From: Eubacteriales bacterium
GTDB taxonomy: Bacteria > Bacillota > Clostridia > Oscillospirales > CAG-382
DNA length: 64,000 nucleotides
Direction of reading: 5' to 3'
NCBI GenBank assembly: GCA_045637685.1
Contig: JAZTZW010000018.1
Coordinates: 52,004-116,003 of the forward strand
Shown: positions 1 to 64,000 of the stretch, one piece after another
Layout of the letters: each line of letters begins with the position of its first letter
Numbering within the stretch: position 1 is the stretch's first letter
Program-made: the position numbers and the translations under genes
The notes under the pieces: model-generated
Seen by the model: the letters and a program-made list of their open reading frames with translations, nothing else
Databases searched by the model: none
Told to the model about the DNA's origin: nothing

Positions 1-431
1 AATCCGAAATTATTGCCAAGCTTGCAGAAATGTCGAAAACGGCTCGTCTGCTCGATAACGCGCTTAACGTTATACAAAACGGCGGAGATATTTTCGAGCC
101 TAAGCTCAGCACGCCTGAACGAAAGCAGATACAAAATGCTTTTGTTGCCGAAAACACCGAGGCTTTTATAAAGGGCGAATACGAAAAGCTGTTCAACGCT
201 TTCGGAAAAACTATGCAGAAATATACTCCGCTTTCTGCATTACAAAGTATTATTGCAGATGCGCTTTTGCCGCTCGGCGAATTCATATCGCTCGAACGGA
301 TAGAGCGCGATTGCGGTGCGGAAAACGTTTATTACAGCCTTTTGCGCTACGAAAAGTTAGGCTTGCGTATAAAATTTGTGGTTTTCGAAGAAAAAATCAA
401 CGGTCTTTGGCTGAGCTATTACGAGCTTTAG
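1..431 (+). CDS. hypothetical protein, 5' end probably truncated by window edge
   Basis: Frame is open from nt 3 (SEIIAKLAEMSKTARLL...) to the stop at 429-431. The first in-window ATG is at 30. No motif recognised. Confidence 0.5.
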   Translation, partial: SEIIAKLAEMSKTARLLDNALNVIQNGGDIFEPKLSTPERKQIQNAFVAENTEAFIKGEYEKLFNAFGKTMQKYTPLSALQSIIADALLPLGEFISLERIERDCGAENVYYSLLRYEKLGLRIKFVVFEEKINGLWLSYYEL

Positions 432-440
432 GAGGGCACT

Positions 441-677
441 ATGGGAAAATTCATTATCGGCGCAATCGCTGTGGCGGTGTTTTTGATAATAATAGCTCTG
501 TGCAGTAAAAGAAATATAAAGGGAAAGGTTTTTGTGTGTCCGCATTGCAAGCAGAGATTTGTGCAGGAAAAGCGGAAAAACACATATTTTTCGAATATGG
601 CGAGCAATTCGGCGTTTTTGAAATGTCCGCATTGCAAAAAACACGGTATATGCAACGAATCGAGGATAGAAGAATGA
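441..677 (+). CDS. small membrane-anchored zinc-ribbon protein (78 aa)
   Basis: N-terminal hydrophobic helix (FIIGAIAVAVFLIIIAL) followed by CPHC-25aa-CPHCKK. SD-like GGAGGG lies 8 nt upstream of the ATG. Confidence 0.55.
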   Translation: MGKFIIGAIAVAVFLIIIALCSKRNIKGKVFVCPHCKQRFVQEKRKNTYFSNMASNSAFLKCPHCKKHGICNESRIEE

Positions 678-1015
678 AAAAATCACTTTTGACATTAGCG
701 TTTATGTGTAATATTCTTTTGCTTTCGGGGTGCGAACTGCATTGGGGCGGCGCGACCTACGACGTTCCGTGGTGGTTTACTTTTATCGTTTCGTTTCCAA
801 TAGTTGTTTTCAGCACGGTATTGTTTATAGTGAATATGCCAAAGAACTTTTGGGCGAGATGCAGTAAGTGCTATGGACATTTTTGGGTAAAAAAGCGCGT
901 TATGAGATTTTCCGCCTCGCATTCGCCCGAGGATAGCTTTGAATTCGTAACCAAATGCCCGTACTGTAAAAAGCGCACGCTTTGCCAAAAATCCTATGAC
1001 CAAGACGGAGAATAA
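674..1015 (+). CDS. small membrane/lipoprotein-like zinc-ribbon protein (113 aa), paralogous in design to 441-677
   Basis: The internal ATG at 674 overlaps the upstream stop (ATGA). N-terminus MKKSLLTLAFMCNILLLSGC is lipobox-like, a second hydrophobic helix follows, then CSKC-28aa-CPYCKK. The longer ORF from 536 would overlap the previous gene. Confidence 0.55.
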   Translation: MKKSLLTLAFMCNILLLSGCELHWGGATYDVPWWFTFIVSFPIVVFSTVLFIVNMPKNFWARCSKCYGHFWVKKRVMRFSASHSPEDSFEFVTKCPYCKKRTLCQKSYDQDGE

Positions 1016-1020
1016 AGAAA

Positions 1021-1045
1021 ACACCGCGGAAATATTCCGCGGTGT
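1021..1045. terminator. bidirectional rho-independent terminator hairpin
   Basis: acaccgcgga-aatat-tccgcggtgt, a perfect 10-bp stem between convergent genes, with A/T runs on both sides. Confidence 0.6.
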
Positions 1046-1053
1046 TGACTTTT

Positions 1054-2244
1054 CTATTGTATTGTGCAGGCGAGCCTCCAAAGCTCGATATTGTTTGTCA
1101 GCAGGGCTTTTTCCAACTGCTTAAGCGCATAAGGGAGATAATATTTTTCGTTCGGGACGTATTTTTTCAGCAGCTCCGAAGCGAGCACAAACATCGCGTT
1201 TACCGCTTCATCTTCCATATTATTGACGTTGTAATAATAAAACGAGCCCAAGTGCCGAAGCAGAAGCTTATAAAATATTACACCCGTATCGAGTCCGAAG
1301 CGAACGGTATCCTCTATGCATCTTTCGAGCATCCAATAGCGTTGCACCGCGCGGTCGGGAGCTTTTGACTGAATATGCGAAAAGTTCTTTTCGTACCAAC
1401 GGTATTCGTATTTCACCTCGGGAATATATTCGAAGGTTTTGCAAAGACGGAACACCAAGAAGTGTATTATGGTATCCTCGTACCAATAATTGGGTAGAAA
1501 ACGAATGTTTTCGAACATTTCGCGCTTATAGACCTTGCACCACGGCAACCCAGGAAAGTTCCAAAGATAATCGCCGTCCTTATAGCGCATAAGGTTGTAT
1601 TTCGGATAAATATTAGGGGTTACCGAGGTTATTTTGCCGCCCGATTCCTTCGAAAGATTGTGGGCGCAGATAGCCATATCGAGGTCGTTTTTATACGCTT
1701 TTGACATAAGCGTTTCGACAATATCGTCGTGAACGATATCGTCACAGTCGATAAACATATAATATCTGCCCGAAGCGTTGTTCAAGCCCGTGTTTCTTGC
1801 CGCGCCGATACCGCCGTTTTCCTGATGTATCACCTTAACCTTGGGGTGTGTTTTGAACCTTTCGAGAATATCCTTTGCGGGCTGGCGCGAGCCGTCGTCG
1901 ACAAGAATAAGCTCGTAATTATATTTGGTTTTCTGATTTAATGCGGCGGATATGGTTTCCTCTATCAGGTCCTCGTAATTGTATATAGGCATAATTATCG
2001 AAAGATCGAGATTTTCGTTCAAGGGAAGATTAATAACCTCTGCCTTTGTTTCGATTTTCGGATATTTCGCCGTTATTATTTCCTTTGCAACCGCGGGATC
2101 CATTGTAACTATGCGTTTTTTTGTAAAAGCCTTTTTTACAAAAAACACGGCGCAGTAGGCAAAATAGGCAAGCGTTGCAAGTATCACGCAAATTTTTTCG
2201 TTCGGTAGCCTTTTGTAAAAAAAGGTGTAAAAGCCTTGTTTCAT
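1054..2244 (-). CDS. family 2 glycosyltransferase with N-terminal TM helix
   Basis: GT2 motifs LSIIMPIYN, ILVDDGS, DCDD (DXD). Last gene of the rml operon, 2-nt gap to rmlC. Confidence 0.85.
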   Translation of the reverse strand: MKQGFYTFFYKRLPNEKICVILATLAYFAYCAVFFVKKAFTKKRIVTMDPAVAKEIITAKYPKIETKAEVINLPLNENLDLSIIMPIYNYEDLIEETISAALNQKTKYNYELILVDDGSRQPAKDILERFKTHPKVKVIHQENGGIGAARNTGLNNASGRYYMFIDCDDIVHDDIVETLMSKAYKNDLDMAICAHNLSKESGGKITSVTPNIYPKYNLMRYKDGDYLWNFPGLPWCKVYKREMFENIRFLPNYWYEDTIIHFLVFRLCKTFEYIPEVKYEYRWYEKNFSHIQSKAPDRAVQRYWMLERCIEDTVRFGLDTGVIFYKLLLRHLGSFYYYNVNNMEDEAVNAMFVLASELLKKYVPNEKYYLPYALKQLEKALLTNNIELWRLACTIQ

Positions 2245-2246
2245 TT

Positions 2247-2792
2247 TTATTCGTCCTTAAAATTCGGGTGCTTTGTGTCTTTTTCGGAAAGCAAAATTTC
2301 CATATCGGGGGTTATCGGCCATTCGATACCTATGGTCGGATCGTTCCACATAATGCCGCCTTCGTCCTCGGGATGATAATAGTCATCGCACTTATATACG
2401 AATTCGGCATCCTCCGAAAGCACCAAAAATCCGTGCGCGAAGTTGCGGGGAACGTATAATTGCCTTTTGTTTTCGGCAGAAAGCAAAACGCCCACCCACT
2501 TACCGTAGGTTTCGCTATCCTTGCGAAGGTCGACGGCAACGTCGAATACCTCGCCCTTTATAACGCGCACAAGCTTTGCCTGCGGGTGATTTTTTTGGAA
2601 ATGTAGTCCGCGCAGAACACCTTTTTTCGATTTCGATTGATTGTCCTGAACGAAATCGGATTTTATTCCGCCCTCGAAAAAGGCTTCCCTTTGGTAGGTT
2701 TCCATAAAATAGCCGCGGTCGTCGCCGAATACGCGCGGCTCGACGATTATTACGTTTTCGATATCGGTTTTAATAAAATTAAAATTACTCAT
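2247..2792 (-). CDS. rmlC: dTDP-4-dehydrorhamnose 3,5-epimerase
   Basis: Typical RmlC sequence (FGDDRGYF, RGLHFQ, HGFLVLS). 181 aa. Confidence 0.95.
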   Translation of the reverse strand: MSNFNFIKTDIENVIIVEPRVFGDDRGYFMETYQREAFFEGGIKSDFVQDNQSKSKKGVLRGLHFQKNHPQAKLVRVIKGEVFDVAVDLRKDSETYGKWVGVLLSAENKRQLYVPRNFAHGFLVLSEDAEFVYKCDDYYHPEDEGGIMWNDPTIGIEWPITPDMEILLSEKDTKHPNFKDE

Positions 2793-3675
2793 CGCCTATC
2801 TCCTTTAAAAATTCGGCAAGCGCATCGCGCCAATCGGGCAGGGGGGCAAAGCCGTTTTCCGTAAGCTTGCTTTTGTCAAGACGGCTGTTGAACGGTCTTG
2901 CGGCCTTAGATAACCCGTATTCCGCCGTTGTTACGGGGGTTACCTGCATATCGATTTTTGCCTGCTTGAATATTGCGCAGGCGAAATCGTACCAGCTTAT
3001 ATAACCGCCCTCGTTCGTCGCGTGGTAATAGCCGTATTTTTCGGTTTCGCACATATCTGCAAGCAATCTTGCAAGGTGCTTGGTATAGGTGGGCGTGCCG
3101 ATTTGGTCGCAAACTACCCGCAACGAGGAATATTTTTTCGATAAATTCAGCATCGTTTTTATAAAATTGTTGCCGTTTTTGCCGAAAACCCAAGCTATTC
3201 GAACGATAAAGTATTTTTCGAGAAGCGAGCTTACTGCGTTTTCGCCTTCTAATTTGGTTTTGCCATAAAAATTTTGCGGGCTGTATTCCTTGCAATCCGC
3301 AGTCCACGGTAATTCGCCCTTGCCGTCGAAAACGTAATCGGTAGAAATATAAAGCATTTTGCAATCAAGCTCTTTGCATACGTTGGCGATATTTTGCGTG
3401 CCCTCGACGTTGATTGCATAAACCTTTTTCTTGTTTTCCTCGTCCTCCGCCGCATCGACAGCAGTCCAAGCCGCACAATGGATTACCGCGTCGGGCTTGA
3501 TTTTTGAAATAACATCAAAAACCGCCGCCTCGTCGGTTATATCGAGCTGTATGTAGTCCGCGTCGCTGTCTTTCGGAAGAATATCCGAGCCGATGCATTC
3601 GTGATTGCGCCGTTTAAGCTCGTTAACAACATCATAACCAAGCTGTCCGCCGACGCCCGTAACAAAAAATTTCAT
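2785..3675 (-). CDS. rmlD: dTDP-4-dehydrorhamnose reductase
   Basis: N-terminal Rossmann GxxGxxG (VTGVGGQLG) and RmlD length and context. Overlaps rmlC by 8 nt. Confidence 0.93.
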   Translation of the reverse strand: MKFFVTGVGGQLGYDVVNELKRRNHECIGSDILPKDSDADYIQLDITDEAAVFDVISKIKPDAVIHCAAWTAVDAAEDEENKKKVYAINVEGTQNIANVCKELDCKMLYISTDYVFDGKGELPWTADCKEYSPQNFYGKTKLEGENAVSSLLEKYFIVRIAWVFGKNGNNFIKTMLNLSKKYSSLRVVCDQIGTPTYTKHLARLLADMCETEKYGYYHATNEGGYISWYDFACAIFKQAKIDMQVTPVTTAEYGLSKAARPFNSRLDKSKLTENGFAPLPDWRDALAEFLKEIGDE

Positions 3676-3680
3676 ATTCT

Positions 3681-4700
3681 TTACCTGTTACCGTACATTT
3701 TTTCGTAATAGCTTTGGTATTCACCCGAAACAATGTCTTCCCACCACTTTCGGTTATCGAGATACCATTTTATCGTTTTCTTTATGCCGGAATCGAATTT
3801 GGTTTCGGGAAGCCAGCCAAGCTCGTTATGTATCTTGGTCGGGTCTATTGCATAGCGCATATCGTGCCCTTTACGGTCGGTGACGTAGGTGATAAGCGAT
3901 TCGGGCTTGTTAAGCTCTTTGCAGATTATTTTTACTATTTCGATATTTTGCTTTTCGTTGTGACCGCCGACGTTATAAACCTCGCCGACTCTGCCCTTGT
4001 GAATAATCAAGTCGATAGCCTTACAATGGTCCTCCACGTAAAGCCAATCGCGAACGTTTTTGCCCTCGCCGTAAACAGGAAGCGGCTTATCGTTAAGTGC
4101 GTTTGCGATCATAAGCGGGATAAGCTTTTCGGGGAAGTGATAAGGCCCGTAATTGTTAGAGCAGCGGCTTATGGTAACCGGCAAGCCGTAGGTGCGGTGA
4201 TATGAAAGCGTTAAAAGATCGGCAGCCGCCTTCGACGAAGAGTAGGGACTGCTTGTGTGAAGCGGCGTTGCTTCGGTAAAAAATAGGTCGGGGCGGTCGA
4301 GCGGAAGGTCGCCGTACACCTCGTCAGTGCTTACCTGATGATAACGGTCGATGCCGTATTTGCGGCAGGCGTCAAGAAGCACGGCTGTGCCTATAACGTT
4401 GGTTTGCAAGAAAACGTCGGGATTTTCTATGCTTCTGTCAACGTGGCTTTCTGCGGCAAAGTTAACAACGATATTCGGCTTTTCTTCCTCGAAAAGCGAA
4501 TAAACCCTATCGCGGTCGCAGATATCAGCTTTGACAAATCGGAAATTCGGACATTCCATTACCGACGAAAGCGTAGAAAGGTTTCCCGCGTAGGTTAGCT
4601 TGTCGAGGCAAATTATTCTGTAATCGGGATATTTCTGCAATAAATGGAAAATAAAGTTACTGCCTATAAATCCCGCGCCGCCTGTTACGATTATAGTCAT
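3681..4700 (-). CDS. rmlB: dTDP-glucose 4,6-dehydratase
   Basis: TGGAGFIGSNF and the YSSSKAAAD catalytic YxxxK. 339 aa. Confidence 0.95.
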   Translation of the reverse strand: MTIIVTGGAGFIGSNFIFHLLQKYPDYRIICLDKLTYAGNLSTLSSVMECPNFRFVKADICDRDRVYSLFEEEKPNIVVNFAAESHVDRSIENPDVFLQTNVIGTAVLLDACRKYGIDRYHQVSTDEVYGDLPLDRPDLFFTEATPLHTSSPYSSSKAAADLLTLSYHRTYGLPVTISRCSNNYGPYHFPEKLIPLMIANALNDKPLPVYGEGKNVRDWLYVEDHCKAIDLIIHKGRVGEVYNVGGHNEKQNIEIVKIICKELNKPESLITYVTDRKGHDMRYAIDPTKIHNELGWLPETKFDSGIKKTIKWYLDNRKWWEDIVSGEYQSYYEKMYGNR

Positions 4701-4712
4701 AGCTGTCCCCTT

Positions 4713-5606
4713 TTACCTTTTTTCTATGTATTTGCCGTCTAGAACGTCCTTTAAATACTGTCCGTACTGGTTGTTTTTCAGTTCTTCATAGGTTTTCAAC
4801 ACGTCCTCTGCGGTTATCCAGCCGTTCAAATACGCTATTTCTTCAAGGCAGGCGATTTTTCTGTGTTGGTGTGTTTCGACCGTTCGTATGAAGTTTGTGG
4901 CGTCGGCAAGGCTTTCGTGCGTGCCGGTATCGAGCCAGGTAAAGCCCTGACCCAGCAGCTCGACATTCAGCTTGCCGTTTGCAAGATATATCTTGTTAAC
5001 GTCGGTGATTTCAAGCTCGCCCCGCTTGCTCGGCTTTAAGGATTTTGCGTATTCCACAACGCGGTTATCGTAAAAATACAAGCCCGTTACGCAGTAGTTC
5101 GATTTGGGCTGTTGGGGCTTTTCTTCGATGCTTACTGCCTTTCCGTCTTTGTCGAATTCCACTATGCCGAAACGCTCGGGGGCGTCAACGTAATAACCGA
5201 ATATTGTTGCGCCGTTTTGGGTTTCTGCGTTTTCAACTGCAGAAACAAGCCGTTCCTTAAGCCCATGACCCGAAAAAATATTGTCGCCGAGAATCATCGC
5301 CACGCAGTCGTCGGCTATAAATTCTTCGCCGATAATAAATGCCTGAGCCAATCCGTCGGGGCTGGGCTGCACGGCATATTGCAATTCTATGCCGAATTGA
5401 GCGCCGTTGCCTAAAAGTGCTTCGAATCTGGGTGTGTCCTGAGGAGTGGAAATAATAAGTATGTCGCGAATTCCCGCCGTCATCAATACCGAGAGGGGGT
5501 AATAGATCATCGGCTTGTCGTAAACGGGAAGCAACTGCTTGGAGGTTACCTTTGTTAACGGGAATAATCTAGAGCCGGACCCTCCGGCGAGAATAATACC
5601 TTTCAT
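4713..5606 (-). CDS. rmlA: glucose-1-phosphate thymidylyltransferase
   Basis: [18 protein letters not shown] nucleotidyltransferase signature. 297 aa. First gene of the operon. Confidence 0.95.
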
Positions 5607-5664
5607 AAAACACCTCGTGAGTAGCGCGCAAGCGAAATACCTTAAAAATGTGTATATTTATTAC

Positions 5665-5693
5665 ATTATACAACAGGTTTTGCGTTTCGTCAA
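5665..5693 (-). promoter_or_regulatory. sigma-70-type promoter of the rml operon
   Basis: On the minus strand TTGACG-17nt-TATAAT, about 58 nt upstream of the rmlA ATG. Confidence 0.5.
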
Positions 5694-5716
5694 CACCTTT
5701 AAAGCCTCATCGGGAC

Positions 5717-5745
5717 TTGACATCTGATTAAATGCGCGGTATGAT
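5717..5745 (+). promoter_or_regulatory. sigma-70-type promoter of the 5787-8766 operon
   Basis: TTGACA-17nt-TATGAT, about 40 nt upstream of the ATG at 5787. Confidence 0.5.
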
Positions 5746-5786
5746 AAAAGCATACGATAAATACGATTCATCGAAAGGGAAAAGCC

Positions 5787-6839
5787 ATGAACAAATTAAT
5801 GAAAAAGGGCGTTTTGCTTTACACGAGCTACCGCGGATACAGCGGCGGCAAATATTACGTACCGACCGATAGTGAGCTTAAAGCCCTGCTTGAGGTTACC
5901 GACGAGATACTGCTTATACCTATCGCGACCTTTAACCGTTATATCGACAGAAACGGGAATGAAACAGAGGTTATTACGCGCGAAATAATCGACGGAATGA
6001 CCCCCGATATGGTGGGCGACCCCAGCCGTTTGGAAACGATTAAAAAGGAATATCACGCAACAGCGGACAAGATTCTTGCGGGCAATTACCATATTAAGGA
6101 TTACGTTGCCGATGCAATTTCTTATGCCGAGCGTCTTGTTGCGATAAATCCCGACGTGAAGCTTTGGTTTTCGGTGCCTCATTCGGAATGCTGGCACGCG
6201 CTTACCCACCTTTTCTCCGAGCCGTGGGCGGATACGGTTGACCTTATAAAGAATTCTCTGCGCGCAGATATTTGGGATAACAACGTTCAAGGTATTTATT
6301 TCGCAGGCGAGGATATCGTTACCGCAGGCTACACGAGATTTGATAACGACAAGCCCGAAGAGGATTTTAACAATCCTATTGTTAAGGCGATGCGTGTTGT
6401 TTCCGAGCGCGTTCGCTCGTTCGGCAAGAATTTTCTTTGGATTCCCTATTACCACGAAGCGGCTTCGAGCTCGAAAAACCTTGGTCACGTTGTGAATCTT
6501 ACGAATATTTTCGATACCGCTATCATTCAGCCGTCGTTCTTCTTCAACCCCGCGCGCGTTGATGAAATAAGAATTGTGAGCGATTGCGTTCGCAAGCAGG
6601 CGGTTGTGGATATAAACGGAAATATTATCGGCGGTAAGAAGGTATCAAACACCGAAATCGGCTTTGAAATGGAAATTGACGAGCAGTTTTACGACAGAGA
6701 GGGCTACCCCGAACGCTATTACGCTTACGAAAAGGGCTTCGGCGAATTCGTAGGTGTTCGCCCGACCGCTTATTACGCAGGCGCGCCCGAAACGTTGATA
6801 AAAACCCTGCCGATTATTGATAAATTTTATAAAAAATGA
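5787..6839 (+). CDS. hypothetical protein (350 aa), possibly a TIM-barrel glycosidase-like DUF
   Basis: Long ORF with an SD (AAAGGGAAAAG) upstream. No catalytic motif recognised. Divergent from the rml operon. Confidence 0.65.
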   Translation: MNKLMKKGVLLYTSYRGYSGGKYYVPTDSELKALLEVTDEILLIPIATFNRYIDRNGNETEVITREIIDGMTPDMVGDPSRLETIKKEYHATADKILAGNYHIKDYVADAISYAERLVAINPDVKLWFSVPHSECWHALTHLFSEPWADTVDLIKNSLRADIWDNNVQGIYFAGEDIVTAGYTRFDNDKPEEDFNNPIVKAMRVVSERVRSFGKNFLWIPYYHEAASSSKNLGHVVNLTNIFDTAIIQPSFFFNPARVDEIRIVSDCVRKQAVVDINGNIIGGKKVSNTEIGFEMEIDEQFYDREGYPERYYAYEKGFGEFVGVRPTAYYAGAPETLIKTLPIIDKFYKK

Positions 6840-8029
6840 GATTCCCCAAATTAAAAAACGCACTCTTGTGCAGGATAATGGTGTACGTCACCATTATTAT
6901 TGTGCCGATAAGCGTTATAAGCTGGAGCATACTTTTAACCGACGGCCCGCCTGCGATTTTGAAGATTGCGGTATTTGTCGGTTGGGCGGTCGCTTTAATC
7001 GCGTATTTATCTAAAAACATTATGGTTTTGTTTTTCTTAGACGTAACGCTTGCGTCGCTTCGAGCGCACAGCCGTGTAAGAAAGCATTTCGATTATCCTA
7101 CAAAAAACGTCGGCGACGACGTTGCAAAGCGTATTGAAAAAAGGCTTTGCCTTTGGGGCAGTAAGTGCGAGCCGCGAAACCGCGAGCCGATACCGAGACT
7201 TATTAAATACAGCGCACGGATATCGTGGACGATATACAACAGCGGGGTAAACAAGTTTATTTTAATCTACCGCGCCGAAACGCTCGACAAGCCGCTTTAT
7301 GACAGCATATTCCAATCGGCGAAAACTAATACCGAAAAATACATCGGCACGAAAAAGCGCATTATTACCGACAAACACCAAAAGAAAGCGCCGCTTTCGG
7401 TCGCCTGTGTTCCCGTAATTATCGCCAATAGGGTCGAGGAAGCGTTTTCGCAAAAGCTTTTCGATACCGTTTGTAAGGGTAACGGCAACGATAACAAGGC
7501 GTTTTTGCCCTGCGTTATCGATGTCGAAAGAGGTATTTGCGTTTTCAACAGCGAAAAGGAACCTTACTTTGGGTTTGGTTACAGCGCAAAAAGCCGAGCA
7601 TATAACCTTATAAAACGCTATGTTTTCGGTGGGAGACTGCCTTTTAAAAACAACGACGACAAGATAAAAATGCATTACGGCGACGATGGCTTTAGCGAAG
7701 AAACATCGCTTTGGGCGCTTTGGCGTTTTCTGAAGCTCGAAGCGCGCGATATAACGCGCAAGGAAAAGAAATCGGTAAAATCGCTAAAGGAAAACGATAT
7801 AAAATTCGAGGACGACACGGTTTATATCAAAATCGGCAAGCGCACCGCCGTTCTGCCGACGCTCGAGGAAAACGGCGTGCTTACTTTGCCTTATCCCGAA
7901 ATGTGGAGATATCCCACAGCACAGAAAATTGCAAAAACGACCCAAAAGGATATAGAGCGCAGGGTTAGCGATTTTATGACAAAAAAAGGATACAAAATAA
8001 AATTCGAGAAAACCGAGGAAGAACAATGA
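6836..8029 (+). CDS. hypothetical membrane protein (397 aa)
   Basis: The ATG overlaps the upstream stop (ATGA). Three N-terminal hydrophobic segments are followed by a ~300-aa basic soluble region. Confidence 0.65.
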   Translation: MRFPKLKNALLCRIMVYVTIIIVPISVISWSILLTDGPPAILKIAVFVGWAVALIAYLSKNIMVLFFLDVTLASLRAHSRVRKHFDYPTKNVGDDVAKRIEKRLCLWGSKCEPRNREPIPRLIKYSARISWTIYNSGVNKFILIYRAETLDKPLYDSIFQSAKTNTEKYIGTKKRIITDKHQKKAPLSVACVPVIIANRVEEAFSQKLFDTVCKGNGNDNKAFLPCVIDVERGICVFNSEKEPYFGFGYSAKSRAYNLIKRYVFGGRLPFKNNDDKIKMHYGDDGFSEETSLWALWRFLKLEARDITRKEKKSVKSLKENDIKFEDDTVYIKIGKRTAVLPTLEENGVLTLPYPEMWRYPTAQKIAKTTQKDIERRVSDFMTKKGYKIKFEKTEEEQ

Positions 8030-8337
8030 TTTTAGTAAACACAGATTACATTAGCGGCAAGGAGCTTGAAATGCTCGGTCTTGTGCGCGGCAGTACGATA
8101 CAGAGCAAGCATATCGGCAAGGATTTTACCCAGAGCTTTAAAACCCTTGTCGGCGGCGAGCTTAAGGCATACACGCAGATGATGAACGAGGCGCGCGACA
8201 TAGCAACCTCGCGTATGGTTGCCGAAGCCGAGGCTCTCGGTGCGGACGCGATAGTTAATATCCGCTATGCTTCTGCAGGCGTAATGCAGGGCGCGGCAGA
8301 GGTTATCGCCTACGGCACGGCGGTTAAGTTTAAGTAA
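8026..8337 (+). CDS. ybjQ: YbjQ/UPF0145 family protein
   Basis: 103 aa with the typical YbjQ sequence (GGELKAY...EARD.A..RM...A..LGADAIVNIRY). The ATG overlaps the upstream stop. Confidence 0.85.
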   Translation: MILVNTDYISGKELEMLGLVRGSTIQSKHIGKDFTQSFKTLVGGELKAYTQMMNEARDIATSRMVAEAEALGADAIVNIRYASAGVMQGAAEVIAYGTAVKFK

Positions 8338-8766
8338 ATGGTAATAAGAAAAGCCGCTGTTGCAGACGCAAATTCGCTTTGCGAAATAAACCGTAAATCT
8401 ATGGGCTATGATTTTTCTGCCGAAAAAACAGCCGAAAACCTTAAAATTACGCTCGAAAAGGAATACGAAGCTGTTTTTGTCGCGGAAGAAGACAAGAAGG
8501 TTGTTGGCTATATACATATCGCGGAATACGGCTTGCTGTTTGCCGAAAAGGGCGTAAACATTCTCGGCATCGCCGTTGCTCCCGAGCATATCGGCAAAGG
8601 CATTGGGCGCGCGCTTATGAACAAAGCCGAGGAATGGGCGAGCGAGCGCGGAGCCGCTTATATCCGCCTTGTTTCGGGCGAGAGCCGAAGGGGCGCACAC
8701 TCCTTTTACGAAAAATGCGGATATACGAGCAACAAAATGCAGAAGAACTTCAAGAAAAAGCTGTAA
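8338..8766 (+). CDS. GNAT family N-acetyltransferase
   Basis: Acetyl-CoA motif A (LGIAVAPEHIGKGIGRALM). 142 aa. The ATG immediately follows the ybjQ stop. Confidence 0.85.
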   Translation: MVIRKAAVADANSLCEINRKSMGYDFSAEKTAENLKITLEKEYEAVFVAEEDKKVVGYIHIAEYGLLFAEKGVNILGIAVAPEHIGKGIGRALMNKAEEWASERGAAYIRLVSGESRRGAHSFYEKCGYTSNKMQKNFKKKL

Positions 8767-9000
8767 AAAAGGGGGCTGTCGCTTTTGGTCTAAACCGAAA
8801 AAATCCGACAAACAAATATAAATAACGCAAACCAAGAACCAAAAGGTGAACTTGACATAAAAATAGGTTGAAATTCTTCGAATTTCTTCCGTTTAAATAT
8901 CGGATTTTTTCTATCGCGCTTTGCAAGGCCCGACGTACCTTTGTACGCCTGCGCCTTGCAAAATCTCGATTTTAGCCGCAAAATCGTTCGCCCCAAATAA

Positions 9001-9035
9001 AGAGGCTGTCTCAATTGCAGGATTGAGACAGCCTC
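9001..9035 (-). terminator. rho-independent terminator downstream of the 613-aa gene (usable in both directions)
   Basis: agaggctgtctcaat-tgcagg-attgagacagcctct, a 15-bp (14 paired plus one mismatch) stem 6 nt after the stop at 9042. Confidence 0.65.
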
Positions 9036-9041
9036 TCTCTG

Positions 9042-10883
9042 TTAAATTCCGAAAATTCTTTTTCCGATAAGCATACCGAGCGTTATTTCGGCAACCGTCC
9101 AGCCGGTTTCGATACAGCAGGGACCCCAGCCGACGTCGTGCGGGATTCCGAAATATTCAAGCCGATTCAGGTCGATACCTCTGCACCAGCCGCCGTTGGT
9201 TTCTGCGCTTTCGGTTATAAGCTGTGTTTTTATAAAAAATTCGCAAATTTCGCGCCAAGCTTGATAAAAACAGCCGTCGTTCGTTATTAAAAACGCAACA
9301 GCAAAGCCGAGCGGGAGCCAATTTACCGAATATAGCAAATCCGCCACGGGGTCGCCGTTTTTCGCAAGGAGCGAGCATTCGCCGCCTTCGTTGTTAAAGC
9401 AGACCGCCTTGTAGCCGCTGTCCCATTCGGCATAACCGCCCGATTCGTGGCGGTGCTTTTGCAAATCGCGAAAAACGCGATAAAGCATTTCCTTGTGGTT
9501 TTCGGCACGCGTAACGCCGTAAAGCAAGGCGAGAGGGAGAATAAGTCTGCAAAGCTCGCTTGTTTCGCTGTGCTCGCGCACGGTTTCGGGGTATAGCGAC
9601 ATAAGCGTTTCGATACCGCGAACACCAACCGCTTTAAATTCCTCGTTGCCGCTTATAAGATAACCCAAAAGCAAAGCCGCGCTGTAATATGCGTTATAGT
9701 GCGCGCTTGCATAGCCCTGCTCCGCCTGCTTTAATTCAAAAACAGATTTGTTTTCACGCAGGAATTCAAGAATATCGGTGCGCATCGGGCGCAAGCCGTC
9801 CTTCGGGGTTGTTTTGCAAAGAAAATCAAGCGCGTTCAGCGCGTTTTGCTTGTATTTATCGGTCATATCGAAATACGAAGCCAACAAGGTCGGCATTATT
9901 GCGCGGGCAACGTCGTCCTGATAGCAAACGCCCCACGCCTCCTCCGACCAGCGCACCATATTTTCGAACTCGCCGCTGTGAACGGTTAAAGGTCCGTAGC
10001 AAAGCGAGAACATATTATCCGCGATGCTTCGAAGCTTTTCGTTTTGCGAAAACATAAACGCGCCCGCCGCCTCGCCCGTGCAATCGGTGCGCACAACGTT
10101 CGCGCCGATGCGTCTTCCGTCGGGGTGGATATTGTGGCTGAATCCTTCGCGTATGCCGTATTTTCCGTCGGGTGAAACGAGCTGTTTTTCCAAAAACGCA
10201 AGCGAGCGTTCGATACAGCCTGTTAGCTCGTCTTCGAAGCTTTTTTTAAGCACGCGCTTTACCGAAAGAGCGTTTTTGCTTGGTATTTCGGGTGCTTTTA
10301 GTCCCAAAAACCTAAAAATATACGCCGTAAGTGCATCAAACCGCGCCTTCGGTGCAAACGCGCCGTTTATATAATCGCAGAAACGGAATGCACATTGAAG
10401 AATATTCGAATATTTAAAAAGCGCGGGGGAATCGGTTTGTGCGACCGATTCGAGCCTATCGTGCGCGGGTGTGTATTTTTGCAAATAAAGCAGTATTTCG
10501 GTTTCGGGCATAAGAAAATGCGGGCGGATATACAAATTGTAATGCGGGTCCAAAAGCTCGTTTTGCTTAATATCTTCGCATATATCGCGCGCGGCGGCGA
10601 GCCTGTGGCAGGTAAGCCGTTCGGGCTGTGCCGAATAAATACAGCGAAACGATGCGACGTATTCCAAAAATATCGGCTTACCGCTTTCGGCAAAATGCTC
10701 GAGCCTTTCGCGCAGGTAGGGCGAAAGCATAATCGGCGCATCCTCCGTGCCGCCCAAAACTGCGACGGCGGAATAAACATTAAGCTCTGTTACTTCCTCG
10801 GGCGGAAGAATATCGCAATTTCCAAGCTTTTTGAAAAGCGAGGAAAGATTGCTGTTTTTTCGTGTTATTACAAGTGTTTTCAT
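9042..10883 (-). CDS. hypothetical two-domain protein (613 aa), C-terminal part possibly (alpha/alpha)-toroid glycosidase-like
   Basis: Long ORF translationally coupled (ATGA) to the upstream serine hydrolase. Helix-repeat-like C-terminal half rich in W/Y/G. No signature recognised. Confidence 0.7.
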   Translation of the reverse strand: MKTLVITRKNSNLSSLFKKLGNCDILPPEEVTELNVYSAVAVLGGTEDAPIMLSPYLRERLEHFAESGKPIFLEYVASFRCIYSAQPERLTCHRLAAARDICEDIKQNELLDPHYNLYIRPHFLMPETEILLYLQKYTPAHDRLESVAQTDSPALFKYSNILQCAFRFCDYINGAFAPKARFDALTAYIFRFLGLKAPEIPSKNALSVKRVLKKSFEDELTGCIERSLAFLEKQLVSPDGKYGIREGFSHNIHPDGRRIGANVVRTDCTGEAAGAFMFSQNEKLRSIADNMFSLCYGPLTVHSGEFENMVRWSEEAWGVCYQDDVARAIMPTLLASYFDMTDKYKQNALNALDFLCKTTPKDGLRPMRTDILEFLRENKSVFELKQAEQGYASAHYNAYYSAALLLGYLISGNEEFKAVGVRGIETLMSLYPETVREHSETSELCRLILPLALLYGVTRAENHKEMLYRVFRDLQKHRHESGGYAEWDSGYKAVCFNNEGGECSLLAKNGDPVADLLYSVNWLPLGFAVAFLITNDGCFYQAWREICEFFIKTQLITESAETNGGWCRGIDLNRLEYFGIPHDVGWGPCCIETGWTVAEITLGMLIGKRIFGI

Positions 10884-11788
10884 TTTTCTATCGTATGCTT
10901 TATAAGGATTTCGGAGAATTTCGCAACGTCGTTTTGCTCACAGCATTGTACCGCAAGCACAGCGTTTTCTTCGGGCAGAACTATCGAATACTGACCGTAA
11001 GCGCCGTCGGCACGGAACGAATTTTCGCGCTGGCCCACAAGCCAGAATTGGTAACCGTAGCCGCTGTGCCAAGGCGATTCGTGGCCGGTGTCTATCTGCT
11101 TGCTTCCCGCCTCGCTTACCCATTTTTCGGAAACAACACGCTTGCCGTTATAAACACCCTTGTTAAGGTAAAGCACGCCGAGCTTCATCATTTCGGTTAT
11201 GTCCAAATAAAGTCCGCTACCGCCGAATGCCGTGCCGTCGGGGTCGGTTTCCCAAGCGGGGAAGCCCATATCGAGCGGTGTGAAAATTTTGTCACAGCAA
11301 TATTTCAAAAGCGGCATTTTGCACGCCCTTTGCACCATACAGCCTGCCAAATGCGTGTCGCCGTTCGAATAAACGAACTTTTCGCCCGATTCGTATTTAA
11401 GCTCCTTCGAAAGCATATAGCCGATATAATCGGGGTAGCCTTCCAGCTTTCTGCGGTTGGCACTCATTAAAAACGCGCCGCCGAAGCCCGAGCTCATTGT
11501 TAAAAAATGGCGAAGCGTTATGCTTTTCACACGCTCGTCGGTAATAACCGAGGAATATTCGGGAAAAAGCTCGGAAACGGTGGTGTCGAGAGTAAGCAAG
11601 CCTTCGTCTATTGCAATACCCGCGGCGGTGGAAATAAAGCTTTTCGTGTGCGAATAAATAAGTCTCGGTCCTGCGGGGACAAAGCGGTGAACAAGCTTTA
11701 ATTCGCCGTCCTGCCAGAGCGCAACCGATTCTACGCCCGTGTTTTCGCGCTTTAATGCTTCGATGTAGTTGTTAACTCTGTTAAGCAT
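10880..11788 (-). CDS. beta-lactamase-related serine hydrolase (class C/esterase family)
   Basis: SxxK motif (YSHTKSF) near the N-terminus and a YSN-type motif (FVYSNGDTH). Start moved to the ATG at 11788, which has GGAG 9 nt upstream; the longer ORF to 11893 lacks an SD. Confidence 0.8.
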   Translation of the reverse strand: MLNRVNNYIEALKRENTGVESVALWQDGELKLVHRFVPAGPRLIYSHTKSFISTAAGIAIDEGLLTLDTTVSELFPEYSSVITDERVKSITLRHFLTMSSGFGGAFLMSANRRKLEGYPDYIGYMLSKELKYESGEKFVYSNGDTHLAGCMVQRACKMPLLKYCCDKIFTPLDMGFPAWETDPDGTAFGGSGLYLDITEMMKLGVLYLNKGVYNGKRVVSEKWVSEAGSKQIDTGHESPWHSGYGYQFWLVGQRENSFRADGAYGQYSIVLPEENAVLAVQCCEQNDVAKFSEILIKHTIEK

Positions 11789-11925
11789 AGTTTTACTCCA
11801 AATCAATCGATGTTTTTGCCAAGCGAGGGGAGCTGAAATTCTGTTATCCTGCATTTGATTATAACTGCGAAAGCTACGTTTGTCAACATTCAACCCATAG
11901 TTGAAATATGTCGTTTGCGAGGTTA

Positions 11926-11954
11926 TTGAAAAAGCGAAAATAAAATGTTATACT
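11926..11954 (+). promoter_or_regulatory. extended -10 sigma-70-type promoter of the HTH-TPR regulator
   Basis: TTGAAA-17nt-TATACT with TGn immediately upstream of the -10. Confidence 0.5.
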
Positions 11955-11994
11955 TGCACTATTATGAAAAACTATGAATATTTCGGGGTATAAA

Positions 11995-12816
11995 ATGAAC
12001 ATCGGTAACAAAATAAAGGAATTAAGAAAACAGCGCGGTATAACGCAGGAACAGCTTGCAACAAGCATCGGCATATCATTTCAGGCGGTGAGCAAGTGGG
12101 AAAATAACATCGCCCTGCCCGATATAACGCTTGCGCCGATGCTGGCAAGCTATTTCGGTGTTACGATGGACGAGCTTTTCGATTTTAATTTGCAGGAAAT
12201 CGAAGCAGAGGTAGAGCAAATTGCCGACGAGGCTTATAAATACCGCACGGGCGACCCTGAACGCAGCCGTAGTATTTTGGAAGAGGGCTTGCGCAAATAC
12301 CCCGAAAACGATATCCTTTTAAACAATCTGCTTTACGTTATCGATTATTCGAACAATCCCGATACCGCCATAGCGATTGCGAGCAAGCTTATCGAAAAGG
12401 CGACCGACCACGGCATTAAATACGACGCGTTGCGCTTTATGGCTTATGCTTATAAGGTAAAGGGCGACCTTCAAAGCGCGAAAATGGCGATAGAGCAGAT
12501 ACCCGAAATGTATTTTACCCGCCTTACCGAAACCGCCTATGTTTTAACCGGCGAGGAAAAGCAAGAAGCGGCGGAAAAGCAAAAATGGGTGTCGTTCGAA
12601 AACCTTATACAAATGATGTGGCACCTTGCCGAATGCTTCGAGGAAAAGAAAGATTATAAAAACGCCGTCGCAGAAACCGAAAAAGCACTTGCGCTTATAG
12701 CCATTGTGGGCGATTCCACGACCGATGCCAACTATTTTTACGAAAACTACGTAACCTTTTTCGAAAGTCAGATAGCAAGAATGACAGAGCTTTGCGCGGG
12801 AAGCACAACCCCTTGA
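11995..12816 (+). CDS. XRE-family HTH transcriptional regulator with C-terminal TPR domain
   Basis: N-terminal HTH_3 (IKELRKQRGITQEQLATSIGISFQAVSKWENN) followed by ~200 aa of TPR-like helical repeats. An alternative ATG lies at 11974. Confidence 0.85.
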   Translation: MNIGNKIKELRKQRGITQEQLATSIGISFQAVSKWENNIALPDITLAPMLASYFGVTMDELFDFNLQEIEAEVEQIADEAYKYRTGDPERSRSILEEGLRKYPENDILLNNLLYVIDYSNNPDTAIAIASKLIEKATDHGIKYDALRFMAYAYKVKGDLQSAKMAIEQIPEMYFTRLTETAYVLTGEEKQEAAEKQKWVSFENLIQMMWHLAECFEEKKDYKNAVAETEKALALIAIVGDSTTDANYFYENYVTFFESQIARMTELCAGSTTP

Positions 12817-12879
12817 CGGAAGCAAGAATATAATATATAATGTTACCGAAATAATAAATTGTTTGTTATGAGGTAGTAA

Positions 12880-13440
12880 ATGGCTAATTACATAAGCGAC
12901 AGCACGAAGATCGACCCGAACGACAAAAAGAAAAAGCAGATAACACCCGAAAAAATATACGATGCAATTTCAAATTCGAACAAGGGCGGCCTTTGGGGCG
13001 GTATAATTTTGTCGTTCGTAATTTTGATTATGATGCTTATATTTGTGCTTGTGGTCAATATCAGCGGTATGGAGCAAAAATGGGCAACGCTTGTAAATAT
13101 GTTGCTGTTAAGCGTTCCGCTTGCGATGGTTATGATTTTCCTTTATTTGTATTACCGCGACACGAAAATGCTCGCGGAGGGCGGTTATAAAATAATTACG
13201 GATACTGCAGAACGCGTCGTTACCGACGACAGATACGTACGCTACGGAAGACATTCGTACATGGAGCACGCGATGTATCTTTACAATTGCGGCAGAGTTG
13301 TAATCTCGCTTCAGGAAACCTACACAAACAGCGAAGGCGATACATTTTACGTCGTAGTATCCAAAAAGCGCCCGCGAACTGCCTTGTTTGCATATAATTC
13401 GAAATATTACGAATTGGTCGATTTAAAGGTCGAGCAGTAA
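12880..13440 (+). CDS. hypothetical membrane protein, paralog 1 (186 aa)
   Basis: SD GAGGTAG upstream. Basic N-terminus, two hydrophobic helices, ~95-aa C-terminal domain. Alignable along its length with 13453-13986. Confidence 0.7.
   Translation: MANYISDSTKIDPNDKKKKQITPEKIYDAISNSNKGGLWGGIILSFVILIMMLIFVLVVNISGMEQKWATLVNMLLLSVPLAMVMIFLYLYYRDTKMLAEGGYKIITDTAERVVTDDRYVRYGRHSYMEHAMYLYNCGRVVISLQETYTNSEGDTFYVVVSKKRPRTALFAYNSKYYELVDLKVEQ
13393..13424 (+). repeat. 32-nt stretch identical to 13939-13970 (3' ends of the two paralogs)
   Basis: tataattcgaaatattacgaattggtcgattt is present in both genes. Confidence 0.9.
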
Positions 13441-13452
13441 AGAGGGGCAAAA

Positions 13453-13986
13453 ATGGGAAATTACAAAAGCAACAGCACAAAAAGCGACTATTCCGACGGC
13501 AAAAGAAAAATAACGCCGAAAATGATATATGATCATTTCGAAAAGCCGGCAAAGCAATCGGTCTGGGCGTGCCCTTTAATGAGCGTTTTATTTACAATTT
13601 TGGCGTTAATTATAGATGAAACGGTATTAAGCGTGGTGCTTTATTTCTTTGCCGTTCTTTTTCTTGTGATGGGCTGTTTAAATTACTTTAGTGTAATGAA
13701 AATGCTGAAAAACGGCGAATTGATGATTATTACCGATAAGGTCGAACGGGTCGCTCCCGAAGAAAAAATGAAGGTAAGACTGCACGGAAATTATGCATCG
13801 GTCAACGTGCAGCATGCAATTTATCTCGAAAAGTGTGGAAGAGTGCTCGTTACTTACGGAGAAACCAATACGAACAGCGTGGGCGATATATTCTTTGTTG
13901 TGGTAACAAAAACACACCCCACGACCCCCTTGCTTACGTATAATTCGAAATATTACGAATTGGTCGATTTGAACACCGAGCAATAA
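13453..13986 (+). CDS. hypothetical membrane protein, paralog 2 (177 aa)
   Basis: Same architecture as 12880-13440. Shares the N-terminal pattern M-x-NY-x-S-x-STK-x-D and the C-terminal YNSKYYELVDL. Confidence 0.7.
   Translation: MGNYKSNSTKSDYSDGKRKITPKMIYDHFEKPAKQSVWACPLMSVLFTILALIIDETVLSVVLYFFAVLFLVMGCLNYFSVMKMLKNGELMIITDKVERVAPEEKMKVRLHGNYASVNVQHAIYLEKCGRVLVTYGETNTNSVGDIFFVVVTKTHPTTPLLTYNSKYYELVDLNTEQ
13939..13970 (+). repeat. 32-nt stretch identical to 13393-13424
   Basis: Second copy of tataattcgaaatattacgaattggtcgattt. Confidence 0.9.
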
Positions 13987-13990
13987 ATAA

Positions 13991-14016
13991 AAAACGGTTG
14001 CAACGCAACCGTTTTC
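13991..14016. terminator. bidirectional terminator hairpin
   Basis: aaaacggttg-caacg-caaccgtttt between convergent genes. Confidence 0.6.
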
Positions 14017-14017
14017 T

Positions 14018-14644
14018 TTATTCCTTTATAACCTTAACAAGCAGTAATTTGCCTTCTTTTACGCTTATTTCGGCGGTTTTGCCCTTTATTACCTCGTTGC
14101 TTATGCCGTATTGGTATTCGGGTGAAATTTCGGCGTTTTCAAGCGGGAATTTTGCGTTTTTCACGGTTATTCCCTTTGCCGTACCGTCGATGGCAAGGAG
14201 CGAAAAATAGGGGTAGCTGTCATCGACAAGCGCTGTTTTATTTGAAATTATTTCAAGCTCGGAATAATCGTCGATAATGCTCGCGCTTTTGCCTAAAGCG
14301 TGCAAATATAAAAGCGCCGAAATATTTCCGAGGCTGTGGTCGAAGCGTTTACCGAGCGCGCCGATAAGCAAAAAATCGTCAAACCCGCGCCGTATTGCCT
14401 CTTTTATTGCGAAAAAGGTATCGGTATCGTCCTTTTCGCGGGGGAGCACTATCGTTTCTGCTTCGCTGTTCGGGTTTTTATAGGAATCGAAATCGCCGAC
14501 AATAAGGCTTGGGGTAACACCCAAACCGTCTAAATGCTTAAGCCCCGAATCGCAGAAAATATAAAAGTCTTGTTTACTAAGACGCTTGTTTATAAAGCCG
14601 TAATCGGCTATCGGCGCACCGCCGACGATAACGCATTTTTTCAT
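14018..14644 (-). CDS. thiN: thiamine pyrophosphokinase
   Basis: 208 aa with the typical TPK N-terminus (VIVGGAP...) and the GDFDS motif. Confidence 0.8.
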   Translation of the reverse strand: MKKCVIVGGAPIADYGFINKRLSKQDFYIFCDSGLKHLDGLGVTPSLIVGDFDSYKNPNSEAETIVLPREKDDTDTFFAIKEAIRRGFDDFLLIGALGKRFDHSLGNISALLYLHALGKSASIIDDYSELEIISNKTALVDDSYPYFSLLAIDGTAKGITVKNAKFPLENAEISPEYQYGISNEVIKGKTAEISVKEGKLLLVKVIKE

Positions 14645-14649
14645 AAATC

Positions 14650-15852
14650 CTAATCGAAATATCCTTTATATTTAATGCTTAAATTGCTGTCTTTAAAGAG
14701 GTGCGAATAAAGGTCGACAAAATAATCGTCCGTCATACTTGCGATATAATCGACAACTATTAAATTCGGCTCGGTTTTGCAATAGGGAACTGCACGCTTG
14801 TAGTACGGCTTGTCTACCACCGCGATATGGTGGGTGAATATCGGCGATTGGGTATTTTTGTTTATCAAATCGCAAAGCAATCGCTCGTAAAGCTCGCGCA
14901 TCATCGGGCGGACGGTGTTATTTAGCATATCCTCGACCGCTTTTGTGGTGTAAATCTGCTCGTAGTTATCGGTTTTCGCCTTTTTCAGCGCGGCAAAATG
15001 CGCCTTATCCATTTTAATATAACGCTTGCCGTAGCTGTGCGCGACTATGTTTACCGTCATATTGTTTATGATTTCGGAATTGTGCTTGCCTATCGCGCCG
15101 TCGTCGAAGCTTTCGCTTTCGTTAAGCTTTGCTCTTTCGGCGTCCTGCCTATCCTTGCCGAGGTATGCGATAATGTCCGAAATGCGCACAACACAGCCCT
15201 CGAGCGTGGCGGGGACAAGACGTTTTACGTTCGCTTTGTCGGCATAGCAGGCTTCGATTTGGTTGTCGAACTCCAAAAAGCTTTCAAGCGGCATTGGGGT
15301 GTATTTCTCAAGCTCCATTTCGCCGTCATGCGCGGCAATACCGTTTAACGTTTGCAACGTGAGGTTGAGAGGGAATATTTTATCGAGCACGCGCACCGAA
15401 TGGATATTGTGCGAAAAACGCCTGCCCGTGTGGAGCGAATACAGCTCATCGAGATAGGTTTCGCCCTTGTGGCCGAATGGGGTGTGGCCTATATCGTGCC
15501 CAAGCGCGATAGCCTCGATAAGGTCGGGGTTAAGATTCAACGCCTGCCCGATAGTGCGCGCAATACGCGAAACGAGCTGAACGTGGAGCGCGCGCCTTGT
15601 AATATCGTCGTTTTTATAGAACGAAAAAACTTGCGTTTTGTCGGCATAGCGGTTATAATAGGGACAATGCAGAATTTTTTCGGCATCGCGCACGAACGCG
15701 CTCCGCAAAATCGTGGCTTGGTCGTGGTCGGGGTCGCGGCGCAAAGCGTTAATGCTTTCGAACGCAACTCGGGGAAGTGTGCCGTGTATGCGGTCATCTT
15801 TTATCTTGTTTTCAATCTCTTCGGGTAACTTTTCGTAAAACATTTTTACCAC
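14650..15852 (-). CDS. HD-domain dNTP triphosphohydrolase-like protein (dGTPase family)
   Basis: HD motif LGHDIGHTPFGH and HNIHSVRV. 400 aa. Confidence 0.85.
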   Translation of the reverse strand: MVKMFYEKLPEEIENKIKDDRIHGTLPRVAFESINALRRDPDHDQATILRSAFVRDAEKILHCPYYNRYADKTQVFSFYKNDDITRRALHVQLVSRIARTIGQALNLNPDLIEAIALGHDIGHTPFGHKGETYLDELYSLHTGRRFSHNIHSVRVLDKIFPLNLTLQTLNGIAAHDGEMELEKYTPMPLESFLEFDNQIEACYADKANVKRLVPATLEGCVVRISDIIAYLGKDRQDAERAKLNESESFDDGAIGKHNSEIINNMTVNIVAHSYGKRYIKMDKAHFAALKKAKTDNYEQIYTTKAVEDMLNNTVRPMMRELYERLLCDLINKNTQSPIFTHHIAVVDKPYYKRAVPYCKTEPNLIVVDYIASMTDDYFVDLYSHLFKDSNLSIKYKGYFD

Positions 15853-15902
15853 CTCGCTCTATTCTAACATAAAAAATTCAATAAAGCAACAAGGATATAA
15901 TT

Positions 15903-16442
15903 ATGGACACTTATCAGATAATCGCACAATCCGTCGGCATCGTCGCGATGGCTTTGAACATCATTTCCTACCAGATGAAAAAGCAAAAAAGCATTATTGT
16001 AATGCAGTTCTTCGGCGCGGCGCTTTTTACCGTTAATATGTTTATGATAGGCGCGATAGTCGGCGGGTTTTTAAACGCCGTCGGTGCAATCCGCGCGATA
16101 ATTTATTCGAACAAGCAAAAATTCCGTGCCGATAGGTTTATATGGGTTTTGGGCTTCGGCGCGCTTTATCTTGTTTCTTACGCACTTACCTTTTTGGTGT
16201 TCGATAAAGAGCCGACATCGCTTAATCTTATCGTTGAATTCCTTCCGATTATCGGTATGTTTGCAACGGGTATCGGCTTTTATTTAAAGGAAGCGCGCTC
16301 GGTGCGCAGAGCGGGGCTGGTAAGCTCGCCCTCTTGGCTGGTTTACAACATTTTCAATTTTGCAATAGGCGGCATAGTTTGCGAAATTCTCGCGCTTATT
16401 TCGATAATAACCGCGATGTACCGTCTGGACAGAAAGAAATAA
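15903..16442 (+). CDS. YgjV-family inner membrane protein
   Basis: 179 aa with 5-6 hydrophobic helices and a YgjV-like N-terminus (IAQSVGIVAMALNIISYQMKK). Confidence 0.7.
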   Translation: MDTYQIIAQSVGIVAMALNIISYQMKKQKSIIVMQFFGAALFTVNMFMIGAIVGGFLNAVGAIRAIIYSNKQKFRADRFIWVLGFGALYLVSYALTFLVFDKEPTSLNLIVEFLPIIGMFATGIGFYLKEARSVRRAGLVSSPSWLVYNIFNFAIGGIVCEILALISIITAMYRLDRKK

Positions 16443-16447
16443 ATATT

Positions 16448-16480
16448 AAAACGGCTTGGTCAAGCACCAAGCCGTTTTTT
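16448..16480. terminator. bidirectional terminator hairpin
   Basis: aaaacggcttggt-caagc-accaagccgtttttt between convergent genes. Confidence 0.65.
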
Positions 16481-16481
16481 G

Positions 16482-17279
16482 TTATTCAAGCTCACATATA
16501 CCGCAAACCGGTGCAACTTTAAGCTTTAGGCTGTTAACCGATTCGGTATTTACCTCGAAGCCGTTTTCGTGAAGCGAAACAAGGCTTTCGTTATAGGCGA
16601 TTTCGGGGCGGTTGTTTTCCTCGCTTAAGTGGGCAAGTGCGAACGAACGCGTTCCGTGTTTTGCGAGATGCGGCAAAAGCCTTGCGCAAAGCTCGTTCGA
16701 AAGGTGGCCCCGTTCGCCGAGAATGCGTTGCTTTAATTGATAGGGGTAGGAGCCGCCTTTAAGCATTTCTATATCGTGGTTCGATTCGATAACCACGCGC
16801 TCGCAACCCGAAAGTCCGCGAAGCACGTTTTCGGAAAGGTGGCCTATATCGGTAAAATAGCCGATTTTTTCCTCGCCCGCGCGGATACGGAAGCCAACGC
16901 TTCCGCGCGCATCGTGGGGGGTGGCAACGGGGCAAAGCGCAAGGCTTTTAAGCTCTATTGCTTTTCCCGAATTCAGCGCGATAAGCGGTTTTTCGGGCGG
17001 CATACGCTCGTAAATACAGTTGCAGCTCGCCTCGGGCGCATATATGGGAATATTGTAATATTTCGTTATTGTGCCAAGCCCGCATATATGGTCGCCGTGC
17101 TCGTGCGTGATAAAAATTGCGGATATGTTTTTAAGGCTCGTGCCCAAAAGCCCAAGCGAATTTTCGATAGACCTTGCCGAAACGCCGCAATCTATAAGTA
17201 TTTCGTCGTCGCCGTATTTAATATAACAGCTGTTTCCCTTTGAAGAGGAAAAAAGGGTATAGACCTTTGCTTTTTCCAT
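16482..17279 (-). CDS. MBL-fold metallo-hydrolase (YycJ-like)
   Basis: HxHxDH motif (THEHGDH). 265 aa. Confidence 0.85.
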   Translation of the reverse strand: MEKAKVYTLFSSSKGNSCYIKYGDDEILIDCGVSARSIENSLGLLGTSLKNISAIFITHEHGDHICGLGTITKYYNIPIYAPEASCNCIYERMPPEKPLIALNSGKAIELKSLALCPVATPHDARGSVGFRIRAGEEKIGYFTDIGHLSENVLRGLSGCERVVIESNHDIEMLKGGSYPYQLKQRILGERGHLSNELCARLLPHLAKHGTRSFALAHLSEENNRPEIAYNESLVSLHENGFEVNTESVNSLKLKVAPVCGICELE

Positions 17280-17288
17280 ATCGGGATA

Positions 17289-18572
17289 TCAGCCCTTTAT
17301 TTCGTTTTCGGTTACTACCGAGGCGCCGTAGGGGCGAATGGTATAAACCTGACAGCTGTTTTCGCCGAAAATCGATTCAACAGCCTTTTTGTATTCGGCA
17401 ACCTTTTCGGTTTTTATGTACGCCTGCACCGTGCCCGCAAAGCCGCCGCCGTGAACACGGCAGGTCGCGCCGAAGCGTTCGGTTATTGCCAGCGCGAGCG
17501 AAATGCCCTGCTCGTCTACATTTTTGTTGGTATAAACGTTTTGCAGGAATTTAAACGAGGAATCGCCCGAAAGCTTTACGTATTTAAGATATTCGTCGAA
17601 ATCCCCGCGCGAAAGTGCCGATTTTTGTGCGTCGACACGCTTGTTTTCGGCAAAATAATGCATCGCGCGCATTATCGCTCTGTCGCCTACTATCGAGCGC
17701 ATATAGGAAATGCGGCACATAAAATCCTCTTCATCGCAGGAACGAAGCATGCTTTTGCCCATAAGCGCGGCAACCGATTTCATTTCGGCGGGAACGGACG
17801 CGTAATCATCGGTAAGGTCGGCGTGGTTGCCGCCCGTGTTTACTATGCAAAGGCTGTATCCGTATTTGCCGAGGTCGAAATCTATCTTTTCGGTTTTGGG
17901 GTCGAGGCTGTTTTCAAAATCCATCCAAAGGCATCCGCCCGAAGCGCACGCCGCCTGATCCATAAGTCCGCAGGGCTTGCCGAAATATTCGTTTTCGGCA
18001 TATTTGCCTGCCTTTGCAAGCTCCATAGCCGAAACCTTACCCTCGTTGTAGAATTCCGAGAATATGCGCGCACACATAACCTCGAACGCGGCAGAGGAGG
18101 AAAGCCCCGAGCCTGTCATAACGTCGCTTGTGGTATAGGCGCAAAATCCGCCGCTTTTGTAATTATGCTTGTTGAAATAATCGGCAATTCCCGCAATTAT
18201 AGCCGAGGAGCTGCCCTTGCGCACGTTATCGGGCGAGGGCGAGGAAATATCCACCGCATCCTCGCGGTAGCCAACCGATTTGATTTTCACGGTATCGCCT
18301 TCGACCTTTGCGGCGATAGCGATTATGTCGATATCGACCGAAGCGGCAAGCACTCTGCCGTTGTTGTGGTCGGTGTGGTTGCCCGAAAGCTCGGTTCTGC
18401 CGGGGACAGAGAAAAGCGCGATGTCGAGGTCGCCGTAAAGCTCGACAAAATCGTTCGCGAGCTTAAGAATGCGCTCTTTTCTGTCGGAAATATCCTTGTT
18501 GGGATAGAGCGATTTAATGCTGTTATCGTATCTGCCGTCGGTTACGGCTTTTATAAATTGGCTTGCCTGCAT
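17289..18572 (-). CDS. galK: galactokinase-family GHMP kinase
   Basis: GRTELSGNHTDHNNG galactokinase signature and GHMP motif GSGLSSSAA. 427 aa. Confidence 0.8.
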   Translation of the reverse strand: MQASQFIKAVTDGRYDNSIKSLYPNKDISDRKERILKLANDFVELYGDLDIALFSVPGRTELSGNHTDHNNGRVLAASVDIDIIAIAAKVEGDTVKIKSVGYREDAVDISSPSPDNVRKGSSSAIIAGIADYFNKHNYKSGGFCAYTTSDVMTGSGLSSSAAFEVMCARIFSEFYNEGKVSAMELAKAGKYAENEYFGKPCGLMDQAACASGGCLWMDFENSLDPKTEKIDFDLGKYGYSLCIVNTGGNHADLTDDYASVPAEMKSVAALMGKSMLRSCDEEDFMCRISYMRSIVGDRAIMRAMHYFAENKRVDAQKSALSRGDFDEYLKYVKLSGDSSFKFLQNVYTNKNVDEQGISLALAITERFGATCRVHGGGFAGTVQAYIKTEKVAEYKKAVESIFGENSCQVYTIRPYGASVVTENEIKG

Positions 18573-18577
18573 AGCTT

Positions 18578-19081
18578 TTATTCCTTTTCCTCGATCTTTT
18601 CTATTTCACAGATATAAACGGTGTGGTAATCGCCGTTATAGTGCTTTTCGATATCCTCGGATATGAACGCCTTGGGGTCTAATTTGCCTGCGTATATCTT
18701 TTTGCCGTATATAATGCGTTCTGCCTCTTCAAAGCCCACGTTGCCGTTTTCCGAAAACGGGGTAAGCTTTGCAAGCGCAAGCTTATCGCAATCTCTGCCG
18801 CTTTTTCTGCCGCAAATCGTTAACGCCTCGCGGTATTCCTCGCCGAAGAAGGAGATAGAGATTTTATCGCTTTCCTCGGTGAATTCGTGGGTGTAGCGCT
18901 GCGGTCTTACAAAACAGAAAAATACGTTTTTGTTCCAAAGCACACCCATCGCGCCCCAGCTTGCTGTCATCGTATTAATGCTTCCGTCGTTCTTTTGCGC
19001 GCTGATAAGCATCCATTTTTTGCCTATGTCGGTAAAAACGCAGTTGTTAAGCTCTTCTGCTTTTATTTCCTTAAAAGCCAT
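18578..19081 (-). CDS. flavin reductase-like FMN-binding protein
   Basis: NTMTASWG motif. Start set to the ATG at 19081 (MAFKEIK...), 2 nt after the upstream stop; the 5' extension to 19228 would overlap the FkbM gene. Confidence 0.75.
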   Translation of the reverse strand: MAFKEIKAEELNNCVFTDIGKKWMLISAQKNDGSINTMTASWGAMGVLWNKNVFFCFVRPQRYTHEFTEESDKISISFFGEEYREALTICGRKSGRDCDKLALAKLTPFSENGNVGFEEAERIIYGKKIYAGKLDPKAFISEDIEKHYNGDYHTVYICEIEKIEEKE

Positions 19082-19083
19082 TA

Positions 19084-20151
19084 TTAACCCTCCGTAACAT
19101 ATAGAAAGAAGTCCCAAGCGGGAACATATTCCTTTTTTCGCAAGTAAAATTTGTATCTGTGGTTGTGCATACGCAAAAGCAAGGGGATTTCGGTAATATC
19201 GTAAGCGCGGTGGTAAAGCGCAACGCAAATATTCGGCTTACAGCAGTATATCGTGTTTACCGCGCCGCATATAACCGCTTCATCCATACCCTCTGCGTCT
19301 ATCTTAATACTGCCCACCGGCGTTCCGTTTGCCGCGATATGCGTGTATCCGCAGTATTCGTCGACCGAATAGCAATCTATATCCTCGCCCTCGCCACAAT
19401 GCGAAGCGCGTCCCCCGCCCGAGGCAAAGCCCAAACGACCGTTTTTTTGACCCGCCGCGGCGTTAATGCATTTGCAATCGCGCACAGTCGACGTGTTTTT
19501 TAAAAGCTTTTTGTGGGTGTTTTTGTCGGGCTCAAACGCGATTATATCGCTGTATTCGCGGTTGTAGCCTATAAATTCGTTTACCGTGTCGCCGTCATAA
19601 GCGCCGATATCGATATGGCGTTTTTCGTGTGTATAAAATCCCTTCGGCGGGGTAAGCCCGTTGTTGCCTTCGAGATACGAAATATCTCCGCTTACATTAT
19701 ATTTAAGCAGACTTAAAAATATTTCCTTCGATTGCTCATCCGCAAGCATTTCATAAACCCGTTCAAACCGTTCGAGGTTGGCAAAAATATGTGCCTTGTC
19801 GCACACGCCTTCGCCGAAAACGGGAAGGTTTGGGGATATTATTCGGTGTTTTTTCGAAATTTCCTTTAAAAAGTGCGCCTTTTCGCCCTCTAACCCAAAG
19901 CATAGCACCAAGCATAGCGAGCCGTGCTTCGCTTCGGCTTCCGAAATTGCGGTAACCTCAAAGCCCAAAAATTCCTGCCCGCGCACAAAGCCGTCGGATG
20001 CGACAACGCCGCGTATTTCAACGCCGTTTTCACAAAGATAGGAGTGGATTTTTTCTGCGCCGTTGCCCATTCCGTAAAGAAATATCGGGCGTGCTTCGGC
20101 AAGCAGGCTTTCGCACACCGAAGGCAGCGGGGAAAGGATTTCGGCTATCAT
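19084..20151 (-). CDS. FkbM-family methyltransferase
   Basis: IDIGAYDGDTVNEF SAM-binding motif typical of FkbM-family proteins in the C-terminal half. 355 aa. Confidence 0.7.
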   Translation of the reverse strand: MIAEILSPLPSVCESLLAEARPIFLYGMGNGAEKIHSYLCENGVEIRGVVASDGFVRGQEFLGFEVTAISEAEAKHGSLCLVLCFGLEGEKAHFLKEISKKHRIISPNLPVFGEGVCDKAHIFANLERFERVYEMLADEQSKEIFLSLLKYNVSGDISYLEGNNGLTPPKGFYTHEKRHIDIGAYDGDTVNEFIGYNREYSDIIAFEPDKNTHKKLLKNTSTVRDCKCINAAAGQKNGRLGFASGGGRASHCGEGEDIDCYSVDEYCGYTHIAANGTPVGSIKIDAEGMDEAVICGAVNTIYCCKPNICVALYHRAYDITEIPLLLRMHNHRYKFYLRKKEYVPAWDFFLYVTEG

Positions 20152-21017
20152 AGGTCTTCCTCGACGTGGCTTTTAAAGCCTTCACCGAAAACGTTCGTCG
20201 CCTTGGTGACAATAACGAATGCGTCGCTGTCGACCTGCCTTATAATCTCGCGCGCTTGGGGAACAGAGCGCATTCTGAGCGCGCACATAAGCACCTTGCG
20301 CTCCTTGCCCGTGTATGCGCCGTTGCCGTGCAAAAAGGTTGCGCCTGCGTCCACCTCTTTTAAAAGCCTTTCGGCTATTTCGGAGTCGTGGTCGCTTATA
20401 ATATAAACCATTCGCGCCTCGTCCGAGCCGTAAAGCACGGTATTAAGCACGTTCATTTGTAAAAATACCGCAATACCCGCGTAAAGCGCCTTGTCCACCT
20501 CGCCGAAAACGATACCCGACATAAGACAGATAAGCCCGTCGGTAAAAAGGAATATTGCGCCCGTGGAAATATGCGGGAATTTAAGGCGCAGAAGCTTAAC
20601 GATAATATCGGTGCCCGCCGTTGTTGCGCCGCCGCGGAACACAAGACCGATACCCGCCGCAACCAGCACCGCACCGCCGACACAGGCAAGCAATACGCTT
20701 TCGGTAAGCGGGGGCAGGAAAAGCTCGAGCAGGGTCATTACACCCGAGCTGACTGCGAGCGCGTAAAAGGTGGGGAGCAAAATTTTTGCACCCAGCTTCC
20801 ACACCCCTGCAATCATTATGGGAATATTGAAAATTATCACCCAAGTACCCGTGGGCAAAATGTCGAAAATGCTGTTTATGATTATCGCAATACCCGAAAC
20901 CCCGCCCGAGGCAAGCTCGTTCGGGCCGAGGAACAGCGAAACGCCCGCGGCGTAAAGTATGCAGCCCAAGGTTATCAGAGAATAGTTTTTAAAGGTGCGC
21001 GAAAGGTTTTTGTTCAT
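20148..21017 (-). CDS. YitT-family membrane protein (DUF2179 C-terminal domain)
   Basis: Five hydrophobic helices plus a C-terminal soluble domain, with YitT-like GGxSGIAII and GGATTAGTDI motifs. Confidence 0.85.
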   Translation of the reverse strand: MNKNLSRTFKNYSLITLGCILYAAGVSLFLGPNELASGGVSGIAIIINSIFDILPTGTWVIIFNIPIMIAGVWKLGAKILLPTFYALAVSSGVMTLLELFLPPLTESVLLACVGGAVLVAAGIGLVFRGGATTAGTDIIVKLLRLKFPHISTGAIFLFTDGLICLMSGIVFGEVDKALYAGIAVFLQMNVLNTVLYGSDEARMVYIISDHDSEIAERLLKEVDAGATFLHGNGAYTGKERKVLMCALRMRSVPQAREIIRQVDSDAFVIVTKATNVFGEGFKSHVEEDL

Positions 21018-21458
21018 TTAATTAACCTGCGATTCGTGATAGTAATAATCGAGCTCGGTGTTCAGCACCATTGCGACAGATACTATGCCGTAGCCGTTTT
21101 CGTTATCCAGAATAATAAGCTCCACCGTGTAAAAAAGCTCGTTAACACGTGCGATATAGCTGCAACGCAGAGCGCCGTCCATATCCTTTATCTTTGCTTT
21201 TCCCACCCCGCTTAAATTGGTAAGCGGATGCCCCACGGTAAGATATTGCTTTTCGAGCGTTTGGTAAAACGTATCGTCGGGCATAGCCGTTTCGGTATGG
21301 TCGGGGTGAAGATATTTTTTCATCTCCGCTTCGTCGCGGATAAGCAGGGCGGTTATAAATTTGTTTGCGTATTCGTCGGCGGCTTCGTAGCTTTCGGTGC
21401 AGGAGGCAAGCGGAAGCACAAGCAGCACGGCGAGCAATAAAAGTAAGCTTCTTTTCAT
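21018..21458 (-). CDS. hypothetical lipoprotein
   Basis: Signal peptide with lipobox (LLVLPLASC). 146 aa. Confidence 0.65.
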   Translation of the reverse strand: MKRSLLLLLAVLLVLPLASCTESYEAADEYANKFITALLIRDEAEMKKYLHPDHTETAMPDDTFYQTLEKQYLTVGHPLTNLSGVGKAKIKDMDGALRCSYIARVNELFYTVELIILDNENGYGIVSVAMVLNTELDYYYHESQVN

Positions 21459-21466
21459 ATTATGCG

Positions 21467-22882
21467 CTATCCTATAACGTAAGTTCCAAAGTAGTGGCGT
21501 TTTATAAGAATGTAATCGTATTGGTCGACGGAGCTGTCCTTGTTGACATCGCTCGTAAGGCTTTGAAGCGCATCGGGCGAATAGGTTTCGAAATAAATGC
21601 GCTTTGCAAGAATGTAATCGTAGGTATCGACAGTACCCGTGCCGTTAATATCGCCGAGCACCGCAACGGTATATGAATTTGTTCCGTCGGTAAGTATATA
21701 GCCCGTGCAGACGTCGCCTTCGGTTATTTCGTTTCCTTCCTTATCGGTAAGAGTAAAGCCGTTAAGCGGCGCAAGGAAATCCGAAGCCGAGGTTTTTTCG
21801 GCAACGAAGCACAAAAATCCGTTTTCGATAATATATCCAAGCTCATCGGGGATAATTCCCGTCCCGCCCTTTTCGACCGAAACCGAAATACTGCTTCCGC
21901 TACCGGAAACGATTTGGTTTAGGTTATTAAGCGCAAGCACGCTTTCGCCGCCTACCGAAAAATTACCGATATCGCCTTCGCTTGCGATAATTTTAAAGGG
22001 GACGGTGACCGTTAGCGAGCTTCCCGAATCGAGCCGTTCGGATTTTGTTATGGATTCTGCCGTTACAGCCGCAAAGCGCAGGATATAAACCCCTTCGGCT
22101 TCATCAAGCGTGCACATCTGCTCCCAGCCGTTTTGCGGCATATCTGTCATAAATATATCCATTTGGGCGGCGGTGTTTTCGGTTATCTCGGGGGCAAACA
22201 CGGTTTTGTCGTATTTCAGCGCGAGCTGAAGCGCGATTATACCCGCGGTGTCGCCAAGGTTGGTTACCTTTATTTTTAAATTGTAGCTTCCGTTTTCGTT
22301 CGCTCTTTCGTTTCCGTTAAGCGAAATTGCAAGCTTTTGGGCTTCGCTGTCGGCAAAAACGGTAAGATTGCCTCCTTTGCCCGACATCGGGGTATAGCTT
22401 TCGTCCGCGGCTATTGCAATAACGTCGGCGTCGTTTACCGTAAAGCTAAAGCTTCCCGCCTTTTTTACGGTAAAGGGGATTTCTAAAGTAAGCTCGCCCG
22501 CCGCGTCCAAATAGCTGTTGCCGCTATCGGGAAGAGCAAAGCGGAAATGGTAATACCCGCTTGTCGAATGAAAGCTCATCTGCTCCCACCCTTCGGGCAT
22601 TTTAGCAACAAGCGCGTCCATTTCTCTGCCGTCTTCGGTGTTTTCTGTTATAATCGGGGTAACGTATTCGCTGTTGTAGCTCAGTATAAATTCAAGCCCC
22701 GCAAGCGCAACGGCAGGCTTCGAAAGCGTTATTTTTATCTTCACCTCGCCGCCCGAATAGGCGTCGCCCTCGCAGGAAAGGAAAAGACTTACCGCGTCTG
22801 CTTCGGCTTTTATTTTAACCGTCGGAACGGCAAGGCAGAGTATAAGCAATAATATTACCGTTTTTAATCCGAACGATTTCAT
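21467..22882 (-). CDS. secreted protein with two cohesin-like modules and a C-terminal dockerin
   Basis: Signal peptide, then two ~140-aa beta-rich modules with the shared pattern (L.Y....V.P.ITENT...M....MP.GWEQM). C-terminal duplicated Ca-binding dockerin segments are DINGTGTVDTYDY and DVNKDSSVDQYDY. Confidence 0.75.
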   Translation of the reverse strand: MKSFGLKTVILLLILCLAVPTVKIKAEADAVSLFLSCEGDAYSGGEVKIKITLSKPAVALAGLEFILSYNSEYVTPIITENTEDGREMDALVAKMPEGWEQMSFHSTSGYYHFRFALPDSGNSYLDAAGELTLEIPFTVKKAGSFSFTVNDADVIAIAADESYTPMSGKGGNLTVFADSEAQKLAISLNGNERANENGSYNLKIKVTNLGDTAGIIALQLALKYDKTVFAPEITENTAAQMDIFMTDMPQNGWEQMCTLDEAEGVYILRFAAVTAESITKSERLDSGSSLTVTVPFKIIASEGDIGNFSVGGESVLALNNLNQIVSGSGSSISVSVEKGGTGIIPDELGYIIENGFLCFVAEKTSASDFLAPLNGFTLTDKEGNEITEGDVCTGYILTDGTNSYTVAVLGDINGTGTVDTYDYILAKRIYFETYSPDALQSLTSDVNKDSSVDQYDYILIKRHYFGTYVIG

Positions 22883-22908
22883 AGTAAGCCTTTGTAAGTC
22901 CTTTCTCG

Positions 22909-23739
22909 TTATTTGTTAATTATTTTGTAAATTTCACCTTTTCCTACACCGCGGTCGCGCGAGACGGCTTTGCAGGCGTCCATTTTCGAAAGCCCGAGCG
23001 AAATATAATGCTCGACGTGCTCCTCGATGCTCATTTCCGACCAGAATGCCTCTTCCTCGGGCATTCCTTCGATAACCATTACGTATTCGCCCTTTTTTTC
23101 GGCGGGCGTAAGCGCTTTAAAGCCTTCGGCAAGCTCGCTGACCGTTCCGCGGAAATAACGCTCGTGAAGCTTGGTAAGCTCCTTACAAAGCACGCATTTG
23201 CGGTCGTTAAAGGCGTTTGCAAGCTCGTTTAAATAGCTTTCGGCATCGTGCGGGGAAATATAAAGTATAAAGGTGCGCTTTTCGCGAGTGAGCTCGCTTA
23301 TGCGTTCTCTTCTTTCGCGGTTGTTTTCGGGAAGAAAGCCTTCGAAGCAGAATCTGCGCGAGGGAAGCCCCGAAGCCGATATTGCAACTATCGCCGCGCA
23401 GGCACCCGGAAGCGCGCAAACGTCAATACCCGCCTGCGAGCAGGCAAGCACCAATCTTTCGCCGGGGTCGGAAACGGCGGGAGTGCCCGCATCGGTTATA
23501 AGCGCACAGCTTTCGCCGCTTTGTATGCGTTCGATAATCGCTTCGGTATCTCTGCGCGAGGTATGCTCGTGGTAGGCAACCAAAGGCTTTTTAATGCCCA
23601 AAAGCATTAAAAGCTTACCGCCTACGCGCGTATCCTCCGCGGCGATAAAATCTGCGTTTTCAAGCGTTTCCTTCGCGCGCAGAGTCATATCCCCCATATT
23701 TCCTATCGGGGTGGGTACGATATAAAGTGTTCCTGCCAT
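22909..23739 (-). CDS. rsmI: 16S rRNA (cytidine1402-2'-O)-methyltransferase
   Basis: LYIVPTPIGNMGDMTLRA and AEDTR motifs. 276 aa. Confidence 0.9.
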   Translation of the reverse strand: MAGTLYIVPTPIGNMGDMTLRAKETLENADFIAAEDTRVGGKLLMLLGIKKPLVAYHEHTSRRDTEAIIERIQSGESCALITDAGTPAVSDPGERLVLACSQAGIDVCALPGACAAIVAISASGLPSRRFCFEGFLPENNRERRERISELTREKRTFILYISPHDAESYLNELANAFNDRKCVLCKELTKLHERYFRGTVSELAEGFKALTPAEKKGEYVMVIEGMPEEEAFWSEMSIEEHVEHYISLGLSKMDACKAVSRDRGVGKGEIYKIINK

Positions 23740-23740
23740 A

Positions 23741-25294
23741 TCAGTCTACTTTTTTTGCCTTTTTCTTGTGCTTCCAAACGCGAAGCTTCATATAAACCTT
23801 GGGAAGGTGGTCGATAAGAATATTCTTTAATCCGTTACGCACCTTCGAATATCCGTCGTGAATCCAAACGAGGAATTTATAGGGAACGTGCTTGCCCGTA
23901 GCGCGGTGGTCGAGCCACTTTTCGTAAGGCTTTCCAAGCCATTCGGGCATAGCGTAAGCCCATTTATATCTGCGCACGAAATGCGCGAAGTATGCCTGAA
24001 GATACAAAACCTCATGCTCGGGGAATTGCGGCTGAACAAGCGGAACGCGCGCATCGGGCGAAACGCCGCCTTCGGGAATAAAGCCGCCCTCCATCGCAAT
24101 ATCGTAAAGCTTTGTGCCGGGGTAGGGGTAAAAAATGTTGGGAATAACTCTGTCCGCGCCCGCCTTTGCGTTCAGCTTAATGGTTTTAAGCGCGCGGTGC
24201 TTATCCTCGTAAGGAAGACCGATTATGTTATAGGTAAGCTGTGCGATACCGTATTTATGGAACCACTTACTGCAGTTAATAATCATTTCGTCGGTCATAT
24301 AGCGCTTAAGATACTTAAAGCGCATTTCCTGATCGCCGCTTTCCAAGCCCATATCGATAGTGTAACAGCCCGCTTCCTTCATCTTGCGCACCGAATCCTC
24401 GGTAAGAATATCGAAACGGATGTTGCCCGTGAAGGGAAGGTGAATTTCCTTGGTGTAAAGCTCCAAGAATTTGTCGGTCCAATCGGGCATCATATTAAAT
24501 ATCGCGTCGCGGAAGTTTATAACCTTTATCTGCGGGTGCTTCGAGAGCAGGGTTTTAAGATAAAGAATACCGTTTTCGGGCGAGCGGAAGCGCGAATATA
24601 TTTTTTTGTTGGGGTAAACGTTTCTGAACTGCGAGTTACCGCAGTAGGTGCAGTTATAACGGCAGCCGCGGCTCATCATAACTATTGCCGTGCCAACCTT
24701 TACGCTGTCGAGATTGTCGTAATCGAACAGCTCGAAATCGGGAATGGGAAGTCGGTCAAGGTCCTCGAAAAGGGGAGCAACGGGGTTTTTCTTAATGCTT
24801 CCGTCATCCATTCTGAACCACATCGAGAGGATGTTTGTATAATCCTCGCCCGCGCTCATTTTGTCGGCAAGCTCAAGCGCTTGGTATTCGCCGTCGCCGA
24901 TAGTAAGTGCGTCGATACCCGAAAGCGACATTACCTCATCGGGCGCAAGAGTGCAATGATAACTGCCCGCGGTGATAAACGCTTCGGGCATAACCTCTTT
25001 GGTCCACTTTATATAAAGCTGGCTGTCGGGGAACGCGGTGGTGCGTATCGAAAAGCCGACAATATCGAATTCGCCCAATGCCTTTAATTTTTCCTTAAAT
25101 TCCTGCTCGCTGTGAAGATAAAGCAGGTGCATCAATTTAACGTCGTGGCCGCCCTGCTTCATTACTGCCGAAATCGAAGCCAAGCCTTCGGAATAGTTAC
25201 CGCCGGTAAGCTTACCGGTCAACTCTCTGTCTGTATAGTCGGGGTAAACGAGAAGCTCGCGTACCTTTCTGCCGTTCAAATTTTTAAGTCCCAT
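23741..25294 (-). CDS. B12-binding domain radical SAM protein
   Basis: CxxxCxxC (CRYNCTYC) after an N-terminal B12-binding-like domain. 517 aa. Confidence 0.85.
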   Translation of the reverse strand: MGLKNLNGRKVRELLVYPDYTDRELTGKLTGGNYSEGLASISAVMKQGGHDVKLMHLLYLHSEQEFKEKLKALGEFDIVGFSIRTTAFPDSQLYIKWTKEVMPEAFITAGSYHCTLAPDEVMSLSGIDALTIGDGEYQALELADKMSAGEDYTNILSMWFRMDDGSIKKNPVAPLFEDLDRLPIPDFELFDYDNLDSVKVGTAIVMMSRGCRYNCTYCGNSQFRNVYPNKKIYSRFRSPENGILYLKTLLSKHPQIKVINFRDAIFNMMPDWTDKFLELYTKEIHLPFTGNIRFDILTEDSVRKMKEAGCYTIDMGLESGDQEMRFKYLKRYMTDEMIINCSKWFHKYGIAQLTYNIIGLPYEDKHRALKTIKLNAKAGADRVIPNIFYPYPGTKLYDIAMEGGFIPEGGVSPDARVPLVQPQFPEHEVLYLQAYFAHFVRRYKWAYAMPEWLGKPYEKWLDHRATGKHVPYKFLVWIHDGYSKVRNGLKNILIDHLPKVYMKLRVWKHKKKAKKVD

Positions 25295-25318
25295 TTTTTA
25301 TTCCCTCATTAAAATGTT

Positions 25319-27802
25319 TTAGTCTTTTGCGTCGTACCAGCTTTTGCCCGTGCCTATATCTACCTGAAGCGGAACGCGTAATTCAGCCGCGGTCTGCATC
25401 GCTTCACGCAGTATTTCTTTTGCGCGGTCTGCTTCTTCAATCGGAGCTTCTATTATCAGCTCGTCGTGTATCTGTAATATAAGCTTTGCCTTTAAGCCTG
25501 CGTCGGCAAGCATTTTATCGGCGCGTATCATCGCAATCTTTATCAAATCCGCCGCCGCGCCCTGAATCGGGGTGTTCATCGCAACGCGTTCGCCGAATGC
25601 TTGTAAATTTTTGTTGCTCGACGTTATTTCGGGTACTTGGCGTATTCTGCCGAACATCGTTTCAACGTAGCCGTTTTCACGCGCGCTTCGTTTGGTTTCA
25701 TCTAAATATTCGCGCACGCCCGAATATTTCGCAAGATAGCTTCGTATATATTCCGCGGCGGTCTTTTTCGGTATTTTAAGGTCCTGCGAAAGCGAATAAT
25801 CGCCTATGCCGTAGATTATGCCGAAGTTTACCGCCTTTGCGCGCTTTCTCATTTCGCCCGTCACCGAATCGAGCGGGACACCGAATACCTGACTCGCGGT
25901 TACCGTGTGTATATCCTCGCCGTTAATAAAGGCGTTTATAAGCGTTTCGTCGTTCGCAACGTGTGCCAACACGCGAAGCTCTATTTGCGAATAGTCGGCA
26001 TCGATAAGCACATACCCCTCGTCCGCCACAAAGAACTTGCGTAATTCCTTGCCCTTTTCGCTACGAACCGGAATGTTTTGCAGATTCGGCTCTGCCGAAG
26101 AAAGCCTGCCCGTAAGCGTTTGCGATTGCTTAAAGGTGGTGTGTATTCGTCCGTCCTCGCTTATCTGCTTGCCCAAGCCGTTGCAATAGGTGTTTTTCAG
26201 CTTGGTGTTTTTGCGGTAGTCGAGAATCAATTCGATTATCGGGTGGTAATCGACAAGCTTTTCGAGCACCGAAACGTCGGTCGAATAGCCGCTTTTCGTT
26301 TTACGGTAGTGGGGAAGCATAAGCTTTTCGAAAAGTATTACACCCAACTGCTTTGTTGAGTTAATATTGAATTTTTCGCCCGCGAGCGCCCATATTGCCT
26401 CTTCTTCCTCGTAAATTGCGCGTTCAAGCGCGTTCCCAAAGGTATAAAGCGCATTTTTATCGACCTTGAAGCCGCGGTGCTCCATATCGCAAAGCACCCT
26501 TGCAAGCGGAAGCTCGATATTTTGATAAAGCGAGCGCAGAGAAGGAGTAAGCCTTTCGCTTAACGCCTTATAAAGCTTCGGAAGAAGCGAAAGCTTAACA
26601 TCGGCAGAGGATACGCCCAAAAGGTCGAGCGCAAGCTTGCCGAAGGTCACGCCGTTATCGGCAGGCGAGACGACGTAAGCCATCAGGGAAACATCATCAA
26701 GCTCGGGCGGTAATTCAAGCCTTGCGTTTTTCGCGATATGCAAAATTTCCTTAACCGACCAGCAAACCGCCTTTTTCGCGCCCGCAATCGCGGTTAAGCC
26801 GCTTTCGGCTTCGCCTTTATAAAGCTTTTCGTCGAAGCAGACAAGAATTTCGTCGTTTTCGGTGTGAAGAAACACCGTTTCGCCCTCGACCGAGGGGAGA
26901 TTTGAAATCGGAAGAAGCTCTTCCTCTTCTGCCGCTTGCGGTGCGGCGGATTCGAGCTTTTCCAAAAACTGCCTAAAGCCCAAGCGCGTGTATAGCGCGC
27001 GGAGCGCGGGAATGTCGCCGCCCTTATATGCGCATTCGCCAACATCACAGCCAAGCGGAACATCTAACTTTATTTCGGCAAGAAAACGCGAGGTATATGC
27101 GCTTTCTCTGCCTTCTGCCAGCTTTTTGTTGGTGCTTCCCGTAATATTATCGAGATTTGCATACACGTTATCGAGCGAGCCGTATTCGGTTATAAGCTTT
27201 ATCGCACCCTTTTCGCCGATACCGGGAACACCCGTAATATTATCCGAGCTGTCGCCCATTATCGCCTTTATATCGATAAGCTTTTTCGGCTCTACGCCGT
27301 ATTTTTCCTTTATTTCGGCAGGCGTCGTCACTTTGGTTTCGTCGTTTGCGGCGAGCAGAACCGTAACGTTTTCGTTTATAAGCTGAAAGCTGTCGCGGTC
27401 GCCGGTTACAATAAAGGTGTGGTCGCCGCTTTTTGTAAATTCATAAGAAAGCGTGCCCAAAATATCGTCGGCTTCGTACCCCGCAATTTCTATAACCCTT
27501 AAGCCGAGCGCGCTTGCAAGCTCGTGCGCAAGCGGAAGCTGAAGCGCCAGCTCCTCGGGCATCGGCTTTCTTGTCGCCTTGTAGCTTTCGCACGCTTTAT
27601 GGCGGAAGGTTTTTTCCTTTAAATCAAACGCAATAGCGCAGTAATCGGGATTGCCGCCGATTTGCGAAAACGCCTTGTTTATCATACCGACAAAGCCGAA
27701 AAGCGCGTTGGTCGGCAATCCGTCGGGTGCGCTTAAAGGACGCACGCCGTAAAATGCTCTGTTAAGTATGCTGTTTCCGTCGAATATCAACGCTTTTCCC
27801 AT
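25319..27802 (-). CDS. polA: DNA polymerase I
   Basis: 5'-nuclease N-terminus and polymerase motifs DYSQIELRVLAH, RKRAKAVNFGIIYG, QIHDELI. 827 aa. Confidence 0.95.
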   Translation of the reverse strand: MGKALIFDGNSILNRAFYGVRPLSAPDGLPTNALFGFVGMINKAFSQIGGNPDYCAIAFDLKEKTFRHKACESYKATRKPMPEELALQLPLAHELASALGLRVIEIAGYEADDILGTLSYEFTKSGDHTFIVTGDRDSFQLINENVTVLLAANDETKVTTPAEIKEKYGVEPKKLIDIKAIMGDSSDNITGVPGIGEKGAIKLITEYGSLDNVYANLDNITGSTNKKLAEGRESAYTSRFLAEIKLDVPLGCDVGECAYKGGDIPALRALYTRLGFRQFLEKLESAAPQAAEEEELLPISNLPSVEGETVFLHTENDEILVCFDEKLYKGEAESGLTAIAGAKKAVCWSVKEILHIAKNARLELPPELDDVSLMAYVVSPADNGVTFGKLALDLLGVSSADVKLSLLPKLYKALSERLTPSLRSLYQNIELPLARVLCDMEHRGFKVDKNALYTFGNALERAIYEEEEAIWALAGEKFNINSTKQLGVILFEKLMLPHYRKTKSGYSTDVSVLEKLVDYHPIIELILDYRKNTKLKNTYCNGLGKQISEDGRIHTTFKQSQTLTGRLSSAEPNLQNIPVRSEKGKELRKFFVADEGYVLIDADYSQIELRVLAHVANDETLINAFINGEDIHTVTASQVFGVPLDSVTGEMRKRAKAVNFGIIYGIGDYSLSQDLKIPKKTAAEYIRSYLAKYSGVREYLDETKRSARENGYVETMFGRIRQVPEITSSNKNLQAFGERVAMNTPIQGAAADLIKIAMIRADKMLADAGLKAKLILQIHDELIIEAPIEEADRAKEILREAMQTAAELRVPLQVDIGTGKSWYDAKD

Positions 27803-27862
27803 TAGCTTCGCCTCACATAATTATTCAGTATTATTGTACCACCGAAAAGGCATAAAGTCAAC

Positions 27863-27897
27863 AAAAAAACTGTTGCAAAAATGAATTTGCAACAGTT
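27863..27897 (-). terminator. rho-independent terminator after the 79-aa gene
   Basis: The minus-strand hairpin actgttgcaaa/tttgcaacagt is followed by a T-run. Confidence 0.55.
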
Positions 27898-27918
27898 GAT
27901 TTTTGTGTTTTTCTTTAC

Positions 27919-28158
27919 TTATTTGAGTACCTTGAAGTAGCTGAGGAAGCAGAATACGATACCCGCGGTGATATAAAGACCGATAAGGCTGCCGAGAAGC
28001 GAGAAGATAACGCCGATAATTGCGATTTTTGCAAGTACGCCGATAAGCACGCCGATGATAATGTTGGCTACAACGTGAATAATTACTGCGATAACGAGAG
28101 ATGCAACATCGTTTCTTTCCTTGAAAGAAAACGGCCAAAGCTTTTTAAGAAGATCCAT
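27919..28158 (-). CDS. small hydrophobic membrane protein (79 aa)
   Basis: Two long hydrophobic helices and its own terminator. No family recognised. Confidence 0.55.
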   Translation of the reverse strand: MDLLKKLWPFSFKERNDVASLVIAVIIHVVANIIIGVLIGVLAKIAIIGVIFSLLGSLIGLYITAGIVFCFLSYFKVLK

Positions 28159-28234
28159 AATATTCCTCCTGAATTGTTATGTTTACTACATTATAGCGGG
28201 TGTTATGCCCGAAAGCAATAGTTTTTGGAATTTT

Positions 28235-29083
28235 TTACGCAAAAAGCTCCTTCGGGTCGTAATCGGGCACCGCGCCGAGCTGTGTTACAACAAAATCGCT
28301 TAATTTAACGGCACGGTCAAGGCATTGCTCCACCTTATAGCCCGAAAGCAGGCTCGTTAAGAAGCAGGCGGCGAAGCTATCGCCCGCGCCGACGGTCGAA
28401 ACCACCAATCCCTGCGGCTTTTCGGAATAAAGAATGTTGCGGTTGCGGCAATCGAAAACAAGCGCGCCGTCTTTGCCGAGCGTAAGGCATATATACTTTA
28501 ATTTCGGGTTGTTTTTCGAAATATCAAGCAAGACGTTTATATGGTCGCGCGTGCCGAAAAAGCCAATTTCCTCGTCGCTTATTTTAAGTATCGTCGTTTC
28601 CTTAAGCAATTCCTTTACAAGCTCACGCGTGTAAAAGCTTCCGCGGAAGTTTACGTCGAAAAACACCTCTTTTGTTTCGGTGTACTTAATAAGCTTTTCG
28701 AACGTCCTGCGCGAATCGGCAGAGCGCATAGCAAGCGTGCCCATATAAAGCGCGTCGTACCTGCCGCGCGGGCAAACGAACGGGATATGGTCGTATGCAA
28801 CGTCGCGCACCAAGTCGTAAGTCGGCTTGCCGTCGTTAAGCGTAACCGCGCAGTAGCCGGTTTTGTATTTGCGGTCTACCGCAATATAATCGCGCTTGAT
28901 GCCCAAGCGGTCGACCTCCAAAAGCGCGTCGGTTCCGTTTTCGTCGCTTCCCACGCAGGAAACCATATAGCTTTCCGCGCCCAAGCGTGCGCTGTGCGCC
29001 GCAAAGTTAAAGGGCGCGCCGCCTATTTTTTTCTCCTCGGGAAAAATATCCCAAAGAATTTCTCCGAACGATAATATTTTCAT
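28235..29083 (-). CDS. PfkB-family carbohydrate kinase (fructokinase-like)
   Basis: MKILSFGEILWDIF...GGAPFNFA N-terminus and C-terminal GAGDSF motif. Start set to the ATG at 29083, which has an AAAGGTG SD. Confidence 0.85.
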   Translation of the reverse strand: MKILSFGEILWDIFPEEKKIGGAPFNFAAHSARLGAESYMVSCVGSDENGTDALLEVDRLGIKRDYIAVDRKYKTGYCAVTLNDGKPTYDLVRDVAYDHIPFVCPRGRYDALYMGTLAMRSADSRRTFEKLIKYTETKEVFFDVNFRGSFYTRELVKELLKETTILKISDEEIGFFGTRDHINVLLDISKNNPKLKYICLTLGKDGALVFDCRNRNILYSEKPQGLVVSTVGAGDSFAACFLTSLLSGYKVEQCLDRAVKLSDFVVTQLGAVPDYDPKELFA

Positions 29084-29095
29084 ATCTGCACCTTT

Positions 29096-29128
29096 AAAAA
29101 GAAGCCCGAAAGAAGTGCTTCGGGCTTC
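29096..29128 (-). terminator. terminator/attenuator between the SBP gene and the PfkB kinase gene
   Basis: gaagcccgaa/ttcgggcttc stem followed on the minus strand by TTTTT. It sits only ~12 nt upstream of the kinase ATG. Confidence 0.6.
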
Positions 29129-29144
29129 GCTTGAATATTGCTTT

Positions 29145-30692
29145 TTATTTGCCTTCGTTGTCCTTGAAGAATTCGATAGTTTCTTCGAGTGCAGTCTGAG
29201 CCGCATCCTTCTTTGCTTCGTAGTTGGAAGCGAAGGTGCCTATGTTCTGGCTTGCCATTTCCTGAAGAAGGGTATCGAGCTTGCCCCACTTAAATACCAT
29301 ACCTACGTCGCATCCGCGGTTGGGAAGGATGTAGTTGTTAAGCATATCGGCAGAGTCGTCGTCGCGTATCTTCATATATTCAAGAATTTCCTGATAGTTG
29401 GGAGCAACGGTGTTAAGGCTTTCTGCACCCATTACGTTAAGCACGTCGATAGCCATAGTAAGCTTTTCGCCGACAACGCAGGTGGGAACGGCAAAGCAGG
29501 TGCTGGTCCAAGGGTTAACGAGCGAATAGTAATCTTCCTGAGTTTCGTCTGCCTTGGGAACGGGTACCATGCCGAACGCCTGCTCCATAACGCCGAGGTT
29601 AATAACGGTGCCTACGCTTGCGTTATAGAAAAGTGCTCTGCCATCGGTAAAGCCTTCTTCAACAAGCACGCTGGGCCATTGAACAACGCCGAAATAGTCG
29701 TTTGCGGAAATGTAGTGTTCCTTATTCTGAACGAGCTCCTGAAGCTTTTCCATAAGCTTTGCGCTGCGTTCGTTGTAAATGGTTATTGCGGGGTAGCCGT
29801 CTGCGTCGGGCTTAGCAATCTTTTCGCCCGATGCATAGAAAATGCTCCACATATCGTCGAGCTGACCGCCCCAACCGAAGGTATCCTTATAGTCGATAAC
29901 ACCGCTGTTGTCATCATCGCTGCCGAAGGTGGTAACCGCTTCGAAAACGGTGTCGACAGTCCATTTACCGTCGCGTACGAGGTCGTAAGGAGTGCCGCCG
30001 TATTTTTCGGAAAGGCCGTTCTTTTCCCAAAGCTCAAGGTTTACGTAAAGAGCCGCGGTTGCGCCCTTGTTAACGGTACCGAGGTCGCCGATGGTGAAAT
30101 AAAGCTGGCCGCCGTAGGTCATATTTGCGTTGAAATCCTGATTCCACCAAGGAGCTTCGATTTGAAGGTTTTCAAAATCCTTGCCGAGAAGGTTGTAAAG
30201 ATGGCCTTCAACCGCGAGAGTAGCGCCGTCGTAAAGGCAGGGAACAACTATCTGGTAATCTTCGGTAGCCGAAAGGTTGCCTTCACGAATGTGGGTGCAC
30301 ATACCGCCGCCGGGACGTGCGGTGTCGAGCACCTTTTGTTCTTCGACAGTAATGCCGAGAGTATCTTCCACGAAATCCGCACGGAATTTGAGGTTGTCGT
30401 TAAGTACCTCGGGAATGGTTTGCTGAGTGCCGTCTTCGTAGGTATTGTAAAGAATTTCGGATTCGTAAGTAGGGTTAACGCTGCAGGTAAGGAAGGTTAT
30501 GGTTTCGTTTTCGTAGGTTTTTGAATAGCTACCCACGTATTTACCGCTTGCGTTCTGGTAAGGGCTTGTAGCGCCGCTTTGCTCTGCAACGCTGCTCTCT
30601 TGTTCGCCGCTGTCTTTATCGCAGGCGGTAAGCGCGAGAGTACATACGAGGCAGATAATTAGAAGCATCGCAAAAAGCTTTGTGTGTTTCAT
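29145..30692 (-). CDS. ABC transporter extracellular solute-binding lipoprotein (large sugar-type SBP)
   Basis: Lipoprotein signal (LALTAC). 515 aa with SBP-like composition. No permease or ATPase genes are adjacent. Confidence 0.7.
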   Translation of the reverse strand: MKHTKLFAMLLIICLVCTLALTACDKDSGEQESSVAEQSGATSPYQNASGKYVGSYSKTYENETITFLTCSVNPTYESEILYNTYEDGTQQTIPEVLNDNLKFRADFVEDTLGITVEEQKVLDTARPGGGMCTHIREGNLSATEDYQIVVPCLYDGATLAVEGHLYNLLGKDFENLQIEAPWWNQDFNANMTYGGQLYFTIGDLGTVNKGATAALYVNLELWEKNGLSEKYGGTPYDLVRDGKWTVDTVFEAVTTFGSDDDNSGVIDYKDTFGWGGQLDDMWSIFYASGEKIAKPDADGYPAITIYNERSAKLMEKLQELVQNKEHYISANDYFGVVQWPSVLVEEGFTDGRALFYNASVGTVINLGVMEQAFGMVPVPKADETQEDYYSLVNPWTSTCFAVPTCVVGEKLTMAIDVLNVMGAESLNTVAPNYQEILEYMKIRDDDSADMLNNYILPNRGCDVGMVFKWGKLDTLLQEMASQNIGTFASNYEAKKDAAQTALEETIEFFKDNEGK

Positions 30693-30722
30693 AAATATTC
30701 CTCCAAAAAATAATCACATTTA

Positions 30723-30751
30723 ATATTAACACGAAATTCGCGCGATTTCAA
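30723..30751 (-). promoter_or_regulatory. extended -10 promoter of the SBP gene
   Basis: Minus strand TTGAAA-17nt-TAATAT with TGn. The spacer contains the near-palindrome GAAATCGCGCGAATTTC. Confidence 0.5.
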
Positions 30752-30789
30752 GTATTTCTTAATTATTACTTAATAAAATGATGTTAGTG

Positions 30790-30818
30790 TTGAAAAAACG
30801 CGAAAAATGTGTTAAAAT
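30790..30818 (+). promoter_or_regulatory. extended -10 promoter of the E2-like gene
   Basis: TTGAAA-17nt-TAAAAT preceded by TGn. Confidence 0.5.
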
Positions 30819-30851
30819 GTCTTTGATCTTTTTCCCGAAAGGAGCTCTTCC

Positions 30852-31742
30852 GTGACAAAAGAAGAAAAAAAGCTTGAAAAAGCAAGAAAAAATAAGAATA
30901 AAAAAGAGGGACGCCGCGTTCGTACGCTCGACCCGATGCATTATGTCGGAATATATCTTATGGACGACCGCACCGGCGCGACGAACTATTTTACCGGCAC
31001 TCTCGATATCGGTATTGCCGAGGAATATGTTAAAAAAATGCGCGAAAAGGGTTTAAAGGAATTCAGCGTAATGCACCTTTACCTCGCCGCCTTCGTGCGG
31101 ATGTATTCACAGCATCCCCAAATGAACCGCTTTATTCGCGGTCACCGCATCTATGCGCGCAACAACATCGAAATAGCGATGACGATAAAAAAGGAAATGA
31201 AGCTCAATGCCGACGATACGGTAATTAAGCTGCGCTACGAGCCCGACGCTACGGCAGAGCAGGTTTATGAAATAACCCAAAAGGTTATCGCCGAAGCGCT
31301 TGCCGAGGATGACGATTTTGATAAGATTGTCAAGCTGCTTAACAAGCTCCCGCGTTTTATTATGCGCACTATCGCATGGGTGCTCAAAAAGCTCGATTAC
31401 CACGGCATAATGCCGAAGGACCTTGTAAGCGTATCTCCCTTCCACGGCAGTATGGTTATAACCTCGCTTGCTTCCTTGGGTATCCCCCCCATTTATCACC
31501 ATCTTTACGATTTCGGCAACATTCCCATATTCTTTGCCTTCGGCAAACGCTATAATAAATACGAAATTTCAAAAGAAGGCACACCCGAAAAGCATACTTA
31601 TATGGAATACCGCATTACCTGCGACGAACGTATCGCCGACGGTCATGCATATTCGCTCGCATTGCGCTATTTCAACAGCCTTATACGCAAGCCCGAATTG
31701 CTCGATGCACCGCCCGAAAAGGTTATAGAGGATATTCCTTGA
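30852..31742 (+). CDS. standalone 2-oxoacid dehydrogenase E2/CAT-fold acyltransferase-like protein
   Basis: GTG start with an AAAGGAG SD. GSMVITSLASLG resembles the E2 GGTFTISNLG motif, and CDERIADG resembles E2 DHRxxDG. No lipoyl domain. Confidence 0.65.
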   Translation: MTKEEKKLEKARKNKNKKEGRRVRTLDPMHYVGIYLMDDRTGATNYFTGTLDIGIAEEYVKKMREKGLKEFSVMHLYLAAFVRMYSQHPQMNRFIRGHRIYARNNIEIAMTIKKEMKLNADDTVIKLRYEPDATAEQVYEITQKVIAEALAEDDDFDKIVKLLNKLPRFIMRTIAWVLKKLDYHGIMPKDLVSVSPFHGSMVITSLASLGIPPIYHHLYDFGNIPIFFAFGKRYNKYEISKEGTPEKHTYMEYRITCDERIADGHAYSLALRYFNSLIRKPELLDAPPEKVIEDIP

Positions 31743-31761
31743 TCAATCTTAATCAATAAGC

Positions 31762-31796
31762 AACAAGCTGTCGCAACCATATCGCGACAGCTTGTT
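31762..31796. terminator. bidirectional terminator hairpin
   Basis: aacaagctgtcgc...gcgacagcttgtt followed by a T-run, between convergent genes. Confidence 0.65.
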
Positions 31797-31802
31797 TTTT
31801 GT

Positions 31803-32537
31803 TTATTTTCCGAAGCTTAAAAATTCCTCTTTCGTGCCGTTGAAAACGTTCATATCTATAAATTTTTCCTCGCCGCTGTGCCCATTTAAGCGTGCGCGGT
31901 TGGTGTATTGCCAAAAGGTCCAGCTTTTCCCGTCGGGCAGGGGAGAGGGCTTTTTGTAAACCGAGCGTATCCATATCGGGTTTTCTTCAAACCCGCCCGA
32001 AAGATAAAGCGAATATTCCTCCTCTGCGGTATAGATTATCGGCATAACGCCGTAATGCTTATAAAGCGCATTTATCATCGCCGAAAGCTCGTTCGTTACG
32101 TATTCGCTGTCGGGGTGTTCGCTTGCAAAGCTGCCGTAAAATTCAAGGTCGATAACAGGCGGAAGCATATTTTCGGTTTTTGGTACGGTGCTTATAAAAT
32201 GCTCTGCCTGCGCGAGCCCCGCGCTTTCGAAGCTGAAAAAGTGGTACGCGCCTACGCGAAGGTGGGTTTTTGCCGCTTCGGCATAATTGTATTCAAAGTG
32301 CTCGTCGGTGTGCTTCGAGCCTTCGGTCGCTTTGATAAACACGAACGAAATTCCGTTTTCGCTAAAGGTTTGCCAATCTATTTTGCCCTGATACCGCGAA
32401 ACGTCGGCACCGCGCACGGGGTAATCGTCCTCGCTCGGGTTGTTCAAAAGCAGATAACCGTTATATATCAAAAAAGCAAACAGCATGCATATTAATGCAA
32501 GGCACGCCGTAATCGCAACAATAATCCGTTTTTTCAT
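31803..32537 (-). CDS. GH25 family lysozyme (muramidase) with N-terminal membrane anchor
   Basis: GADVSRYQGKIDW...FVFIKATEG GH25 signature. Start set to the ATG at 32537 (MKKRIIVAITA...). Confidence 0.85.
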   Translation of the reverse strand: MKKRIIVAITACLALICMLFAFLIYNGYLLLNNPSEDDYPVRGADVSRYQGKIDWQTFSENGISFVFIKATEGSKHTDEHFEYNYAEAAKTHLRVGAYHFFSFESAGLAQAEHFISTVPKTENMLPPVIDLEFYGSFASEHPDSEYVTNELSAMINALYKHYGVMPIIYTAEEEYSLYLSGGFEENPIWIRSVYKKPSPLPDGKSWTFWQYTNRARLNGHSGEEKFIDMNVFNGTKEEFLSFGK

Positions 32538-32680
32538 ATCAAAACCCTCCGAAAGCTTTGATTCTATCATATCATATATAATAAATCTGTCAAGCTTTTG
32601 TGAAAAACGTACCCTTTTTCGCGGTTTGGTGGGGTAGAAATGTGTCGAATTTAGAAAAAAATACAAATAGTCAAAATCGC

Positions 32681-32709
32681 TTGAAAATTTGTTCACATTG
32701 TGTTATTAT
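32681..32709 (+). promoter_or_regulatory. extended -10 promoter of the antiporter gene
   Basis: TTGAAA-17nt-TATTAT with TGn. Confidence 0.5.
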
Positions 32710-32753
32710 CTTCGCTTGGTAAACAAACTTTTTTATAATAAAAAGGTGAAATT

Positions 32754-34058
32754 ATGGAAACATTAATGCCAATAGGCATAGCTATGACAGCAGGTCTTCT
32801 GCTTTCGCGTCTTGTTAAAAAATTAAAGCTTCCCGCAGTAACCGGTTATCTTATAGCGGGCATTCTCGTAGGTCCCTATTGCTTGGGCGCGCTTGCTCAA
32901 ACGATCGGCATTTCTTGGCTTGGCTTCGCAACCGAGCACGCAGTTAAGAACAACTCTATTCTTTGCGACGTTGCTCTTGGCTTTATCGCGTTCGCTATCG
33001 GTGATGAATTCCGTCTTTCTTCCTTGAAAAAAATCGGTAAGCAGGCAACCGTTATCGGTATAGTTCAGGCGCTTGTTGCAACTATACTTGTCGATGCGGC
33101 GCTTATCGGCATACACCTTGCATTCCCCGAGGTTATTTCGGTCGAAGCAGCTATCGTTCTCGGTGCGGTGGCAACCGCAACCGCTCCTGCCGCAACCCTT
33201 ATGGTCGTGCGTCAGTATAAGGCAAAGGGTAAATTGACCGACATCCTTCTTCCCGTTGTTGCTATCGACGACGCGGTAGGTCTTGTGGTTTTCTCGGTTT
33301 CCTTCGGTATCGCACAGTCCTTAAACAGCGGCGCGGGTATGGATATCGCGTCGGTGCTTATTAACCCCTTGCTCGAGGTAATTCTTTCGCTCGCGCTGGG
33401 CTTCGTAATGGGCGTGTTCTTCAGCTACGCAGAAAAATACTTCAAATCCAACAGTAAACGTCTTATCCTTTCCATTACCTTCGTAATTATGTCGGTTGCG
33501 CTTTCTATGTATAGCCGCACCTTCGAGCTTGCGGGTATGGAATTGCATATCAAGTTCTCCTCGCTTCTTGTTTGTATGATGCTCGGTACGGTATTTTGCA
33601 ATATGTGCGATTTCTCCGAGGAAATTATGGGCAAGACCGATAAATGGACCGCGCCCCTCTTCCTGCTCTTCTTCGTGCTTTCGGGTGCAGAGCTCGATTT
33701 CGGCGTGTTCGGCGATTTCTCTGTTATAATTATCGGCGTAGTCTATATCCTTGTGCGTGCGGCAGGTAAACTGCTCGGCTCGGCAGTCAGCGCAAGAGCA
33801 ACCAAATGCGAGCCCAAAATCGTTAAATATCTTGGCATAACCCTTCTTCCCCAAGCGGGCGTTGCGCTCGGTATGTCGCTTATCGTGGCAAACACCGCAG
33901 GCTTCGAAGAGGTAGGCGCTATCGTTCGTAATATAACCCTCTTTGCGGTTCTTGTTTACGAGCTTGTCGGTCCTATGCTCACCAAAATCGCACTTACCAA
34001 AGCAGGCGATATTGTTCCGCGTAAGGTTATTAACCTCGGCGAAGAAGACGACGACTAA
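32754..34058 (+). CDS. cation:proton antiporter (CPA2/Na+-H+ exchanger family)
   Basis: 434 aa, about 12 hydrophobic helices, N-terminal KLPAVTGYLIAGILVGP motif. Confidence 0.85.
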   Translation: METLMPIGIAMTAGLLLSRLVKKLKLPAVTGYLIAGILVGPYCLGALAQTIGISWLGFATEHAVKNNSILCDVALGFIAFAIGDEFRLSSLKKIGKQATVIGIVQALVATILVDAALIGIHLAFPEVISVEAAIVLGAVATATAPAATLMVVRQYKAKGKLTDILLPVVAIDDAVGLVVFSVSFGIAQSLNSGAGMDIASVLINPLLEVILSLALGFVMGVFFSYAEKYFKSNSKRLILSITFVIMSVALSMYSRTFELAGMELHIKFSSLLVCMMLGTVFCNMCDFSEEIMGKTDKWTAPLFLLFFVLSGAELDFGVFGDFSVIIIGVVYILVRAAGKLLGSAVSARATKCEPKIVKYLGITLLPQAGVALGMSLIVANTAGFEEVGAIVRNITLFAVLVYELVGPMLTKIALTKAGDIVPRKVINLGEEDDD

Positions 34059-34075
34059 AAAAACGTTTAAAACAG
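34058..34075. repeat. 18-nt perfect inverted partner of 34178-34195
   Basis: aaaaaacgtttaaaacag is the reverse complement of ctgttttaaacgtttttt. A second arm pair, 34117-34128 / 34155-34166 (acaaacacgacc / ggtcgtgtttgt), is nested inside. Confidence 0.9.
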
Positions 34076-34085
34076 CGCATAACAG

Positions 34086-34109
34086 AAAAAGGCGGATTTC
34101 CGCCTTTTT
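34086..34109 (+). terminator. rho-independent terminator of the antiporter gene
   Basis: aaaaaggcgga-tt-tccgccttttt. Confidence 0.65.
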
Positions 34110-34148
34110 CTTTTGAACAAACACGACCGCTCGCAGTAGGTTACTACA

Positions 34149-34199
34149 GCTTCGGGTCGTGTTTGTCCAATCTGCATCTGTTTTAAACGTTTTTTGCTT
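34149..34199. repeat. 51-bp direct repeat, copy 1
   Basis: gcttcgggtcgtgtttgtccaatctgcatctgttttaaacgttttttgctt, identical to 34299-34349. Confidence 0.95.
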
Positions 34200-34298
34200 T
34201 GGACAGCGGCGGGAGCCGATTTTTCATTCTGCATCCACCGTGAGCGTTTTTTTGTTTCAAATAAAATTTAAGGACTGTCATTGAAAATAGCAAACGCG

Positions 34299-34349
34299 GC
34301 TTCGGGTCGTGTTTGTCCAATCTGCATCTGTTTTAAACGTTTTTTGCTT
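34299..34349. repeat. 51-bp direct repeat, copy 2 (exactly 150 bp downstream of copy 1)
   Basis: Letter-for-letter identity with 34149-34199. Confidence 0.95.
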
Positions 34350-34387
34350 CAATATAATATTGAAAAATATTCAATGCATTTTTCAAT
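34349..34387 (+). promoter_or_regulatory. operator-like array of TCAAT/ATTGA pentamers including a perfect 7-1-7 palindrome
   Basis: TCAATATaATATTGA at 34349-34363, ATTGAA-5nt-TTCAAT at 34359-34375, and another TCAAT at 34383-34387. It ends ~40 nt upstream of the ATG at 34428. Confidence 0.4.
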
Positions 34388-34427
34388 GCTTTTAGGTGCA
34401 TAATAAGAAAAAACAAGGAGTGAAATT

Positions 34428-34862
34428 ATGCACGAAAACGATACTTTAAAATTACTGCGTGAATGCGATGCGGGTGTAAAAATGGGTGTGTCCTCGATAA
34501 ACGAGGTTATCTCCTCGGTTAAATCGGAGCAGATGCGAAGCTGTCTTGCCGATTGCCGCAACCAGCACGAAACCCTTCTTTCCGAAATAAAGCAGAAGCT
34601 CGAGGAAAACTGCGACAAGGGCAAAGAGCCTGCGCCTGCCGCAAAGGGTATGAGCTGGATAAAAACCAACGTAAAAATGGCGCTTGACGATTCCGACAAA
34701 ACCGTTGCCGACCTTATTACCGACGGCTGTAATATGGGTGTTAAATCGCTTAACCGTTATATCAACCAATACAAGGCGGCGGACGGCGTTTCGAAGGGCT
34801 TTGCAAACCGACTTATTAAGCTCGAGGACGACCTTGCCGTACAGATGCGTCAATATTTGTGA
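34428..34862 (+). CDS. hypothetical helical protein, possibly a four-helix bundle (ferritin-like/DUF2383-like)
   Basis: Strong SD (AAGGAG). Internal two-fold repeat D-x-G-x-x-MGV-x-S-(I/L)-N (DAGVKMGVSSIN / DGCNMGVKSLN). 144 aa. Confidence 0.55.
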   Translation: MHENDTLKLLRECDAGVKMGVSSINEVISSVKSEQMRSCLADCRNQHETLLSEIKQKLEENCDKGKEPAPAAKGMSWIKTNVKMALDDSDKTVADLITDGCNMGVKSLNRYINQYKAADGVSKGFANRLIKLEDDLAVQMRQYL

Positions 34863-34864
34863 TA

Positions 34865-34896
34865 AAAAAAGAGCTGTGCAAAACAGCTCTTTTTTG
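34865..34896. terminator. bidirectional terminator hairpin
   Basis: aaaaaagagctgt-gcaaa-acagctctttttt between convergent genes. Confidence 0.65.
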
Positions 34897-34898
34897 TT

Positions 34899-35834
34899 CT
34901 ATTCTTCAATATAGGGGAAGCGTTCGCACCATCTGCCTGCGCCGGGGATATACATATCGCAAACTTCGTTGTAATAGCCTTCCCAATAGCCTTCAAGACC
35001 GCCGTATTCGAGCTTGGAAACTGCCATTTCGGGGGCGGGAGCTTCGACATTACCTGCTTCGATATCCGCAATAAGGTCTGCGATAAGGAAATCGATATAG
35101 CCGGTAAGCTTTTCGCCGCCGCTGAAGGTAAGGGTGCACTGAGTAAGCTCGAAAATGCCGCTTGTGCCGTAGGTGTAGGAGAACCAAGTGCCTGCATAGA
35201 CTTCGATTCTGTAATCACCCTCGGGAAGAGCAACACAGCTTATCTCCTGTTCGATCCAAAGCTCGTTTTCGGGCTTGAATTCATCACGCATAAGCGAGCT
35301 GATATAGCTTGTGATCTCCTCGGAGGTGAACGCGAGCTGACCTACGAGCTTGCCTGTTTTGTGGGAATAAACGTCGATAACAACGCCTTTGCTAACATCC
35401 ACGTCGCCTTCGCCGCCGCCTACATAAACGTTTCTCGGGTCGCCTACGGTGTATTCATAAGCGGGGTAAGCGGGAATTTCGTCGGTGGGTGCGCCTTCAA
35501 TGGGGTCGTCCTCGATAACGGGGTAATTTTCGGTTATCGGGGGGAAGGCTTCGGGCTCTTCTTCTTCAAAGCCGTCCTCTTCGACTGCGGGAGGGTCGTA
35601 AGCGGGGATTTCATCGGTGGGTGCGCCTTCGATGGGGTCATCCTCGATAACGGGGTAATTTTCGTCTGCCGCGCCTTCGTCGATTTCCGCGCCGAAGCTG
35701 CCGTTGTCGGCTGTCGATTCGGCAAGTGATTCGTCGATAGCAGAGGTGTTAAGCAGAGAAAGCCCCGCGGTAAGGATAAGCGCGGAAGCGGTGATAAGCG
35801 CCGCGGTTATCAATGCGAGTGTTTTGCTTTTCAT
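34899..35834 (-). CDS. secreted hypothetical protein, family A copy 1 (311 aa)
   Basis: Signal peptide MKSKTLALITAALITASALILTAGLSLLNTSA, an acidic Pro/Glu/Asp-rich linker with an internal duplication, then a conserved core (VIDVYSHKTGKLVGQ) and the C-terminal ERFPYIEE. Paralog of 37252-38121. Confidence 0.75.
   Translation of the reverse strand: MKSKTLALITAALITASALILTAGLSLLNTSAIDESLAESTADNGSFGAEIDEGAADENYPVIEDDPIEGAPTDEIPAYDPPAVEEDGFEEEEPEAFPPITENYPVIEDDPIEGAPTDEIPAYPAYEYTVGDPRNVYVGGGEGDVDVSKGVVIDVYSHKTGKLVGQLAFTSEEITSYISSLMRDEFKPENELWIEQEISCVALPEGDYRIEVYAGTWFSYTYGTSGIFELTQCTLTFSGGEKLTGYIDFLIADLIADIEAGNVEAPAPEMAVSKLEYGGLEGYWEGYYNEVCDMYIPGAGRWCERFPYIEE
35466..35532 (-). repeat. intragenic 67-bp repeat unit 1 (encodes ENYPVIEDDPIEGAPTDEIPAY)
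   Basis: Near-identical to 35598-35664, with a period of 132 bp (44 codons). Confidence 0.9.
35598..35664 (-). repeat. intragenic 67-bp repeat unit 2
   Basis: Near-identical to 35466-35532, differing at a few positions. Confidence 0.9.
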
Positions 35835-35873
35835 ATAAACACTCCTCCTTTCTGTATCGGTATTCTAAAACGT

Positions 35874-35894
35874 CGATATTCTGGATTTGTTCGG
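35874..35894 (-). promoter_or_regulatory. conserved 21-nt leader/promoter motif upstream of family A copy 1
   Basis: Gene orientation CCGAACAAATCCAGAATATCG, identical to 38161-38181 and at the same distance (40 nt) from the start codon. Confidence 0.5.
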
Positions 35895-35945
35895 ATATTG
35901 TTATGAATTTGTAAAAGTTCAAAGGGGTTCTCTCCGCTTCGGGCA

Positions 35946-35974
35946 TTGACAAATTATTTGATTTGTTATAAACT
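35946..35974 (+). promoter_or_regulatory. candidate sigma-70-type promoter of the SGNH lipoprotein gene
   Basis: TTGACA, then TATAAA/TAAACT 15-17 nt downstream. Confidence 0.4.
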
Positions 35975-36019
35975 GCGTATATACGCCGTAGAGAAAAAAC
36001 ACGGCGAACGGAGGATATT

Positions 36020-37177
36020 ATGAAAAAGAAAATTTTATGCATACTGCTTTGTATGCTTATGCTCGCTTCCTTCGCGGCTTGCGGAGAAGGAAGCGAAGAT
36101 TCGTCGATAGCCGACGAAACCTCTGCCGAGGAATCGGTACCCCCGAAAACCCCCGTGATAAACGGTATCGAGCTTTCGGAATTCACCGTTGTTTATAAAA
36201 ACGAAGGTGTTGGCTGTGACTATAAAACGCTTGCAAAGAATTTTGTAAGCTACGTAAAGGAAACCTTCGATATAACCCTTACCTGCCGCGACGAAACCTT
36301 CCCCGCGACGGATAACGAAATAATTTTCGGTCTTGCGGCAAACCGCGATATTGCGAAGGAAAACAAAGCCGATTACGGCTACGGCGGCTACAAGCTTGTT
36401 ATAAAGGGAAGCAAGGTGCTTATTGCAAGCTCCTACCCGCAGGGATGTAACGCGGGAAGCGAAGCCTTGCTCGGAAAGATAATCGAATCGTCCGACGGAG
36501 TGTTTACGGATATGGAAATGAGCGGAGAAAAGAAGATAATAAAGGTTGCCTGCGTTGGCGACAGCATTACGCAGGGTATTAACTCTATCGACAATGTAAA
36601 TAAGACCTACCCTGCATATATTCAGGAAATGCTCGGTTACGATTATTACGTTCTTAACGCGGGCTTGAGCGGCTATTCGATATGCAATATCGACGGATAC
36701 GCATACCACAAGTCCAAGCAGTTCACCGAATCGCGCGAGCTCCGCCCCGACGTTGTGCTTTTCGCGCTCGGCACGAACGACGCAAACCCCACCCCCGACC
36801 AGCCCTATAAAAATTGGGAAGACCCGCAGTACGACAGAACGAACGTATTTATAAAGAGCACCAACGACCTGCTCGACGCTTATGTAAAAGCCAACCCCGA
36901 CGTTCAGATAATTATGATTCTTCCCGCGTCGCTCTTTAAAGTCGGCTCAGACGGCTGGAACGCAGAGGCGTGGACGGCAAACATAGTTAAGTATGCTCAC
37001 CCCTTGCTCGTGCAGATAGCAAAGGAACGCAACCTTCAAACGGTAGATATGTTCCCGTGGTCGAAACAGAACAAGGAGGTATTCACCGACGGCTTGCACC
37101 CGAAGGACGAAACCTATAAAACCTTTGCGCAGTATATCTACGATAACATTAAGGACACTATTAAAAAGCCCGAATAA
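36020..37177 (+). CDS. SGNH/GDSL hydrolase lipoprotein with N-terminal accessory domain
   Basis: Lipobox (LASFAAC), block I GDSITQG (ACVGDSITQG), and DGLHP near the C-terminus (block V DxxH). 385 aa. Confidence 0.85.
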   Translation: MKKKILCILLCMLMLASFAACGEGSEDSSIADETSAEESVPPKTPVINGIELSEFTVVYKNEGVGCDYKTLAKNFVSYVKETFDITLTCRDETFPATDNEIIFGLAANRDIAKENKADYGYGGYKLVIKGSKVLIASSYPQGCNAGSEALLGKIIESSDGVFTDMEMSGEKKIIKVACVGDSITQGINSIDNVNKTYPAYIQEMLGYDYYVLNAGLSGYSICNIDGYAYHKSKQFTESRELRPDVVLFALGTNDANPTPDQPYKNWEDPQYDRTNVFIKSTNDLLDAYVKANPDVQIIMILPASLFKVGSDGWNAEAWTANIVKYAHPLLVQIAKERNLQTVDMFPWSKQNKEVFTDGLHPKDETYKTFAQYIYDNIKDTIKKPE

Positions 37178-37180
37178 AAC

Positions 37181-37211
37181 AAAAGGACTCGGTGAAAAAC
37201 CGAGTCCTTTT
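37181..37211. terminator. bidirectional terminator hairpin
   Basis: aaaaggactcggt-gaaaa-accgagtcctttt between convergent genes. Confidence 0.65.
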
Positions 37212-37251
37212 GCGTAAGGGGATGGGATAAAAAGTAATAGTAAGGAGGGAA

Positions 37252-38121
37252 TTATTCTTCAATATAGGGGAATCTTTCGGTGTAACGGGGAACGCCGGGA
37301 AGAAATTCGCCGGTGGAAAGGGTGGTGCCGTTCCAGCAGCTGTTTTCACCGTCAAAGCCGATGATGTGTGCAAAGGATTCCTCTGCTTCAAGCTTGTCGT
37401 TAACGCCGTTTTCAAGCTGTGCTATCTTTTCTGCGACAAGCGATTCCATAAAAGCGATAACCGTTTCGCCGTTGCCGAGAGGATAGCCTGTTTGGGTGAA
37501 TTCGTAAATTTCGTTCTCCTCTACACCGTAGGAAAATGCAAGGCTGCCGCAGCAACCGCTTGCTCTTTCGGTAAGGCGGTGTACCCAATAAAATTCAACA
37601 CGGTATTCCGCTTCGGGAATATAAACGGGAACGTCTTCGGGGTTGTGAGGGTTGAAAAGCTCTGCGGTGTAATCGAAATCGGCTTCGAATATCTTGCAGA
37701 ATTCGTCATAAAGCTCGTCCTCGGTAAGCCATACCTGACCGACAAGCTTACCGGTTTTGTGCTCGAATACGTCGATAACGATATCCTTCCAGATAACGTA
37801 TTCAAAGCCGGGGTGGTCGTAGCCTGTTTCTTCGGAGGTTGTTACCACAGCAAGCGTATCGAGCGCAGGAAGGGTGGTGTCGGGGTATTGTGCGGGAGCG
37901 TCCACGGTGGGAACGTCCTCTGCGGGTGCATTGTCCGCTTTGGTTTCGGGTGCGGGCACTTCCTCGTTCAGCTCTGCGCCGACCGTTCCGCTGTCTGCCG
38001 CCGATTCTGCTGTCGAATCGTCGATAGCCGAGGTATCAAGCAGCGAAAGCCCTGCGGTAAGAACAAGCGCCGCCGCGGTAATAAGTGCCGCCGTTATCAA
38101 TGCGAGTGTTTTGTTTTTCAT
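37252..38121 (-). CDS. secreted hypothetical protein, family A copy 2 (289 aa)
   Basis: Signal peptide MKNKTLALITAALITAAALVLTAGLSLLDTSA, core VIDVFEHKTGKLVGQ, C-terminal ERFPYIEE. Paralog of 34899-35834. Confidence 0.75.
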   Translation of the reverse strand: MKNKTLALITAALITAAALVLTAGLSLLDTSAIDDSTAESAADSGTVGAELNEEVPAPETKADNAPAEDVPTVDAPAQYPDTTLPALDTLAVVTTSEETGYDHPGFEYVIWKDIVIDVFEHKTGKLVGQVWLTEDELYDEFCKIFEADFDYTAELFNPHNPEDVPVYIPEAEYRVEFYWVHRLTERASGCCGSLAFSYGVEENEIYEFTQTGYPLGNGETVIAFMESLVAEKIAQLENGVNDKLEAEESFAHIIGFDGENSCWNGTTLSTGEFLPGVPRYTERFPYIEE

Positions 38122-38160
38122 ATAAACACTCCTCCTTTCTGTAAAGGTAGCTTAACCCCG

Positions 38161-38181
38161 CGATATTCTGGATTTGTTCGG
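38161..38181 (-). promoter_or_regulatory. conserved 21-nt leader/promoter motif upstream of family A copy 2
   Basis: Identical to 35874-35894 and also 40 nt from the start codon. Confidence 0.5.
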
Positions 38182-38204
38182 GAAATATTAGAGAGTTGTA
38201 AAAG

Positions 38205-39572
38205 TTATTTTTGTTCGCCCGTAAAGCGAATCGTTGCAACCGTACCCTCGCCGACCGTCGATTCAAAACGCAATTCCGCGCCGTGCGCCTTTGCGATACG
38301 GTCGCATAAAGCAAGCCCCAAGCCCGTGCCGCCGTCTGCGCGGTTGCGCGATTTGTCGGTGCGGTAAAACGGCTCGGTAATGCGCGCCAGCTGTTCTTCG
38401 GTCATACCGATTCCGTTGTCGCGCACGTAAATAACCGCGCTTTGCTCCTCGGCGTAACAGCCGATTTCCACTCTGCCTCCGCACTTGCACGCCTTTATCG
38501 CGTTGCCGATAAGGTTTGTAATCGCCATTTCGACAAGCAAGGAATCGCACACACAGTAAACGCTTTTTGCCGCAACGCGAAGCTCGACACCGTTCGAAGC
38601 CGCGGTAAACGACAGCTTTTTAACCGCGTTTGCCGCAATCTCGCCTAAATTTGCGTTTTCGGGCTGAATTCCGTTTTCGCGTATAAAGGCATCGTCGAGC
38701 AAACGCTCGCTTATAAGCTTTAATCGCTCGGATTCGCTTATTATAAATTCGGTAGCCTCTATTTTTTCGTCCTCGTTTATATTTGCGTTAAGCAGATATT
38801 CGGCATAGCCGCGAATAGAGGTAAGCGGTGTTCGCATTTCATGCGCGAGGTTATCGAGCATACGCTGTTTTATTTCGGCGTTTTCTTCAAGCTCGTTCAT
38901 CTGAACGCTTATATGCTCCGCCATACGGTTAAAATCGGCGGCAAGGAGCGAAAATTCGTCCCTGCCCGATTCGTCGGCGCGTATTGCGTAATTGCCGTTT
39001 GCAAACTCCTGCGTAGCCTTGCTCAAACGCTCAAGCGGGCCGGAAAGCTTGTGAAGCACAAAGAAAAGTATAAGCGCGAGCAGAGCCGAAGCGCCCAGCG
39101 AGGTGCAGATATAAACTATCGAAAGGTTTTTAAAATCCTCGTCGAGATAGGTTATATCCTTCGCGTAGGTTAACCGATACTGTCCGTTTGCCACGGTTTC
39201 GCTAATAAAAAGTATGCGCCTTCCGTTAATGCGCTGTGTCGAGGAGCCGCCGCTTGCGGGAATAACCGAGCCCTTGGGCAGGTTGGTGTATTTTATTTCG
39301 CTGTCAACAAACGAATAAAAGCAAAGCCCGATATCCTTTTCGATGTAATAGCTGCCGTAGGAATCCATAACCTGCGCTCTGCCGATGTTGCCGAGATAGG
39401 TAATATCGTCCTCGAAGGATTTGGCAATAACGCTTTGCTCCGACTTTGCAAGCTGTTCGGCGGCTTCTATGTTTTTCTGCTGTGTGTAATAGGCGAGCGA
39501 AAAGATTCCGACGTTGAAAAACAGCAAAAAGAGCACGAGTGATATAAGATAGGTTTTGTCCTTGAATCTCAT
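38205..39572 (-). CDS. sensor histidine kinase (two TM helices, extracellular domain, HAMP, HisKA, HATPase_c)
   Basis: H-box LAHEMRTPLTSI and the N, G1 and G2 boxes (NLIGNAIKA, DNGIGM, GTGLGLA). 455 aa. Confidence 0.9.
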   Translation of the reverse strand: MRFKDKTYLISLVLFLLFFNVGIFSLAYYTQQKNIEAAEQLAKSEQSVIAKSFEDDITYLGNIGRAQVMDSYGSYYIEKDIGLCFYSFVDSEIKYTNLPKGSVIPASGGSSTQRINGRRILFISETVANGQYRLTYAKDITYLDEDFKNLSIVYICTSLGASALLALILFFVLHKLSGPLERLSKATQEFANGNYAIRADESGRDEFSLLAADFNRMAEHISVQMNELEENAEIKQRMLDNLAHEMRTPLTSIRGYAEYLLNANINEDEKIEATEFIISESERLKLISERLLDDAFIRENGIQPENANLGEIAANAVKKLSFTAASNGVELRVAAKSVYCVCDSLLVEMAITNLIGNAIKACKCGGRVEIGCYAEEQSAVIYVRDNGIGMTEEQLARITEPFYRTDKSRNRADGGTGLGLALCDRIAKAHGAELRFESTVGEGTVATIRFTGEQK

Positions 39573-40216
39573 AGCTCGAACCTGTATCCTGTCTTGTAAA
39601 GTGTCTTTAAGCGTTCCGAAAGACCCAGCTTTGCGCGCAGCTGACGTATATGCACGTCGACGGTGCGGGTGTCGCCCTCGTAATCATAGCCCCATACGAG
39701 CGCAATAAGCTTCTCGCGCGAGAGGGCGATGTTTCGGTTAAGAATAAGCGTTTCGAGCAGGGAATATTCCTTCGGGGTAAGAATCACCTCTCCGCCCGAA
39801 CGGAACACCTTCTTCGCCGAAAAGTCGATAGTCACGTCGTCGAAATTAAGTCTTTCGTCCTCTTTTTTTGTGCGGCGCAAAACCGCGCGCACGCGCAAAA
39901 GAAGCTCCTGAATCTCGAACGGCTTTACAATGTAATCGTCCGCGCCCAGGGAAAGCCCCTTTAATCGGTCGTTTATGCCCTCCTTCGCCGTTACAAAAAT
40001 AACGGGTGTTCCGCTCGCGTGGGTTATAAGCTCGTAGCCCGAGGCGTGCGGGAGCATAATGTCGAATATCATAAGGTCGAATCTGTCGCTCTCCATAATT
40101 TCAAGCGCGTCTTTTCCGTCGCTCAAGCCCACGCAGGTGTGACCGACAAGCTCTAAATTGCGCTGAATAAGGTTGCGTATCGGACGCTCGTCCTCTACGA
40201 TAAGTATTTTCGCCAT
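39569..40216 (-). CDS. OmpR-family response regulator
   Basis: Receiver domain (KILIVEDE...DLMIFDIMLP) plus a winged-helix C-terminus (TVDVHIRQLRAKL...GYRF). Start set to the ATG at 40216. Overlaps the HK gene by 4 nt. Confidence 0.9.
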   Translation of the reverse strand: MAKILIVEDERPIRNLIQRNLELVGHTCVGLSDGKDALEIMESDRFDLMIFDIMLPHASGYELITHASGTPVIFVTAKEGINDRLKGLSLGADDYIVKPFEIQELLLRVRAVLRRTKKEDERLNFDDVTIDFSAKKVFRSGGEVILTPKEYSLLETLILNRNIALSREKLIALVWGYDYEGDTRTVDVHIRQLRAKLGLSERLKTLYKTGYRFEL

Positions 40217-40250
40217 AAATATTTTCACCGCCTTTGCAGTAACTGCACTT

Positions 40251-40256
40251 ATTATA
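40251..40256 (-). promoter_or_regulatory. extended -10 element (TGcTATAAT) upstream of the two-component operon
   Basis: Minus strand ATGCTATAAT ~30 nt upstream of the RR ATG. The -35 (TTTATA) is weak. Confidence 0.4.
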
Positions 40257-40308
40257 GCATAATTTTTAATATTATAAATCATATTTGTGATGAAATTGTT
40301 ATAAAAGG

Positions 40309-40341
40309 CAAAAAATCTCCCCGATTTTAGCCTCGGGGAGC
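40309..40341 (-). terminator. rho-independent terminator after the sigma/family-B operon
   Basis: ctccccga/tcggggag stem followed on the minus strand by a T-run (ATTTTTTG). Confidence 0.6.
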
Positions 40342-40353
40342 ATATTTTCGCTG

Positions 40354-41085
40354 TTATTCCGCTTTTTTTAAGCTGTCGATTATAAGCATCGCCTTTTCCT
40401 TGTCGGTGGTGAAAAAGCTGTAGCAGGTTCCGTCGAGGATACCCTCGACATGATGTCCACCGAAGCCGTTGGGACCTTCATTTGAGTATGGGCAGATGTA
40501 AAATACGGTTCCGTGGCTTTCGTATTTTTCTGCATAAGGGTTCATACTTTCACCCGCAAAGGTGGTTCCGGGGCTTATCCAGAATATTTCGTGGTTTTCA
40601 AGCGGATATTCGATCTGCAACGTATTTTGACCTGTTCGGATAACGCTTGTATAGAATGCGTTCTCATATTGCGAATACGAAGGGTAATAAAGACCGTCAC
40701 CGACGTCTGCAACCAGATCGCCGACCGATTTGTAATAGCTTATCGTTTCGTCGATTCGGTCGTCAAGCATAACGTGAAATTCGTTATTCCGAGCAGAGCT
40801 TTTTTCTATAGGCGGAAGAGATTCCTGTTTTTCGTCCTTTTCTTGCATAAAGAAATTTTGTATTTGAATATATATATCGCCGCCGCTTTCGGCAAGCGTG
40901 AGCATCGCACTGAGAGAAAGCAATATCGCCGCGGCAACTGATATTGGTATCAGCTTCGTAGGTGCGATACGGCGGGTGTGCGGCTTTGACTGTAGGGGCG
41001 CCCCTGCGGCTTTCAGCATTTCTTCCTTCGGTGTATGGGCAATGCTGTCGAAATCTTTAACGATTCCTTTTTTTATTCTTTTCAT
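40354..41085 (-). CDS. single-pass membrane protein, family B copy 1; putative anti-sigma/sensor partner with DUF4367-like ectodomain
   Basis: Starts 4 nt after the sigma gene. It has a ~45-aa cytoplasmic N-terminus, a TM helix (LIPISVAAAILLSLSAMLTLA) and a ~175-aa ectodomain homologous to 41690-42352. Confidence 0.6.
   Translation of the reverse strand: MKRIKKGIVKDFDSIAHTPKEEMLKAAGAPLQSKPHTRRIAPTKLIPISVAAAILLSLSAMLTLAESGGDIYIQIQNFFMQEKDEKQESLPPIEKSSARNNEFHVMLDDRIDETISYYKSVGDLVADVGDGLYYPSYSQYENAFYTSVIRTGQNTLQIEYPLENHEIFWISPGTTFAGESMNPYAEKYESHGTVFYICPYSNEGPNGFGGHHVEGILDGTCYSFFTTDKEKAMLIIDSLKKAE
40513..40551 (-). repeat. 39-nt stretch identical to 41849-41887 inside the family B paralogs
   Basis: gtggctttcgtatttttctgcataagggttcatactttc in both genes, encoding part of FAGESMNPYAEKYESH. 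Confidence 0.9.
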
Positions 41086-41089
41086 AGGG

Positions 41090-41614
41090 CTATCCTCCTT
41101 TATAATATTTTCGAAGCTTTGAAAGAGCTCTTTGATATAGCTTTTCGGACGCCGACGGGGTAATGTCCAAAAGCTCGGCGATCTCCTTATGCTTCATTTT
41201 GCAGTATATTTTAAGTATTACCGTTTCGCGTTCTCTTTCACCGAGTGTCGAGAGCGCATCGAGATAAATAAATTCCGATTCCGCGTTAAAATCGGATGCG
41301 CGTGATTCGTCCGGCAAGGAAACGGTTTCGTTTTTGCGTTTTCTTAACATATTTCGCGCTTGGTTCCGCGCGACCGATATTATCCACGCTCTTGCATTCG
41401 GCCCGTTGTAGCTGTCTACGCAATCAAGTATTTCGCAAAGGGTATTCTGCAATGCGTCCTCGGCATCCTGATGATTGTTCAGTATAGCCCACGCCGCCGA
41501 ATATATCTGCCTGTGCATTTTGTCGTATATAACGGCAAGCGCGCTTTTGTCGCCCGATGCGATCGAACGCAAGGCGTTATCGCATACCGTGTTCAAAAAT
41601 GCGTTTTCAAACAT
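41090..41614 (-). CDS. sigma-70 family (ECF-like) RNA polymerase sigma factor
   Basis: 174 aa with region 2 (DAEDALQNT...) and a region 4 HTH (KHKEIAELLDITPSASEKLYQRALSKLR). Confidence 0.85.
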   Translation of the reverse strand: MFENAFLNTVCDNALRSIASGDKSALAVIYDKMHRQIYSAAWAILNNHQDAEDALQNTLCEILDCVDSYNGPNARAWIISVARNQARNMLRKRKNETVSLPDESRASDFNAESEFIYLDALSTLGERERETVILKIYCKMKHKEIAELLDITPSASEKLYQRALSKLRKYYKGG

Positions 41615-41689
41615 CCTAACCCTCTGTCGAAATGTTTTTTAGGGTGTCCGCCCCGAAAGAAATGAGTATTCAGGGCGGACAGTTAGATT

Positions 41690-42352
41690 TTATTCTGCTT
41701 TAGTAAGGCTGTCAATAATAAGCTTTGCTTCTTCGTGGGTTTTTGTAAAGAAGCTGTAGCAGTTTCCTTCAAGCACGCCTTGGACATAATGTCCGCCGTA
41801 GCCGTTGGGGCCTTCCTCTGCATATTGGCAGATATAAAATACGGTTTCGTGGCTTTCGTATTTTTCTGCATAAGGGTTCATACTTTCGCCTGCGAAGGTA
41901 ACTCCGACTTCGATCCAGCAGATCTCAAGATCCTCACGTGCGTATTCGATTTGGAAGACCTTCGGGCCTTCGCCGTTTTCTCCTCTTGCCGAATAGATTA
42001 TTGACGCGGAGCTTGCGTTTTCATAACCCTCGTAAGCGGGGTAGTAAAGGTCGGTTCCGTAGTCCGCTATCGCGTCCTTGACCGAGCTGTAATAGCAAAC
42101 GCTGCTTCCTACGTAGTCGTTCATAAGAACGTCGAAATCGGAGCTCCATTTTTCGGAACGTTCAATAACCGTTTCTTCTGCTTTGTCCTCGCTAACGGGT
42201 TCAACGGTGGCTTCGGGCGCGCCTTCTGCCCTGCTTTCGGTCGCTGCGGGAATTGCGTTTTCGATACCGCTTTCCTCTGCAAGCGCAAACGCCGAGCAGG
42301 CGAACACCGTCGCAACAACACAGACAAAAGCGATAAGTGCTTTGAGTTTCAT
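41690..42352 (-). CDS. secreted protein, family B copy 2 (signal peptide, no membrane anchor)
   Basis: Signal peptide MKLKALIAFVCVVATVFACSAFALA. The C-terminal ~150 aa is homologous to the ectodomain of 40354-41085, including the identical FAGESMNPYAEKYESH. Confidence 0.7.
   Translation of the reverse strand: MKLKALIAFVCVVATVFACSAFALAEESGIENAIPAATESRAEGAPEATVEPVSEDKAEETVIERSEKWSSDFDVLMNDYVGSSVCYYSSVKDAIADYGTDLYYPAYEGYENASSASIIYSARGENGEGPKVFQIEYAREDLEICWIEVGVTFAGESMNPYAEKYESHETVFYICQYAEEGPNGYGGHYVQGVLEGNCYSFFTKTHEEAKLIIDSLTKAE
41849..41887 (-). repeat. 39-nt stretch identical to 40513-40551
   Basis: Second copy of the identical run. Confidence 0.9.
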
Positions 42353-42494
42353 AGATTAATATCTCCTTTTTTAATCGATTAACCGTTGACGTCGTTGGTC
42401 TCATATAATAAGTAACGCAAAACGCTTATTTTCGGACAGCGAAATTGAAAAAATTTGACATTTTTACAGAAAATTTTTTATCTTCGGAATTCGC

Positions 42495-42522
42495 TTGACT
42501 TTATAATTAAAAGGTTTATAAT
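42495..42522 (+). promoter_or_regulatory. sigma-70-type promoter of the MATE gene
   Basis: TTGACT-16nt-TATAAT, ~30 nt upstream of the ATG at 42553. Confidence 0.5.
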
Positions 42523-42552
42523 TTAGTTGATTTTTCAAGTCGGAGGCTTATT

Positions 42553-43941
42553 ATGGCAGTAAGCACGAGAATGAATATGACCGAGGGTCCGCTTTTTAAA
42601 AAGCTGCTTGTTTACGCGCTTCCCGTGCTCGCAACGGGGGTTTTGCAGTTTTTGTATAACTCTGCCGATACCGTTATTGTCGGTCGTTTTGCCGAAGACG
42701 GCGAAACTGCGTTGGCGGCGGTCGGCTCGACAGGCTCGCTCACCGCGCTTATAACAGGCTTGTTTATCGGTCTTGCTGTCGGTGCGAACGTTTCACTTTC
42801 GCATTCCTTCGGCTCCGGACGCGAGGACAGCGTTAAGGATATAGTTCACACATCGGTAACCCTTTCGTTCGTGCTTGGCTTGGTAATAGCTGTGTTCGGC
42901 GTTTTTACGGCACAGCCCTTGCTTGGGCTTATGGGCGTACCCGAAACGGTTATAGCGAAATCGACCCTATATATGCGCACCATATTTTTGGGAATGCCCG
43001 CGCAAATGGCATATAACTACGGTGCGGCGGTGCTTAATGCACGCGGCGATACCAAGCACCCCTTTTATTTCCTGCTGTTTTCGGGAGCATTGAACGTTTG
43101 TCTTAACCTGTTTTTCGTTGTTGTTTGCCGGCTCGACGTTGCGGGCGTTGCGCTTGCAACCATAATTTCGCAATATCTTTCGGCGTTTCTTGTGTTGCGT
43201 CTGCTAACCAAATTCGACGATTGCTGTAAGCTCGACATAAAACACCTTTACGTCCGCAAGGATAAGCTTTTAAAAATAATACGAATCGGACTCCCCGCCG
43301 GCTTGCAGGGCTGTCTGTTTTCGGTTTCGAACGTGCTTATACAGTCTTCGATAAACGGCTTCGGCGCGCCGACAATGGCGGGCAACACCGCCGCGGCGAA
43401 TATCGACGGTATTATCTATATCGCGATGAACGCCTTTTACCACGCCGCGCTTGCCTTTACGGGGCAGAATTCGGGTGCGCTTAAATACGACCGAATAAAA
43501 AAGATTTGCGGAATGTGTACCGCAATGGTAATAGTGTTCGGCATGGTGATAGGAAGCCTTTGCTACCTGCTCGGCCCGAATCTTTTGTCGCTGTTCGGTA
43601 TCGAGGGCGGTGTCGAAACAAGCGAATCGATGCGTGTCGGTATGCAAAGACTTTTGATTGTTGGTTTGCCGTATTTTCTGTGCGGAATGATGGAGGTAAT
43701 GTCGGGTATGCTTCGCGGCTTGGGCGCGTCGCTTGTTTCGGCAACCGTTTCTCTGCTCGGGTCGTGCGTGCTTCGCGTTATTTGGATATACACCGTTTTC
43801 GAGCAATATAGGCAGATAGAGGTGCTTTATGTATCCTATCCCGCCACTTGGATAATAACTACGCTTGCGCATTTCACCTGCTTTGTGATAATATTAAGAA
43901 AGCGCATAAAAACAACCAAAAATTTCGAGGTGAGCGTATGA
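42553..43941 (+). CDS. MATE family efflux transporter
   Basis: 462 aa, 12 hydrophobic helices, typical N-terminus (GPLFKKLLVYALPVLATGVLQFLYNSADTVIVGRF). Confidence 0.9.
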   Translation: MAVSTRMNMTEGPLFKKLLVYALPVLATGVLQFLYNSADTVIVGRFAEDGETALAAVGSTGSLTALITGLFIGLAVGANVSLSHSFGSGREDSVKDIVHTSVTLSFVLGLVIAVFGVFTAQPLLGLMGVPETVIAKSTLYMRTIFLGMPAQMAYNYGAAVLNARGDTKHPFYFLLFSGALNVCLNLFFVVVCRLDVAGVALATIISQYLSAFLVLRLLTKFDDCCKLDIKHLYVRKDKLLKIIRIGLPAGLQGCLFSVSNVLIQSSINGFGAPTMAGNTAAANIDGIIYIAMNAFYHAALAFTGQNSGALKYDRIKKICGMCTAMVIVFGMVIGSLCYLLGPNLLSLFGIEGGVETSESMRVGMQRLLIVGLPYFLCGMMEVMSGMLRGLGASLVSATVSLLGSCVLRVIWIYTVFEQYRQIEVLYVSYPATWIITTLAHFTCFVIILRKRIKTTKNFEVSV

Positions 43942-44813
43942 CGTACGATGAAATAAAGCGCGCGAACGGTTTGATGTTCGAACGCTTGGCGATACTTTTA
44001 AACAACCGCCCCGATTTTGTTACAAAAGAAATGGTAAAGGAGCTTACCGAAAACTACGGTCTTTCGGTAGAGGATTCCTTTTCGCTTCTTATCTGCGCCG
44101 CGCTTGGTATCGATACAGAGCTTGAAGCCGACCGCGAAATGTGGGAAGCCTACGCTCCCTTTATGCTTCATCATTTGGATGAAACGCTTTTCACCGAAGA
44201 CCCCTATTACAAGGCGGTAAGGATAAACAGCGGAAAACGGCTTAACGAATGGGAGCTTCGTACCGATATTCTCGCGCCATATACCGCGTTCGTTTGCGAT
44301 GACCCGCTTACTCTGCCCGACGGCAGAATAATTCCCCAAATCGGCTATTTCGATTGCGAATTCAAGTTTCTTTCGGTCCTGCAAAACGGCAGGGAATGGA
44401 TGACGATGATGCCTAATGAGCTTGTTACCCAGCGCACACCGATAAAAAAGGCGGGCGGAAGGGTATGCACCTACGGTCTCGGCTTGGGCTATTTCGCCTT
44501 TATGTGCGCAAGAAAGAGCGAGGTCGAAAGCGTTACCATTGTCGAGCGCGACGAAAGCGTTATTTCGCTTTTTAAGGAAATGCTTCTTCCTTGCTTCGAA
44601 AATAAAGAGAAAATCGAAATTGTCTGCGCCGATGCCTTTGAATTTGCCGAAAACCAAGCACCCGCGCGCAATTTTGATTATATTTTCGCCGATATTTGGC
44701 ACGACCCGTCCGACGGTGTCGAAGCGTATAAGCGCTTCAAATCGCTCGAGCATCTTTGCCCGAACACGAAATTCGATTATTGGATAGAAAAGACCTTAAA
44801 GCTGTATATGTAA
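43938..44813 (+). CDS. SAM-dependent methyltransferase / spermidine-synthase-like protein
   Basis: The ATG overlaps the MATE stop (ATGA). Motif I-like YGLGLGYF, then VERDESVI and ADIWHDPSDG, reminiscent of aminopropyltransferase folds. Confidence 0.6.
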   Translation: MTYDEIKRANGLMFERLAILLNNRPDFVTKEMVKELTENYGLSVEDSFSLLICAALGIDTELEADREMWEAYAPFMLHHLDETLFTEDPYYKAVRINSGKRLNEWELRTDILAPYTAFVCDDPLTLPDGRIIPQIGYFDCEFKFLSVLQNGREWMTMMPNELVTQRTPIKKAGGRVCTYGLGLGYFAFMCARKSEVESVTIVERDESVISLFKEMLLPCFENKEKIEIVCADAFEFAENQAPARNFDYIFADIWHDPSDGVEAYKRFKSLEHLCPNTKFDYWIEKTLKLYM

Positions 44814-44817
44814 AAAG

Positions 44818-44843
44818 AAAGGACTTCCGAGCGAAGTCCTTTT
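44818..44843. terminator. bidirectional terminator hairpin
   Basis: aaaggacttc-cgagc-gaagtcctttt between convergent genes. Confidence 0.65.
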
Positions 44844-44847
44844 ACTT

Positions 44848-46590
44848 TTACATATTTCTTCTGTTATAAAGTCCTGCGTAAATGCCGTTTGCTTGTAACA
44901 GCTGTTCGTGCGTGCCGCGCTCGGCGATGCCGTCTTGGTTGATAACGAGTATTTCATCGGCGCTTTGAATGGTGGACAAGCGGTGTGCCACGACGATAAC
45001 CGTTCTGCCCTTGGCAAGCTCCTCTAAGGACGCCTGAATCTGCATTTCGGTAACGTTATCGAGCGCGCTGGTTGCCTCGTCGAGAATAAGAATCGGGGGA
45101 TTTTTAAGGAACACGCGCGCTATCGATATTCTTTGCTTTTGCCCGCCCGAAAGATTTATTCCGCGCTCGCCTACTTTAGTATCATAGCCCTTTTCGAGCG
45201 TCATAATATAATCGTGGATATTTGCGCGCTTTGCCGCTTCGATAATTTCTTCCTCGCTCGCATCGAGATTGCCGTAGGCGATATTTTCGCGCACCGTACC
45301 CGAGAAAAGGAAAACGTCCTGCGCGACAATGCCGATATTGCGGCGGAGCGAATAGCGGGTAAGCTCGGTAATATCGTTTCCGTCTATCGTTATTTTGCCG
45401 CTGTCGAGCTCGTAAAAGCGGGGAATAAGGTTGCAAAGCGTGGTTTTACCGCCGCCCGAGGGACCTACCAAGGCAATAGTTTTGCCCGAATCGATTTTAA
45501 GCGAAAGGTTTGTAAGAACGCCCTTGCCCGTATCGCCCGTGGGGTAGGAAAACGAAACGTTTTGGAATTCGATATCGCCGCGTGCGTTTGTAAGCTCTTT
45601 GGCGGTTTCGCTTTCTGCTTCTGTTGGCTGTTCCATAATTTCGCGGAATCGCGAAAAGCCCGTCATACCGTTTTGCAGCTGCTCGAAAAGCGAAATAAAG
45701 CGGTTTATCGGCTTTAAAAGCATAGCCATATAAAGTATAAACGCCGCAAATTCGCCGCTGTCGATAGAAAACGCGCCGCTCGGGTCGGCATAGCCGTTAT
45801 AGAAGAATATACCGCCCGCAACGAGTGCCGCGAGATATAAAAAGTCGGTAAAGAAGGTCATCGCGGAGTGGAACTGCCCCATAGCCTTGTAGGCAAATCC
45901 GCGCGCGGTCTTAAATCGCTCATTTGCTTTGTCGAACTTGTTTATTTCGTGGTTTTCGCTCGTATAAGCGCGCGAAACGCGTATGCCGGAAATAGAGGTT
46001 TCCACGTTTGCATTTACCTCTGCAACCTCCTCGCGCGTGCGGGTGAAGGCGTCCTTCATTCTCTTGCGCATTTTCACCGAGAAAAACACAACAAAGGGAA
46101 TAAGTGCGTATATAATAAGCGTGAGCCAAATATTTATCGTCGAAAGCGCGATAAACGAGCCAATGAACATTATTATCGAAAGGAACAAATCCTCGGGTCC
46201 GTGGTGCGCAAGCTCGGAAACGTCCATAAGGTCGTTAATAAGGCGCGACATTACCGTACCCGTTTTGTTTTCGTCGAAGAAGGAAAAGGGAAGCTTTTGC
46301 AGGTGCGCAAACATATCCTTGCGCATATCGCCCTGCATACGCACGCCGACAACGTGCCCCCAATAGGAAACAAAATAGTTAAGCCCCATTTTCGCAAGAT
46401 ACAAAACAAGAATTATTCCCGCCCAAGTAAGCACAAGGCGCAAATTTCGGTTGGGTACGTAATCGTTAATTATGTTTTTGGTAATAATCGGATAAAAAAG
46501 GTCTGTTAATGCGATAAGGAACGAGCAGAACATATCGAACATAAACAGCTTTTTGTGCGGCTTGTAATACTTTATAAATTGGCGTATCAT
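44848..46590 (-). CDS. ABC transporter ATP-binding/permease fusion (exporter type)
   Basis: N-terminal six-helix TMD. Walker A GPSGGGKTT, signature LSGGQKQR, Walker B ILILDEATS. Start set to the ATG at 46590 (MIRQFIKYYK...). Confidence 0.9.
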   Translation of the reverse strand: MIRQFIKYYKPHKKLFMFDMFCSFLIALTDLFYPIITKNIINDYVPNRNLRLVLTWAGIILVLYLAKMGLNYFVSYWGHVVGVRMQGDMRKDMFAHLQKLPFSFFDENKTGTVMSRLINDLMDVSELAHHGPEDLFLSIIMFIGSFIALSTINIWLTLIIYALIPFVVFFSVKMRKRMKDAFTRTREEVAEVNANVETSISGIRVSRAYTSENHEINKFDKANERFKTARGFAYKAMGQFHSAMTFFTDFLYLAALVAGGIFFYNGYADPSGAFSIDSGEFAAFILYMAMLLKPINRFISLFEQLQNGMTGFSRFREIMEQPTEAESETAKELTNARGDIEFQNVSFSYPTGDTGKGVLTNLSLKIDSGKTIALVGPSGGGKTTLCNLIPRFYELDSGKITIDGNDITELTRYSLRRNIGIVAQDVFLFSGTVRENIAYGNLDASEEEIIEAAKRANIHDYIMTLEKGYDTKVGERGINLSGGQKQRISIARVFLKNPPILILDEATSALDNVTEMQIQASLEELAKGRTVIVVAHRLSTIQSADEILVINQDGIAERGTHEQLLQANGIYAGLYNRRNM

Positions 46591-46666
46591 TGTTCCCTCA
46601 CGGTGTTTTAATAACGGTATTATACACTCCGTATATACAAAAGTCAAGAAACGTTAAATGTAAAAA

Positions 46667-46701
46667 GAAAAGCGTATGAAATTTCGGTTTCATACGCTTT
46701 T
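46667..46701 (-). terminator. rho-independent terminator after the 286-aa gene
   Basis: aagcgtatgaaa/tttcatacgctt stem with a T-run on the minus strand. Confidence 0.6.
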
Positions 46702-46756
46702 TAATAAAATTGGTTACGTTTGGTTTCTTCCTGTGTTTTCGTTGGTTGAGGTTTAT

Positions 46757-47617
46757 TTATTCTTCGGCTTCGGCTGTAAGTCCGGTTATATTTTCGATCA
46801 CGCGTAATTCATAGCAGGGGAAGTAAATGCCCCAAGCCACGCCGTTGCGGTCGAGCTCGAGAATATGATAGGTTTTCATAAATATGCTTCCGAACTGGTT
46901 TACCGTCATTTTATATTGCTTGTATTCGCCCTCGTTATACGGGGTATCTTTTGTCCATACGGGAATAGAAATGCGTTTCTTTACAGTATGTATTTTGCGA
47001 AGCGAGTCTAACGGAAATGCGAATTTGCTGTCGCGGTCGGCGAGTATAAGGTTTTCGCCTTCGATAAAAACGCGGGTAGCATAGTTAATGTGTGAGGTTA
47101 AATCGGTTGCTCTTTCTTTATGTACCGCCTCGCCGTCTTTTATTTTGTAGCAGAAGGAAAGAATATCCACGTATGGCGCATCGGCAGGAACGTTGAATCT
47201 TTCGTAAATATCGCCTGCGGCGGCGGTAAGCGCGGTTTGGGCATTTTCGGTTTCGGAACTTTCGTAAACGGTTTTTTGCTTTTTCTTCGAAATCGTGCCC
47301 AAAACGACCCAACCCAAAAGACCTATTACCGCGCACCAAACTATCCAAGGCGCGTTGTTGTATCGCTCCGCGTCGATAAATCCGCGCAATACTGCAAAAC
47401 CGCAAAGCAAGCCCATAAGCTCGCAAATAAGCTTAAGTATAGTCAGCGCCCAAGGCAACTGCGCCTTTTTTTCCAAGTCTGTTGCGTTTTCAAGCGCTTC
47501 GTCCAATAAGGCGGTTTCTGCAAGCGTGGCTCTGTCGACAATAAAAATATCGCCGTCGTAATTTGTGTTTTTCTTGTTGTGCGTAATGTCAACACCCAAA
47601 AAAGGTTTAAGTTTCAT
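46757..47617 (-). CDS. hypothetical membrane protein (286 aa)
   Basis: Two central hydrophobic helices and soluble N- and C-terminal regions. Lies 2 nt downstream of the DUF805 gene. Confidence 0.65.
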   Translation of the reverse strand: MKLKPFLGVDITHNKKNTNYDGDIFIVDRATLAETALLDEALENATDLEKKAQLPWALTILKLICELMGLLCGFAVLRGFIDAERYNNAPWIVWCAVIGLLGWVVLGTISKKKQKTVYESSETENAQTALTAAAGDIYERFNVPADAPYVDILSFCYKIKDGEAVHKERATDLTSHINYATRVFIEGENLILADRDSKFAFPLDSLRKIHTVKKRISIPVWTKDTPYNEGEYKQYKMTVNQFGSIFMKTYHILELDRNGVAWGIYFPCYELRVIENITGLTAEAEE

Positions 47618-47619
47618 TG

Positions 47620-48117
47620 TTATTCTCCTCTGAAATCGGGGTATTCGCCGTAGTTGGTCGCGTCGTCCTGTGAAAACTGAACGTCCTTGGGGTCGGGGCC
47701 GAATTTATTTCTGCCGACTGTGCCGGGCAATACCATCCAAACGAAAAATATAATCGAACAAGCGCTCGAAACAATCGAGTTCAAAATACCGCCTATACCG
47801 ATAACCGAAAGGATGCCCGAAACAACCGCGGGGAGAAATTGGATAAACAAGTGAAAAAAGCCCCTGCCGGTATCGTGTAATCTTCTTATCGTAATCGCAA
47901 GCGTGGGCATAAATTGCAGCACCGAGTAGGCAACCGTGGCGATCCACGAAAAGATCGCAAGCGTAGTAAATCCAAGCGTGCTTAAAAGTATCGAAAGCGA
48001 ATATGCTATTGCCAATACGAGATAGTTGCAAGCCCAATACAACCAATAATCTCTTCTTCTTGTGCGCCCGTCCCAGCGCTTCCATTTCTTTAAACCGTCA
48101 ATATAGGCTTTAATCAT
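47620..48117 (-). CDS. DUF805 family membrane protein
   Basis: RRRDYW and RRLHDTGR motifs typical of DUF805. Start set to the ATG at 48117. Confidence 0.8.
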   Translation of the reverse strand: MIKAYIDGLKKWKRWDGRTRRRDYWLYWACNYLVLAIAYSLSILLSTLGFTTLAIFSWIATVAYSVLQFMPTLAITIRRLHDTGRGFFHLFIQFLPAVVSGILSVIGIGGILNSIVSSACSIIFFVWMVLPGTVGRNKFGPDPKDVQFSQDDATNYGEYPDFRGE

Positions 48118-48225
48118 AATAAATACGTCCCCTTTCGAGTTTGTTACCTGATTATACCACGCAATCAAGTGATTGTCAATAGGTTTAGTCTATTTTGTTA
48201 AAAATTTTTATTTTTATACACGTAC

Positions 48226-48254
48226 TTGACAAAAGGGGAAAATGATTATATTAT
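48226..48254 (+). promoter_or_regulatory. sigma-70-type promoter of the oxidoreductase gene
   Basis: TTGACA-17nt-TATTAT. Implies a ~90-nt leader. Confidence 0.5.
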
Positions 48255-48351
48255 CAAAATAAAGCTATATACGGCTAAACAGAAAGGAATCGCAACCGAG
48301 CCTTCGGCGGATATTTCGGCATTTGTCGGGCTCTGTGCGGACAGAAAAACA

Positions 48352-49413
48352 ATGGAAAAGTTAAGAATTGCAATTATCGGTACCGGCGGTATCAGCTACA
48401 ACCATACAAACGGCTACAAGGCAATACCCGACAAGTGCGAAGTAGTTGCTGTCTGCGACCTTGATGAAAACAAGGCGAAGAATTATGCGGAGCATTACGG
48501 CGTGCCTGCATATTATACCGATTTTAACGAAATGTTTGCAAAGGAAAAGATAGACGCAGTTTCGGTTTGCACTTGGAACTCCTCGCACAAGCCCGCAACT
48601 ATTGCGGCATTAAACGCGGGCTGTCACGTGCTTTGCGAAAAGCCTATGGCGATGAACACCGCAGAAGCGGAAGAAATGCTTGAATGCGCGAAAAAGAACG
48701 GCAAGCTTTTAATGGTCGGATTTGTTCGCCGCTTTGGCAACGATGCAGACCTTATTCGTAAATTCCTCGACGGCGGCACCTTGGGCGACCTTTACTATGC
48801 AAAGGCAAGCTACCTTCGCCGCAACGGATGCCCCGGCGGCTGGTTTGGCGATAAGGAATATTCGGGCGGCGGTCCTCTTATCGACCTCGGTGTTCACGTT
48901 ATCGACCTTGTTCGCTTCCTTGCGGGCAACCCCAAGCCTGTTTCGGCTTACGGCGTAACCTATAACAACCTCGACCCCAACCGTGCAGGCGGCGGTCAGA
49001 GCTGGGTTTCCACCACCGCGGGATATGATTTTAAATATAACGTAGAGGATATGGCTGCGGCTATGGTCCGCTTCGATAACGGTCTTACCCTTTCGGTCGA
49101 AGCTTCGTTTAAGCTTAACCTTAAAAACGACCGCGGCGAAATCGAGCTTTTCGGCACAAAAGCAGGCGCCAAGATAAGCCCGCAGGTAGAATACTTCGGC
49201 GATATGAACGGCACTTTTGTCGACATTAAGCCCTTTGGCGATACCTCGCTCAACTTCGACGGACTTTTCGCGCGTGAAATCAACCACTTTGTCGATTCCT
49301 GCCTCGGCAACTGCGAATGCATCGCTCCCGCAGAGGACGGCGTTGTTCTTATGCAGATACTCGACGCAATTTACGAATCGGCAAAAACCGGCCACGAGGT
49401 TATTATTAAATAA
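48352..49413 (+). CDS. Gfo/Idh/MocA family oxidoreductase
   Basis: N-terminal Rossmann LRIAIIGTGGIS and the EKP motif (LCEKPMA). Start set to the ATG at 48352. Confidence 0.85.
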   Translation: MEKLRIAIIGTGGISYNHTNGYKAIPDKCEVVAVCDLDENKAKNYAEHYGVPAYYTDFNEMFAKEKIDAVSVCTWNSSHKPATIAALNAGCHVLCEKPMAMNTAEAEEMLECAKKNGKLLMVGFVRRFGNDADLIRKFLDGGTLGDLYYAKASYLRRNGCPGGWFGDKEYSGGGPLIDLGVHVIDLVRFLAGNPKPVSAYGVTYNNLDPNRAGGGQSWVSTTAGYDFKYNVEDMAAAMVRFDNGLTLSVEASFKLNLKNDRGEIELFGTKAGAKISPQVEYFGDMNGTFVDIKPFGDTSLNFDGLFAREINHFVDSCLGNCECIAPAEDGVVLMQILDAIYESAKTGHEVIIK

Positions 49414-49417
49414 AAAA

Positions 49418-49450
49418 AGAACGGGACGGCGTTAGTCGTCCCTGTTTTTT
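49418..49450 (+). terminator. rho-independent terminator
   Basis: gggacg/cgtccc stem followed by TGTTTTTTC. Confidence 0.55.
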
Positions 49451-49513
49451 CTTGGAAAATGTCCACTTTATAATCATTCGTCTGTTATATTATTTAGAAA
49501 GGGGTGAAAAGCA

Positions 49514-50047
49514 TTGCTTATTTATATGGCGCTTGCCGATAAAGCGGACGACCGCGAAAAATTGGGGCGTATTTACGAAAAGCATAAAAACAAAATGTAT
49601 TCTGCGGCGTTTTCGATACTCGGCGACAGCTATCTTGCCGAGGATGCGGTGCACGAGGCGTTCGTTGCCATAGCAAGAAATATCGGCAAGTTAGGTGATG
49701 CAGATTCACCCGAAACGGCGGCTTACGCTTTGCGCGCGGCGAAAACGAGGGCGTTGAACATTCTGAAAAAGAACAGAAAAGAAATATTTATCGAAGAGGA
49801 TATGGATATTCCCTTCGAGGAGAGCGAGTTTGAACGCATTATTTCGGAAAGCGATATTTCGAAAATTGCCGACTGTATAAACAAGCTTCCCGAGAAATAC
49901 CGCACGGTTATCGTTTTGCGATACTTGGACGATATGAAGCCGAAGCGCATCGCCGATCTTTTGGGTTTAAACGGTGAAACCGTGAAAAAGCGTTTGTTAC
50001 GCGCAAGGGCGATGCTTAAAAATATGTTGAAGGAGGGCAGTAAATGA
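49514..50047 (+). CDS. sigma-70 family (ECF-like) RNA polymerase sigma factor
   Basis: TTG start 8 nt after AAAGGGGTG (alternative ATG at 49526). Region 2 (AEDAVHEAF) and a region 4 HTH (KPKRIADLLGLNGETVKKRLLRAR). Confidence 0.85.
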   Translation: MLIYMALADKADDREKLGRIYEKHKNKMYSAAFSILGDSYLAEDAVHEAFVAIARNIGKLGDADSPETAAYALRAAKTRALNILKKNRKEIFIEEDMDIPFEESEFERIISESDISKIADCINKLPEKYRTVIVLRYLDDMKPKRIADLLGLNGETVKKRLLRARAMLKNMLKEGSK

Positions 50048-50682
50048 GGATAGACGAAAAATTAAAGCAAGCCGCGCTGAAGGCAGAGCTCGATTTGCTT
50101 GAAGCCGCAGAAGAGCGTGAGTGGGATTCGACTCCCGAATTCGCAAGAAAAATCGATTTACTGCTCGGCAGAAGGCGTATTTCGAAAAAAAGGCGTATTT
50201 TGCTTATCGCGGCGGCGGTCTTGCTTATTGCCGTGTTCGTTGCTTCGCTTCCGTTTTTGCGAAAAAGCCCCGAACAGCATAATATAAGTCAAACCGAAAG
50301 TGTTGACGAAAGCGTTATTTCGGGCGTCGACGTTCCTGTAAAGCCCGAATATATCCCCGAGGGCTATTATATGAACAGTTGTACCGTTTGGGCGGACGGA
50401 AGCCTGCAGATAGAATATATGAACGGCGAAAATAAGATATTCTTTCAGAGCTATCCTGCAAACGAGGTAGACCTTTCGGCTTTCGAAGAGGTGATAAGCA
50501 GTGTCGATATTAACGGGAACGCGGGCTTTGCGGCAAATAACTTTAACGGGCTTGCAAACAACAATATCGCTTGGTCGGAGGGCGGTTATTCCTATATAAT
50601 AACCAATTCACAAGGGGTAGAGCTGGAGGAACTGGTCCGTATCGCGTTAAGTGTAAACACCGAAGGCGAGGAAAGTAAATGA
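50044..50682 (+). CDS. membrane-anchored DUF4367-like protein, putative anti-sigma partner
   Basis: The ATG overlaps the sigma stop (ATGA). Cytoplasmic N-terminus, a TM helix (ILLIAAAVLLIAVFVASLPF), and an ectodomain with a PEGY...IEY...W..GGYSY pattern. Confidence 0.65.
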   Translation: MRIDEKLKQAALKAELDLLEAAEEREWDSTPEFARKIDLLLGRRRISKKRRILLIAAAVLLIAVFVASLPFLRKSPEQHNISQTESVDESVISGVDVPVKPEYIPEGYYMNSCTVWADGSLQIEYMNGENKIFFQSYPANEVDLSAFEEVISSVDINGNAGFAANNFNGLANNNIAWSEGGYSYIITNSQGVELEELVRIALSVNTEGEESK

Positions 50683-50742
50683 CTGTTATTAAGCTTTTTT
50701 CAACATAAGAACACTTTTGAAAAAGCACGAAAAAAGCGGCGG

Positions 50743-51420
50743 TTAAACCGTCGCTTTTTTTCTTTTATCATAAACCTTTTCGGCAACAAAGACGATAAAG
50801 AACACCAAAACGCCAACGCCAAATCCTGCGAAAACGTCTAAAATGCTGTGTTGCTTAATGAATACCGTTGCGAGCGAAACAAGGACCGCAAAAACACCGA
50901 AAAGCGCCTTATATATCGGTTTTTTGAGCATAATTTTGCTTTGCAGTATTACAAAAAACATTGCCCACGCGACAGATACGTGCATCGAAGGCATACAGTT
51001 TCTGGGCGGTGAATCGGCGGCATAGACGAGCTGAACGCCCCAGGTAAGAATGTTTTCGCGGCCGAGCGTTGCAAAATCGGGGCGAAGTGCCGTATCGATA
51101 CCGTTCGGAACAATCGTACAGAATATCATCGGCAGTATCATACAGCCGTCAACCAAAAGATTCGCACGCCAAAATTCGCGCTTATCCTTAAAAAGCGGAT
51201 AAACAATAACGTATGCTATACAGAAATACCAAATAACGTATGGAATTAAAAACCATTCGCAAAATGGGATTTTGTGGTCGAGCGCACTTTCGACGATAAG
51301 CACGCTTTCGTCGGAGGGGTAAGCGATACGCAGTATTTCGTACCAGAGCGAATGAAACGGCCAATACAACAAAATAAGACAGTATTTGCGTTCCTTTATA
51401 AAATCTATTATCTTTTTCAT
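50743..51420 (-). CDS. PAP2-superfamily membrane protein
   Basis: Six hydrophobic helices, with PSMHVSVAW and HSILD motifs resembling the PAP2 C2/C3 motifs. Confidence 0.65.
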   Translation of the reverse strand: MKKIIDFIKERKYCLILLYWPFHSLWYEILRIAYPSDESVLIVESALDHKIPFCEWFLIPYVIWYFCIAYVIVYPLFKDKREFWRANLLVDGCMILPMIFCTIVPNGIDTALRPDFATLGRENILTWGVQLVYAADSPPRNCMPSMHVSVAWAMFFVILQSKIMLKKPIYKALFGVFAVLVSLATVFIKQHSILDVFAGFGVGVLVFFIVFVAEKVYDKRKKATV

Positions 51421-51556
51421 TTTCTTTCTCCGAGGGTTTTTTATATTATAACACCCGAAAAATATTATTTCAAGAGAAAATCTTTACGAAATCTTTACGC
51501 TTTTCTTTACCGTTTTCTTTACGTTTTGATGCTATTGTTAGTATAGAGGTGATTTT

Positions 51557-52711
51557 ATGGAAAAGCGCGAGGAAAAAAGAAAAAGAAAAGCCGACCTTGC
51601 ACGGGTACGCACAGACAGCGCACGCGATATGCGCGCGGTCAAGCATTTCGAGCACCCGTATATGCTGGAGGGGTGTCCGATACAGCCGATAGAGAGCTAT
51701 ATACTTGCCGACCGCGACAGCTGGGGGATATACGCCGAGCTGAAGTTTAAAAATCTTTCGGAGCAGCCGCTTAAACGGCTTTGTGTGCGGCTTGATTTTT
51801 ATTATTATCAAAATATCCCCTATACCTCGATTTTTTTCGAATACTGCGAACGCGATTTAACGTTCGGTAAAATATATGTGGGAAGCGAGCCGATAAAGGC
51901 GAGCGAGGCGTTGAAGCGAAATTCGGTGCTTTGCGGCGAAATTTTCGGCGAGGGGGTATATATCCCTCTGCCCGAAAGCAGCTATAACAATATTGCGTTT
52001 TATATTACCGAAATCGAGCTTGAAAACGGCGAAATCGTACTGCGCGATATTCCTTTAAGCGGCAGGGGGAAAATTTTTTCCGAGCTCGACGAGGTTACAA
52101 GGCGCATATTACGCCGAGAAAAAAGCTTTGCCCGTTCCGAATCGGTGTTTCCGACCAAAAATCTGCCGGTATTTTCGAATTCGGGCTGGCTTTGCTGTTG
52201 CGGATATAAAAACCTGCGGGATAGCGAGGTATGCGAAAAATGCCTGCGCCCGCGCGAGCTTCAAAAGGAGCTTATAAGCGAAAGCGCGATTATCGAGCGC
52301 AAAAAAGAGCTTGCAAACACCCCAACGGCTATACATTATCACGACAAATCGCGATTTGCGCAAAATAAATTCCTGCAAAACCAAGCCGATAAAGAGCGCA
52401 GGGAAGCGGAGATAAAGCGCTCGAAGGAAAATCTCTTGCGGCAGGAGGAGGAAAAGCGGCGAAAATATTCGCATTGGTTAAAGCGAGGCTTAATATTTTG
52501 CATTGTTGCCTATATGCTTACCGTCGGCGCGGTGTTGCTTGCTATGTTCAGGGACGGAGGCAGGGATACGCAAAGCACGGGGTATATGTTCAAGCGCATT
52601 TTTGAAGGAGATACATCGCTTTTCGAGTTTTTCGGCTTCGAAAAGGAAGAAGAAGGACCCAATTCGATATTTGACGTGTGGGATATATTCGATTCGTTTG
52701 ACTACGATTGA
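51557..52711 (+). CDS. hypothetical protein with zinc-ribbon-like CCCG...CEKC motif, coiled-coil segment and C-terminal TM helix
   Basis: 384-aa ORF with WLCCCGYKNLRDSEVCEKC, a basic/acidic heptad-like region (KERREAEIKRSKENLLRQEEEKRRK) and the TM helix LIFCIVAYMLTVGAVLLAMF. Confidence 0.6.
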   Translation: MEKREEKRKRKADLARVRTDSARDMRAVKHFEHPYMLEGCPIQPIESYILADRDSWGIYAELKFKNLSEQPLKRLCVRLDFYYYQNIPYTSIFFEYCERDLTFGKIYVGSEPIKASEALKRNSVLCGEIFGEGVYIPLPESSYNNIAFYITEIELENGEIVLRDIPLSGRGKIFSELDEVTRRILRREKSFARSESVFPTKNLPVFSNSGWLCCCGYKNLRDSEVCEKCLRPRELQKELISESAIIERKKELANTPTAIHYHDKSRFAQNKFLQNQADKERREAEIKRSKENLLRQEEEKRRKYSHWLKRGLIFCIVAYMLTVGAVLLAMFRDGGRDTQSTGYMFKRIFEGDTSLFEFFGFEKEEEGPNSIFDVWDIFDSFDYD

Positions 52712-52736
52712 TTTTTCGGGCTCCTTACAAAACGCA

Positions 52737-52768
52737 AAAGACGAGAGTGTAAAATCTCTCGTCTTTTG
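52737..52768. terminator. bidirectional terminator hairpin
   Basis: aaaagacgagag-tgtaaaat-ctctcgtctttt between convergent genes. Confidence 0.65.
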
Positions 52769-52784
52769 TTTATAAGCCGTTTAA

Positions 52785-53324
52785 TTAAAACTTGTCTACT
52801 TTCTTCTGGAAGTAAGACTTCGGGTGCTGGCAAACGGGGCACATTTCGGGAGCCTTTTTGCCTACGTGGATATGACCGCAGTTGGTGCAGATCCAAACCT
52901 GAACCTCTTCGGAAACGAAAATGGTTTCGGTGTTGAGCTTTTCGAGAAGTGCGCGGTATCTTTCCTCGTGTTCCTTTTCGATTTTGCCTACCGCTTCGAA
53001 GAGGTAAGCGATTCTGTCAAAGCCTTCTTCCTTAGCGGTCTTTGCAAAGCCTGCATACATATCGGTCCATTCGTAGTTTTCGCCTTCAGCCGCGTCGAGA
53101 AGGTTGGTTGCGGTGTCGGGCACCTTGTCGCCGTGAAGGATCTTGAACCAAAGCTTTGCGTGTTCCTTTTCGTTGCCTGCGGTTTCTTCAAAAATATCGG
53201 CGATAACGGTGTAGCCTGCTTTTCTTGCTTCGCTTGCATAGTAGGTGTACTTGTTGCGCGCCTGCGATTCGCCTGCGAATGCTGTCATAAGATTCTGTTC
53301 TGTCTTGCTGCCTTTGAGTTCCAT
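52785..53324 (-). CDS. rbr: rubrerythrin
   Basis: Ferritin-like diiron ExxH motifs ([16 protein letters not shown]) and a C-terminal rubredoxin-like CTNCG...CPVC. Confidence 0.92.
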
Positions 53325-53358
53325 AATTGTTCTCCTTTTTAATTTGAGATTTATTTTT

Positions 53359-53757
53359 TTAATTTAATTCGTTGTTTTTACATTCGGGGCATACCCCGTA
53401 AAATACCGTTTCGTGCTTGGCGATGCGGAAATTGGTTTTTGCTTCGATAAATCTGTCGAGAGCATCGTTATATTCGGCTTCGAAGAAATCGCAGAATTTA
53501 CCGCATTTCGTACAGCTTATATGGTGGTGGGGCGAAAGGTCGCCATCGAACTTATCGGGCGAGTTGATAACCGAGATTCGCCTAATAGTTCCCATTTCAG
53601 CCAATCTGTTAAGATTGCGGTAAACCGTTCCGAGGCTTACGTTCGGCATTTCGTCGCGAATCATCGCGTAAACCTGTTCTGCCGTAGGGTGGGTTTTCGT
53701 TCCCTGCACCGCCGAAAGAATGACCGTTTTTTGCTTCGTTTGTCGCTCCTTTATCAT
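53359..53757 (-). CDS. Fur-family transcriptional regulator (PerR-like by context)
   Basis: [10 protein letters not shown]...HPTAEQVY...LGTVYRNL winged helix and CxxC...CxxC (CTKCG, CPEC). Lies immediately upstream of rubrerythrin. Start set to the ATG at 53757. Confidence 0.85.
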
Positions 53758-53839
53758 ACGCGCCCCCTTATTGAGAATTATTTCTGATAAAAGGATATCA
53801 TAAATAATAATGTTTGTCAATAAGAAATTTATAATTTTC

Positions 53840-53868
53840 TTTACTTTTTTTAAAAATGATGATAAAAT
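53840..53868 (+). promoter_or_regulatory. extended -10 promoter of ygiQ
   Basis: TTTACT-17nt-TAAAAT preceded by TGn. Confidence 0.45.
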
Positions 53869-53900
53869 AGGTGTAACAAAAGCTTTTTGTGAGGTAATAT

Positions 53901-55769
53901 ATGCCGTTTTTGCCTATATTTGCGAATGAAATAGATTATCAGCCCGATTTTGTTATAGTTACGGGCGATGCATACGTCGACCACCCCTCGTTCGGCACAG
54001 CGATAATTTCACGCGTGCTCGAGGCGGAGGGTTACTCTGTTGCTATTATACCCCAGCCGAACTATAAAAGTAAAGAGGATTTTATGCGTTTCGGTCGACC
54101 TCGTTTGGCATTTTTAGTCAATTCGGGAAATATCGATTCTATGGTGGCGCATTACACCGCATCGAAAAAGCGCAGAAACGACGATTATTATTCCCCCGGC
54201 GCAAAGATAGGCAAACGCCCCGACAGAGCGGTTATAGTATATTGTAACCGAATTCGCGAGGCTTACGGCGACGTTCCTTTAATAATCGGCGGGCTGGAGG
54301 CATCTACCCGACGCTTCGCGCATTACGATTATTGGTCGGACAGCGTTCGCAGAAGCGTGCTTGTCGATTCGCGCGCGGATATGCTCACCTACGGTATGGG
54401 CGAAAATATTCTGCGCCGTATTGCCTTTTTGCTCGATAAGGGCGTGCCGATAAAAAAGATACGCGACGTGCGCGGCACCTGCTTTATCGAAAGCCGCGAT
54501 TTTAAGCCGCATTTCGAATACGAATTTTGCGGCGATTACGATGAAATAAAGACCGACAAGCGCGCGTTTGCAAAGGCTTTTAAAATACAGTCCGACAATC
54601 AGGACCATATATACGGCAAGGCGATTATCGAAGCCTACGGCGAAAAAATCTGCGTGCAGAATCCGCCGATGCCGCCGCTTACAAAAAAAGAGCTCGACGC
54701 GGTATATTCTTTGCCGTATATGCGCACCTACCACCCTGTATATGAAAAAGAGGGCGGCGTTCCCGCAATAGAAGAGGTTAAATTTTCTATCGCGCATAAC
54801 CGCGGCTGCTTTGGTGGGTGTAATTTCTGCTCTATCGCCTTTCATCAGGGGCGCACGGTCACCTCGCGCTCTATCGAATCCTGCGTTTCGGAAGCCGAGG
54901 CTATCGCCGCTATGCCCGATTTTAAGGGGTATATTCACGACGTGGGCGGTCCGAGCGCGAATTTCCGCACAAACGGCTGTGAAAAGGCAAAAAAATTCGG
55001 CGTTTGCAAGGGCAAAAACTGCCTAACGCCTACCGTTTGCAAGAATATGCAGGTCGACCACAGCGAATATATCGAGCTTTTAAAGAGAATAGAAGCGGTT
55101 AAGGGCGTTAAAAAGGTGTTTATACGCTCGGGCTTGCGCTACGATTATATTCTTGCCGACAAAAACAACAAATTCTTCCGCAAGCTGGTTAACGACCACG
55201 TTAGCGGTCATTTAAAGGTCGCGCCCGAGCATTGCTGTAACGACGTGCTTAAGCTTATGGGCAAGCCGAATATCGAGCAATACGATAAATTTAAAGAAAA
55301 GTTTGCCCTTCTTACCAAGGAAGCGGGCAAGGAGCAGTATATCGTTCCTTATTTAATATCCTCGCACCCCGGAAGCACGCTCGATTCGGCAATAGAGCTT
55401 GCGCTTTATTTAAAGAAAAACCGTTTGAACCCCGAGCAGGTGCAGGACTTTTATCCCACCCCCGGCACGGCGAGCACCTGTATGTTTTATTCGGGCATCG
55501 ACCCGTTCAGCGGTAAAGAGGTTTACGTTGCCCGCGATTACAACGAAAAGCAGATGCAACGCGCGCTTTTGCAGTTTGCGCGCCCCGCAAACGCGCCCCT
55601 TGTAAGAAAGGCGCTTATAAAGGCGGGCAGGGAAGAGCTTATCGGCAATTCGCCCGATTGCCTTGTTCGTCCCGAGCCGCAAAAACGCTTCGAAAAGCCG
55701 AAGGATAATCAAAGCCGCAAAACGGTTAAAAATAAAAGTAACGCACAAAGAAAGGGTAAAAGAAGATGA
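53901..55769 (+). CDS. ygiQ: YgiQ family (UPF0313) radical SAM protein
   Basis: N-terminal DFVIVTGDAYVDHPSFG, CxxxCxxC (CFGGCNFC), and a basic C-terminal tail. 622 aa. Confidence 0.9.
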   Translation: MPFLPIFANEIDYQPDFVIVTGDAYVDHPSFGTAIISRVLEAEGYSVAIIPQPNYKSKEDFMRFGRPRLAFLVNSGNIDSMVAHYTASKKRRNDDYYSPGAKIGKRPDRAVIVYCNRIREAYGDVPLIIGGLEASTRRFAHYDYWSDSVRRSVLVDSRADMLTYGMGENILRRIAFLLDKGVPIKKIRDVRGTCFIESRDFKPHFEYEFCGDYDEIKTDKRAFAKAFKIQSDNQDHIYGKAIIEAYGEKICVQNPPMPPLTKKELDAVYSLPYMRTYHPVYEKEGGVPAIEEVKFSIAHNRGCFGGCNFCSIAFHQGRTVTSRSIESCVSEAEAIAAMPDFKGYIHDVGGPSANFRTNGCEKAKKFGVCKGKNCLTPTVCKNMQVDHSEYIELLKRIEAVKGVKKVFIRSGLRYDYILADKNNKFFRKLVNDHVSGHLKVAPEHCCNDVLKLMGKPNIEQYDKFKEKFALLTKEAGKEQYIVPYLISSHPGSTLDSAIELALYLKKNRLNPEQVQDFYPTPGTASTCMFYSGIDPFSGKEVYVARDYNEKQMQRALLQFARPANAPLVRKALIKAGREELIGNSPDCLVRPEPQKRFEKPKDNQSRKTVKNKSNAQRKGKRR

Positions 55770-56146
55770 ACGCAGTAAAGGGATTCCACCACATAGCATT
55801 AAAGGCAAGCGATTTTGAAAAATCGGTTGAGTTTTATAAAGCTCTCGGCTTAACAGAGCGCGTGCGCTGGGACGGCGCGGTTATGCTCGATATGGGCGAC
55901 GGCGGCTGTATCGAAATTTTTGCAGGCGGCGAGGACAAGGAACGCGTTGACGAGCGATTTTTACACCTTGCTTTTAAGGTCGATGACGTTGAGCTTGCTT
56001 ATAACACCGCGATAAATGCGGGCGCAAAGAGCAAATCCGCCCCCTACGAGGCGTGCCCCCCGACAGCTGTTCCGCCGATAAAAATGCTGGTTGCGTTCGT
56101 TTACGGCCCCGACGGAGAATTGCTTGAATTCTTTAAGGAGATATAA
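55766..56146 (+). CDS. VOC/glyoxalase-family protein
   Basis: 126 aa with FHHIALKASDFEKSVEFY and HLAFKVDD metal-ligand patterns. The ATG overlaps the ygiQ stop. Confidence 0.8.
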   Translation: MNAVKGFHHIALKASDFEKSVEFYKALGLTERVRWDGAVMLDMGDGGCIEIFAGGEDKERVDERFLHLAFKVDDVELAYNTAINAGAKSKSAPYEACPPTAVPPIKMLVAFVYGPDGELLEFFKEI

Positions 56147-56172
56147 ACCGAAAATCTTTAAGGAGATACAGA

Positions 56173-56715
56173 ATGAGATTTGACGAATACGATTTCGCAA
56201 AGCCGTATCTTGCCCCCGATGAAACGGTGCTTTGGCAGGGTACTCCGCGAAGAATACTGCGGTTTTCTCGGAACGATTTGATTTCGATAGCATTCGGTTT
56301 GCTGTGGTGCGGTACGCTTGCGTGGGCGATATTTGAGCCTGCGGTAAAGCATAGCACGCAAATTTCGGTTGTTTCGGTTATAATGCTTTTGTTCGGCTTT
56401 GTAATGATGATAGGCAGAGTGTTTTACGATAAATTTATGCTGATGCATACCGCCTACGTTATTACAACGCGAAAAATCATTCGCAGATGCGGCAAAAAGG
56501 TCGAAACACTCGACGGCACGAATCTGCCCGAAATGCGAATCGATGCCCGCACCGACGGAAGCGGCACGATATATTTCGGGTACAGCGCCGGAATGCACTT
56601 CGGGTACAACAGATACCGCAGAAGATACAGCTATGAAAATACGGTCGTGTTTGCAATCGAAAACGTCGATGAGGTTGCAAAGGTCCAGCAATTTATATAT
56701 CAAATGAAAAAGTAA
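56173..56715 (+). CDS. hypothetical membrane protein, bacterial PH-domain-like topology
   Basis: Two hydrophobic helices after a short N-terminus, then a ~90-aa beta-rich C-terminal region. 180 aa. Confidence 0.6.
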   Translation: MRFDEYDFAKPYLAPDETVLWQGTPRRILRFSRNDLISIAFGLLWCGTLAWAIFEPAVKHSTQISVVSVIMLLFGFVMMIGRVFYDKFMLMHTAYVITTRKIIRRCGKKVETLDGTNLPEMRIDARTDGSGTIYFGYSAGMHFGYNRYRRRYSYENTVVFAIENVDEVAKVQQFIYQMKK

Positions 56716-56716
56716 T

Positions 56717-56747
56717 AAAAAAGGAAGGTTTGAAAACCTTCCTTTTT
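56717..56747 (+). terminator. rho-independent terminator
   Basis: aaaaaaggaaggtt-tgaa-aaccttccttttt. Confidence 0.65.
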
Positions 56748-56868
56748 CCGACCTATGTATTTGCGCAAATGCGGCAAAAACCGAAAAATTTTTGAATTTA
56801 TGTGACAAATGCCTGCTTTTTTGCGTCTATATAGGCTCGGATTGTAATGCTTTGGCTAAACGAAGGGA

Positions 56869-58035
56869 GTGTTATATATAAAAAAAATCATTATTTCGCT
56901 TTTGTTTATTTTGCTTTTGCTCGGCGGCTGTAATTCGGTTTCCGATAACGAAAGCTCTGCGGTATTGTCGGAGGTGTCCGAGCACGAAAGCCTGAGTGAA
57001 AGTGAAACCGAGTCTGATTTTTCCGACTCGCCCACAAACGAAAGCAACGTTTCCGACACAGAATCGAGCGAAGAGCAATCGACAGTGCTGCCGACCGACG
57101 ACCCTATGAATACTGCCGTAAAATACGGCGACACGGTGCACCTGCTTTGCTACAGAGCTCCGATAGGCGAAAAAGAAAACTACAAGAGCTTTGAATATAT
57201 CGGCGGAGCGGTGCTGAAGGTCGATGAAACGGCTTCACGCTTTATCGAAAATTCGGTCGGACTTCCCGCAGAATCGGCGGACGAGCTTTCAAAAGAGCTT
57301 ACAGCCCGATGGACCGATGAGGCAATATGCTGTGACGAAAGCTACGAATATCACCTTTACGTCAATATGGTAAATATGACGGTGAAGCCGTCGTTTACGA
57401 TTCCGAAGGATTGGGATTATAAATTAGATTCCGAAATCGGCAGCTTTAAGTACATCGATGAGGATTACGGCTGTCCCGAGGAAAGCGCAGACGGCGATAT
57501 ATTCGGCTACGACGACAGATTAACCCAAACCTGCTCCGATTGGTGCGGCTGTCTGAATTTCGTTTGTGATGTTCGCGCCTCCTCCACCCTCGAAAGTCAG
57601 GGCAAGACGAGCTACGATGCATCGCACCTGGCGGAATACACCCGCGAAAATATCTGGGCAGAGGGTGTAGAAGGCTACGGTATCGGCGAAAGCATTGAAA
57701 TTAAGCAGCTGTATAGGGGGGGCGGAGAAGCAGAGCTTACTTTTTACAGCATCTGTATTGTAAACGGCAACGCCAAAAGTGAAAAGAAATGGCGCGAAAA
57801 CGCACGTGTAAAAAGCTTAAAGCTTTATTACGAGGGCGAATATATGGGCTTGATTACTCTTGAGGATACTATGAATCCGCAGTATATCGACGTATCTGCG
57901 CTGCAAATGAAGGTCGGAAACGGCTTTGAAGCGAATTTTAAATTCGAAATCGTCGAGGTTTACGAGGGAAGCAAGTACGAGGACACCTGCCTTACGGGAA
58001 TACAAATCGATTTTACCGGTATATACGCACATTGA
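56869..58035 (+). CDS. hypothetical lipoprotein with acidic Ser/Glu-rich linker and C-terminal beta-sandwich (discoidin/glycan-binding-like) region
   Basis: Lipobox LLLGGC, low-complexity SESETESDFSDS, and a C-terminal WAEGVEGYGIGESIEI pattern. The GTG start abuts the SD, so the start is uncertain. Confidence 0.65.
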   Translation: MLYIKKIIISLLFILLLLGGCNSVSDNESSAVLSEVSEHESLSESETESDFSDSPTNESNVSDTESSEEQSTVLPTDDPMNTAVKYGDTVHLLCYRAPIGEKENYKSFEYIGGAVLKVDETASRFIENSVGLPAESADELSKELTARWTDEAICCDESYEYHLYVNMVNMTVKPSFTIPKDWDYKLDSEIGSFKYIDEDYGCPEESADGDIFGYDDRLTQTCSDWCGCLNFVCDVRASSTLESQGKTSYDASHLAEYTRENIWAEGVEGYGIGESIEIKQLYRGGGEAELTFYSICIVNGNAKSEKKWRENARVKSLKLYYEGEYMGLITLEDTMNPQYIDVSALQMKVGNGFEANFKFEIVEVYEGSKYEDTCLTGIQIDFTGIYAH

Positions 58036-58050
58036 TTGATATAAAAAATG

Positions 58051-58087
58051 AAAGAGAGAACGAAATTAAAAATCGTTCTCTCTTTTT
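58051..58087. terminator. bidirectional terminator hairpin
   Basis: aaagagagaacga-aattaaaaa-tcgttctctctttttt between convergent genes. Confidence 0.65.
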
Positions 58088-58094
58088 TGTTAAA

Positions 58095-60845
58095 TCAAGG
58101 CTGTTCGGGTGCGGGAGGTCCTGCAGGTTCTTCGGGAACGGTGGGGTCTTCGGGGTTAATCGGGGGTTCGGGAAGCACGGGTCCTTGCACCAAATGCTCG
58201 GTGCAGATGCGGTTTGCAGGTCTTTCGGTTACCGAATAGCCGAAGCTTATATTTTCGGGAAGCGCGTTTTGGAAGAAGGGCACGTTGGGGTCGGTCGGGT
58301 AGACGTAGCCAACGGGAACCTCCATATATGCGTACTGTGCATCCGCAACCTTTACGCTTCCGTAAAGCGCGCGGTCGGAAAGCGTCATCACACGGAATCC
58401 AACGCTTATTAGGTTGGATTGAGGACAGCCGCAGCCGTCAAGGCAGATACCACCCGTCGACTGGTCCCATTGAAGCATAATGTGCTTATCGCAGTATTCG
58501 GTGGGAGCTTCGCTTGCTTCGAACATACCCTTTGCAATACAGCTTCCGCCGCCCTGAAGATGATAAAGGTCGTTGCGGCAGGCGTCGGTCGCGAGCTTGC
58601 CCGAAACCGTGCAGTATTCAACGTCGGTCACGCAGGAGGCGGGGATATCGAATTTCTGCTGATAGCTTATATCGTTTTCCTCGTAATATTTGTAAATTTC
58701 CTTGAAAACGCTGTTCCAAAGGCTTGCCGCGGGGTTACCCGAAGCGGTAATAACGTTGTTTCGGTCGTAGCCGTACCAGCAGCAGGCAACGAAATCGGGG
58801 GTGTAGCCCGCAAAGTAAACGTCCTTTTTATCGTTGGTGGTACCGGTTTTGCCCGCAACCTCCAAGCCGTAATTTTTCCAGAAGGTCACGCGTGAAGCCG
58901 CTGTACCGCTTTCTACAACGTGGGTAAGCATTTCGGTAAGTATCGCGGCGGTGGTTTCGCGGTATTTAACATCGTGCTGCTCGCTGTTATCGAGTATTAC
59001 CTTGCCCGTGCTGTCGCGCACTATCGAATAGGTGCGCGCCTTCGAGGTGATTCCGCGGTTTGCAAGAGTTGCGTAAGCTTGCGTATGCTCGCGCACGGTT
59101 ACGCCATAGGTAAGACCGCCGAGCGCAAGGGGAGAGGTGTTTATATCCGAAAGGATAGTGCCGTTGGCAAGCGTTACCGAATCGACAAGCGTGGTATAGC
59201 CGTAATCCTTGAAGTTGTTATAAACGTTTTCAACGCCCATTTCCTCGCAAAGTCTTACAACAATGGTGTTGAGCGATTGCTGTATTGCATAGTCGGGCGA
59301 AACAAGGCCGACGTATTTGCCGCTCGAGTTACGCGGCCAATAGGTTTCGGTGTCCTCGTAATAAACGGGGGGAACGTCATCGACGGGGGTGCTCGGTGAA
59401 ATAACGCCGTTTTCAAGCGCGAGCGCGTAAATGGATAAAGGCTTTATCGAAGAGCCGCATTGACGGTAGGAATGCGTTGCGCGGTTAAGTCCTCGGCTTT
59501 CGCGCTTTTCGCCCAAGCCGCCGACTATTGCAAGAAGGTCGCCGGTTTCGGGGTCCATAATGCATATCGCCGATTGCGCCTGCATACCCGTCGTTTCGGG
59601 CCAATAGCTGCTGTCGGTAAATACCTTTTCGGCACAGCTTTGAATAACGGGGTCAAGGCAGGTAATTATCTGCAAGCCGCCCGAATAAAGCACCTGCGAG
59701 GCGGTTAGCTTGTCGTAGCCGTATTCCGCCATAAGGTCGGCTATTACGTCGTCCATAACCGCGTCGATGTAATAGGAATGGACGTTTTCGCTGTATTCCT
59801 CGTCGCTTCCGTCGGCAAGTGTTATGGGCGCGTCGTAGGCTTCGTTGAACTGCTCCTGCGTTATCTTGCCCTGCTCGAGCATAAGCTTAAGCACAAGGTT
59901 GCGTCTTGTAAGGTTGTTTTTGGGGTTGGAGATAGGGTCGTAGTGGGTCGGCCATTTACCGATAGAAGCGATAGACGCACATTCGGCAAGCGTTAGGTCG
60001 TTAAGCTCCTTGCCGAAGTAGGTTTCGGCGGCAACGCGCACGCCGTAAGACCCGTGCGAGAGATATATGGTGTTAAGATACATTTCCAATATCTCTTCTT
60101 TTGTATATTTCTCCTCGACGCTCAGCGCGCGGAATATTTCCTGCACCTTACGCTGAATAGTAGCCTCGTTATCACCCGTAACGTTCTTTATAAGCTGCTG
60201 GGTAATCGTCGAGCCGCCGCCGTAGTTGGAGCTTGTCGGGATAAAGAAGTTGTATATAGCCGAAGCCGTTCGCGTTGTATCTACACCGTTATGCTCGAGA
60301 AAACGCTGGTCCTCTACCGCGATGTAAGCGTCGATAAGCATTTGCGGTATTTCGGCATAGTTCGCCCACATACGGTTTTCCGAGCTTGCAAGCGTATCCT
60401 CCTCGAGCAAAATCTCGTTTCCGTTTTGGTCGACGTAATACATCGTGGTGGAAAGCGCCGAATCGAACTTCAGGTTATCCAGCTCGGTAAAGTTCGGGTC
60501 GACGTAGTTTTTGATATAAATTACGAACGCAACGGCAACCGCCGCACCCGTAATAATTCCCACGATAAGCACGGTAAGAAAGATGTTCAAAAGATAGGTG
60601 AGCACCTTGCGAACGATAAACAGCACGCTCGAGGCGGTCGCCTTTGCGGCGCGCGCGGTTTTGGTCTGCTTGCCGTCCTCTTCGCCGTTTTCCTTCTTTT
60701 TCCTTTGCTTTTTGTCCTCTACCGTATCAAAGGTTCGGGTGCTTGCTCCGCCCGCTTCTACCTTTGCGTTTATCGGCGCAAAATCACGCGTTGCCTCGTC
60801 GGCAGGTGTGTTTTCCTGCGGATTTTGAAGGTTGTTATCCTGCAT
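58095..60845 (-). CDS. PBP1A-family bifunctional penicillin-binding protein (glycosyltransferase + transpeptidase)
   Basis: GT51 motifs (EDQRFLEHNGVD, GGSTITQQL), transpeptidase SxxK (GSSIKP) and KTGT. N-terminal TM helix and Pro-rich C-terminal tail. 916 aa. Confidence 0.92.
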   Translation of the reverse strand: MQDNNLQNPQENTPADEATRDFAPINAKVEAGGASTRTFDTVEDKKQRKKKENGEEDGKQTKTARAAKATASSVLFIVRKVLTYLLNIFLTVLIVGIITGAAVAVAFVIYIKNYVDPNFTELDNLKFDSALSTTMYYVDQNGNEILLEEDTLASSENRMWANYAEIPQMLIDAYIAVEDQRFLEHNGVDTTRTASAIYNFFIPTSSNYGGGSTITQQLIKNVTGDNEATIQRKVQEIFRALSVEEKYTKEEILEMYLNTIYLSHGSYGVRVAAETYFGKELNDLTLAECASIASIGKWPTHYDPISNPKNNLTRRNLVLKLMLEQGKITQEQFNEAYDAPITLADGSDEEYSENVHSYYIDAVMDDVIADLMAEYGYDKLTASQVLYSGGLQIITCLDPVIQSCAEKVFTDSSYWPETTGMQAQSAICIMDPETGDLLAIVGGLGEKRESRGLNRATHSYRQCGSSIKPLSIYALALENGVISPSTPVDDVPPVYYEDTETYWPRNSSGKYVGLVSPDYAIQQSLNTIVVRLCEEMGVENVYNNFKDYGYTTLVDSVTLANGTILSDINTSPLALGGLTYGVTVREHTQAYATLANRGITSKARTYSIVRDSTGKVILDNSEQHDVKYRETTAAILTEMLTHVVESGTAASRVTFWKNYGLEVAGKTGTTNDKKDVYFAGYTPDFVACCWYGYDRNNVITASGNPAASLWNSVFKEIYKYYEENDISYQQKFDIPASCVTDVEYCTVSGKLATDACRNDLYHLQGGGSCIAKGMFEASEAPTEYCDKHIMLQWDQSTGGICLDGCGCPQSNLISVGFRVMTLSDRALYGSVKVADAQYAYMEVPVGYVYPTDPNVPFFQNALPENISFGYSVTERPANRICTEHLVQGPVLPEPPINPEDPTVPEEPAGPPAPEQP

Positions 60846-60874
60846 ATTTTATCTCCTTTCGGGAAGTGGGGCTT

Positions 60875-63800
60875 TTATTTTACCGCGATATTTTCCTTGC
60901 CCATTAGCTCGCGGAGCTGATTTAACAGCCGTTCGGATATTTTTGCCGTCTTGCCCTTTGCGGCGGCAAGCCGTTTTTCCTGCTCGAAATATACGAGTAT
61001 GCGTGAGCTTCCGCCGCTTTGTGCGGCAAGCGCGAGCGCGTCGTTCAAATGAAACTCGTTTTTCGGGGTGACCTTTATATAAAGCGATTTCGCATTTTCG
61101 CCGTCGTCTGTCGCAACGGGCGGGGCGTTTTTCAAAGCGTCCTCGGGCGTGCAAACCGATTTAAGCAGTATCGTAAGATTTTCGCTTCCCTCGTCGCCGT
61201 AAGCCTCTTTCATTTCGGGGTTGCCCGTAAAGACAAGCACTTTGCCCTCCGAAATTAAGCTTCCGCTTTCGGTATAAAGCGAGGGGAAGGCGATAAGCTC
61301 GCATTCGCCGGTTTCGTCCTCTGCCTCTATAAACGCCATTATATCATTCTTTTTTGTAACCTTTGAGCGTTTTTTTGTTACAAGTCCGATAAATTTTATT
61401 AAATTATTTTTCTTTATGGTTTTGTTTTCGAGCCCTTCGCGTATTTTTTCAAGCGTTAGCGCACCCGTTCTTTTAAGAATGTCGCCGTAGCCGTCGAGCG
61501 GGTGGCCCGAAAAGTAAAGGCCTGTCATTTCCTTTTCGCCCTTAAGCATTTCGCTTTTCAAAAGCTCGGGAAGGGTGGATTTCGGGAATTCGAACGCCGA
61601 TTCTTTAAAGCTGCTTTCGCCGCCGAAAAGGCTTATCTGCCCTTCGGAATTGCGGCTTCTGTCCTTCGAAACGGTTTCAAGCGCCTGCGCAAGCCCTGCC
61701 AAAATATGGCTTCTTTGCAACCCGAATTCATCCAACGCGCCTGCCGTTGCAAGCGATTCGAAGGTTTTTATGCTTCCGAGCTTCGCGCATCTGTCCAAAA
61801 AATCCTCAATGCTGTCGAACCTTCTGCGCGCGCGCTCGGCAATAACCCTATCGGCAAACAGCGCGCCGACATTTTTTATTGCCGCCAAGCCGAATCGAAG
61901 GTCGTTGCCCTCGACCGAAAAGCTTGTGCCGCTTTCGTTAACGCGCGGGGGCAGAATTTTTATGCCCATTCTCGCGCAGTCTGCGATATATTCGCCCACC
62001 TTTTCGTTATAGCCCATTACCGTGTTCAAAAGCGCGCACATATATTCGCGCGGGTAATGGCACTTTAACCATGCGGTGCGGTATGCAACCACGGCGTAAG
62101 CCGCGGCGTGGCTTTTGTTAAAGGCGTATTTCGCAAATTCGCTCATCTTGTCGAAAACGCGCTCCGCCGCTTCGGCGGGTACACCCTTTTCCTTTGCGCC
62201 CGCAAGGAAAATATCCTTTTCCTTAAGCATAACATCGAGCTTTTTCTTCGCCATCGCACGGCGTACTATATCTGCTCTGCCGTAGGAATATCCCGCCATT
62301 GTGCGGCATATTTGCATAACCTGCTCCTGATAAAGCATAACGCCGCAGGTCGGGGCAAGTATTTCCTTTAAGCAGGGGTGCTCGTATTCGGTTTTTTCGG
62401 GGCTTTGACGGTTTTTCAAAAATTCGTCTATCGAAAGCGCGGGGCCGGGGCGGTAAAGCGATATTACCGAAATTATATCCTCTAAATCGCGCGGCTTGAG
62501 CTTCGAAAGCAGGCTTCGCATACCCTCGCTTTCAAGCTGGAATATGCCGATAGCGTGCCCCTCCGAAAGCATTTCGTAGGTTGCCTTATCGTCAAGCGGA
62601 AGTGCTTCCGCCGAAAAATCGGGAATCTGCTTGCGTATCTGTTTTTCGGCGTATTCTATTATCGATAAAAACCGCAAGCCGAGAAAGTCCATTTTCAAAA
62701 GACCCAAATCGGCAACCGTATTCATCGGGAATTGCGTAACAACGGTGCTGTCGTTCACCGCCAAGGGTAGGTAGCTTGTCAGCGGCTCGTCGGTAATCAC
62801 CACGCCCGAGGCGTGCGTGCTTGTGTTTCTTGGTCTGCCCTCTAATTTTATGGCAGAATCGTAAAGCCGCTTTGCCGCCGGGTCGTTGTCGATGCGGTTT
62901 TTAAGCTCGGGGTTTTCGGTAACGGCGGATTCGAGCGTTACATCGAGATAGCGCGGTATCATTTTTGCAATCTCGTCGACCGAAGCATAGCTCATACCCA
63001 AGGCTCTGCCCGCATCGCGCACGGCTTGGCGCGCGGCAAGCTTACCGAAGGTGATTATCTGCGCGACGTGCGCTCTGCCGTATTTCGAGGAAACGTAATC
63101 TATTACCTCGCCCCTGCGCTCGTCGGAAAAATCTATATCAATATCGGGCATACTAACGCGTTCGGGGTTTAAAAACCGTTCGAACAGCAGGTTGAATTTT
63201 ATCGGGTCGACCTGCGTTATGCCCAAGGAATAGGTGCAAAGGCTTCCCACCGCGCTTCCTCTGCCGGAGCCGACGGGGATGCCGTTTTTGCGCGCGTAAT
63301 TAACAAAGTCCCAAACGATAAGCATATAGTCATCGAAGCCCATACTGTGAATAATCGAAAGCTCGTGCTCTATGCGTTCGTGATACAGCGAAATATCGCC
63401 GCTTAATCTGCCTGCGCCTGCAAGGCGTTCAAGCCCTTCAAGACAAAGCTTTTTTAAATACTGCTCGGAAGTTAGCGGTGCGGGTGCGCGGAACGCGGGC
63501 AGGTGCATATTTTCGAAATCGAAGGAAAAATCGCACATTTCGGCAATACGCACGGTGTTTTCGACAGCTTCGGGAACATCGCGGAAAAGTATTGCCATTT
63601 CGGAAGCCGATTTAATGTAATGCTCGCTGCCCTCCATACCGAATTCAAGCTCGTCGACCGTGCTGCCTGTTGAAATAGCGGTAAGCAAGCGCTGAATGCC
63701 TGCATCGCCGCGCGTGGTGTAGTGGGCGTCGTTGGTGGCGACAAGAGGTATTCCCAGCTCGCTTGAAAAGCGTATAAGGGCGCGGTTTACCTCCTCCTGC

Positions 63801-64000
63801 CCCTCGATTCCGTGGCGCTGAAGCTCTAAATAAAAGTTGTTTCTGCCGAAAATTCGGTCGAGGATTATAATGCGCTCTCTCGCAAGCGACATATCGTTTG
63901 CAAGTATCGCCTTGGGAATGCTTCCCGAAATACAGCCCGAAAGCGCAATTAAGCCTTCGGAATATTTCGTAAGCGTTTCTATATCTGTTCTCGGCTTGGA
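60875..64000 (-). CDS. dnaE: DNA polymerase III alpha subunit, 5' end outside the window
   Basis: The frame stays open to nt 64000 (…GLIALSGCISGSIPKAILANDMSLARER…, PHP domain). DnaE core motifs MPDIDIDF and GLLKMDFLGL are present. Confidence 0.92.
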   Translation of the reverse strand, partial: SKPRTDIETLTKYSEGLIALSGCISGSIPKAILANDMSLARERIIILDRIFGRNNFYLELQRHGIEGQEEVNRALIRFSSELGIPLVATNDAHYTTRGDAGIQRLLTAISTGSTVDELEFGMEGSEHYIKSASEMAILFRDVPEAVENTVRIAEMCDFSFDFENMHLPAFRAPAPLTSEQYLKKLCLEGLERLAGAGRLSGDISLYHERIEHELSIIHSMGFDDYMLIVWDFVNYARKNGIPVGSGRGSAVGSLCTYSLGITQVDPIKFNLLFERFLNPERVSMPDIDIDFSDERRGEVIDYVSSKYGRAHVAQIITFGKLAARQAVRDAGRALGMSYASVDEIAKMIPRYLDVTLESAVTENPELKNRIDNDPAAKRLYDSAIKLEGRPRNTSTHASGVVITDEPLTSYLPLAVNDSTVVTQFPMNTVADLGLLKMDFLGLRFLSIIEYAEKQIRKQIPDFSAEALPLDDKATYEMLSEGHAIGIFQLESEGMRSLLSKLKPRDLEDIISVISLYRPGPALSIDEFLKNRQSPEKTEYEHPCLKEILAPTCGVMLYQEQVMQICRTMAGYSYGRADIVRRAMAKKKLDVMLKEKDIFLAGAKEKGVPAEAAERVFDKMSEFAKYAFNKSHAAAYAVVAYRTAWLKCHYPREYMCALLNTVMGYNEKVGEYIADCARMGIKILPPRVNESGTSFSVEGNDLRFGLAAIKNVGALFADRVIAERARRRFDSIEDFLDRCAKLGSIKTFESLATAGALDEFGLQRSHILAGLAQALETVSKDRSRNSEGQISLFGGESSFKESAFEFPKSTLPELLKSEMLKGEKEMTGLYFSGHPLDGYGDILKRTGALTLEKIREGLENKTIKKNNLIKFIGLVTKKRSKVTKKNDIMAFIEAEDETGECELIAFPSLYTESGSLISEGKVLVFTGNPEMKEAYGDEGSENLTILLKSVCTPEDALKNAPPVATDDGENAKSLYIKVTPKNEFHLNDALALAAQSGGSSRILVYFEQEKRLAAAKGKTAKISERLLNQLRELMGKENIAVK

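Follow-up and report, generated by a model that had tools for sequence, protein, structure and literature searches.

The locus described here, part of a 64-kb window (the whole stretch of DNA that was analysed), appears to consist of two transcription units lying side by side by descent and not to form a signalling module, a reading that we favour with moderate confidence. The same confidence covers the assignment of the first unit: judged from its structural model, the regulator would be an orphan among the XRE-TPR transcription factors of PlcR/Rgg-like shape (RRNPP fold). The second unit holds two tandem paralogous genes for small membrane proteins. The operator, the promoters and the membrane topology given here are predicted. 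The features are the following.

11858-11886, minus strand: divergent promoter-like site, TTGACA-17-TATAAT, 12 of 12 matches, in front of a beta-lactamase-family gene and a 613-aa gene
11889-11905, strandless: 17-bp palindrome TTCAACCCATAGTTGAA (TTCAAC-N5-GTTGAA), candidate operator of the regulator, from its conservation
11926-11954, plus strand: promoter-like site in front of the regulator gene, TTGAAA-17-TATACT, the -10 being extended by TG
11995-12816, plus strand: regulator, 273 aa, XRE-type HTH and TPR-like region with a PlcR/Rgg-like fold, from domain, alignment and fold searches
12813-12841, plus strand: promoter-like site of the membrane array, TTGACG-17-TATAAT, 11 of 12 matches, directly upstream of paralog A
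12880-13440, plus strand: paralog A, 186 aa, predicted cytoplasmic N-tail, TM hairpin and cytoplasmic beta domain
13393-13424, plus strand: 32-nt stretch in paralog A encoding YNSKYYELVD, putative recipient of a conversion tract, identical to 13939-13970
13453-13986, plus strand: paralog B, 177 aa, with the architecture of paralog A
13939-13970, plus strand: 32-nt stretch in paralog B, found unchanged in the B copies of four genomes, likely donor of the tract
13991-14015, both strands: two-strand intrinsic terminator, common to the convergent thiamine pyrophosphokinase gene

A probable orphan regulator with no peptide gene beside it

The open reading frame of the regulator covers 11974-12816, and alignment with 23 homologues places the start at MNIGNK (11995), which yields 273 aa. 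An HTH_3 domain (PF01381, residues 7-61, E 2.7e-17) assigns the protein to the XRE (Cro/C1-type) HTH group. The repeat region is faint at the sequence level: TPR_14 scores 23.7 bits against a cutoff of 23.5 bits, the remaining TPR models stay under their cutoffs, and the regulator profile matches consensus TPR proteins weakly. In the structural model, five HTH helices and about ten repeat helices give a PlcR-like count. Foldseek searches of the PDB return PlcR (E 8.8e-6 and 7.4e-5) and Rgg2 (3.7e-4) as best matches and then ComR, PrgX and NrpR, with every alignment running the full length; TM-scores against RRNPP members stay at a low 0.22-0.45, and generic TPR proteins are behind by a factor of only about 100. 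PlcR of the Bacillus cereus group and Rgg, ComR and PrgX share with the regulator the N-terminal XRE-type HTH, some five TPR-like helix pairs and a length of about 270-300 aa. The suggestion that the domain plan is RRNPP-like therefore holds at the level of the fold.

Purifying selection on the regulator is strong (dN/dS 0.06-0.09), and within the locus it is the most conserved gene and paralog A the least. Its family is abundant and highly conserved, with 1980 matches in a word-seeded search, and one relative at 71% identity appears in 603 indexed blocks of the contig collection. Phage and plasmid collections hold HTH-level or partial matches only.

Does such a fold make a quorum-sensing receptor? 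The RRNPP signature that we used comprises five criteria (PMC10075063). With 273 aa the regulator lies within the receptor range of about 250-500 aa; for peptide-binding TPRs there are the borderline TPR_14 score and the best fold matches, to PlcR and Rgg2, at low TM-scores. The locus lacks the other three features: a small propeptide, secretion of that peptide and a peptide gene next to the receptor gene. No propeptide gene (10-100 aa) lies beside the regulator, either here or in about 66 homologous loci, and the conservation of small ORFs around it stops at near-identical sister loci. Conserved ORFs of 8-76 codons carrying an RBS-like motif, looked for up to about 450-700 nt away from the regulator, were absent both from 15 orthologous loci and from the full set of about 66 that contains them. 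A 30-aa ORF at 11901-11993 was rejected as a peptide gene: it overlaps the regulator promoter, needs a start site further upstream and is not conserved. For secretion through Sec or PptAB there is no candidate; the neighbouring paralogs have two TM helices with both ends predicted to be cytoplasmic, which counts against a secreted pheromone precursor. The direct neighbours of the regulator are a divergent serine-hydrolase gene and the 186-aa membrane protein.

Sequence models point the same way. Searches of Pfam and NCBIfam at E up to 1 for PlcR, Rgg, PrgX, NprR, Rap and AimR models gave HTH and generic TPR matches only, the TPR domain matching no RRNPP-specific model, and in sequence and profile searches of the PDB the regulator matched PlcR and ComR over the HTH only (E 0.01-0.08). 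The original prediction had seen no adjacent propeptide ORF, which is borne out at this locus and across its homologues. Its proposal of a peptide-sensing quorum system is not sustained: in the missing propeptide gene and in the missing match to RRNPP-specific models, the regulator differs from PlcR, Rgg, ComR and PrgX.

A candidate operator upstream of the regulator

The palindrome TTCAAC-N5-GTTGAA occurs once in the window. It is found at the same place 5' of the regulator gene in loci L001, L003-L006, L008, L009, L011-L013 and L015, as well as upstream of the regulator gene in L039, L040, L046, L049 and L076, and it is kept down to 71% regulator protein identity, irrespective of the downstream gene. 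The -35, TG and -10 elements of the regulator promoter are conserved across all orthologous upstream regions. This conserved position upstream of a promoter suggests autoregulation: the regulator, presumably as a dimer, would most likely bind the palindrome directly 5' of its own promoter. Since the palindrome also abuts the -35 of the divergent promoter, the regulator would control itself and possibly the divergent operon, whose genes are conserved throughout the syntenic clade and whose beta-lactamase-family member carries the serine-hydrolase domain PF00144 (E 7e-28). Such control would respond to a ligand in the TPR-like domain, the gene for that ligand not being next door.

A palindromic box upstream of the promoter is also a feature of PlcR, the PlcR box, to which the candidate here is comparable. 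Another counterpart is RstA of Clostridioides difficile, an accepted orphan RRNPP regulator that likewise combines HTH and TPR, comes from Clostridia, has no adjacent peptide ORF and controls its own gene through an inverted repeat in the promoter (PMC6414698). That repeat runs across the -10, as in a repressor, whereas the centre of the palindrome here falls about 64 nt before the inferred start of transcription.

Two probable transcription units and their loose linkage

The membrane genes appear to have a promoter of their own, which is stronger than the promoter-like site of the regulator and was overlooked earlier. Its TTGAC-17-TATAAT core is conserved and moves with the first membrane gene, whether it is preceded by the stop codon of the regulator gene, by an AAA_18 gene's 3' end or by a terminator-like hairpin. 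That hairpin, followed by a T-run and recognized by eye, lies between the regulator and the membrane-gene promoter in L015. An Rfam scan of 11500-14300 produced a chance-level snoRNA match only. The paralogs would thus be transcribed from their own consensus promoter, ending at the terminator shared with the convergent gene. The proposed insulation of the trio is not sustained: its extended -10 promoter-like site and two-strand terminator are there, but given the paralogs' own conserved promoter and the terminator-like sequence of L015, it is not a single insulated unit.

How far do the two units travel together? Regulator and membrane genes adjoin in a single clade of uncultured ruminant-gut Clostridia, in which the entire neighbourhood is syntenic. 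A membrane gene is present in 11 of the 12 genomes of this clade, with none in L029/L031, and copy number ranges from 0 to 4. Between regulator and membrane genes stand an AAA_18 gene in L011 and a nucleotidyltransferase plus an AAA_18 gene in L013. Beyond the clade, none of the 54 more distant metagenomic regulator loci holds a membrane-family gene, nor do the regulator loci L003-L006 or L032. In turn, membrane-family genes occur without this regulator in L002, L016-L022 and L033-L038, that is, in about eight other genomic contexts. The expectation that regulator and paralogs would be syntenic in other genomes therefore largely fails.

A tentative alternative, to which we give clearly less weight, is that the regulator senses a peptide that is either encoded elsewhere or too small or atypical for detection, and that it switches the downstream membrane array, together with the genes inserted there, on or off. 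Its fold is RRNPP-like, some RRNPP members have peptides that are unlinked or undiscovered (PMC6414698), and RRNPP regulators with a DNA-binding domain frequently control adjoining genes (PMC10075063). The adjacency within the clade also fits, and the gene that follows the regulator in L011 and L013 overlaps its stop codon, which suggests co-transcription of the islet. Against this, the only conserved palindrome has no copy at the membrane-gene promoter, which is near consensus and so looks constitutive; the hairpin of L015 parts the two units; regulator and palindrome persist in loci where membrane genes are absent; and the roughly 66 loci yielded no conserved micro-ORF.

Some observations count against plain neighbourhood by descent. 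The adjacency holds while the membrane protein falls to 38% identity, which could reflect function rather than inertia. In L036-L038 a distant array of the superfamily lies beside an XRE-type regulator of another architecture, and in L032 a homologue of the regulator is followed by a different two-TM protein, of the YcxB family.

Membrane paralogs of an uncharacterised superfamily

The tandem paralogs, with their two TM helices and a C-terminal domain, were predicted correctly. They share 43% identity in protein and 58% in DNA. The AlphaFold2 model (pLDDT 78) shows long helices at residues 23-61 and 66-99 and then a beta-rich C-terminal domain at 103-179. Together with the positive-inside rule, it points to both ends being cytoplasmic, so that the paralogs would sit in the inner membrane as small proteins with the N-tail and the C-terminal beta domain on the cytoplasmic side. 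Both belong to one family by profile (E 7.9e-89 and 4.2e-66 for the 186-aa and 177-aa proteins), in which an N-terminal motif, M-[AG]-N-Y-x-S, and an acidic C-terminal tail, YYELxDxxxE, are strongly conserved. Word-seeded searches put the size of this family at 16-58 clusters and an exhaustive profile search at about 260 clusters at 50% identity.

That the family is an unknown one also stands: Pfam, NCBIfam, PHROGs and PADLOC gave none. Foldseek searches of the PDB and a viral library found nothing better than E 3e-3, and in the PDB nothing better than 0.1; the best matches are small beta-barrel DUFs, non-significant in the PDB. There is no PHROG match and no phage record with a homologue, nor do phage and plasmid collections contain one of the paralogs. 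A holin assignment (Phage_holin_3_6, PF07332) was rejected, as only 6 of 71 superfamily members match it, and weakly (best E 9e-6) over the TM hairpin.

Small membrane proteins that join a TM hairpin to a cytoplasmic beta domain are known from YcxB (PF14317), bPH_2/YdbS-YdbT and short NfeD/YuaF. The paralogs are alike in their length of about 165-195 aa, two TM helices, a beta-rich soluble domain and an occasional tandem arrangement, but none of these families has a sequence match among the 71 superfamily members or a significant fold match in the PDB. Moreover, the PH-like fold has a C-terminal helix, which the paralog model lacks. Kinship with YcxB was considered and dropped: the two paralogs do not match it at E up to 1, nor do any of the 71 members, paralogs included, at E up to 0.01, and the YcxB protein of L032, the only one examined, matches the membrane-family profile weakly and over the TM region only.

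The membrane genes have a dN/dS of 0.22-0.36 versus 0.06-0.11 for the regulator and flanking genes; these values are raised yet below 1, and positive selection was discarded. Paralog A has diverged more than any other gene of the locus and is mosaic in its 5' third, with 69% nucleotide identity to L011 compared to at least 92% in the DNA around. Paralog B, with B-type orthologues in L011, L013 and L015, has a dS far under that of the flanking genes. As the high local divergence comes with high dS, it indicates allele replacement and not adaptive point substitution.

The two paralogs may thus represent the local remnant of a tandem array of 0 to 4 copies that evolves through duplication, loss, allele replacement and short gene conversion. 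The array would belong to a variable islet bounded by the regulator gene on one side and the thiamine pyrophosphokinase gene on the other; in relatives, a nucleotidyltransferase, an AAA_18 kinase-like or a TIR-domain gene is found there as well. Such behaviour would be typical of accessory, envelope-related or conflict-related genes more than of a dedicated signalling partner.

Could the paralogs instead confer immunity, as an orphan array from a polymorphic-toxin or bacteriocin system that has nothing to do with the regulator? We regard this as unlikely, even though tandem diverged small paralogs, copy-number variation and gene conversion would agree with it. Some of the other contexts are suggestive: the L002 homologue starts 5 nt downstream of an RHS/YD-repeat protein, the copies of L020-L022 cluster with membrane proteins and ABC-transporter ATPase/permease ORFs (by eye), and the array of L036-L038 is interspersed with a second small family, DUF3916. 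The L002 protein, the sole toxin candidate, is however a 601-aa lipoprotein with repeats to its last residue and no C-terminal toxin domain, and was rejected on that ground. A toxin gene is absent from the window locus and the syntenic loci, and neither PADLOC nor the Pfam immunity families gave a match.

Probable short gene conversion between tandem copies

The 32-nt identity near the 3' ends of the paralogs, reported before with its coding sense YNSKYYELVD, is exact and stops at both edges. An identical run of at least 32 nt arose in 0 of 20,000 codon-column shuffles, and where both paralogs encode the same residue, the codon agrees at 11 of 13 sites in the tail versus 29 of 58 elsewhere (p = 0.03). 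Compared with the 32-mer, the A copies in L013, L014 and L015 are 4-6 positions off (TAC AAC ACx), while those in this window and in L011 resemble B (TAT AAT TCG/TCA). The five terminal codons are exchanged between A and B copies across different genomes, and the A and C copies of L015 have 44 nt in common. Comparison of the copies thus best explains the identity as short, recurrent gene conversion among tandem genes; the tract seen here would have passed from B to A in the ancestor that this genome shares with L011.

The earlier note had left a choice between conversion and a constraint at the nucleotide level. Selection on the sequence itself, as an RNA or DNA element, strikes us as improbable. 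In its favour, the core AAATATTACGAATTGGTCGATTT hardly varies among the A, B and C copies of five genomes, even at synonymous sites, and the 32-mer holds a 6-bp inverted repeat, AATTCG...CGAATT, as read from the sequence. This repeat is missing in the A copies of L013, L014 and L015, and Rfam offers no match. Conversion predicts the mosaic that is observed, with YNS/YNT and tail codons swapped between copies across genomes, and other pairs of copies share identical runs of 35-44 nt.

An improbable alternative: paralogs as partners of the regulator

TPR domains commonly bind short terminal peptides, and one might imagine that the cytoplasmic domain, C-terminal tail or N-terminus of the paralogs docks in the TPR groove, or that a processed fragment serves as ligand. 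An RRNPP-fold regulator would then take a membrane-anchored terminus or beta domain in place of a secreted peptide; such binding would keep the transcription factor at the membrane or let it go, and the diversification of the tandem paralogs would adjust this control. Although the predicted cytoplasmic termini share the compartment of the regulator, both terminal motifs are strongly conserved and the adjacency is maintained within the clade, we judge this very improbable: the regulator family is far bigger (1980 matches versus 16-58, or about 260, membrane clusters), the regulator lacks a membrane-family neighbour at 54 + 3 other contexts and in one clade member, membrane-family genes do without it in their other contexts, and the L027 copy adjoins the regulator even though its N-terminal motif is missing.

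Implications

Two units that are probably neighbours by descent convey a chiefly negative lesson: an HTH-TPR regulator beside an odd gene pair does not equal a quorum-sensing module, and calling one needs a peptide as well as synteny beyond close relatives. The locus is probably mostly ordinary, and nothing about the membrane superfamily points to a new mechanism. The regulator joins the PlcR/Rgg-shaped regulators of gut Clostridia as one more orphan, and its clear candidate operator makes its regulon searchable. The membrane proteins, for their part, define an uncharacterised superfamily of about 260 clusters with the dynamics of an array, which may merit a DUF entry.

Gene organization of the locus

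Three open reading frames, all in the same orientation, occupy positions 11974-13986 of the window and are accompanied by the following features:

9042-10883, reverse strand: 613-aa protein without a Pfam match, paired with a PF00144 serine-hydrolase gene, both divergent from the regulator
11886-11858, reverse strand: divergent promoter-like site with a perfect consensus, its -35 abutted by a palindrome
11889-11905: 17-bp palindrome TTCAAC-N5-GTTGAA, 21 nt 5' of the regulator's -35
11926-11954, forward strand: promoter-like site of the regulator with a TG-extended -10 (promoter scan)
11995-12816, forward strand: regulator, open from 11974, with the start placed at MNIGNK by alignment with 23 homologues
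12813-12841, forward strand: near-consensus promoter-like site TTGACG-17-TATAAT, immediately 5' of paralog A
12880-13440, forward strand: membrane paralog A, 186 aa
13453-13986, forward strand: membrane paralog B, 177 aa
13991-14015, both strands: hairpin scoring as a terminator (terminator scan)

The aligned start agrees with the 273 residues originally predicted for the regulator, and the extended -10 promoter and bidirectional terminator described at the two ends are both present. The view of the trio as a single insulated unit is not supported, as it overlooked the second promoter-like site ahead of paralog A.

A PlcR-like regulator

The regulator combines an XRE-type HTH (PF01381, E = 2.7e-17) with weak TPR matches, TPR_14 scoring 23.7 bits against a cutoff of 23.5 bits. 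Pfam and NCBIfam scans up to E = 1 returned HTH and generic TPR signals and none of the models specific to RRNPP peptide receptors, and sequence and profile searches of the PDB reached PlcR and ComR through the HTH only. An AlphaFold2 model (24 sequences, pLDDT 78) contains the five HTH helices and about ten more. When it was compared with the PDB by Foldseek, PlcR ranked first (E = 8.8e-6 and 7.4e-5), followed by Rgg2 (3.7e-4), while ComR, PrgX and NrpR fell within the top 22, mixed among generic TPR proteins that enter from about 2e-3. PlcR, Rgg2, ComR, PrgX and NrpR all align over their full length. The comparison confirms the proposed RRNPP-like architecture at the level of the predicted fold, but leaves family membership unproven because TM-scores are low (0.22-0.45).

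The regulator belongs to a large and highly conserved family (1980 matches, with at least 68% identity for each of the best 120), and a 71%-identical relative is indexed in 603 blocks of a contig collection. The most invariant stretch of this family, AAEKQKW(V/I)SFEN followed by an invariant QMMW, spans residues 187-209 (about 12553-12621) and overlaps the lowest-confidence part of the model (residues 187-199, pLDDT below 50), which would be consistent with a segment that depends on a ligand or a partner.

Propeptide search and a candidate operator

To look for a propeptide gene, ORFs 8-76 codons long that carry an RBS-like motif and lie no more than about 450-700 nt from the regulator were collected and clustered, in 15 orthologous loci and subsequently in about 66 non-redundant loci including those 15. 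Neither set yielded a conserved ORF, in keeping with the prediction that none lies adjacent; sharing was limited to near-identical sister genomes, whose common ORFs overlap the regulator promoter itself. Set against the five-criterion signature of RRNPP systems (PMC10075063), the receptor has a matching length and borderline TPRs, and no small propeptide gene, secreted or neighbouring the receptor gene, was found.

The palindrome occurs once in the 64-kb window and recurs at the same position 5' of regulator homologues down to 71% identity, regardless of the downstream gene. We infer that it serves as the regulator's operator and that the regulator controls its own gene. For RstA, an orphan RRNPP regulator, control of this kind by way of an inverted repeat has been demonstrated experimentally (PMC6414698). 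As the palindrome also abuts the perfect-consensus promoter-like site of the 613-aa/serine-hydrolase pair, the regulator may in fact act on these two genes. The pair is conserved clade-wide, adjoining the regulator. A promoter-like element was seen in the compared locus L004 (about 5790-5880 and 6830-6920; also in the upstream region in L003), where an inverted repeat, ATCGGCAAAAA ... TTTTTGCCGAT, is followed by TTGATT-N17-TG-n-TATGCT or TATACT. It is placed both 5' of the regulator and 3' of it, ahead of a Fic gene.

Synteny and a variable islet

Across 12 distinct genomes of the syntenic clade, uncultured ruminant-gut Clostridia, the gene order runs 613-aa protein, serine hydrolase, regulator, variable islet, thiamine pyrophosphokinase, HD-domain protein. 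In 11 of them the regulator is followed by one or more membrane-family genes (none in L029/L031), with one copy in L001, L008 and L024-L027, two in the window, L011 and L007, three in L015 and four in L013. The islet, the gap between the regulator and thiamine pyrophosphokinase genes, also holds other genes:

L013, 6229-7481: NTP_transf_2 (nucleotidyltransferase) and AAA_18
L011, 7453-7992: AAA_18 alone
L008, 7683-9809: 708-aa TIR-domain protein with two TIR-like regions
L007, 7618-8728: duplicated kinase fragment and second membrane gene

In L011 and L013 the inserted gene overlaps the regulator stop codon. The predicted membrane-gene promoter is kept 5' of the first copy, be it after the regulator stop codon or after the end of AAA_18, and in L015 it is preceded by a hairpin that, judged by eye, resembles a terminator.

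Regulator homologues from outside the clade have TnpV, Fic or YcxB genes downstream of them, and no membrane-family gene lies within 3 kb of any of 54 full-length metagenomic homologues (28-71% identity). Conversely, membrane-family genes occur without this regulator in L002, L016-L022 and L033-L038, and two genomes carry a linked and an unlinked copy together. Regulator-membrane adjacency is therefore no better kept than the surrounding gene order, and synteny of the two in other genomes is limited to the clade where gene order is conserved in general. That the regulator still controls the membrane array as an adjacent target is the main alternative and a rather unlikely one.

Two further arrangements were observed. 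In L032 (4001-5759) the gene 440 nt downstream of a 69%-identical regulator homologue encodes a YcxB-family protein (PF14317) of 176 aa that shares the plan of two TM helices and a C-terminal domain, with no detectable sequence relationship to the paralog family. L036 (2238-6455; also L037 and L038) has a second tandem array of distant superfamily members (188/169, 176 and 164 aa). Among them lie a DUF3916 gene and a gene for a 169-aa TM protein, and a membrane regulator of 439 aa with XRE-HTH and RDD parts comes after the array.

An uncharacterised membrane family

The close membrane family is a small one, with 16 clusters found in 5.8 billion proteins; its members are annotated as hypothetical and come throughout from uncultured Clostridia/Eubacteriales genomes, mostly from ruminant guts. 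A profile search extends it to a superfamily that, at 50% identity, numbers about 260 clusters, almost all of them 160-200 aa long and matched over most of their length. In keeping with the C-terminal domain of unknown family described at first, the paralogs belong to no recognised family: Pfam gave nothing above noise for 71 sampled superfamily members, PHROG and PADLOC gave no match, and phage and plasmid records held no homologues.

In the paralog model (pLDDT 78), residues 23-61 and 66-99 form a TM helical hairpin, and the C-terminal domain is rich in beta structure and has a single short helix; Foldseek found no significant match to the model in the PDB or a viral library. The N-tail is lysine-rich and basic residues follow the second helix, which by the positive-inside rule implies that both termini are cytoplasmic. 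This predicted topology argues against the paralogs as a secreted precursor. It is very improbable that they are themselves the regulator's membrane-anchored ligands.

Conserved features of the close family are an M-[AG]-N-Y-x-S N-terminus, D108, R112, H130, C137-G138-R139 and the tail YNxKYYELxD. Since near-invariance across the superfamily is restricted to D108, D154 and Y177, the His and Cys are unlikely to be catalytic. All 17 close-family members of alignment A1, regulator-linked or not, have the N-terminal motif (12880-12900 and 13453-13473) unchanged, and it is missing from the L027 copy and the wider superfamily.

Probable gene conversion and allele replacement

Protein identity between paralogs A and B is 43% and DNA identity 58%, and the match first noted between 13393-13424 and 13939-13970 is exact over 32 nt, with no extension on either side. 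Identical runs of at least 32 nt arose in 0 of 20,000 codon-column shuffles. Four genomes have the exact 32-mer in their B copies. In L013, L014 and L015 the A copies read TAC AAC ACx (YNT) and differ from it at 4-6 positions; those of the window and L011 read TAT AAT TCG/TCA (YNS) and are B-like. Across genomes, A and B copies have exchanged their five final codons (LKVEQ or LNTEQ), and L015 contains identical runs of 44 nt (A/C) and 35 nt (B/C). All these patterns can be accounted for by recurrent gene conversion over short tracts, seeded where the encoded peptide motif is best conserved. Of the two causes first suggested conversion holds, on the mosaic YNS/YNT and swapped tail codons, and a functional element at the sequence level is unlikely and not needed.

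Across the same genomes the regulator is best conserved (77-98% identity) and paralog A least (38-82%), with flanking genes at 62-96%; dN/dS is 0.06-0.11 for regulator, hydrolase and kinase and 0.22-0.36 for the paralogs. Compared with L011, its closest relative, the window has a dS of 0.54 over the N-terminal and TM portion of A, 0.065 over the C-terminal domain of A, 0.047 over B and 0.17-0.27 over flanking genes, and nucleotide identity is 69% at 12970-13060 and at least 92% in the surrounding DNA. Against L015, dS is 0.15 in B and 0.72 in the adjacent regulator. These contrasts indicate allele replacement or internal recombination within the array, not steady divergence. The N-tail and TM hairpin of A (12970-13150) are 69-86% identical to L011 in nucleotides and 92-100% on either side, which looks like allele replacement by recombination and not point-mutation drift. 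Paralog B and its counterparts in L015 and L013 (8575-9108 in both) are far more alike between genomes than their neighbours, the kinase being just 66% identical in protein to that of L015; one explanation could be that lineages have recently exchanged the B allele.

Reading of the locus

Can the locus be understood as the peptide-sensing module first proposed? This is unsupported, because no peptide gene was found, synteny is bound to the clade, the paralogs have a predicted promoter of their own and their predicted topology is unsuited to secretion. We consider it fairly probable, with some reserve, that an orphan, autoregulated PlcR-like regulator here stands next to an array of uncharacterised membrane proteins that is transcribed independently and turns over fast.

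Follow-up and report, generated by a model that had tools for sequence, protein, structure and literature searches.

What are the inverted and repeated sequences that follow an antiporter gene in a gut bacterium of the Clostridia, and how do two of them come to be identical to the letter? The region in question lies at 34057-34349 of a 64,000-nucleotide stretch of DNA (hereafter the window), between the antiporter stop codon and the gene at 34428-34862. An earlier note, made from the letters of the DNA, had described nested inverted repeats and an exact 51-bp direct repeat there. All coordinates of that description hold and the repeats are real: the 18-nt arms at 34058-34075 and 34178-34195 are perfectly complementary, an inner hairpin is present (placed here at 34084-34111), and the 51-mer at 34149-34199 recurs letter for letter at 34299-34349. 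No match to the 51-mer was obtained in 100 dinucleotide-preserving shuffles, with up to 3 mismatches permitted, and the fold of the cluster region gave z = -8.3 on the plus strand and z = -8.6 on the minus strand. We found that 34057-34349 is a partly decayed, three-unit cluster of an extragenic palindromic element, which belongs to a family undescribed so far. Its hosts are uncultured gut Clostridia, apparently Acutalibacteraceae-like.

A full unit of the family is one long imperfect hairpin of 110-140 nt. Its base is an outer stem (P1, 17-18 bp) in which an A-run is paired with a T-run at the foot; above P1 come the GCAGA/TCTGC box, which is conserved, then optionally a bulge or branch hairpin on the 5' side, and an inner stem (P2, 16 bp) with a conserved A.C mismatch. 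The tip consists of a conserved internal loop and a short apical stem that includes an A.A mismatch. The constant core motif is CTCGCAGT..ACAGCTTCGGG..TCTGCATC. The start of the first unit always falls on the final bases of a TAA stop codon, and the unit has the orientation of the gene that ends there.

Unit 1 of the window (34057-34195) is such a complete hairpin, with P1, the GCAGA/TCTGC box, P2 and the conserved apical stem-loop, and it carries a terminator-like branch hairpin on its 5' side. Its P1 5' arm (34057-34075, plus strand) has an A-run that starts within the antiporter TAA (34056-34058) and is a perfect 18-nt complement of both 34178-34195 and 34328-34345; the same placement relative to the stop codon is repeated in the related loci L005, L107 and L108-110 and in the lineage with M20 peptidase arrays described below. 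The 5' junction CGCATAAC (34076-34083, plus strand) is, in the hand alignments A2 and A3, a degenerate C-GCAGA box with TCTGC as its partner, and in the other types the GCAGA/TCTGC pairs do not vary. The GC-rich branch hairpin AGAAAAAGGCGGA TT TCCGCCTTTTTCT (34084-34111, assigned to neither strand) is flanked by an A-run and a T-run and has a 12-bp stem in the minimum free energy (MFE) structure. It had been described as a normal terminator interrupting the repeat; a hairpin does stand there, but its position is the site of a 10-13-nt 5' bulge in other family members (types B, E and F) and of nothing at all in types C and D, as compared in L005, L107 and L108. The inner arm of the earlier description also exists, but its true length is 16 nt rather than 12: the P2 5' arm (34113-34128, plus strand) is complementary to the P2 3' arm (34155-34170, plus strand) at 15 of 16 positions, and the single A.C mismatch keeps its place, to within one position, in every type of the family. 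What had been taken for a 26-nt loop (34129-34154, plus strand) is actually the most conserved part, an apical core made of a 4x4 internal loop (GCTC / TTCG) and the stem-loop GC-A.A-GTAG/GTTA/CTAC-A-GC. Its stretch ACCGCTCGCAGTAGGTTACTACAGCTTCGGGT is identical by eye in L005, whose flanking coding sequence is 77% identical, and compensatory changes from A-T to G-C are seen in the apical stem of the M20 lineage. The unit is closed by the 3' junction box TCTGCAT (34171-34177, plus strand), whose columns are invariant across the family in alignments A1, A2 and A3, and by the P1 3' arm with its T-run (34178-34199, plus strand), where the first 51-mer copy ends.

Units 2 and 3 retain mainly their right halves. 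Unit 2 (34201-34256, plus strand) is of an E-like type and consists of the apical 3' strand ACAGC, the P2 3' arm, TCTGCAT, the P1 3' arm and the T-run. Compared by eye with the right half of the one full unit of L107 (GCA_045636285.1), the closest relative, 34201-34250 agrees at 50 of 50 positions; a scripted alignment of 34201-34256, a slightly longer stretch, gave 87.9%, and identity to the type B unit of L005 is 83%. The linker that follows (34257-34289, plus strand) is, by our inference, probably the decayed left half of unit 3; the interval 34203-34298 is 77% identical to L005 2438-2532, at the equivalent position. Unit 3 (34290-34349, plus strand) comprises a short P2 hairpin (34290-34300 with 34305-34320) under a CTTCGG cap, then TCTGCAT, the P1 3' arm and the T-run. 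Its apical stem-loop is deleted, the MFE structure gives it a 12-bp hairpin, and it is 93% identical to the type A unit of L005 (2584-2638). It contains the second 51-mer copy (34299-34349), and the exact 51-mer is the right half of both unit 1 and unit 3. The earlier note, which counted about three copies of a ~50-nt element, had overlooked a fourth piece. This is 34206-34256, within unit 2; it matches the 51-mer at 63% and stems from the right half of another unit type.

Whether the arrangement might be an assembly artefact was considered as well. No independent assembly of exactly this arrangement was found, and a search with a 55-residue minus-strand open reading frame (ORF) matched only the window's own source contig, but a like architecture stands in the assembly of another species, L005, whose antiporter locus holds three units in the order B-A-B. 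Because L005 has this same architecture, with non-adjacent, 100% identical copies alternating with a second type, an artefact is unlikely. Same-type copies are 100% identical within a genome (window and L005) and 94% and 83% identical between genomes, and we regard this identity within genomes as concerted evolution.

The distribution of the family was then compiled over related genomes and metagenomes. At the same antiporter stop codon it was found in four related metagenome-assembled genomes; besides the three units of L005, there is one unit in L107, one unit and a half in L108, and one unit each in L109 and L110. In a lineage from the human gut, tandem arrays with units of 110 nt begin at the TAA that ends an M20 peptidase gene; such arrays were found in 13 metagenome contigs, and the M20 protein of the host falls in a cluster with 777 member sequences. 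Contigs spanning both flanks have arrays of 189, 194, 297, 405 and 956 nt, copy numbers that come from short-read assemblies and are possibly collapsed, several contigs ending or carrying N-gaps inside arrays. Where the M20 arrays keep their common right flank, the last unit is truncated. These two contexts, behind the antiporter gene and behind the M20 peptidase gene, are the only ones known, and the two host genes are functionally unrelated; the genes downstream vary by locus (a DUF2383-like protein, tRNAs, htpG or others). Empty orthologous sites with a plain terminator only were found in both contexts, namely in L003, L004, L006 and L007 for the antiporter and in the sister species L101, L103, L105 and L106 for the M20 peptidase.

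How often the element occurs in the searched stretches of genome was approached from several sides. Covariance model R1, run without filters, recognized a single locus in the 64-kb window and nothing new over 729 kb of related loci, and no further copy of the 51-mer was found in the window. The weak R1 matches elsewhere in the window were short A-run/hairpin/T-run sites resembling ordinary terminators. An exact-pattern scan of a metagenome collection found one locus per contig, the largest contig having 278 kb, with a pattern too strict even for type D; the first pattern applied to a genome collection gave 0 matches, the window's species evidently not being represented there with this sequence, and was too strict as well, since types D, E and F would escape it. 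Another five contigs (Ga0302*), matched over 41 nt by the metagenome pattern, were discarded as chance matches having one unrelated sequence in common, as were loose regular-expression matches in other antiporter loci, all of which fell within coding sequence. In Rfam 15, no match in the window reached the gathering threshold, E<=10 giving only sub-threshold terminator-like noise, and the L089, L005 and L095 elements gave nothing at E<=1. The units had no blastn match among phages and plasmids, and two exact-pattern scans of viral contigs were likewise negative. A small protein on the minus strand was considered too, given that TCTGCAT there reads ATGCAGA and an ORF starting with MQNEKSAP is present in the window and L005; it was rejected for having no ribosome-binding site and a frame that varies relative to the core by unit type.

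The hairpin is preserved by compensatory change. Between types the stem sequences are wholly different and the pairing is maintained. In the seven full units, 93.3% of the cells were paired, versus 41-50% when the partners were slid, both sides had changed in 26 of 45 pairs, and the covariation score was reached by none of 500 shuffles, figures to be read with the fact that alignments A2 and A3 were fitted to the structure by hand and hence are not neutral. They were used, with gaps as N, instead of the MAFFT/RNAalifold alignment A1, which put the outer stem one column out of register. A ten-unit set gave the same pairing picture. When the P1 stems of types E and F were compared by hand, three fully compensatory double substitutions were seen, the flanking gene being 77% identical. 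Moreover, the element is at least as conserved as its coding flanks: the conserved pieces shared by the window and L005 are 92-94% identical (BLAST), a 32-nt core shared with L005 and a 50-nt stretch shared with L107 are identical to the window by eye, and the coding flanks are identical to those of the window at 77% (L005) and 88-91% (L107).

Such a palindrome could in principle be a functionless local satellite, derived from a bidirectional terminator, drifting in copy number and kept palindromic solely by intrastrand repair or gene conversion between its arms. The compensation is almost all Watson-Crick with few wobbles, as expected if a DNA hairpin were corrected from its own template. At its base the outer stem resembles an ordinary bidirectional terminator, as do the short window sites matched weakly by R1, and breaks in the middle of the palindrome would fit both the half-units and the deletions or insertions at the tip. 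We nevertheless consider this explanation improbable. The same core motif and mismatch positions occur 3' of two unrelated genes in different lineages, for which a local origin is inadequate, and the unpaired core is more conserved than coding DNA. Correction from arm to arm would also erase the A.A and A.C mismatches, yet every type keeps them.

The earlier note had offered, among its candidates, alternative RNA structures controlling termination and read-through into 34428-34862, or an att-type scar. Alternative pairings do exist, the 5' arm 34058-34075 being able to pair with 34178-34195 or with 34328-34345, of which the MFE structure takes the distal one, and the junction just upstream of 34428-34862 is rearranged in L001, a strain that is 99.8% identical. 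However, the gene keeps its own conserved upstream region from ~34373 on, and L007 and L001 have the gene with that region but lack the element. It lies 2-3 kb from the element in L107 and L108, parted from it by two and one opposite-strand genes, respectively. The element accompanies the antiporter stop codon and not the downstream gene, and its members in the M20 context have unrelated genes downstream. As for an att-type scar, no integrase or recombinase was seen among the 60 ORFs of the window, and the units are ~110-nt hairpins, not short core sites. An attenuation switch or an att scar that controls or marks 34428-34862 is therefore scarcely credible.

By eye, the hairpin 34084-34111 fits an intrinsic terminator, with its 12-bp stem and T-run; a consensus terminator scan of 33900-34900 flagged none, which we think is due to the T-run being consumed by pairing with the A-run. 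In L089, L095, L107 and L109 we read a canonical terminator after the unit or array, although the scan flagged none of these hairpins either. With a terminator downstream of it, the element would lie in a 3' untranslated region. There it might be a cis-acting structured RNA, transcribed on the plus strand with the upstream gene, an explanation that we regard as unlikely but worth serious consideration. P1 starts in the stop codon, so a terminating ribosome would have to melt its base, and the structure would set mRNA 3'-end stability, termination or translation output, with the internal loop and mismatches binding a protein. According to work by Liang, Rudd and Deutscher from 2015, REPs within 15 nt of the stop codon reportedly have effects of this kind in E. 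coli.

The strong covariation, a core conserved beyond the coding flanks and the variable-length hairpin insertions at loops, typical for structured RNAs, all agree with a cis-acting RNA. So do the position at offset 0 from TAA in sense orientation in both independent contexts and the place of the element upstream of a canonical terminator in the four loci just named (our reading). In L089 the post-array terminator has a T.G wobble on the plus strand, which in our reading suggests that plus-strand transcription reaches it. On the other side, a T-rich tract follows each array unit, where transcription would tend to halt after the first, so that eight copies are hard to justify, and in the window most of the element lies downstream of the terminator-like hairpin, which unit 1 encloses. 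On the plus strand the conserved mismatches read A.C, each full unit folds worse there than on the minus strand by 5-16 kcal/mol, and G.U intermediates are nearly absent in the stems. Copy number is apparently unconstrained (arrays of 189-956 nt), and the functionally unrelated host genes also speak against a cis-acting role.

The opposite strand was weighed as well. All eight full units fold 5-16 kcal/mol better on the minus than on the plus strand, and three conserved A.C mismatches of the plus strand are G.U on the minus strand. An independent, multi-hairpin non-coding RNA transcribed from the minus strand and converging on the upstream gene would account for this; its A-rich linkers would be non-terminating, the stop-codon-proximal unit with its U-run would serve as terminator, and the repeated loops could titrate a protein as a sponge. 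On that strand a U-run does follow the last unit only, with A-rich linkers between the units, and the internal loop is purine-rich by our reading (CGAA/GAGC). At the right end of the L089 array there is also a promoter-like site, TTGAAC-18-TATTAT, on the minus strand. But this site overlaps a terminator hairpin, and chance alone would give about 0.7 such sites in the region; the promoter scan found none on the minus strand beside the window cluster, and the right flank of the arrays varies by strain, so that no conserved promoter accompanies them. The minus-strand G.U positions are shared by descent and amount to only about three observations, and the internal array units have the opposite wobble bias, with G.U commoner on the plus strand. 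We hold a minus-strand RNA to be very doubtful. Counts of G.U against A.C as a guide to the functional strand were dropped, since full units favour the minus and internal array units the plus strand.

Several known systems resemble the element in part. Like a Rho-independent terminator, it has an A-run, a hairpin and a T-run immediately 3' of a stop codon; empty orthologous sites have a plain terminator in the same place, and the outer stem of the model cross-matches short terminator-like hairpins in the window. In contrast to typical terminators with stems of 5-14 bp, however, its stem has ~45 bp with conserved internal loops and mismatches, its units are tandem, its core is conserved across two unrelated genes and several species, and a separate canonical terminator usually follows it (our reading). 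BOX elements of Streptococcus pneumoniae and MIRU-type elements of mycobacteria are similar as modular intergenic repeats with variable tandem modules, stable predicted structure and copy-number differences between strains. Both families are dispersed over tens to more than 100 loci per genome, and MIRUs carry short ORFs coupled to the flanking genes, with a period compatible with translation. Here, by contrast with MIRU, the period of 110 nt cannot be divided by 3, and no conserved frame goes with the minus-strand ATG. The attC sites of integrons and CALINs are likewise imperfect hairpins of 60-140 nt, with structure conserved over sequence, conserved unpaired bases, arrays and strand-specific function. 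They were rejected because R''/R' boxes (RYYYAAC/GTTRRRY) are absent, the unit ends being AAAAAACG and CGTTTTTT, and because the units abut at a 110-150-nt period with no cassettes between them and no integrase in the window. The repeats of type III toxin-antitoxin systems were rejected as well: there, a terminator and then the gene of an endoribonuclease toxin come after the tandem RNA repeats on their strand, whereas here the downstream genes are the various ones named above and vary by locus.

Of the three candidates in the earlier note, a MITE/REP-like element comes closest. The inverted doublet hairpin, the extragenic position, presence or absence between genomes and the tandem clusters with decayed half-units agree with it; dispersal and a target-site duplication do not appear, with a single locus in the 64-kb window and, by the exact pattern, a single one on each contig. 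As in a MITE, the terminal repeats are inverted, the outer arms being perfectly complementary over 18 bp, but comparison with the empty sites revealed no flanking direct repeat. No transposase, integrase, recombinase or Y1/HUH enzyme was recognized among the 60 ORFs of the window, which is a small part of the genome. REP and BIME elements often sit directly after a stop codon, and BIMEs are the cluster form of REP sequences, with two types alternating. The seven full units, 93% paired, are inverted doublets that fold to a long hairpin. REPINs are inverted doublet hairpins with frequent compensatory changes, tandem clusters including alternating types, and singlets as decayed remnants (PMC3116915), and the present element shares with REPs and REPINs the two inverted arms, a hairpin of ~100 nt, the extragenic location, compensatory changes, tandem and two-type alternating clusters, decayed half-elements and presence or absence by strain (PMC3116915). 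There are also differences. Instead of tens to hundreds of copies per genome, the 64-kb window showed a single locus, as did each contig of up to 278 kb under the exact pattern. The GTAG at the 5' foot of REP hairpins is absent here; this tetranucleotide is confined to the apical stem, where types A, B, E and F have it and types C and D read GTAA or GTGC. REP genomes carry a cognate RAYT gene (a Y1/HUH transposase), as a rule with REPs on its flanks, and none was seen among the 60 ORFs of the window; their hosts are Proteobacteria (Pseudomonas, Enterobacteria) rather than Clostridia; and REPs have conserved arms and a variable spacer, whereas in this family it is the apical core that stays constant and the stems that change freely from genome to genome.

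Taken together, we tentatively favour, as the best single account though one that may well be wrong, a REPIN/BIME-like extragenic palindrome that doubles as a terminator-like 3' structure. A unit would act as a REPIN, that is, an inverted REP doublet, and the preserved entity would be the hairpin, in single-stranded DNA and/or in the transcript, with the constant core and the mismatches as recognition features for a trans-acting factor. New loci would arise rarely, and the number of units at a locus would grow or shrink through unequal recombination or replication slippage. Gene conversion would homogenize same-type copies, and we propose that it produced the letter-perfect 51-mers, while breaks at the palindrome tip would leave right-half remnants such as units 2 and 3. 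Because the element follows the stop codon and precedes the end of the transcription unit, it would be expected to bound the antiporter mRNA on its 3' side as a terminator-like barrier that works in both directions; in the window, the embedded hairpin 34084-34111 probably does most of the terminating.

Both independent acquisitions lie at offset 0 from a stop codon in sense orientation, which is unlikely for random insertion and counts against a mobile element. This placement fits selection on RNA function better than random insertion. The units might be viewed not as selfish DNA but as a new class of structured RNA, a protein-binding hairpin module whose copy number would set the dose; we judge this a minority possibility. 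Its constant internal loop, its A.A mismatch (or U.U) and its conserved position A.C (or G.U) would define such a module, which might be read as a 3' untranslated region tied to translation termination at the adjoining stop codon or else as an antisense RNA of several hairpins.

To our knowledge, most of the characterized extragenic palindromic repeats that preserve a hairpin come from Proteobacteria. A family in gut Clostridia that combines compensatory evolution, a constant core, strict adjacency to stop codons and apparent copy-number variation would widen this known range. The arrays also have a practical side: they break short-read assemblies, in which contigs end within them, and yield spurious "proteins" of 100-259 residues in metagenome catalogues. 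With two insertion contexts and empty sites in sister species, the family offers a tractable system in which mobile DNA may be told apart from a useful RNA structure at the 3' end of genes.

The repeat family that follows the antiporter stop codon is real, conserved and hairpin-forming, and no match to any described family was found. Full units of six types, four from the antiporter context (A, B, E and F) and two from behind an M20 peptidase gene (C and D), were aligned, and one architecture was common to all. The outer stem P1 (17–18 bp), whose A-run/T-run base overlaps the stop codon, leads to a junction box (C-GCAGA paired with TCTGC-AT); on the 5' side there is a bulge of 0–13 nt, and at that spot the window carries a 28-nt terminator-like hairpin. 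The inner stem P2 (16 bp) carries in every type an A.C mismatch, placed three or four pairs inward of the outer end, and is followed by an internal loop, (G/A)CT(C/T) opposite (T/G)(T/G)CG or TTC, and by an apical stem of GC, an A.A mismatch and GT(R), closed by a loop of 4 nt. The letters CTCGCAGT, ACAGC, CGGG, TCTGCATC and the CG-T-run were invariant across types, and the P1 and P2 sequences of A, B and C were unrelated to one another. In hand alignments fitted to the structure, pairing was 88% in ten units and 93% in the seven stop-codon-proximal units, compared with 41–50% with slid partners. Both sides had changed in 26 of 45 pairs, and none of 500 shuffles reached the covariation score. 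Between types E and F, P1 differed (by eye) by three double substitutions, all fully compensatory.

The conserved pieces of the window and of L005, an antiporter locus from a roe-deer colon MAG, were 92–94% identical by BLAST, and both a 32-nt core of these two and 50 nt common with the related locus L107 were identical by eye; the coding flanks were 77% and 88–91% identical to the window. Same-type copies within one genome were letter-perfect. Judging from this identity, such copies probably evolve in concert, and their homogenisation would account for the exact 51-bp repeat in the window. In some units, at L005 2450–2585 and 2705–2745, a second hairpin of ~40 nt, GGGGTCCCCGAAAATC-GAAA/AAAA-GATTTTTGGGGC, replaces the apical loop; a third relative, L108, has a remnant of this hairpin at about 2320–2350, ahead of its additional right-half copy. 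The palindrome tip appears to be a hotspot of insertion and deletion.

In the window, the antiporter ORF (Pfam Na_H_Exchanger) ends with a TAA at 34056–34058. As the earlier note had said, the arm at 34058–34075 is the perfect complement of 34178–34195; it is also perfectly complementary to 34328–34345. The terminator hairpin described there is present, as a GC-rich hairpin with an A-run and a T-run at 34084–34111. The inner arms do pair, but over 34113–34128 with 34155–34170 (15 of 16 positions) and not as a 12-nt arm, and their supposed 26-nt loop is really a small stem-loop that had been overlooked. The 51-mer at 34149–34199 recurs exactly at 34299–34349, as reported (100 shuffles yielded no match), and a 63% copy at 34206–34256 had escaped notice; the window held no other copy. 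By eye, 34201–34250 matches the L107 unit's right half letter for letter. The region folds with z = -8.3 and -8.6 relative to shuffled sequence, one value per strand, and an Rfam search of it matched no family. In order, the pieces are one full type A unit, an L107-type unit reduced to its right half, a linker aligned at 77% with that of L005, and a type A unit from which the apical stem-loop and the greater part of the left half are missing. This is a decaying three-unit cluster, which most likely serves as the terminator region of the antiporter gene.

A protein-guided scan with the antiporter retrieved 80 loci; these came from uncultured Clostridia under the labels Acutalibacteraceae, Oscillospiraceae or Eubacteriales, and protein identity reached 81% at best. 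Related DNA was found among them in L005 alone, as three units directly 3' of the antiporter stop codon. Closer relatives were reached via the protein cluster of the downstream DUF2383-like gene: L107 has a single full unit at the stop codon and an antiporter 3' end 88% identical to the window, L109 and L110 have one unit apiece, and L108 has a copy of the right half in addition to its one unit. At the more distant L003, L004, L006 and L007, a plain terminator alone stands at the antiporter stop codon; L007 is an empty site, because the antiporter, its terminator and the DUF2383-like gene adjoin there. In L107 (870–3387) and L108 (2461–4377), an opposite-strand DUF4434/F5_F8_type_C gene separates the DUF2383-like gene from the antiporter and its unit, with a GrpB gene additionally in the L107 interval. 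At least four arrangements of this intergenic position occur among close relatives, counting the upstream sequence of the strain contig L001. A leader of the DUF2383-like gene was ruled out: the gene keeps its own upstream region, is present without the element in L007 and L001, and lies 2–3 kb from it in L107 and L108.

L001 (99.8% identical) carries wholly unrelated sequence upstream of 34373, and L002 (99.6% identical) starts at about 34362; therefore, the right edge of the cluster is a breakpoint, either of assembly or of rearrangement at the strain level. At 34359–34393, shortly before the DUF2383-like gene, there are a 10-nt palindrome (ATTGAAAAAT/ATTTTTCAAT) and, as a direct repeat, 12 nt (TTCAATGCATTT/TTCAATGCTTTT). 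Cross-hits of both contigs aligned to the window also revealed a ~67-nt repeat (35466–35532 and 35598–35664, 91–94% identical) inside a minus-strand ORF of 311 residues without a Pfam match (34899–35834). Elsewhere, a minus-strand ORF with cohesin and dockerin domains (21467–22882) may point to a fibre degrader of the cellulosome type, in keeping with the animal guts from which the relatives come.

A metagenome collection was scanned for the right-half invariants (CAGCTTCGGG, 10–18 nt, TCTGCATC, 6–14 nt, CGTTTT), and a human-gut lineage was found with a 110-nt version of the unit in tandem. In contig L089, TRF gave a period of 110, 8.3 copies and 93% matches. The arrays start on a stop codon (TAA), here that of an M20 peptidase gene unrelated to the antiporter. 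Gene callers had translated them into spurious proteins (100–259 residues, now 17 clusters in protein catalogues), and a search with one such ORF recovered further loci, including the diverged subtype D (L095 and L099). A coding function was ruled out, considering the period of 110 nt and a minus-strand ATG without conserved frame. Where contigs span both flanks, the arrays measure 189, 194, 297, 405 and 956 nt, and in most of these the last unit is cut off after P2. On reading the sequence, a canonical terminator appears to lie 3' of the array; beyond, contigs differ, with an opposite-strand tRNA cluster, htpG or a third sequence. M20 orthologue loci at 87, 77, 75 and 73% protein identity have a terminator and no array. 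One homologue (68%) is labelled Acutalibacteraceae, so the antiporter and M20 lineages appear to fall within one broad group. L083, L086, L093 and L100 end inside 110-nt arrays, and L099 has an N run within one (3836–3935). Between the L089 array and its tRNA cluster (Gln, His, Arg, Gly), two terminator hairpins stand back to back (2965–3045); by eye, the first has a T.G on the plus strand and the second two on the minus strand, which suggests one terminator for each direction.

Run unfiltered on the window, the covariance model of the unit found one locus; in 729 kb + 91 kb of related sequence it found only known loci. Within the sequence searched, the element is not dispersed. Weak matches (15–22 bits, both strands; 8995–9042, 16441–16485, 31757–31801 and others) were short intergenic A-run/hairpin/T-run sites, probably ordinary bidirectional terminators, and the base of the outer stem is therefore terminator-like. 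No recombinase or transposase occurs among the 60 window ORFs, which represent ordinary genes of a chromosome (rml genes, PolA, DnaE, a penicillin-binding protein, sigma factors and others). The closest described entities are REPINs, REPs and BIMEs. REPINs are inverted doublets forming hairpins in ssDNA or mRNA, with frequent compensatory changes, tandem clusters that include alternating types, and singlets taken as decayed remnants (PMC3116915), and the element shares all these traits. However, the high dispersed copy number of REPINs and BIMEs was not seen within the sequence searched, the GTAG foot of REPs is lacking, and no RAYT gene was seen among the 60 ORFs of the window, a small part of the genome. 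With these three defining features absent or doubtful, the element may be likened to a REPIN/BIME cluster, in its working and its looks, rather than classed as a member.

The hairpin may act as plus-strand RNA, given that both contexts show sense orientation, contact with the stop codon and, by eye, a canonical terminator downstream. It may instead act as minus-strand RNA: all 8 full units fold 5–16 kcal/mol better there, because three conserved A.C mismatches turn into G.U, the internal loop is purine-rich on that strand, and in arrays a U-run on it follows the last unit only. Or it may matter as DNA, since nearly all compensation is Watson-Crick, the wobble bias is reversed in internal array units, deletions and insertions occur at palindrome tips, and right flanks are rearranged. 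The interest of the family would be higher if its units were a functional RNA module.
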